From NCBI GenBank assembly GCA_041744215.1, contig JBGTLG010000010.1, forward strand, positions 1 to 24,412: a stretch of DNA of 24,412 nt. The letters are read 5' to 3'. Below, piece by piece: positions 1-24,412 of the stretch (position 1 is the stretch's first letter; every line of letters starts with the position of its first letter). The DNA comes from Fimbriimonadales bacterium (GTDB lineage Bacteria; Armatimonadota; Fimbriimonadia; Fimbriimonadales; ATM1). Made by a program: the position numbers and the translations under genes. The notes under the pieces are model-generated. The model worked only from the letters and a program-made list of their open reading frames with translations. It had not been told where the DNA came from and did not search any database.

Positions 1-433
1 CCAAATGGGGCTCGCGCCAGAAGGCGCCCCTCAGGCTGGTGGCGGCGGGCCCGCTGCAGGGGGCGGAGCCGGTGGCGGCGGCGGTGCAGCTGGCCAAATG
101 CCTGAAGGCTCGTTCTTCGTTCGCTGGGTGTACCAACGCGGAGGCGGCACGAGCATCAACTTCGTTTTTAACAAGTTCAACAAAGTCGTGCAGATCGAGG
201 CTATGGGCCTCGCGGCGAGCAACGTGAGAACCACTGGCGGGATCCGCCTCGGTTCGACGATTCAGCAAGTCATGGCCAAGTACGAGACGCCGGATAGCTA
301 CGACGTTGGCGGCGACTACTTCATGATGAAGTTCCTCCAGATGAGTCGTGTCGCTTTCCGGTTCACTCGCGAAACGCCAAAGTTGCCTTTCCGAGTGACG
401 GGGATCGTGGTCTCTGCTGGCAAGGCCGAATAG
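1..433 (+). CDS. Hypothetical protein, 5'-truncated by the window; Gly/Ala-rich linker followed by a small alpha/beta domain
   Basis: Frame is open from the window edge to TAG at 431-433. Protein-like C-terminal half (RLGSTIQQVMAKYETPD). Stop lies 7 nt before the dnaG ATG. Confidence 0.75.
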   Translation, partial: QMGLAPEGAPQAGGGGPAAGGGAGGGGGAAGQMPEGSFFVRWVYQRGGGTSINFVFNKFNKVVQIEAMGLAASNVRTTGGIRLGSTIQQVMAKYETPDSYDVGGDYFMMKFLQMSRVAFRFTRETPKLPFRVTGIVVSAGKAE

Positions 434-440
434 GCCGTGA

Positions 441-2099
441 ATGCATGATGACGTCGAACTCGTACGCGCTCGGGTTGATATCTTCGACCTTGTAGGCGAG
501 CGAGTTCAACTCAAACGTAGCGGAAGTTCCTGGCGGGGTCTTTGTCCATTCCACATGGAGAAGACCCCGTCGTTTTATGTTAACCCCCAGCGCGGTCGCT
601 ACACCTGCTTTGGCTGCCAGGCGACGGGCGACATATTTGACTGGGTCATGCGGACAGAGAATCTCGATTTCCGGGGCGCGCTCGAGATGCTCGCTCAAAG
701 AGCAGGAGTTACGCTATCCAAGCGCTCGGGGCCGGAGGCCGACGAGGCTGAACGCGCCGTTCAGGCGCTGGAGGTGGCGGCGAGGTTCTTTCGGTCTGAG
801 CTAAATCTCAATGCGTCCGCGCTCGACTACGTCCATAGTCGAGGACTCGACGAGGCGACGATCGAAGAGTGGGAGATTGGGTTTGCGCCCGAAAACCCCG
901 AAGCTCTTCCCTCGCATATCCGCGGCGAAGGACTCCGCCTTGAGGACGCCATGGCGGCTGGGCTCCTGTCCGGGTCACCGATGGAGGGATACCGTCCGTT
1001 CTTCCGTGGGCGCGTGATGTTTCCGATTCGCAACGACAAGGGCCGAGTCGTGGCCTTTGGGGGCAGGGCGATGGGGGACGACCAGCCGAAGTATGTGAAC
1101 TCACGCGACTCGATCGTCTTCAACAAGAGCCTCACGCTGTACGGCCTCCACCGCGCAAAGAAGTCGCTGATGGAGAGCCGATCCATCCTTATCACCGAAG
1201 GCTACCTTGACGTGATTGCGTGCCACAAAGCTGGCGTGCAGGGTGCCGTCGCGCCGTTGGGAACGGCGATGAATGAGCGCCACGCTGAGTTGATAAAGCG
1301 GTGGGCCACGCAAGCGACCTTGCTCTACGACAGCGATCGTGCGGGCCGAACAGCTGCGCGGAAAGCTTCGTCGATACTGGCGGCGGCAGGGGTGTCATCC
1401 AGGGTCGCCGTCCTGCCGTTGGGCTCAGATCCTGACTCTTTGTTCGCGACCAGCGGCGGTGCCGCACTGCGCGAGGTGGTCGGCAACGCTGTCAGTCCAC
1501 TCAGATTTGAGGTTCTTGCCTTGGAGCAGGAATTAGGCTTGGGCGATGACTACTGGCGGGAGGCCAGGGCCGTTTTGGCACAGGCTACCAACTACCTGGA
1601 ACGCGACCAGATCATCGCGGAACTCGCAGCGCGGCATCCGACGGCGCGGTTCGGGCTACAGCAAGCGGTTGAGTCGTTCAGGCGGGAGGTTGAAGCCCTA
1701 TCGCCTCGCGGACGACGGCGTGCTGCGCCACGGGTTGGACAAGACGAAGAAGTGGCTCTCCCGAGCGCACCTGAGCGCATGATTCTGCGAGCGGCGCTGC
1801 GGGACGAACATCGAGCCAGCGTTTGGAGTTTGCTCTCGGAAGAGGGGCTCGTCGTGAGCCCGCCTGGGAGAGCGCTGGCGGCCGAGATTCTTGATTGCGC
1901 GGCCGCTGACAGAGAGCTGGACGGTGGTGAGTTACTCGCGCTGCTCTCAGAAGCATCTCGGGCAGCGATGGCGAGGCTCGAATCGCCGTCGGAGGGCCCG
2001 GTGACTGAGGTTGCAATTCACGACTCAATCAAGAAGCTGACGGGTCAGCGCGATTTGCGAGCCAACCGGGCCGCGTTCGAGTCGGGCAAGGAAGATTAG
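441..2099 (+). CDS. dnaG: DNA primase
   Basis: CHC2 zinc finger CPFHMEKTPSF...CFGC; core FRGRVMFPI...FGGR, PKYVNS; TOPRIM motifs EGYLDV and YDSDRAG. Confidence 0.97.
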   Translation: MHDDVELVRARVDIFDLVGERVQLKRSGSSWRGLCPFHMEKTPSFYVNPQRGRYTCFGCQATGDIFDWVMRTENLDFRGALEMLAQRAGVTLSKRSGPEADEAERAVQALEVAARFFRSELNLNASALDYVHSRGLDEATIEEWEIGFAPENPEALPSHIRGEGLRLEDAMAAGLLSGSPMEGYRPFFRGRVMFPIRNDKGRVVAFGGRAMGDDQPKYVNSRDSIVFNKSLTLYGLHRAKKSLMESRSILITEGYLDVIACHKAGVQGAVAPLGTAMNERHAELIKRWATQATLLYDSDRAGRTAARKASSILAAAGVSSRVAVLPLGSDPDSLFATSGGAALREVVGNAVSPLRFEVLALEQELGLGDDYWREARAVLAQATNYLERDQIIAELAARHPTARFGLQQAVESFRREVEALSPRGRRRAAPRVGQDEEVALPSAPERMILRAALRDEHRASVWSLLSEEGLVVSPPGRALAAEILDCAAADRELDGGELLALLSEASRAAMARLESPSEGPVTEVAIHDSIKKLTGQRDLRANRAAFESGKED

Positions 2100-2177
2100 G
2101 CGCTGCGTGAGTTGCGCCGAATCCGGGGCGAAAACTGAAGTATAGTGTTATGTAGTACCTTGTTAGGTGCTTGGGGG

Positions 2178-3122
2178 GTGAACCCACCTTTGGCAGATGT
2201 GAACCGTGATGTTCTGAGGGCGCCAGATACGTGGTCGATGGAAGCTACGATTGACCATGAGAGTAGTTGCGAGCCGCTGGAGGATTCGAATCAGGCGGAC
2301 GACGTCACCGCGTGGTGGCTTCGTGCCGTCGGGCGAACGCCACTGTTAAATCTAGAGCACGAGCGCCGGATCGCCAAGGAAGCGAGGAACGGATGTCTCA
2401 ATGCGAAGGCGCTGATGGTCGAATCCAACCTTCGACTCGTCGTCAGCGTAGCCAAGAGGTACCAAAACCGCGGTCTTCCTTTGCACGATTTGATTCAGGA
2501 GGGCAGCTTGGGCCTGATTCGAGCGGTGGAGAAGTTCGATCCGGATAAGGGATATCGGTTCAGCACGTACGCCACGTGGTGGATTCGCCAGGCAGTCTCT
2601 CGCGCCATTGCCGACAATGGTCGGACCATCCGCATCCCCGCCCATGTCGTGTGCATGCTGAATCGCCTGTCGCGCGTCGCGAGCGATTTGCACTCGCTTA
2701 GCGGCAGGCCACCGACTGACGAAGAGATCGCAGCGGTGATGCGACTTGATGTTGAGCGAGTACGAAGCATGAGGAGGCACCTTCACGAGCCTCTCTCGCT
2801 CGATGCACCTCTGGCGGAAGACGGCACGGCACTGTCGGACACGGTTTGTAGCACCGAGATGGAGGACCTGCCGAATGAGTCAGCCGCCCGACGCCTACTC
2901 CAGCAGAGACTCGAAGAGTTGCTTTCAGTACTAGAAGACAGAGAGCGAGTGGTCCTTCGAATGCGATTTGGCTTACACGACGGCGCGCAGTGCACGCTGG
3001 AAGAGATATCCACCGCACTCGGCTTGTCGCGCGAGGGCGTGAGGCAGATTGAAAAGCGAGCGATGCGCAAGTTGCGGAAGCCGCTTTATCGCCAAGATTT
3101 TTCCGATCTGACGGAATCATAA
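2178..3122 (+). CDS. RNA polymerase sigma-70 factor, RpoD/SigA-like family, lacking region 1.1
   Basis: Region 2: [38 protein letters not shown]. Region 3: SLDAPL. Region 4: TLEEI...SREGVRQIE. Start uncertain: GTG 2178 with AGGTG upstream, or 2145 / ATG 2238. Confidence 0.92.
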
Positions 3123-3148
3123 TCTGCTTACAGCCCAATCAGTCAATC

Positions 3149-3934
3149 GTGAGAAAACCCAGTCTGTCACCCTCGCGCATCAGCACATACCTTGCGTGTC
3201 CCGTGAAGTATCGATGGACGTACATCGATCCTCGCGGGAGGATGTTCCTTCGGTCGAAAGCATATTATTCATTTGGATCGAGTCTGCATCGTGTTTTGCA
3301 ACGATTTCATGATGAAGGGGATCGCGGTGTTACTACGGTGGAGGAAGCGGTCTCGAAGCTTGAAGAGAACTGGATCACAGCGGGTTACTCCTCGCCTGAG
3401 GAGGCAGCAGAAGCGTTGGCGGACGGCCGCGAGCTTATCTCCCAATATGTCGAAGAAGTTGCCGCTAGGCCTCCGACCGCGAGAACTATCTGTGTAGAGA
3501 AACAGTTTCGCGAGGATATGGGCTCGTTCGTTTTGATTGGACGAGTCGATAGGATAGACCAGCACGAAGACAACACTCTTGAAATCATCGACTACAAAAG
3601 TGGCAGGAGCGAAACTACTCTTGACAGCTTGAGAGACGATCTCGCGATGAACTGCTACCAGCTTCTCGTGAGGTCGAAACTGCAGCCCAATCGAGTATTG
3701 AGCACGATCGTCGCGCTGAGAACAAACCACGCCCTTTCCTACGAGCCCGAACGCGCAGAGCTTGACCAGTTTAGGGCGGACCTGCTGGATCTCGGAACCG
3801 AGATTATCGAACGAGACTTTGAAGAGTTGCGGCCGACCGTAAAAGCGATATGCCCAAGGTGCGACTTCCTCCCGCTATGTATGCGAGACGAAGAGTTTGC
3901 AGAGAGATTTAGGGAGTTAGAAACGGGCGAATAA
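3149..3934 (+). CDS. PD-(D/E)XK nuclease, RecB/AddB/Cas4-like, probable Fe-S cluster
   Basis: LSPSRISTYLACP, GSSLH, GRVDRID, IIDYKSG and C-terminal CPRCDFLPLC (1+3 Cys arrangement). Confidence 0.9.
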   Translation: MRKPSLSPSRISTYLACPVKYRWTYIDPRGRMFLRSKAYYSFGSSLHRVLQRFHDEGDRGVTTVEEAVSKLEENWITAGYSSPEEAAEALADGRELISQYVEEVAARPPTARTICVEKQFREDMGSFVLIGRVDRIDQHEDNTLEIIDYKSGRSETTLDSLRDDLAMNCYQLLVRSKLQPNRVLSTIVALRTNHALSYEPERAELDQFRADLLDLGTEIIERDFEELRPTVKAICPRCDFLPLCMRDEEFAERFRELETGE

Positions 3935-4748
3935 TCGATCCGGCATCTTCAAGTTTCTGTGGATCGATTCCAGTCCTTCCCTCGAAAAGCGTAACCAAAG
4001 CGGAAGTCGCGATGTTTCCTGTTGCGCCGGGTGCGAATGGGCAGCCGCCGATTCCTCCTGCGCTCGAATCAAAGGTCCGTATGCCCATCTCTTCCGAAGC
4101 TGCGGCGTTATCCAACGCATTGCCGAACGTGTCATGAAAATGCAGAGCAGCTTTCTCCACGGGACAAACTTGCAGTACATGATCCAGCACTCGCCTGACA
4201 TCATCTGTTGTCGCTTTTCCGATCGTGTCGCCGATCGATATCTCTACACAACCGATGTCAAGCAGTTGATCTACGACCGCAACGACGGCAGCAGGTTTGA
4301 TTTGCCCTTCGTAGGGGCAGTAGAACGCAGTCGAAACATAACCGCGGACTGGAACAGGCGAGCGGTCGAGGACGGGTCTGAATCGTTCCATTGTCTCGGC
4401 AATTGACGCGCTCGTATTCTTTTGGCTAAAGGTCTCGCTCGCAGCAGTAAAGACGGCAATCTTATCAACATTCGCTTCCATCGCACGTTCCAAACCTTTT
4501 TCGTTTGGCACGAGCGCCGAGTAAACAACTCCGGGAACGCGCTTGATCTCTCGGAACACATCGAGCGCGTCGGAGAGTTGCGGCACCCACTTGGGTGATA
4601 CGAACGAGGAAACCTCAATCTCATGCAAACCTGTTTGCGAGAGGGCGTCTACAAAAGCGATCTTTGCTTCGGTCGGGATGATCGCTTTTTCATTCTGCAG
4701 GCCGTCGCGAGGTCCTACCTCCACGATTCGGATCTTATCTGTTATCAC
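3909..4748 (-). CDS. hmgL: Hydroxymethylglutaryl-CoA lyase
   Basis: EVGPRDGLQNE, SFVSPKWVPQL, DTIG, LHFHDT, GGCPFAPGATGN. GTG start overlaps the upstream TGA (GTGA). Confidence 0.95.
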   Translation of the reverse strand: MITDKIRIVEVGPRDGLQNEKAIIPTEAKIAFVDALSQTGLHEIEVSSFVSPKWVPQLSDALDVFREIKRVPGVVYSALVPNEKGLERAMEANVDKIAVFTAASETFSQKNTSASIAETMERFRPVLDRSPVPVRGYVSTAFYCPYEGQIKPAAVVAVVDQLLDIGCVEISIGDTIGKATTDDVRRVLDHVLQVCPVEKAALHFHDTFGNALDNAAASEEMGIRTFDSSAGGIGGCPFAPGATGNIATSALVTLFEGRTGIDPQKLEDAGSIIRPFLTP

Positions 4749-5164
4749 TCCAGTCTCACCAGCAAGCGTCCGAGGTCGACCAGCTCACCGGGATCCGCAC
4801 CAATTTCGGCAACTTTGCCGTCGATCTCCGATTCCAATCGGTACTCCATTTTCATCGCCTCAAGGACGGCGACTGTTTGGCCGACTACTACGACGTCACC
4901 CTTCGAAACCAAGATGGATGCGACACGCCCCGTCATCGGCGCACGAAGCTCGGTTTTTGCTGCGACCGCGTCAAGTGCTGGCAAAGTGAACATCGCCGTG
5001 TAGCCTTCCCACGCGACCCAAACGTTGAGCCCTTCCCTGGCAACGTACGGGTAAAGAACATTTTCATCCAAAAACATGACACTCTCTTCGTTGTTGCCCA
5101 ACTGCAATCCGGCGCTTCCGGGTACGACGATTCGTTTTTCGCCATTCGGGCCTACGATTCTCAC
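4745..5164 (-). CDS. Biotin carboxyl carrier protein (biotin/lipoyl attachment domain with N-terminal extension)
   Basis: APMTGRV...EAMKME biotinylation motif. Probable start GTG 5164 overlaps the biotin carboxylase TGA, with GGAGG (5174-5170) 5 nt upstream; the ORF track starts at 5194. Confidence 0.9.
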   Translation of the reverse strand: MRIVGPNGEKRIVVPGSAGLQLGNNEESVMFLDENVLYPYVAREGLNVWVAWEGYTAMFTLPALDAVAAKTELRAPMTGRVASILVSKGDVVVVGQTVAVLEAMKMEYRLESEIDGKVAEIGADPGELVDLGRLLVRLE

Positions 5165-6579
5165 TGTATCCTCCACCCTGGATGAGACTGCCACGGGACT
5201 GGGGCTGTGCGGTTCGGCCCTTGGAACACAAGCGCAGCCGCCAGCTCAATCTCTGGGGGAACCGGACGCTCGCCAATGTCTATTGAATCCACCGTCGAAG
5301 TAAACGTCTGGCCATCTCGGAAGGCATCACTCTCAAGCAACTGAAGAAGGAAGGTCTGGTTTGTGTAAACGCCAAGCACGGCGGTCTCTCTCAAAGCGTC
5401 GCAAAGAGCCTGCCTTGCCTCTTCGCGCGTATCTCCGTGCGCGATGATCTTTGCGATTAGCGAGTCATAGCGCGTGGCAACAAAATCGCCGAGGCCAGTA
5501 TCTATTCGGACGCTGTCGGGAAAGTGTTTGAGCAACACCCTGCCCGCGCTCGGCATGAAGTTCTTGTAGGGATCCTCTGCGTTCAGCCGCGCTTCGATCG
5601 CATGACCGGTGCACCTTACTTGTTTTTGTTCGATCATGGGAAGGCCACCGGCGATTTCTATCTGCATCCTTACGAGATCGAGTCCGGTGCAAAGCTCCGT
5701 CACGGGATGTTCGACCTGCAGGCGCGTGTTGACCTCCAGGAAGTAAAAGCCTCCCGAAGGACCAAGCAGGAATTCAACGGTGCCAGCGTTCGAGTATCCG
5801 ACCGCCTCTGCAATGCGTCGAGCTGAGTCGAATAAGTCTTGTCGAAGCGCGTCATCTATCGCGGTAGATGGCGACTCTTCGATCAGTTTTTGATGGCGTC
5901 GCTGCAAACTGCATTCTCGTTCGCCAAGCGCAATTGCACGAGTTCCGTCCCCGAAGATTTGCACTTCGATGTGCCTCGCCGGCTCGATGTATCGCTCAAC
6001 GATGAGTCGATCGTCGCCGAAAGCGGCTTTTGTCTCGCGTTGTGACGACTCAATTTGCGAGTTGAGGTCGGCAAGCTCAAGAAGCCTCTTCATTCCTTTG
6101 CCGCCGCCACCGGAGGCAGCCTTCAGCATCAGCGGTGCGCCGAGCAAGGTCGCGGCTTTTGCGATTTCATCCGCGTCAGAAAATGGCCCAAACCCTTCCG
6201 CTACGGGGATTCCAATGCTCATTGCGATTTCTCGTGCGGCGGCCTTGTCGCCGAGCGACAACATGGATTTTGGAGACGGCCCAATGAAGCGCAGTCCGGC
6301 ATCGATGCAGGCCTGTGACAACGCCGCGCTCTCGCTGAGGAAACCGTACCCTGGGTGGATTGCATCGGCGCCCGATTCCTTCGCGGCGGCGAGAATAGAC
6401 TCGATGCTCAGGTAGTCGTCGATGTGGATCGACGTCTCTGCGGATCGTGCATGGGGGGAACCGAGGTCATCGTCAGTGAACACCGCAGCCGTGCCGATGC
6501 CCATTTCATGAGCAGATCGGAACACACGGCAGGCGATTTCACCACGGTTGGCGACGAGGATGCGCTGGATCGGAAACAT
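5161..6579 (-). CDS. Biotin carboxylase subunit, probably of 3-methylcrotonyl-CoA (acyl-CoA) carboxylase
   Basis: ILVANRGEIA, IHPGYGFLSE, GGGGKGM, RECSLQRRHQK, FLEVNTRLQVEHPVTE, YDSLIAK. No MKM motif in this chain. Adjacent to HMG-CoA lyase. Confidence 0.93.
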   Translation of the reverse strand: MFPIQRILVANRGEIACRVFRSAHEMGIGTAAVFTDDDLGSPHARSAETSIHIDDYLSIESILAAAKESGADAIHPGYGFLSESAALSQACIDAGLRFIGPSPKSMLSLGDKAAAREIAMSIGIPVAEGFGPFSDADEIAKAATLLGAPLMLKAASGGGGKGMKRLLELADLNSQIESSQRETKAAFGDDRLIVERYIEPARHIEVQIFGDGTRAIALGERECSLQRRHQKLIEESPSTAIDDALRQDLFDSARRIAEAVGYSNAGTVEFLLGPSGGFYFLEVNTRLQVEHPVTELCTGLDLVRMQIEIAGGLPMIEQKQVRCTGHAIEARLNAEDPYKNFMPSAGRVLLKHFPDSVRIDTGLGDFVATRYDSLIAKIIAHGDTREEARQALCDALRETAVLGVYTNQTFLLQLLESDAFRDGQTFTSTVDSIDIGERPVPPEIELAAALVFQGPNRTAPVPWQSHPGWRIQ

Positions 6580-7418
6580 CAGCGGGAGTTATTGTGGCCC
6601 AAACTTGCGAGTTCGATCCGGGCAGTCACGGGAAAGTGGTCAGATGGATACCGCCCGTCCGTGTTCGCCCGCACAATCTCCGATTCGAGCACGTTCCAAT
6701 GCCCAGAGACGAAGATGTAGTCGATCTTCTCACCCGTGGTGTGCCCCTTGAATGCGTGAAATGTGCCGACATCAACCGCGTCTTGATGGATTTGTCGAAA
6801 GCTATCGACGAAACCGAAACCGTCGTCGCCCGTGACCTTGCGAATTGCTAGATTTGACTCCCCTGCGTTGAAGTCTCCTCCAAAGATCAGCGGGAGCCCT
6901 TTTGAGTTGCTCGCCATGTGATCAGCGATCAACGAGACGGACCGTTCGCGCGACGGCTGCGACTCATGATCAAGGTGCGTGTTGTAAACAGCGATAACAC
7001 GACCCCCGAACTCGAATCGCGCCCACGTGCAGATTCGCGTGACGCGATTTCCCCAAGTCATGCTATTCGGTTTGGTCGGAGTGTCTGATAGCCAAAACCA
7101 CCCGCAGCCACCGAGTCCAAACTTCGACTTTCGGAAGAGGATCGCTGCGTATTCTCCCTTTGCGGCGCCATCTTCCCTACCGCAGCCAACCTCAGCATAG
7201 CCAGGAACAGCGCTTTTGATCTCGTCGATCTGCGACCTGAGCGCTTCTTGGAGCAAAAGCAGATCCGGCGACTGCTGACGGATCACTTCCAGGCACAAAT
7301 CCCGCCGAAGTTCCCAGCGGTCATTGCCATCGTTCGCCGTCGCGTACCTGACATTGAAGGACATCACGTTGATAGCTGACGGCGCGACGACGAAGTTCGC
7401 CATTAATGCCACGAGCAT
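6579..7418 (-). CDS. Endonuclease/exonuclease/phosphatase (EEP) family protein
   Basis: VMSFNVRY, LLQEA, NTHLDH, GDFN, IDYIF, SDHFPV. Start moved to ATG 7418 (6 nt after TATGAT; hydrophobic N-terminus). Stop overlaps the next ATG (TGATG). Confidence 0.92.
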   Translation of the reverse strand: MLVALMANFVVAPSAINVMSFNVRYATANDGNDRWELRRDLCLEVIRQQSPDLLLLQEALRSQIDEIKSAVPGYAEVGCGREDGAAKGEYAAILFRKSKFGLGGCGWFWLSDTPTKPNSMTWGNRVTRICTWARFEFGGRVIAVYNTHLDHESQPSRERSVSLIADHMASNSKGLPLIFGGDFNAGESNLAIRKVTGDDGFGFVDSFRQIHQDAVDVGTFHAFKGHTTGEKIDYIFVSGHWNVLESEIVRANTDGRYPSDHFPVTARIELASLGHNNSR

Positions 7419-7431
7419 AATCCCATCATAC
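7419..7431 (-). promoter_or_regulatory. Putative -10 element of a leaderless promoter (GTATGAT-N6-ATG)
   Basis: Minus strand reads GCGTATGAT GGGATT ATG; no Shine-Dalgarno sequence. Confidence 0.55.
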
Positions 7432-7468
7432 GCCAAGCCGCGCGTGGTTGCGGTATCGTCTCCATCTG

Positions 7469-7921
7469 ATGATCGCCTTAGTTTGCGCAATCGGTACCTT
7501 GGCACCCACTACTGCTATGAACATTGATGACCTACGCTGGATGTCCGGAAGCTGGAAATGTGAGATATGGGGGGGCACTTTTGAGGAAGTTTGGCTCCCA
7601 CCTTCCGGCGGAACAATGCAGGGCGTGGGGCGGCATTTGTCCGACGGGAAGACGGGGTTCATGGAATTCATGTCCATCGAGCCAACCTCTGACGGCGGGC
7701 TGACTATGTGGATGGTCCTGGGCGCGCCATCAAAGGGGGACAAGAAACCTGTTCCATTCATGGCAACGAAGGTTGACGCAAAAGAGTCGGTGTGGGAGAA
7801 CCCTGCGAACAGTTCGCCGACAGCGATCCACTATTCGACGGGAGACGGCGAAGGCATGGTGTGTACGCTTAAGTCAATCGGCAAGCCAGATGAAGTGTTC
7901 CGATTCGTGCGTTCGAAGTAG
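7469..7921 (+). CDS. Exported protein, DUF6265-like
   Basis: Signal-like MIALVCAIGTLAPTTA, then LRWMSGSW...EEVW...GGTMQG...FMEFMSI...WENPANSSPTAIHY, the pattern I recognise from DUF6265. Start 7469 preferred to TTG 7448. Confidence 0.75.
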   Translation: MIALVCAIGTLAPTTAMNIDDLRWMSGSWKCEIWGGTFEEVWLPPSGGTMQGVGRHLSDGKTGFMEFMSIEPTSDGGLTMWMVLGAPSKGDKKPVPFMATKVDAKESVWENPANSSPTAIHYSTGDGEGMVCTLKSIGKPDEVFRFVRSK

Positions 7922-7944
7922 CTTTGCCCACTGGCCAGCGAGTG

Positions 7945-9015
7945 ATGATCCCTAACTTCATCTTCGCGGACGAAATGATGGGGTACGACTTCGGGTGGAG
8001 GCACCCGCTGAAACCAGAGCGATTGCGCCGCACGATCGAACTCCTGAAGGCCGAGCATGCGATCGATCCAGTTCGGCCGGAACCCGCAGATGAGGCTGAT
8101 CTCTATCGAGTCCATTCGCGCGAGTACGTCGACGCAATCAGGCGTGGGACGCCAGACGCAGAGTTTGGGATAGGAACTCTTGACAATCCTGTTTTTGAAG
8201 GGATGCATGAGAAGTCGCTGTGGTATGTCGGAGGCGCTGTTGAAGCTGCGAAGCGCGTGCGAGATGGCGCGAGTTTGGCAATCAACATTAGTGGTGGGCT
8301 CCATCACGCGATGCGCGACCAAGCAGGGGGGTTTTGCATCTACAACGATCCCGCGATCATGATCAGCATCTTGCGTGAACGCTTCGACAGTGTTGCTTAC
8401 ATCGACATAGATGTTCATCATGGCGATGGAGTTGAGGCGATCTTCTCTGACGATGCTAGTGTCATGACGATCAGCATTCACGAGTCTGGAAAGACGCTGT
8501 TTCCGGGTACTGGTTTTGTCGAGGACGTCGGGCTTGCGGGGACTAGCGTCAACATACCGCTCAACGCAAAGACCACAGGGGATGTTTGGTTAAACACATT
8601 CGAGCAAGTTGCTCCCGAAGCGATCAAGCGATTTAACCCCGGTGCAATTGTCCTGCAGATGGGTACTGACCCTCACTTCCTGGACCCGCTTGGCCACTTG
8701 CTCGTGTCTGCGCGCGAGTGGGTCGATGCGGTGCGCGTAGTGAGATCGTTTGATCTGCCAATCGCCGCCTGCGGCGGTGGGGGTTACAATCTCACAACTG
8801 TTCCGAGAATGTGGGCTGCGGCTTGCTTCACGCTTGCCGACATGGAAGTTCCATCCGCAATTCCTGCTGAGTTGCGCGACATGATGGAGGTTGAGAGTTA
8901 CTGGGATGAGGAAACTCCTCCGCCGAACGCGCTAAGCCAAAGCGCAGCGCAGGCCGCCATCGATTTCCATTTGGCGAGGTTCAGGACTGAGCCTCAATTC
9001 CCGCGGCACGCTTGA
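7945..9015 (+). CDS. acuC: Zn-dependent deacetylase, histone deacetylase superfamily (AcuC-like)
   Basis: HPLKPERL, GGLHHA, GFCIYND, IDIDVHHGDG, SIHESG, LFPGTG, DPLGHL, GGGGY. Start is 7942 or 7945. Confidence 0.9.
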   Translation: MIPNFIFADEMMGYDFGWRHPLKPERLRRTIELLKAEHAIDPVRPEPADEADLYRVHSREYVDAIRRGTPDAEFGIGTLDNPVFEGMHEKSLWYVGGAVEAAKRVRDGASLAINISGGLHHAMRDQAGGFCIYNDPAIMISILRERFDSVAYIDIDVHHGDGVEAIFSDDASVMTISIHESGKTLFPGTGFVEDVGLAGTSVNIPLNAKTTGDVWLNTFEQVAPEAIKRFNPGAIVLQMGTDPHFLDPLGHLLVSAREWVDAVRVVRSFDLPIAACGGGGYNLTTVPRMWAAACFTLADMEVPSAIPAELRDMMEVESYWDEETPPPNALSQSAAQAAIDFHLARFRTEPQFPRHA

Positions 9016-9718
9016 GTTTGTCTACTTCCGTTTTCGCGAGCATCCGGCACTCGCCAGGCCGCAGTTTTCCGAGCGTAACTTGTCCAACTCGCGTCCTCTT
9101 CAAGGCCAGGACTGGCGCACCAATGATTCGCATCATTTCCCTGACTTGATGTTTGCGCCCTTCGTGTATCTCCATTTCGAGAGTCGTCCTGCGCTTCGTT
9201 GGATCGAATGAGTTTATTCGCACTTTCGCGGGGCTTGTGCGACGGCCGTCGTAGAAGACACCTTTGCGCAGACGATCCGCATGCTTTTCTGAAACTTCGC
9301 CCCGCGCTTCGATTAAGTAGGTTTTCCAAACTCCGTATCGCGGGTGAGTAAGCCGCGCGATCAGCTCGCCGTCATTTGTGAAGATGAGGAGTCCTTCCGT
9401 GTTGTAATCCAGTCTTCCTGCCGGCTTTACAACGACGTCATGATCTGGGAGCAGGTCCCTGACGGTGCGCCTCCCTTGCGGATCGTCCATCGTGGTGACG
9501 TACCCTTTGGGTTTGTACATTGCGAAGTAGATTAGCCTTGGCGGTGGAATCGTGCGCTTGCCAATTGAAACCCGATCAATCTCTGGGTCGATTTTTGCCC
9601 CAGTCTCACGCACGATGTCGCCGTTTACGCGGATTTTTCCGTCTGCTATGAGTTTTTTGCATTCACGGCGACTTGCGACGCCCGCCCTCGCGAGAAACTT
9701 TTGGAGCCTCTCATGCAT
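8981..9718 (-). CDS. rluB: 23S rRNA pseudouridine synthase (RluB/RsuA family)
   Basis: S4 domain ERLQKFLARAGVASRR, KPKGYVTT, catalytic GRLDYNTEGL, EGRKHQVR. Start ATG 9718. Synteny with scpAB. Confidence 0.92.
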   Translation of the reverse strand: MHERLQKFLARAGVASRRECKKLIADGKIRVNGDIVRETGAKIDPEIDRVSIGKRTIPPPRLIYFAMYKPKGYVTTMDDPQGRRTVRDLLPDHDVVVKPAGRLDYNTEGLLIFTNDGELIARLTHPRYGVWKTYLIEARGEVSEKHADRLRKGVFYDGRRTSPAKVRINSFDPTKRRTTLEMEIHEGRKHQVREMMRIIGAPVLALKRTRVGQVTLGKLRPGECRMLAKTEVDKLKRAAGIEAQS

Positions 9719-10883
9719 GGCGGACGGATCTCGTTGGCCGCTTGCGCGGTCTGCGCGCATAAAGGGTTAGCAAAGCCGCAACCGCTGCGCCCAACAGTAA
9801 TGGCCAACTGCCAAACCTCGCTGCAACAGATTCCGCAACCGTGGATGCTGCAAGGATTGGCGCTTCGATTTTGCTGCCATCATCCAGTTCGACTACGTAA
9901 CGACCGATCGTCTGACCTTCGCTCACGGGAGCACGAATAGGTTCGAGAATAATGTTTGGATCGCGACCCGCGCGGCCTCGCTGTTGCGCAAACGAGAGAT
10001 TTCTACCAAGTCGCCCCGCGACTTGCTGTTGGACACCGCCAGCCACGGATGCGTGCACGACGCTCTCTCCACGTGCGCCGACCTGCTTTCGCTCGAAATT
10101 CACGAACGCCCAATCGAAGAGGGTGCATGTGTCCTTTAGCCAATCCTCACTTTTCAGGACAACCGTGATAAGGCGCCAGCCGTTGTGAGTTTTCGCGCCA
10201 ACGAAGCAATGTCCCGCCGGGCGCGTGTAACCTGTCTTCACTCCTTCGCTTCCGGGAATCTCCAGAAATCGATTCTTGCTGTTAAGCACCTTGTCTTGCT
10301 GATTGATGGAGCGCTGGATTGTAGCGGTTTTTGCGCTGGCGGCCTGTTTGACTCGTTCGTTCTTGAGGGCTTCGCGCGTCATCACTGCAAGGTCATACGC
10401 TGTTGTCAGATGAATGGGGTCATTGAGGCCGTGCGGATTGTTGAATCGAGTGTTCTTCGCGCCAGCACTCCTGGCACGTTGGTTCATCATTTCGCTGAAC
10501 ATCGCTTGTGAGCCGGCGATATGGACTGCAACGGTGTACGCAGCGTCGTTTCCGCTGCGAATCAGCAGGGCGTACATCATGTCCTTCGATGAAACACGCT
10601 CGCCCGGCCGCAGGTTGAGGCTTGCTTCCTTGACGTCCTGTACGTTTTGTGGAGCGCGAATCACATCGTCCGGCTTTGTGCCTTCTGCGAGCAGCAGCGC
10701 AGTCATGATCTTTGTTGTGCTTGCGGGAAAACGCTGGACATGCTCGTCTTTCGCCCACAGCACTTGCCCTGTTTCGGCGTCCATGATAATGGCGCTCAAA
10801 GACTTGATCGGCGGCGCAGACATGCCTACGAGCGATGACTGCGGCACGGCTACAACAAGAAGACAAGTCAGTGCGGCGAGCAA
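9711..10883 (-). CDS. D-alanyl-D-alanine carboxypeptidase (peptidase S11)
   Basis: SxxK (PASTTKI), SGN, NPHGL and KTG motifs. N-terminal signal and C-terminal TM anchor. GAGGAG upstream of the TTG start. Confidence 0.93.
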   Translation of the reverse strand: MLAALTCLLVVAVPQSSLVGMSAPPIKSLSAIIMDAETGQVLWAKDEHVQRFPASTTKIMTALLLAEGTKPDDVIRAPQNVQDVKEASLNLRPGERVSSKDMMYALLIRSGNDAAYTVAVHIAGSQAMFSEMMNQRARSAGAKNTRFNNPHGLNDPIHLTTAYDLAVMTREALKNERVKQAASAKTATIQRSINQQDKVLNSKNRFLEIPGSEGVKTGYTRPAGHCFVGAKTHNGWRLITVVLKSEDWLKDTCTLFDWAFVNFERKQVGARGESVVHASVAGGVQQQVAGRLGRNLSFAQQRGRAGRDPNIILEPIRAPVSEGQTIGRYVVELDDGSKIEAPILAASTVAESVAARFGSWPLLLGAAVAALLTLYARRPRKRPTRSVRHA

Positions 10884-10885
10884 GG

Positions 10886-11413
10886 TTAGGTCAACTCCTC
10901 GAGCATCGGCTGCTCCTGAATTGGGGGCAATTCACTCAGGTCGGCGAGATTAAACTGGTGCAAGAACTGCTGTGTTGTGCGGTAGAGAATCGGTCGGCCG
11001 GGCGCTTGCTTTCGTTCGCTGTCTTCGACCAGGTCTTTCTCGATCAATGTTCGTAGCGCGTACTCGCTCTGCACTCCCCGAATGATTTGAATCTCTGCTG
11101 CAGTGATAGGTTGGCGATACGCGACGATTGCCAGCACCTCGAGCGCCGATCTGCCGAGTCGTTTCTTCTGCGGGTTTAAAAATCTCGCGACGGAATCAGC
11201 GTGTTCTTGCCGCGTACAAAGTTGGTAACCGCCCGCGATCCGCACCAGCTGTAGCCCGCTTCCCTGCTTCAATCGGGAGGCGAGGAGTTCGAGCGCCTGC
11301 TCGACCTCCGAATCAGTCGCTTCGGCCGCCAACGCAAGATCACGCAATGGCACCGGGGATTCTGCGACAAACAGCAAACACTCGACAGCCATCGCCAAGT
11401 CTTCTAGTATCAC
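10886..11413 (-). CDS. scpB: SMC-Scp complex subunit ScpB
   Basis: VECLLF, IAGGYQL, ALEVLAIVAYRQPIT, IRGV, PGRPILYRTT..FL..F.L..LSELP. Start GTG 11413 overlaps the scpA TGA. Confidence 0.95.
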   Translation of the reverse strand: MILEDLAMAVECLLFVAESPVPLRDLALAAEATDSEVEQALELLASRLKQGSGLQLVRIAGGYQLCTRQEHADSVARFLNPQKKRLGRSALEVLAIVAYRQPITAAEIQIIRGVQSEYALRTLIEKDLVEDSERKQAPGRPILYRTTQQFLHQFNLADLSELPPIQEQPMLEELT

Positions 11414-12177
11414 TCGTTCGCCTTCAAGCGCAAGCAAACTTCTTCCTCCTGGATTTTGATGCCGATCTGACCGACGCGGACGAGTTCGAGCACCGCAAGA
11501 AAGACGAACACGACATCCAATCGGGTGTACCCTTCTTCCAAAAGATGCTCGAAGCCGCCCTCCCCGCCGCGCGACCGCAGTCGAGATAGGCAAGCGGACA
11601 TCACCTCGGCCAGCGACGGGCGCGGGCGTCCGAGGGGTTTGACATCCATGGGCGCAGCCTTCTCGAGCAGCCGCTCGAGGGCCTTGGCGAGGTGCCGTGT
11701 GGTTAGATTGCTTAGGTCGAGCGGTGGCTCGACGATGTCATCGACCCCACCTGCCCTGAAAAACATCTTGTTCCGCTCTGCATGGCGAATCTCAAGGTCG
11801 TCGATGGCTTGGGCGAACTCGTGGGCCGTCGGCTCGGGAAGCTCGGGAATCTCCTGGGGCGGCGGCGGGTCGGCAATTGGCAGAAGCGCCCACGCCTTTC
11901 GCTCGACCAGATAAGCAAGAGCAAGCAATGCCGCTCCGGCAGCGTCAACGTCTTCAAGCCTGATCTCACCCAGGTACTCGATGTACGCCTGGCAGACAGG
12001 CGTCAAGGGGATGCCGGTCAAATCGACCCTTCCGTCCCGGGCCAAATGAAAGAGTGTGGCGAGAGACCCACAGAATTGCGGCGCAGCATCGATGTGAATC
12101 GGCGGCGGGACCGCGATCCCGGCTGGGGAGATGGATTCGGGTTGAGGCTTCGGCTTGCTCATTGTGCGCGTCGCCAT
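11410..12177 (-). CDS. scpA: Segregation and condensation protein A (kleisin), divergent
   Basis: F.GSL..LFHL.....VDL..IPL..VCQAY and C-terminal VFVFLAVLELVR.GQI.IKIQ. Directly upstream of scpB. Alternative start at ATG 12162. Confidence 0.88.
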   Translation of the reverse strand: MATRTMSKPKPQPESISPAGIAVPPPIHIDAAPQFCGSLATLFHLARDGRVDLTGIPLTPVCQAYIEYLGEIRLEDVDAAGAALLALAYLVERKAWALLPIADPPPPQEIPELPEPTAHEFAQAIDDLEIRHAERNKMFFRAGGVDDIVEPPLDLSNLTTRHLAKALERLLEKAAPMDVKPLGRPRPSLAEVMSACLSRLRSRGGEGGFEHLLEEGYTRLDVVFVFLAVLELVRVGQIGIKIQEEEVCLRLKANE

Positions 12178-12210
12178 ACAGCATAGGTTGGCCGCGTCAG
12201 TGCGGCAACT

Positions 12211-12286
12211 TGGAGGCGCCGAGCGGATTCGAACCGCTGAATGAGGGTTTTGCAGACCCTTCCCTTAGCCACTTGGGTACGGCGCC
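12211..12286 (-). tRNA. tRNA-Cys (GCA)
   Basis: Minus strand GGCGCCGTACCCAAGTGGCTAAGGGAAGGGTCTGCAAAACCCTCATTCAGCGGTTCGAATCCGCTCGGCGCCTCCA: full cloverleaf, anticodon GCA, U73 discriminator, encoded CCA. Confidence 0.98.
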
Positions 12287-12380
12287 CCGGGCAATGAGTT
12301 ATACCCCGGGGGCGGCTGATTTGAGTTCGAAAACGTCTCGTTTAGCGGTAGGATAGCCAATCGCAAGAGTGGGTCGGACG

Positions 12381-13961
12381 ATGTCAATGAGTTCTGAACG
12401 CAGAGAGAGACTAGACCTAACCTCGCCGTGGCTAATCGTCGGCCTGCTGGCAGCCACGACAATTCTCCACATCTTGCTTGCCTTTCGATTCCCAATGGCG
12501 CCAGACGAGACGTACTATTGGGAATGGAGCCGTCGGCTCGATTGGGGTTACTACGACCAGGGCCCGATGATCGCGTGGGCGATTCGCGCGTCGTGCTCGC
12601 TCCTCGGCGACACGGAAATCGGCATTCGGATGACCGCCGTGCTTGCGTCGCTGATTGGCCAGATCTTCCTTTACTTTTTCACGAAGGATCTGTTCGGGAG
12701 ACGGATTGCGTTCATCTCGCTGCTACCCATTTCTGTCACACCTGTCGCCCTGGCAAGCGGATTTTTGGCAACTTACGATCCAATCGTTGTCATGTTTTGG
12801 TCGATTGCGCTCTACTTCCTCTCCCGCGCAGTCTTCTACAAGCAGCCGTGGGCGTGGATATGGGTCGGGTTCGCCTTGGGACTGGGAGCGCTAAGCAAGT
12901 ACACGATGTTCTTCTTTTTGCCGTGCTTGGCGCTGTACCTCCTAAGCACTTCTGAGCATCGCGCCGCACTGCGCAGCCCGCATATCTGGATGGGACTCAT
13001 AATCGGCGGGCTGATTCTTGCACCGAACATCTGGTGGCTCTCGCAGCATGACTGGATAACGCTAGCGCACATCGATCAACTCACAGCAAGCCGAGCCACG
13101 CGGCCTGTCATCGCAAGAATGGGAGACTATATCGGCTCCCAGGTGGCGATCCTCACGCCGATCGTCTTTGCGCTCGCTGTTATCAGCCTGATCTGGACAG
13201 CGAAGCGACAAGGCAGCTCTCGCAACAATCGAACATGGCTATTGTTTTGCTTTTCCGTGCCCATTCTTGTCTTCGTTTTCTTGGAGACCTTTCGCGGGAC
13301 AGTCCTCGGCAATTGGCCTATTCTCGGCTGGATCACCGCTCCAGCCGCGATCGCAGTGTGGATGGAGTCGGTTCGCGAGCATCGAGATCAATATCGCAAG
13401 CGAGCGATCGCCTACATCTCATCGTTGGCCCTCGCAGCTGTCGCGTCACTTGTCATGGTGTTTCCAGAATCCCTGCGTGCGGTTGGCATAAGGACGCCTG
13501 TGGAGTGGAGCAAACTCGTAAATCGATTCTGGGGGGGGAGGGAGTTGGCAGAAGCGGTTGAGAGAGCGCATGGTGAGATGGTATCAGAAGTCGGAGGAGC
13601 CGTCGCTATCGGCGGCACGCACTACGATACATCAGGAAGGCTCGCTTTCTATTTGGAAGGCAACCCAGAAACGATGTGCCTCTTCTTAGGGACACGCCTA
13701 AACCAATACATATACTGGAACCACAAAAACGCTCCGCAATCGGGAGGAGCGATGCTTGTAGTCGGCGATTATCCTTTCGACGACCCTCGACGACCACCTT
13801 ACGAGCAGATCTTCGATCGCGTCGAGTCGATCGATCCGCCGGTAGACATCTTTCGTCGACCGCTTTTCGACGAGCCAGTTCGGAAGTACTACCTCTATCG
13901 GTGCTACGGATTCAGAATGGACGAGTCGGCCATCTCTCCGAGGCTGTCCCCCAACCGCTAA
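12381..13961 (+). CDS. ArnT/PMT-like (GT39/GT83, GT-C fold) membrane glycosyltransferase
   Basis: PDETYYWEWSRRLDWGYYDQGP, many TM segments, GALSKYT, APNIWW. Start is 12369, 12381 or 12387. Confidence 0.9.
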   Translation: MSMSSERRERLDLTSPWLIVGLLAATTILHILLAFRFPMAPDETYYWEWSRRLDWGYYDQGPMIAWAIRASCSLLGDTEIGIRMTAVLASLIGQIFLYFFTKDLFGRRIAFISLLPISVTPVALASGFLATYDPIVVMFWSIALYFLSRAVFYKQPWAWIWVGFALGLGALSKYTMFFFLPCLALYLLSTSEHRAALRSPHIWMGLIIGGLILAPNIWWLSQHDWITLAHIDQLTASRATRPVIARMGDYIGSQVAILTPIVFALAVISLIWTAKRQGSSRNNRTWLLFCFSVPILVFVFLETFRGTVLGNWPILGWITAPAAIAVWMESVREHRDQYRKRAIAYISSLALAAVASLVMVFPESLRAVGIRTPVEWSKLVNRFWGGRELAEAVERAHGEMVSEVGGAVAIGGTHYDTSGRLAFYLEGNPETMCLFLGTRLNQYIYWNHKNAPQSGGAMLVVGDYPFDDPRRPPYEQIFDRVESIDPPVDIFRRPLFDEPVRKYYLYRCYGFRMDESAISPRLSPNR

Positions 13962-14698
13962 GCAGGTGCGTGCTCGTAGTGCTCGCTCGCTACCTGAGTC
14001 AACGTGCTGAAGTGCGTGCTTTTGTTCCGTAAGTGAACGATCAGCGCATCAAGCGCATCGACACAGTCCATGTAGTCACGCATTCCTACGCAAAAGACAT
14101 TCTGGCTTTCGCATTGATCGAGGATTGTTCGGACTTCGTCGATGCCCTTGTCGAGGTAGGCGTACTTTCCGTCAGCGCATGTGACCGGAACCGATAAGAC
14201 TTTGCTCGTCCCTTCCTTGCGTACGTCTTCGTAGTTTGGATGGTAGGGGTCAACGGGACCGCCTGTCCAGTCGACGAACATCTTGTAGTCGCTTCCGCTG
14301 ACCGAACTTGAATCCACGAGGATGCCCGCTTCCTCCAAATAGGCAAGGTCCGTTTCTTTGAGTGCGAAGCACCCCGCGCGGAAGCTGGTTGCTTTCACGC
14401 GATGGGATTTCAACACGTCTCTCGCGATGTTGATGATGTTGCCGCGCTCTTTCGGATCCTCAACATAACCGCGGTCATTTTCAAAGTAAACGTTCATCCC
14501 GACTTCGTGCCAGCTGGGAATCTTGTGAAAATACTCTTTGTAATAAAGGTTTGTGTTTGCTGATGGGTCGAGTTCTGAGATATGAATCAGCCAAGTAATC
14601 GGAACGAAGTGCTTTTCAGAGAGTTTGATGATGTCGTTCGTGTAGCATCGATCGTGGTGGGCGGCTTTGCAGTCCACCGTTAGGGCAACCGTGTGCAT
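13958..14698 (-). CDS. Polysaccharide deacetylase (CE4/NodB)-like protein with atypical motifs
   Basis: ALTVD, PITW, HEVG, SFRAGCF and VDSS follow the order of NodB-fold motifs. Starts 3 nt after the GH65 stop. Confidence 0.6.
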   Translation of the reverse strand: MHTVALTVDCKAAHHDRCYTNDIIKLSEKHFVPITWLIHISELDPSANTNLYYKEYFHKIPSWHEVGMNVYFENDRGYVEDPKERGNIINIARDVLKSHRVKATSFRAGCFALKETDLAYLEEAGILVDSSSVSGSDYKMFVDWTGGPVDPYHPNYEDVRKEGTSKVLSVPVTCADGKYAYLDKGIDEVRTILDQCESQNVFCVGMRDYMDCVDALDALIVHLRNKSTHFSTLTQVASEHYEHAPA

Positions 14699-14701
14699 TC
14701 T

Positions 14702-16723
14702 TTATTCACCTCCGGGGAGTATTTCCGCTCCGTCGTGCGTTGCCCGAATTGTAATGACCTCACCGAGAAGGCGGACGTTTTTGAACGTGATGCTCTTCCA
14801 AGCAGGAGGCAGGTTGGGGCGAACAGCGAGGCGGTATCCATTTAGCAAGGGTTTCGACGCCGGCGGGCTCTCTCCTCCATTCTTCTCAATATGAACTCCA
14901 AGAAAACCGTAGATCACAGACTGGAGACAGCCGGCGGCGCCGGTTGCGAAGTATACGTCATTTGTGGCCCTCCTTTCGCTAAAAAGCATGAATTCGGGCC
15001 GAACAAACGGTCGCCATGAATCCTGCCAAATGGCGTAGGCCTCCGATTTTCGCCCAAGCCGAGCCGCGATGACCGCGTGGATGCTGTCGCTCATTGCAGG
15101 CCCCGAGAGGGATGTTCGCGTCTTGTATCGATCGAAAAAAGCCTCTTGAGTGTCCCTAGAAAAAGGCCACTCGATGGGATACAGGGCGAGAAGCGCCGCG
15201 GCCTGTTGGTATCCCCTGATTGGGTCGTCGTCGAAGGTAAGCGGAATCCCTTTCGAATCAAGAGGAATTCTCACTCGTGCGAGGTCGGTAGTCAGGGCGC
15301 CGAGATAACTCCGGTGATCAGGTGATAACGCGAAGCCTGCTCTAATCGCCAAAAGGTTCGTGACCAGGTCGTTGTTGCGCAGCCGACCTTCGTCTGGGCT
15401 GGTGACACCGAGAATGTGAAGAGACCCACTTCGCTCGACGGCACGATCTCGATAGAACTCTGCAACGCTCCGCAAGACCGGGTAGGCGGCTGACTCTTCT
15501 GTCAGGCCCATCGCAACGGCGCGCTCGAGCCACCAGCTGACCCAGCCAGCGACATGGATCGCCTCACGGAAGGCCGGTGGGGTGAGATCCTCGCCGATGG
15601 AGCCAGCTTCCCAAGGGACGCGAGCATCGACATCTGTGACAGACAGTCTCCACTCCGTAGCAGCCTTGGCGGCGGCGGGGCGAATCAGCGAGTACACGGG
15701 GAGCATCCATGCCTCGGCATCCCAGAAACGATGGCCTTGGTACTTTTCGCTGCTCAGCGCCATAGGTGGCATTTTCGAGGTGGGAGACATATAAAGATAG
15801 AAGAGCAGCGAGCGTATCGCTTGTTGATCTTCCACAGGGCCTTCGATCTCAATGTCTGTTTGCCAGCGATCGCTCCACACCTCGCTCGATTCCGCGAGGT
15901 TCTCGTCGAGCCAGCGCGGAGGCCCTGAACCGATGCCCGACGTTGTTTCGAACGTCGAGGTCCCGCTGGGTATGCCGCCCTCGAACAAGTAGCCGCGGCC
16001 GTCTTGGCCCTTTTTGGGGCTTTCACGTGATGCACGCCAAGCCCCCGTAAGATTCTCGCTGAGCCTGGAGCGAAATGTGACAATCACGTCTGCCGGCGGC
16101 GAAAGGCTGCGCACCTCCCCAGCGGACACGCGAGTCGTCGGGCACGAATAGGAGAATTCGCTCCAATCCCCTGAATTGCTCTCCACCGGGTTCGCCAATC
16201 CTGTCGGCACTCCTATCCAGATTTGAACAGACTTTGGTGAGCTTGCTTCGAAAGTGACCCTCTGCGAAACAATAGGCGCATCGGCGCCAACAAGCGTTTC
16301 AACGGCAACTGTGACTCCTTGAGAAACCATCTTTGACCGAAGCTTGCCAGTTCGGAAGTCAAGGACTGATTCGAAAGTGTCGGGTCCAGATGGCATCAGC
16401 GGTTGTCCGTTGATCCAAATCTGCATTGCGGCTGGGTGCGGAACTCGGAGGAGTGAATTGTTCGACATCAGGAACGCAGGGAGAAGCGTGCCGTCGGGGC
16501 TGGTCCCGAGCCCGGTGTGACCAATTCGGATACCGAGCCTCGAGTTCCCAAGGTAAGCGGTTGGGCCAACCGCAGAATTGCTGATGGCTGACCAGGGATC
16601 GGGCTTGACTACAGGTTGAGCCTGCGCCGGTGCCGCATCTTTCTGAGTCGCTTTGCCACAAGCGGCTCCAAGTGATACAACCACCATACACACGGCAGCA
16701 ACGAGGCGCGACGTCGGGCTCAT
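14702..16723 (-). CDS. Glycoside hydrolase family 65 lipoprotein (PGGHG/acid trehalase-like)
   Basis: Lipobox-like LGAAC; YQGHRFWDAEAWMLP, PDE, GPAMS.SI, FATGAAGCLQSVIYGF, PNLPPAW. Confidence 0.85.
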   Translation of the reverse strand: MSPTSRLVAAVCMVVVSLGAACGKATQKDAAPAQAQPVVKPDPWSAISNSAVGPTAYLGNSRLGIRIGHTGLGTSPDGTLLPAFLMSNNSLLRVPHPAAMQIWINGQPLMPSGPDTFESVLDFRTGKLRSKMVSQGVTVAVETLVGADAPIVSQRVTFEASSPKSVQIWIGVPTGLANPVESNSGDWSEFSYSCPTTRVSAGEVRSLSPPADVIVTFRSRLSENLTGAWRASRESPKKGQDGRGYLFEGGIPSGTSTFETTSGIGSGPPRWLDENLAESSEVWSDRWQTDIEIEGPVEDQQAIRSLLFYLYMSPTSKMPPMALSSEKYQGHRFWDAEAWMLPVYSLIRPAAAKAATEWRLSVTDVDARVPWEAGSIGEDLTPPAFREAIHVAGWVSWWLERAVAMGLTEESAAYPVLRSVAEFYRDRAVERSGSLHILGVTSPDEGRLRNNDLVTNLLAIRAGFALSPDHRSYLGALTTDLARVRIPLDSKGIPLTFDDDPIRGYQQAAALLALYPIEWPFSRDTQEAFFDRYKTRTSLSGPAMSDSIHAVIAARLGRKSEAYAIWQDSWRPFVRPEFMLFSERRATNDVYFATGAAGCLQSVIYGFLGVHIEKNGGESPPASKPLLNGYRLAVRPNLPPAWKSITFKNVRLLGEVITIRATHDGAEILPGGE

Positions 16724-16736
16724 CTTCGGATTCTAC
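16724..16736 (-). promoter_or_regulatory. Putative leaderless -10 element (GTAGAAT-N6-ATG) overlapping the trxB stop codon
   Basis: Minus strand reads TTGTAGAAT CCGAAG ATG. Confidence 0.5.
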
Positions 16737-17680
16737 AACGCGTGGGCTTCTAAGAACCGCTCTGCCTCGATCGCTGCCATGCATCCCGTTCCCGCTGCTG
16801 TAACTGCCTGGCGATAGACATGATCCATGACATCACCGCACGCAAACACGCCGTCGATTTTTGTCGTCGTGCTGTGAGGGTTCGTCATTAGGTACCCGTT
16901 TTCGTCGGTTTCAAGCCACTTTGTGAAGAGGTCGCTGTTTGGTTTGTGTCCAATCGCGATAAAAACGCCGTCAATCGGCATCTCCCAAGTCCTAGTATCA
17001 GTCGTGCTGTTGAGTCTAACGCTGGTTACCTTGCGGACCGGGTCGACCGTGCCGACGACTTCGGAGACTTCCGCATTCCAAATGAATTCTATCTTTTCAT
17101 TCGCTAATGCGCGATCCTGCATGATCTTGCTCGCGCGCAACTGATCTCGCCGATGGACGACATACACTTTGCTTGCATGGCGCGTCAAATAGTTTGCCTC
17201 CTCCATCGCGGTGTCTCCGCCGCCTACTACAACAACCTCTTTCCCGCGAAAGAAAAAGCCGTCGCACGTTGCGCACGCGCTCACCCCATATCCGCCAAAC
17301 TCCTTCTCACCGGGCGCGCCGGTCCACTTGGCGTCTGCTCCTGTCGCGACGATGACCGTCGCTGCACGTATCTCGCCTTCATCGGAACGAACTCTGAAAG
17401 GTCGCTCGGAGAAATCAACTTCCGTCACCAGCTTGTCAATGACGCGCGTCCCGAATCGCTCTGACTGCTCCCGAAACAGCGCCATCAGCTCGGGGCCGAG
17501 AATTCCATTGGGAAAGCCTGGATAGTTTTCGACATCGGTAGTGATCATCAATTGGCCGCCGGGTTGCAGGCCAGAAAAGAGGACAGGCGACAGATTCGCT
17601 CTGCCAGCATAAAGTCCGGCCGTGTAGCCGGCCGGACCTGATCCAATGATGACAACGTTCTCCACTGCAGATGGGCTCAT
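16733..17680 (-). CDS. trxB: Thioredoxin-disulfide reductase
   Basis: IIGSGPAGYTA, GGQL, VENYPGF, CATCDGFF, VGGGDTA.EEA, HRRD, YRQAVTAAGTG. Confidence 0.97.
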   Translation of the reverse strand: MSPSAVENVVIIGSGPAGYTAGLYAGRANLSPVLFSGLQPGGQLMITTDVENYPGFPNGILGPELMALFREQSERFGTRVIDKLVTEVDFSERPFRVRSDEGEIRAATVIVATGADAKWTGAPGEKEFGGYGVSACATCDGFFFRGKEVVVVGGGDTAMEEANYLTRHASKVYVVHRRDQLRASKIMQDRALANEKIEFIWNAEVSEVVGTVDPVRKVTSVRLNSTTDTRTWEMPIDGVFIAIGHKPNSDLFTKWLETDENGYLMTNPHSTTTKIDGVFACGDVMDHVYRQAVTAAGTGCMAAIEAERFLEAHAL

Positions 17681-17715
17681 GAGATGACTTTACTCAACTC
17701 TGAAGATCCTGGCAA
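17681..17715 (-). promoter_or_regulatory. Putative sigma-70 promoter of trxB, leaderless: TTGCCA-N17-TAAAGT-N6-ATG
   Basis: -35 TTGCCA at 17715-17710, -10 TAAAGT at 17692-17687, ATG at 17680. Confidence 0.6.
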
Positions 17716-17746
17716 AGCTCCTTGCTTTGCTACTCGCGACGAAAGG

Positions 17747-17761
17747 TGGCACGCGACTTGC
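17747..17761 (+). promoter_or_regulatory. Putative sigma-54 (-24/-12) promoter
   Basis: TGGCACGCGACTTGC matches the TGGCACG-N4-TTGC consensus with exact GG-N10-GC spacing; intergenic position. Confidence 0.7.
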
Positions 17762-17772
17762 GATTCGGTGCC

Positions 17773-17862
17773 AATGCGGGCAACCGCAGAAAGACAGTAA
17801 CAACCAATCTATCCCTCCAGTCCTCTGGCCGGCACGATTCTCGTTGCCGGCCAACGTTTTTT
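17773..17862 (+). ncRNA. Candidate ~90-nt small RNA (or attenuating leader)
   Basis: Begins at the predicted sigma-54 +1. 5' hairpin TGCGG-GCAA-CCGCA, single-stranded A/C-rich then CU-rich tract, ends in a terminator-like hairpin. No family recognised. Confidence 0.55.
17826..17862 (+). terminator. Intrinsic terminator-like hairpin
   Basis: TGGCCGGCACGA-TTC-TCGT(T)GCCGGCCA followed by ACG and TTTTTT. Confidence 0.65.
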
Positions 17863-18006
17863 CGCATCCCATGCTTTTGCCAGGCTACCAAGCTTGCGGT
17901 GGCGGAATAGAAACTTAGGTCAAGGCGGCCGAAGACTCTCGTCAACAGAGTATCGGGTCGCCAACCAAAGCGCGGCGGCCAAGCGGCCCTGCGACGGGAG
18001 TCACCA

Positions 18007-19275
18007 GTGGGAATATCTAGACGCGATTTCTTTCGAAGCGCCGGAGTAGCCGCATTGGCCACTTCACTGCCAGCAGTACTCAAAACAGGTGCGACGGCGT
18101 CATCTGTGCCACCGCAGTACCGCGTAAAGTTCTTTGGCGCCAACGTTCGCCTTTACTGTTTCGATAAGAACAGTCGGATTCGCCGAGATCAAATTCAGCA
18201 GATCAAACGCTGGGGCTTTCGGAAGCTCAGAGACAACGCGCAGCATACAGGCTGGAATCTATACGATCTCAATCACGCAAGGACGGTGATGCTTGACTGC
18301 ATGGCAGAGGGCATTGAGTACACAGTTTGTGGAGTAGATAGAAACCCAGGCCTCGAGAATCTGCTTACTGCCGATCAGTGGGCGGCAGTAAAGACCCGAT
18401 ACAACGGCAATGAGGGTATGGCCAGAACCGCGACGTCGGCGATGGCTGTCGCGCTCCTCAAGCAGCCATTCTGCGATTTCCTTCTCGATCACGTGGTGCA
18501 GGCACGTGCCGCTTACCCTCAAGGTGTCCGAATGCAAGCATACAACGGACCCGAGCTCGACGGCTTCGACCCTTGGAACATGTACGACGAGGAGTACCGA
18601 CAATTCTGGCGAGATATTGGTGTCGATGTTCCGCATGGCGGGGCGAACCCCGTAGCGCTGAACGACTTGATTCGAAACAACTACGATTCTTACGCAAACC
18701 AGGTCAAAGCGATCTGGGGAAGCCCTTGGCTTGGGAAGACCACCCATATGTACGAGTACATAGGGTCGTGGGGACAACGGATGTACGTCGCTCCCGGTCC
18801 AGATTCAATGCAGGAGCCCATCATCACTGAGTGGGGAGCACATCGATTTGAGTGCAACAATCTTGTGAACGTCTTCCAAACACTCCCAATCCGAATGATC
18901 GAGCACAACGCGCAAAAGGGCGTTCAGGTCACGGACGCCACGGGCACTTACAACGTACTCGAGGCCTTTCTCCACGAGCCTCTCGATTCGCGATTCATCG
19001 ATTTGTGGCAGCAGGGTCGAACGCAGCTTCTTTGGAACTCTCGGCAATACTCCGCGCTGGTGCTGAGCATGACCGACAATCGACACGGCTGGGTGCCCTG
19101 GAGCGGCGTGTTTATGGACGCACCGGTCGCAACGGCGATCCAGGAAACCATGCGATCGCTGAGCGGCGCAGGGGGGTCAAGCCAACCCGGCAACGGCCGG
19201 CGAGGAGGTTCGACCGGACGAAGAAACTTGAATGTGTGGACCTCGGATCATGTCAACGAACGCCGCGCTGCTTAG
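18007..19275 (+). CDS. Tat-exported hypothetical protein, possible clan GH-A TIM-barrel glycosidase-like
   Basis: Twin-arginine SRRDFF plus hydrophobic region; SD GGGAG 6 nt before GTG; YNGPE and PIITEWG motifs. The CDS is well supported, the function is weak. Confidence 0.75.
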   Translation: MGISRRDFFRSAGVAALATSLPAVLKTGATASSVPPQYRVKFFGANVRLYCFDKNSRIRRDQIQQIKRWGFRKLRDNAQHTGWNLYDLNHARTVMLDCMAEGIEYTVCGVDRNPGLENLLTADQWAAVKTRYNGNEGMARTATSAMAVALLKQPFCDFLLDHVVQARAAYPQGVRMQAYNGPELDGFDPWNMYDEEYRQFWRDIGVDVPHGGANPVALNDLIRNNYDSYANQVKAIWGSPWLGKTTHMYEYIGSWGQRMYVAPGPDSMQEPIITEWGAHRFECNNLVNVFQTLPIRMIEHNAQKGVQVTDATGTYNVLEAFLHEPLDSRFIDLWQQGRTQLLWNSRQYSALVLSMTDNRHGWVPWSGVFMDAPVATAIQETMRSLSGAGGSSQPGNGRRGGSTGRRNLNVWTSDHVNERRAA

Positions 19276-19356
19276 TTGCCGCAGTTGATGCTTCCTTCGT
19301 GAAACCGTGGTCTCCGGAGCCCGACTCCGCTTGCTGCGTAGTGTACTGCGGAATTG

Positions 19357-20433
19357 CTACGCCTTCGGCATGAATCGCTTCGAGACCACCATCGCCGGGT
19401 GAGGCTTGTCGCGAATCTCCACTTCGCAGGGCTGATCCAGCGCAGATTCGCCCGCATTGACGAAAGCAAAGGCAATCCCGCGATCTAACATTGGCGAGAA
19501 GACGCCGCTTGAAACGGTGCCAATTTGGTGCCCGTTGCGCAGCACCCGGTAGCCTTCCCTCGGCACAATTTTTGAATCCATCTGAACGCCAACCAACTTC
19601 CTCGTCGGACCGTCGGACCGGGCCGCGTTGATCGGAGTGGAGCCGATGAACTCCTTCGTCTTGGAAACCACCCAACCCAATCCCGCTTCGATGGGGTTGA
19701 TTTGGTCGGACAGTTCATGGCCGTAGAGCGGCAGTCCAGCTTCGACACGAAGTACGTCTCTGCTTGCCAGTCCGCAAGGAGCAACGCCGCACTCGACAAG
19801 CGCATCCCACACTTCAATCGCATGGTCACTGGGGAGGATCAATTCAAAGCCATCCTCACCTGTGTAACCTGTTCGCGCTGCGAACGCTGGCGCGCCGGCG
19901 ATGTCCGCATTGACTGCCGTAAACCGGGGTGTATCAGAGATATCACGCTCAGCAAGTGAGTTGACGATATCGACTGCCTTCGGTCCTTGTACCGCGACCA
20001 TCGCCGTTTCAAACGTCTCGTCTGTCAGAGACACGTCGTATCTGTTGTGCGATTGCATCCATGCGATGTCCTTCTCACGATTTGATGCGTTGATCACCAT
20101 GCGGAAAACGCTGTTCGAGATCCTATAAACGATGATGTCATCGACGCATGTTCCGTTCTCATAGCAGAGCAACGAATACTGAGATCCGCCATCCTGCAGT
20201 TTTGAGATGTCGTTTGTGGTAAGAAGCTCGAGAAACTCGATAACACGCTCTCCTCGAAACCATGTCCGACCCATGTGAGAGACGTCGAACATTCCCGCCC
20301 CTTCCCGCACCGCTTTGCTTTCCGCGATAACACCTGAATACTGAACCGGCATATCCCATCCGGCGAAGTCGACCATCTTGGCGTTGTGCCGCAGGTGCGC
20401 GGCATGGAGCGGAGTCTTAAGCAGTTCGGACAT
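19357..20433 (-). CDS. gcvT: Glycine cleavage system aminomethyltransferase T
   Basis: LKTPLH, FAGWDMPVQY, FDVSHMG, AVQGP, RTGYTGEDGFE, RDVLRVEAGLPLYGHE. Start ATG 20433; the longer ORF overlaps the upstream gene. Confidence 0.96.
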   Translation of the reverse strand: MSELLKTPLHAAHLRHNAKMVDFAGWDMPVQYSGVIAESKAVREGAGMFDVSHMGRTWFRGERVIEFLELLTTNDISKLQDGGSQYSLLCYENGTCVDDIIVYRISNSVFRMVINASNREKDIAWMQSHNRYDVSLTDETFETAMVAVQGPKAVDIVNSLAERDISDTPRFTAVNADIAGAPAFAARTGYTGEDGFELILPSDHAIEVWDALVECGVAPCGLASRDVLRVEAGLPLYGHELSDQINPIEAGLGWVVSKTKEFIGSTPINAARSDGPTRKLVGVQMDSKIVPREGYRVLRNGHQIGTVSSGVFSPMLDRGIAFAFVNAGESALDQPCEVEIRDKPHPAMVVSKRFMPKA

Positions 20434-20447
20434 GAACCGCAGTTTAC
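20434..20447 (-). promoter_or_regulatory. Putative leaderless -10 element (GTAAACT-N7-ATG) overlapping the upstream stop codon
   Basis: Minus strand reads ATGTAAACT GCGGTTC ATG. Confidence 0.5.
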
Positions 20448-22042
20448 ATCCTAATGACGGGCCACTTCGTTTCTTCAATCGGCGCATTGAGTGCCGCGGC
20501 AAGCGCCAGTCCGACAGCCATCCTCGTTTCGGTTGGCAGTATGATCCCGTCGTCCCACATTCTCGCGGTTGCGAAGTATGGCGAACCTTCGCGCTCATAC
20601 TGCTCACGAACTGGATCGCCGATCTTGCGTTTCTCTTCATCCGAGACGGGCCCTTTCATCTCTTTGATTGTAATCAGGACTTGCGCGGCCTGCTCCGCGC
20701 CCATCACTGATATGCGCGAGTTCGGCCACGTAAACAGGAAACGCGGACCGTACGCCCTGCCGCACATCGCATAATTCCCTGCACCGTGCGACCCGCCGAT
20801 CAAGACTGTAAGCTTTGGCACATTCGCACATGAAACCGCCTGAACAATCTTCGCGCCGTCTTTCGTTATCCCGCCTTCCTCGTACCTCTTCCCCACCATG
20901 AAACCCGTGATGTTTTGCAAGAAGATAATCGGAACTTTGCGAGCTGCGCAGAGTTCGATAAAGTGCGCTCCCTTGAGAGCGCTCTCACTGAACAAAACAC
21001 CGTTATTCGCCAGAATCCCAACTTCGTGCCCCATCCATCGCGCGAATCCGCAAACCAGCGTTTTGCCGTACTCGCTCTTGAACTCGTGAATCCTGGAACC
21101 ATCGACTAACCGCGCTATCACCTCTCGCACCTCATAGGGCGTACGGTTATCGGGCGGGATAATGCCGAACAGCTCATCTGCGGAATACAACGGCTCTTCG
21201 ATATCCCAGTCCGGTTCTTTTGCAATTCCAGGCACGCTGCTTGGAATGGACTCGACGATCGACCTCACGATCTCAAGCGCGTGCTCGTCACTGTCTGCGA
21301 GGTGGTCGGTAACACCGGACACCCGCGAATGCATCGCGCCGCCTCCGAGGTCTTCGGCGCTTACCTCTTCACCAGTCGCTGCTTTCACCAGCGGCGGCCC
21401 CGCAAGATAGATCGTCCCGACGCCAGCAACAATGACGTTTTCGTCACTCATCGCAGGAACATATGCTCCGCCGGCGGTACACATTCCCATGACGGCCGCG
21501 ATCTGAGGAATTCCCTGCGCCGACATTTGCGCCTGATTGTAAAAGATGCGTCCGAAATGCTCTTTATCTGGAAAGACTTCGCTCTGCATCGGTAAGAAAA
21601 CGCCACCGGAATCTACGAGATAGATTGTAGTAAGCCGATTCTCCAGCGCGATCTCTTGCGCGCGGATATGTTTGCGAATAGTAAGCGGATAATAGGTTCC
21701 ACCCTTAACAGTCGCGTCATTCGACAAGATCATGCACGCCTTGCCAGAAACCGAACCGATGCCTGCGACAACGCCAGCGCTCGGCACTTCGTTATCGTAT
21801 AGCCCGTAAGCGGCGAGCATTCCAACTTCCAAAAACGCAGAATCTGCGTCGAGCAAACGCTCAATTCGCTCCCGCGCAGTTAGCTTGCCGCGCTCATGAT
21901 GGAGTGCCCGGGCTTTCTCGCTACCGCCCAAGCTGACCTCCGATCTTCGCTGCGATAGCTCTTCGACTATGCCCCGATAATGCTCTGCGTTCGCCTTGAA
22001 TTCGGACGACTTCGGGTTCACCTTGCTGCGGATAGGTTCCAT
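20444..22042 (-). CDS. Carboxyltransferase (beta) subunit of 3-methylcrotonyl-CoA carboxylase (LiuB/MccB-like)
   Basis: [81 protein letters not shown]. Start is ATG 22042 or 22066. Confidence 0.94.
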
Positions 22043-22142
22043 GCCAAGCGGTTTATACCCCTGCATTTCCCCGTACCGCCCCGAGGGGTTGAACGTTTAG
22101 GCTCTTCAGAGACACACAAGTCTCATGACAGGAGAAAAGAAC

Positions 22143-23591
22143 ATGAAAAGATTGAGATGGATTGCCAGCACGGCTGGCGCGGCAGCGGTGACCGCAGGAT
22201 TGGCGTCCGGTTTTTGGTGGCAGAACCCCACAGTTGGGTGGGGCCCGATACCAAGGCTTAAGACCTATCCAGCCAGCGGCACAAGCATGACGCCCTCGGC
22301 ATATCTGGAGTATCGCGAAGCGATTCGAAGGACAGCGACGATGGTCAGCGACCGAGATGCCCAGCGGCTTGCGAGCCGGTATGGGCTCAACGTTCTCAAC
22401 ATAACTTGGGAAGACACGGGCCGCTACAAGAACTCTGCTGTCGGCCCAAACATTAGTGACATGACAATCCAGGTTGGCTTGCAAGAACCTCGGAGCGGCA
22501 ACTTCGAAGTAACGGCCATGCCCGTTATTCGCCATCCGAACTTCAGCGACCTAACCACAGATCTCGATCCGCGCGACTTCACGCTCCTCGTCGGCAACGA
22601 AAAAGGCCGAAACCTGCAGCGAGTTTCGCTCTACGACTTTCTTGCAGCTCCTACGCAATTTCTTTCCAATCCTCGCGAGTGGAGAGCATCGAAAAAAACG
22701 CTGATCGCGCCAAGAGATTCTAAAGTTCTCGTCAGCGCGCAAGCAGCGTTTCTGCCTGTTCCGAAACAAGGCGTCGCGACATTCAACCCGGTCATCTTCA
22801 ACTATCAGTCGATGCCAAAGGACCCCGCAGTATTGACGATCCTCGCAACGCGTGAAGGCACGAGCGTGACAATCATCGACAACCAGCGCGACGCGTGGCA
22901 TACCGGGTCGATCTGGGGCCAGCGCTTGTTCTTCAACAAGGCAGGAATGCGCGCGAGCTTCACCGGAACGCGACTGAGCGATTTCGTCGGTGATCCGGGT
23001 CGGCCGTTTGATCCCTCGCGTCAAGACGCATCGGGCATGAACATGGTGCTGCTCATCCAAGTTCCGCTCAAACAAAAGCGGCCGATGCGCGAAATGTACG
23101 ATGCCGTTCCAGCCACCGCCGCTGGTGGGGGATTCGGTGCAGCGATGAGCAAATCAGAACGCAGCAATGTTGAAGCTGCTGTCATCGGACACGGCGACGT
23201 CGAAGGCCCGTTCACCGAAATCGACAACCTCTCCATCGAACGCGACGAGCGGTTCCCGATTCGCGTAACGGTTCAGTTCTACAAAGCTACGTCGAACGGA
23301 ATCGTCAGCGATTCGGATGTTCGCCAAATCCGCGACGAGATCAAATCAGTTTACGATCTCGGCGATGTCGTCGGAAGTTTGGTCACCGACGGAAACACCG
23401 GTAGACCAACCGAATACTTCGGCTCGAAAGTGCAGCCAAGAAACTGGTGGGATCAGTTCTGGCGTCGCTACGAACTCTCGCACGGCGAAAGCCGCTGGGA
23501 CGCAATCGCGAAGCTGCGCAGGCTCATCGGCAACGACTATATGCAGCGACCGGTTTGTGATCTGTACCTGCGAGATCTGCTTCGGAAGTAG
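22143..23591 (+). CDS. Uncharacterised exported or membrane-anchored protein (~482 aa)
   Basis: Long ORF; SD AGGAG at 22130-22134 before ATG 22143; signal-like N-terminus; motif-rich core WEDTGR...GPNISDMT...PVIR.PNFSD. Confidence 0.85.
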   Translation: MKRLRWIASTAGAAAVTAGLASGFWWQNPTVGWGPIPRLKTYPASGTSMTPSAYLEYREAIRRTATMVSDRDAQRLASRYGLNVLNITWEDTGRYKNSAVGPNISDMTIQVGLQEPRSGNFEVTAMPVIRHPNFSDLTTDLDPRDFTLLVGNEKGRNLQRVSLYDFLAAPTQFLSNPREWRASKKTLIAPRDSKVLVSAQAAFLPVPKQGVATFNPVIFNYQSMPKDPAVLTILATREGTSVTIIDNQRDAWHTGSIWGQRLFFNKAGMRASFTGTRLSDFVGDPGRPFDPSRQDASGMNMVLLIQVPLKQKRPMREMYDAVPATAAGGGFGAAMSKSERSNVEAAVIGHGDVEGPFTEIDNLSIERDERFPIRVTVQFYKATSNGIVSDSDVRQIRDEIKSVYDLGDVVGSLVTDGNTGRPTEYFGSKVQPRNWWDQFWRRYELSHGESRWDAIAKLRRLIGNDYMQRPVCDLYLRDLLRK

Positions 23592-23617
23592 ATTCATGCG
23601 ACTCGTGTCATTGTCTG

Positions 23618-23649
23618 CACGGTCGGCGATTCTTGAATCGCCGACCGTG
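23618..23649. repeat. Perfect inverted repeat (15-bp arms), terminator- or REP-like
   Basis: CACGGTCGGCGATTC-TT-GAATCGCCGACCGTG, 26 nt after the stop at 23591; no U-tract on either strand. Confidence 0.8.
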
Positions 23650-23951
23650 ACCGCTATGTGCTGCCGCGACCGTCAGGCCGATGTTAGCAGCCTGCAAACC
23701 TAACGCTCTTGTGTCGCTGCCAGTTTCAGTCTCAGATTGAGGGAGTTTTTACTCTGCCGGATGGAGGGTGTCGAATGTTGACAAACACACCCATGGCTCC
23801 CACGCCCGAAACCTACACCCGGCCGCACCCACCACTCCCGATGCGGCTACGGCGATCTGTTTGAACGGCAGTGCTAAGATAACGACGTTAATCGAGGACG
23901 TGGCCCAGTGGAGGCGATCGAAAAGCGCTTCGATTACGTCGGTGGTCAGCT

Positions 23952-24320
23952 ATGGTGCAGTCCGATCAAAAGGGAAACTGGCTCATACGAGTCATTCGCA
24001 ATCGAGTTTTTGTTCTAGTTGCTTCTGCAATTGCTTCGACCTCGATCATGTATATTGCCCAATGTGCCCACTGGAAGAACTATATGCGTGAGAGGACTGA
24101 CATTTTCTATCAAAGTCAGCTCGATTCGACATTTGGTTCAAAGGAGCATGGCTGGGACGTCCTTACTTCGGATGCTCAAGGCCGCTACAAAGCCGCAGTC
24201 GCTGAGTACGGCGCAATCATAGATTATGAGATCATTACTATCAATCCGGTCGATTGGTGGCTGTTTTTTACAGATGTCTCAACTGGTCCTCCTGTTGAGA
24301 CTAAAATGGGCAGCGCATGA
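23952..24320 (+). CDS. Hypothetical small protein with one N-terminal hydrophobic segment
   Basis: 122-aa ORF, visibly more AT-rich than flanking genes; stop overlaps the next ATG (ATGA). Confidence 0.5.
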   Translation: MVQSDQKGNWLIRVIRNRVFVLVASAIASTSIMYIAQCAHWKNYMRERTDIFYQSQLDSTFGSKEHGWDVLTSDAQGRYKAAVAEYGAIIDYEIITINPVDWWLFFTDVSTGPPVETKMGSA

Positions 24321-24412
24321 ATAAGCAACGACACTGGAAGAACATGACTGAACCGGGGGGCACCGCGTTCATAACGACGGCCGTCCTCGATTTCGTACCC
24401 GCCTTCGCCGAC
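24317..24412 (+). CDS. N-terminus of a probable REP-associated tyrosine transposase (RAYT, IS200/Y1 family), 3'-truncated by the window
   Basis: MNKQRHWKNMTEPGGTAFITTAVLDFVPAFAD resembles the Y1 N-terminal strand PG..yFiT........F. The HUH motif is not in the window. Confidence 0.55.
   Translation, partial: MNKQRHWKNMTEPGGTAFITTAVLDFVPAFAD

Follow-up and report, generated by a model that had tools for sequence, protein, structure and literature searches.

The window, by which we mean the whole stretch of DNA that was analysed (24,412 nt), is one contig of the source genome, G000, an assembly of 2.68 Mb with 56% G+C in 42 contigs. The candidate element lies in a 326-nt gap between two genes. 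On one side trxB is read leftward from 17680 on the minus strand (TIGR01292, E = 3e-120), and on the other a gene encoding a 422-aa protein with a twin-arginine signal, hereafter the Tat gene, is read rightward from 18007 on the plus strand, which is also the strand of the element. The element opens with a sigma-54 promoter of the -24/-12 type at 17747-17761 (TGGCACGCGACTTGC) that matches the consensus TGGCAC-N5-TTGC exactly, its GG and GC doublets being spaced by 10 nt. In sigma-54 promoters transcription begins about 12 nt downstream of the C in the -12 GC, and by this geometry +1 is placed at 17773. The predicted sRNA would thus extend over about 90 nt, from 17773 to 17862 on the plus strand, its 5' end being set by promoter geometry and its 3' end by a T run.

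Within this predicted RNA, sequence and fold both give a 5' hairpin, UGCGG-GCAA-CCGCA, at 17775-17788, followed by an A-rich tract at 17789-17807 (GAAAGACAGTAACAACCAA) and a pyrimidine tract at 17811-17825 (ATCCCTCCAGTCCTC / AUCCCUCCAGUCCUC). The latter contains CCCTCC (CCCUCC in the RNA) at 17813-17818 as its single clear C-rich motif, in addition to a weaker UCCUCU. The stretch 17789-17826 forms a linker with the putative seed and is unpaired in the centroid fold as well as in the alignment-based consensus. A GC-rich terminator hairpin of 12 pairs with one bulged U occupies 17827-17852, and the T6 run that would serve as the terminator tail (17857-17862) starts 4 nt (AACG) past the stem. All the features named in the original prediction, namely promoter, GNRA hairpin, A-rich and pyrimidine tracts, GC-rich hairpin and T6, are found exactly where it had placed them. 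The inverted repeat that it had also pointed out is present, with GTGCCA at 17768-17773 as the reverse complement of the promoter's TGGCAC, but G001, a relative from the same genus, lacks it, and it is probably incidental.

The 90-nt RNA starting at 17773 folds with -29.8 kcal/mol (z = -3.26), and one of 200 shuffled sequences was equally stable. In its centroid structure both hairpins are formed and the C-rich seed region is open. The AACG spacer between the 12-pair stem and U6 is a non-ideal terminator geometry, and a terminator scan chose a weaker 5-bp hairpin at 17842-17856 that overlaps the large stem and touches the T run. Under a fixed rule that allows one mismatch in the stem, the hairpin of the source genome is scored as a terminator.

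TGGCACGCGACTTGC is the sole match to the promoter motif in the window, even with one mismatch allowed, and 0.055 exact matches would be expected within the window. Genome-wide, exact TGGCAC-N5-TTGC occurs 9 times versus 6.06 expected from base composition, and the corresponding figures for five relatives are 27 exact motifs versus 25 matches to the reversed control. Judged by these counts, the motif alone does not go beyond chance, and what makes the element more than a chance arrangement is its conservation across genomes rather than evidence from a single sequence. Four of the nine exact motifs in the source genome are intergenic and correctly oriented, that of the element among them, and the other three front genes for a sigma-70-family factor, a PEP-CTERM protein (with a good Shine-Dalgarno (SD) sequence) and a halogenase-like flavoprotein. 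In relatives, promoters of the same type precede orthologous genes: one for a sigma factor, one that looks SurA-like in translation and one whose product begins with a signal-peptide-like segment. As the motif fronts real genes here and orthologous genes in relatives, it likely works as a promoter in this lineage. The other members of the presumed regulon (alternative sigma factor, PEP-CTERM and secreted proteins) may point to functions at the cell exterior, a theme proposed for sigma-54 regulons (PMC3162934).

Both proteins that a sigma-54-dependent gene would need according to the original prediction, RpoN and an enhancer-binding protein (EBP), are encoded in the source genome. The rpoN gene lies on contig C16 (E = 1.6e-33), and five AAA+ matches ranging from weak to strong include a single true EBP (E = 2.8e-75). 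This protein of 392 aa consists of REC, Sigma54_activat and AAA_lid domains, with GAFTGA visible in the translation; the domain search gave no HTH match and left no space for one. Its gene comes after that of a PAS-HisKA-HATPase kinase, and because the single true EBP is encoded beside a kinase gene, the sigma-54 regulon of this genome is predicted to be governed by one two-component pair. Presumably the EBP works without an enhancer, which agrees with a distance of only 67 nt between the promoter and the start codon of trxB. FlgR, too, is able to act when its DNA-binding domain is missing, and in this respect it resembles the truncated EBP found here. Hfq is also encoded in the source genome. 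Hfq-dependent sRNAs carry a 3' hairpin and a U tail, as does the predicted RNA.

The intergenic region of 326 nt gave no BLASTN match in 40 relatives, and the Tat gene was therefore used as an anchor. Of the family's 19 other genomes, 12 have an orthologue of it, and a search of 21 genomes from the order's four other families covered here gave none. At the orthologous locus of two relatives, G001 and G007, the exact promoter, the 5' hairpin, the C-rich tract and the terminator are all kept in the order trxB, promoter, C-rich tract, terminator, Tat gene; the promoter consensus is exact in both and the N5 spacer differs. The conservation that the original prediction called for is thus seen at the orthologous locus of these two genomes. 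In G001, which belongs to the same genus and whose Tat protein is 67% identical to that of G000, the promoter TGGCACagagtTTGC is followed by CAACCA, CCCUCCA, a hairpin (GGCCGGCG.../...CGUCGGCC) and U8, and the T8 run likewise begins 4 nt past the stem. The 5' hairpin sits at the same place with another sequence (CGGCAG-AUUU-CUGUCG). A block CAACCA..CUA.CCCUCCA is conserved between G000 and G001, CCCTCCA being identical. The G007 locus shows TGGCACactttTTGC, a longer body, CCUCCCCCUCCC and a clean terminator, with trxB divergent as in G000. The copy on the trxB side in G006 keeps the C-rich tract and the terminator, and it has no sigma-54 motif at up to 3 mismatches and no 5' hairpin. The element is absent from nine of the 12 other Tat-gene loci, including that of the same-genus G002, and none of the exact TGGCAC-N5-TTGC sites in G002 (n = 6), G004, G008 and G009 has the element's layout.

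An RNAalifold consensus of G000, G001 and G006 contains just two hairpins and an unpaired linker, with three of 15 pairs changed on both sides. The 5' helix is kept with two of its five pairs changed on both sides, and the terminator helix persists in G001 and G006, where one pair differs on both sides and two more differ by wobble. As modelled, both helices appear to be maintained through compensatory changes around an open seed. Properties expected of an sRNA are thereby seen in the alignment, as the CCCUCCA seed is conserved and unpaired and no conserved ORF is present. Wider searches added little: when metagenome contigs were scanned on the basis of the Tat-gene alignment, one locus was returned and it lacks the element, and a scan of genome contigs with the single Tat protein returned G001 only. 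Sequencing runs containing this DNA were four hot-spring metagenome runs of DNA and none of RNA; their contigs showed no variants or ends within the element and thus offered no natural covariation. A profile search of solved structures gave no match for the Tat protein.

Beyond the trxB/Tat locus, genomes were searched for a pattern consisting of the promoter and CCTCC 35-65 nt later, with the reversed pattern as control. As CCTCC is present in the matches partly by construction, independent support comes from terminators, gene contexts, extended C-tracts and covariation. Within the family the pattern occurs in 7 of 20 genomes, versus four matches to the reversed control. These matches comprise G000, G001, another G006 site in addition to its trxB-side copy, and a site conserved throughout the four g4 genomes, and each has a GC hairpin with a U-rich tail no more than about 10 nt past the C-rich tract. 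Under the fixed terminator rule, all six complete family matches are positive versus 2 of 23 from the rest of the phylum (Fisher p = 6e-5, a value that is overstated as the six represent about three lineages), and among further order-level matches, an automatically selected subset, 5 of 23 are positive. The family distribution is linked to that of rpoN. Of the 20 genomes, 14 encode the gene. The remaining six all belong to genus g3, which has neither rpoN (0/6) nor the element pattern (0/6). All seven pattern-matching genomes of the family have rpoN, and five genomes (G002, G008, G009, G010 and G013) are rpoN-positive yet pattern-negative. Two of these, G010 and G013, have in common another RNA, sigma-54-driven and terminated, that is about 135 nt long and contains CUCCC and CCCUC, and a C/U-rich sigma-54-driven RNA adjoins a tRNA gene in G003.

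Across the order the pattern is present in 70 of 201 genomes (f5, 23/29; f3, 40/148; f2 and f4 together, 0/4), with 92 match rows versus about 36 control matches, as tallied by hand. Many of the f3 matches fall in coding sequence or are sigma-54 promoters of the usual kind in front of genes. Those of f5 mostly represent one RNA family of 65-100 nt, with several matches of one shared sequence type being 5' UTRs of genes and not sRNAs, and the f5 genome G055 alone has five pattern matches. An alignment of 10 f5 RNAs from three genera shows no variation in the promoter, in the linker CCCUCCCUCUC or in a second CCCUCCC that lies in the terminator loop, and five of nine terminator pairs covary. Functional seeds would be expected to show this combination of a covarying stem and invariant loops. 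A stricter CCCTCC pattern was not enriched outside the order (24 of 251 genomes, G000 included, versus about 25 in the control, by hand count). A MAFFT alignment over multiple genera aligned nothing beyond the promoter, so that homology of the G000-type RNA to those of other genera is not demonstrable from it, and the group may consist of several analogous families.

The layout recurs with unrelated sequence in six gene neighbourhoods: trxB/Tat gene (g1, G006 and G007), ribBA/gatB (g4), amidase/polysaccharide deacetylase (the second G006 site), a SPOR-domain gene with the convergent 3' end of ftsH (g15), mutS (g13) and an Rrf2 gene (g20). From these contexts, the units of the group appear to stand alone, untied to any one downstream gene. 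Of 1060 terminator-like sites in the source genome, 40 have a C-rich tract; the five that were inspected lie inside or directly after coding sequence or otherwise lack a sigma-54 motif, and were set aside.

An Rfam scan had been proposed for the element, and no family matched it, in agreement with its description as new. With the Rfam 15 covariance models the whole window yielded nothing but a tRNA, the interval 17600-18100 nothing relevant at E <= 10, and 10 related loci nothing at E <= 1 save a sub-threshold match to PrrB/RsmZ. The literature searched yielded no paper that deals with sRNAs or with regulation by sigma-54 in Armatimonadota or Fimbriimonas. Taken together, the presence of rpoN and the EBP, the conserved modules, the recurrence across the order and the lack of an Rfam match give good comparative support to what was originally proposed, an undescribed sigma-54-dependent sRNA gene. 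The element is most likely a stand-alone regulatory RNA gene of about 90 nt driven by sigma-54, and it most likely belongs to a previously undescribed group of sRNAs spread across the Fimbriimonadales.

Non-coding RNAs from sigma-54 promoters include Pxr of Myxococcus, NrsZ of Pseudomonas and the decoys GlmY and CrcZ. These have other sequences, structures and modes of action, and none was matched by the Rfam scan. The Vibrio Qrr1-5 RNAs are described as stand-alone sRNAs of about 100 nt with sigma-54 promoters under LuxO, often in several paralogous copies and with an intrinsic terminator at the end (10.1101/2021.07.01.450815, PMC3730234). In its predicted control by sigma-54 and an NtrC-type regulator the G000 element is similar, but it differs in its C-rich seed, in an activator without a DNA-binding domain and in its phylum, and it has no sequence or covariance-model match to Qrr. 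RsaE/RoxS of Firmicutes provides the parallel for the seed, since its repeated unpaired C-rich motifs are reported to pair with G-rich/SD sequences and to prevent formation of the initiation complex (PMC6158497). Two C-rich motifs, located in the linker and in a loop, are also present in the f5 relatives. In contrast, the G000 RNA has one clear motif and no Rfam match, and RsaE/RoxS is not sigma-54 dependent. Finally, CJnc230 (FlmE) of Campylobacter jejuni is an RNA of about 98 nt that depends on RpoN and FlgRS, represses mRNAs by pairing and arises mainly when RNase III processes the 3' end of flgE mRNA (PMC11187230). The G000 element would share the link to RpoN and a two-component system, but a promoter of its own precedes it and there is no co-transcribed gene upstream. 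On this sequence comparison it would belong to none of Qrr, RsaE/RoxS or CJnc230.

The putative seed suggests a role at ribosome-binding sites. The 16S rRNA of the source genome ends with the canonical CCUCC anti-SD (...GGATCACCTCCTTT / ...GGAUCACCUCCUUU), and the CCCUCC seed contains the core of this anti-SD. By crude gene calls, a 5-mer SD precedes 369 of 2517 first starts versus 95 at a control offset, and a TAnnnT box directly precedes 252 of the 2517 starts versus 89 in the control, suggesting that SD-led and leaderless-type initiation both occur in this organism. An SD profile over all candidate starts was uninformative. The neighbouring trxB has a TAAAGT that ends 6 nt before its ATG and is conserved in all relatives. 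SD-like GGAGG sites are abundant in the genome and complement scans are dominated by generic SD complementarity; exact-complement and RNAduplex scans of the source genome gave no specific conserved or interpretable target, and the adjacent Tat gene ranked 1766 of 7283 candidate starts in RNAduplex. The longest perfect complement of the sRNA in the genome is 14 nt. It was rejected as a target, as it lies in one arm of a palindromic repeat beside an IS200-like transposase gene and the opposite strand of that arm is identical to the sRNA.

With these observations in hand, an independent, trans-acting sRNA under sigma-54 whose CCCUCC seed pairs with SD regions is, with moderate confidence, the best explanation of the whole. 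Its main competitor places the function in cis, with the sigma-54 promoter serving the Tat gene and the hairpin acting as a leaky terminator or attenuator in a 5' UTR of 234 nt, a reading that covers a dual role of sRNA and read-through and in which the short RNA would otherwise be a by-product at most. The original prediction had named such a leader as its alternative. In the source genome several features fit it: the U run stands 4 nt off the stem and the competing 5-bp hairpin touches the T run, no sigma-70-type promoter was found on the plus strand between the terminator and the Tat gene, and the 145 nt from the terminator to the Tat start show conservation with G001 and a predicted structure. 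The offset U run and the missing sigma-70-type promoter make read-through, and with it a role in cis, possible there, and in G000, G001, G006 and G007 the element precedes the same gene. For the group, however, this reading fails. The layout precedes unrelated genes elsewhere, the gene downstream in g15 (ftsH) is convergent, and past the terminator a -10 box of the TATAAT/TAAAAT type or a full sigma-70 promoter is found in g13, g20, g4 and G007, that of G007 being a full TTGACA-N18-TAGAAT before the Tat gene. In addition, the nine Tat orthologues without the element still keep a conserved GCGGAAU leader motif, and the RNA resembles no known riboswitch or leader in Rfam. A leader of the Tat gene is therefore contradicted by the relatives and possible in G000, for which we consider a cis or dual role unlikely.

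The remaining alternatives are weaker. A sigma-54-dependent decoy or sponge, in which the C-rich tract titrates a G-rich RNA or an RNA-binding protein and mRNAs are not repressed, would fit the many relatives that have a pair of C-rich tracts with one member in a loop, as is typical of multivalent binders, and GlmY and CrcZ, both protein decoys, are among the sigma-54 sRNAs already known. Candidates for the G-rich RNA are another sRNA or palindromic IS200-type repeats, and a 6-copy palindromic repeat in the source genome does have UGGAGGG arms complementary to the seed. Yet these arms are tied up in their own hairpin, no partner was identified, and the G000 RNA has one CCCUCC tract plus the weaker UCCUCU, so that we hold a sponge to be very unlikely. 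It is more improbable still that the element has no dedicated function and represents a chance sigma-54-like motif beside a hairpin serving, for example, to insulate divergent promoters. The motif counts near expectation in G000 and the near parity of exact and reversed motifs in the five relatives would allow this, but four modules are conserved in G001 and G007 without DNA similarity, terminators accompany all six complete family matches as opposed to 2 of 23 in the background, and the element co-occurs with rpoN. Least credible of all is a leaderless micro-ORF with a peptide product. Its ATG at 17774 would be +2 of the predicted transcript of an organism with leaderless-type starts, and it opens a frame of 8 codons (MRATAERQ) with the stop at 17798. 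The nearest ATG in G001, however, lies 2 nt past the TTGC, upstream of any plausible transcription start and in an unrelated frame, and other lineages show no comparable ORF when inspected by eye.

Returning to the trans-acting sRNA, the mechanism that we infer, which extends to the transcript ends, action in trans, the anti-SD mode, the targets and the inducing signal, would run as follows. Sigma-54 RNA polymerase, activated by the single EBP, which would be the response regulator of the PAS histidine kinase and has no predicted DNA-binding domain, would initiate near 17773, and most transcripts would stop at the hairpin and U run near 17862, releasing an RNA of about 90 nt. This RNA would be made up of a protective 5' hairpin, an unpaired stretch of 38 nt and the terminator hairpin. 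By analogy with the C-rich motifs of RsaE/RoxS, CCCUCC is proposed to pair with ribosome-binding sites of the GGAGG type in some mRNAs and to block their translation, possibly with Hfq assisting the pairing, and leaderless mRNAs, such as that of the neighbouring trxB, would be left unaffected.

If real, these RNAs would constitute the first sRNA family for the Armatimonadota among the literature searched. They would belong to a simple circuit of one kinase, one activator lacking a DNA-binding domain, sigma-54 and a handful of promoters, which would unite sigma-54 control and C-rich anti-SD seeds, each known separately. Because leaderless and SD-led genes coexist in these organisms, they would allow one to ask directly if an sRNA can tell mRNAs apart by their mode of initiation. 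Perhaps the sigma-54/two-component switch of the Fimbriimonadales releases anti-SD-mimic RNAs that, once induced, damp the translation of SD-led mRNAs, a minority, as a class while leaderless mRNAs continue to be translated, a proposal that we consider speculative and rather unlikely to hold in full. If true, regulation by an anti-SD mimic would be set by the mode of ribosome recruitment and not by gene-specific seeds, and the RNAs would act as a global governor of initiation mode.

On the trxB side of the predicted small RNA (sRNA; 17773-17862, + strand), the leftward trxB gene looks leaderless from its sequence, with a -10-like TAAAGT ending 6 nt 5' of the ATG and TTGCCA 17 nt upstream (within 17678-17715, - strand). 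The ACTTTA block before trxB is kept in all relatives whose trxB upstream DNA was read. A possible operator is the perfect inverted repeat GCAAAGC-N5-GCTTTGC (17712-17730), which shares bases with the trxB -35 and is situated some 50 nt 5' of where the sRNA begins. Only GCAAAG of this repeat is common to the same-genus relative G001.

The 145 nt from the sRNA terminator to the Tat-gene start (17863-18006) are conserved in G001, and structure is predicted for them. Nearly all orthologues of the Tat gene, both with and without the sRNA, have the motif GCGGAAU some 100 nt 5' of the start codon. This stretch is a possible cis-regulatory leader, or else a promoter element of unknown type. The Tat-signal protein itself (18007-19275) had no family match in Pfam or NCBIfam, and a profile search of the PDB returned no relative. 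Cellulase-like proteins (PF12876) are its language-model look-alikes (score 0.93), a resemblance that shares few features and serves as a lead only. In the listed gcvT ORF (19357-20640, - strand), about 72 residues precede the beginning of the family match, and the real start is therefore probably internal. A GH65-like gene lies at 14702-16723.

Elsewhere in the genome, an IS200/RAYT-like transposase (contig C18, 949-1625) has a flanking palindrome, TATCCCTCCAC-N9-GTGGAGGGTA, a repeat present in six copies genome-wide (further positions C4:107966, C8:11564, C25:86449 and C27:6152). In one copy, 14 nt match the seed region of the sRNA: one strand has the same sequence as the sRNA, and the opposite strand is its complement. 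C-rich tracts also occur immediately after stop codons and ahead of strong terminators, CCCUCCCC at C15:206970 (+) and CCCUCCUCC at C20:31711 (-), and could represent 3'-UTR-derived C-rich RNAs.

In genus g15 of the related family f5, an inverted repeat extends from the -12 element as far as about +15 (loci L076, L077, L087 and L092, with further order-level pattern matches), as in GCTATGACC-N9-GGTCATAGC, and its middle part is variable. This repeat is a candidate DNA operator; were transcription to begin earlier than assumed, it could instead be a 5' hairpin.

The sole sigma-54 activator of the genome studied here (C6, L095:1243-3494, - strand) is without a DNA-binding domain and has a PAS histidine kinase as its partner; a Fur-family gene adjoins it. 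With four consensus promoters in intergenic DNA, the sigma-54 regulon appears tiny. The family of this organism holds further predicted sigma-54-driven, terminated small transcription units. They are an RNA of about 135 nt conserved between two genomes (L110 in G010, L139 in G013), which carries CUCCC/CCCUC as well as AGGAGAG in its interior, an RNA of about 100 nt (L138, G013) and a C/U-rich RNA immediately 5' of a tRNA gene (L035, G003:C8:51615).
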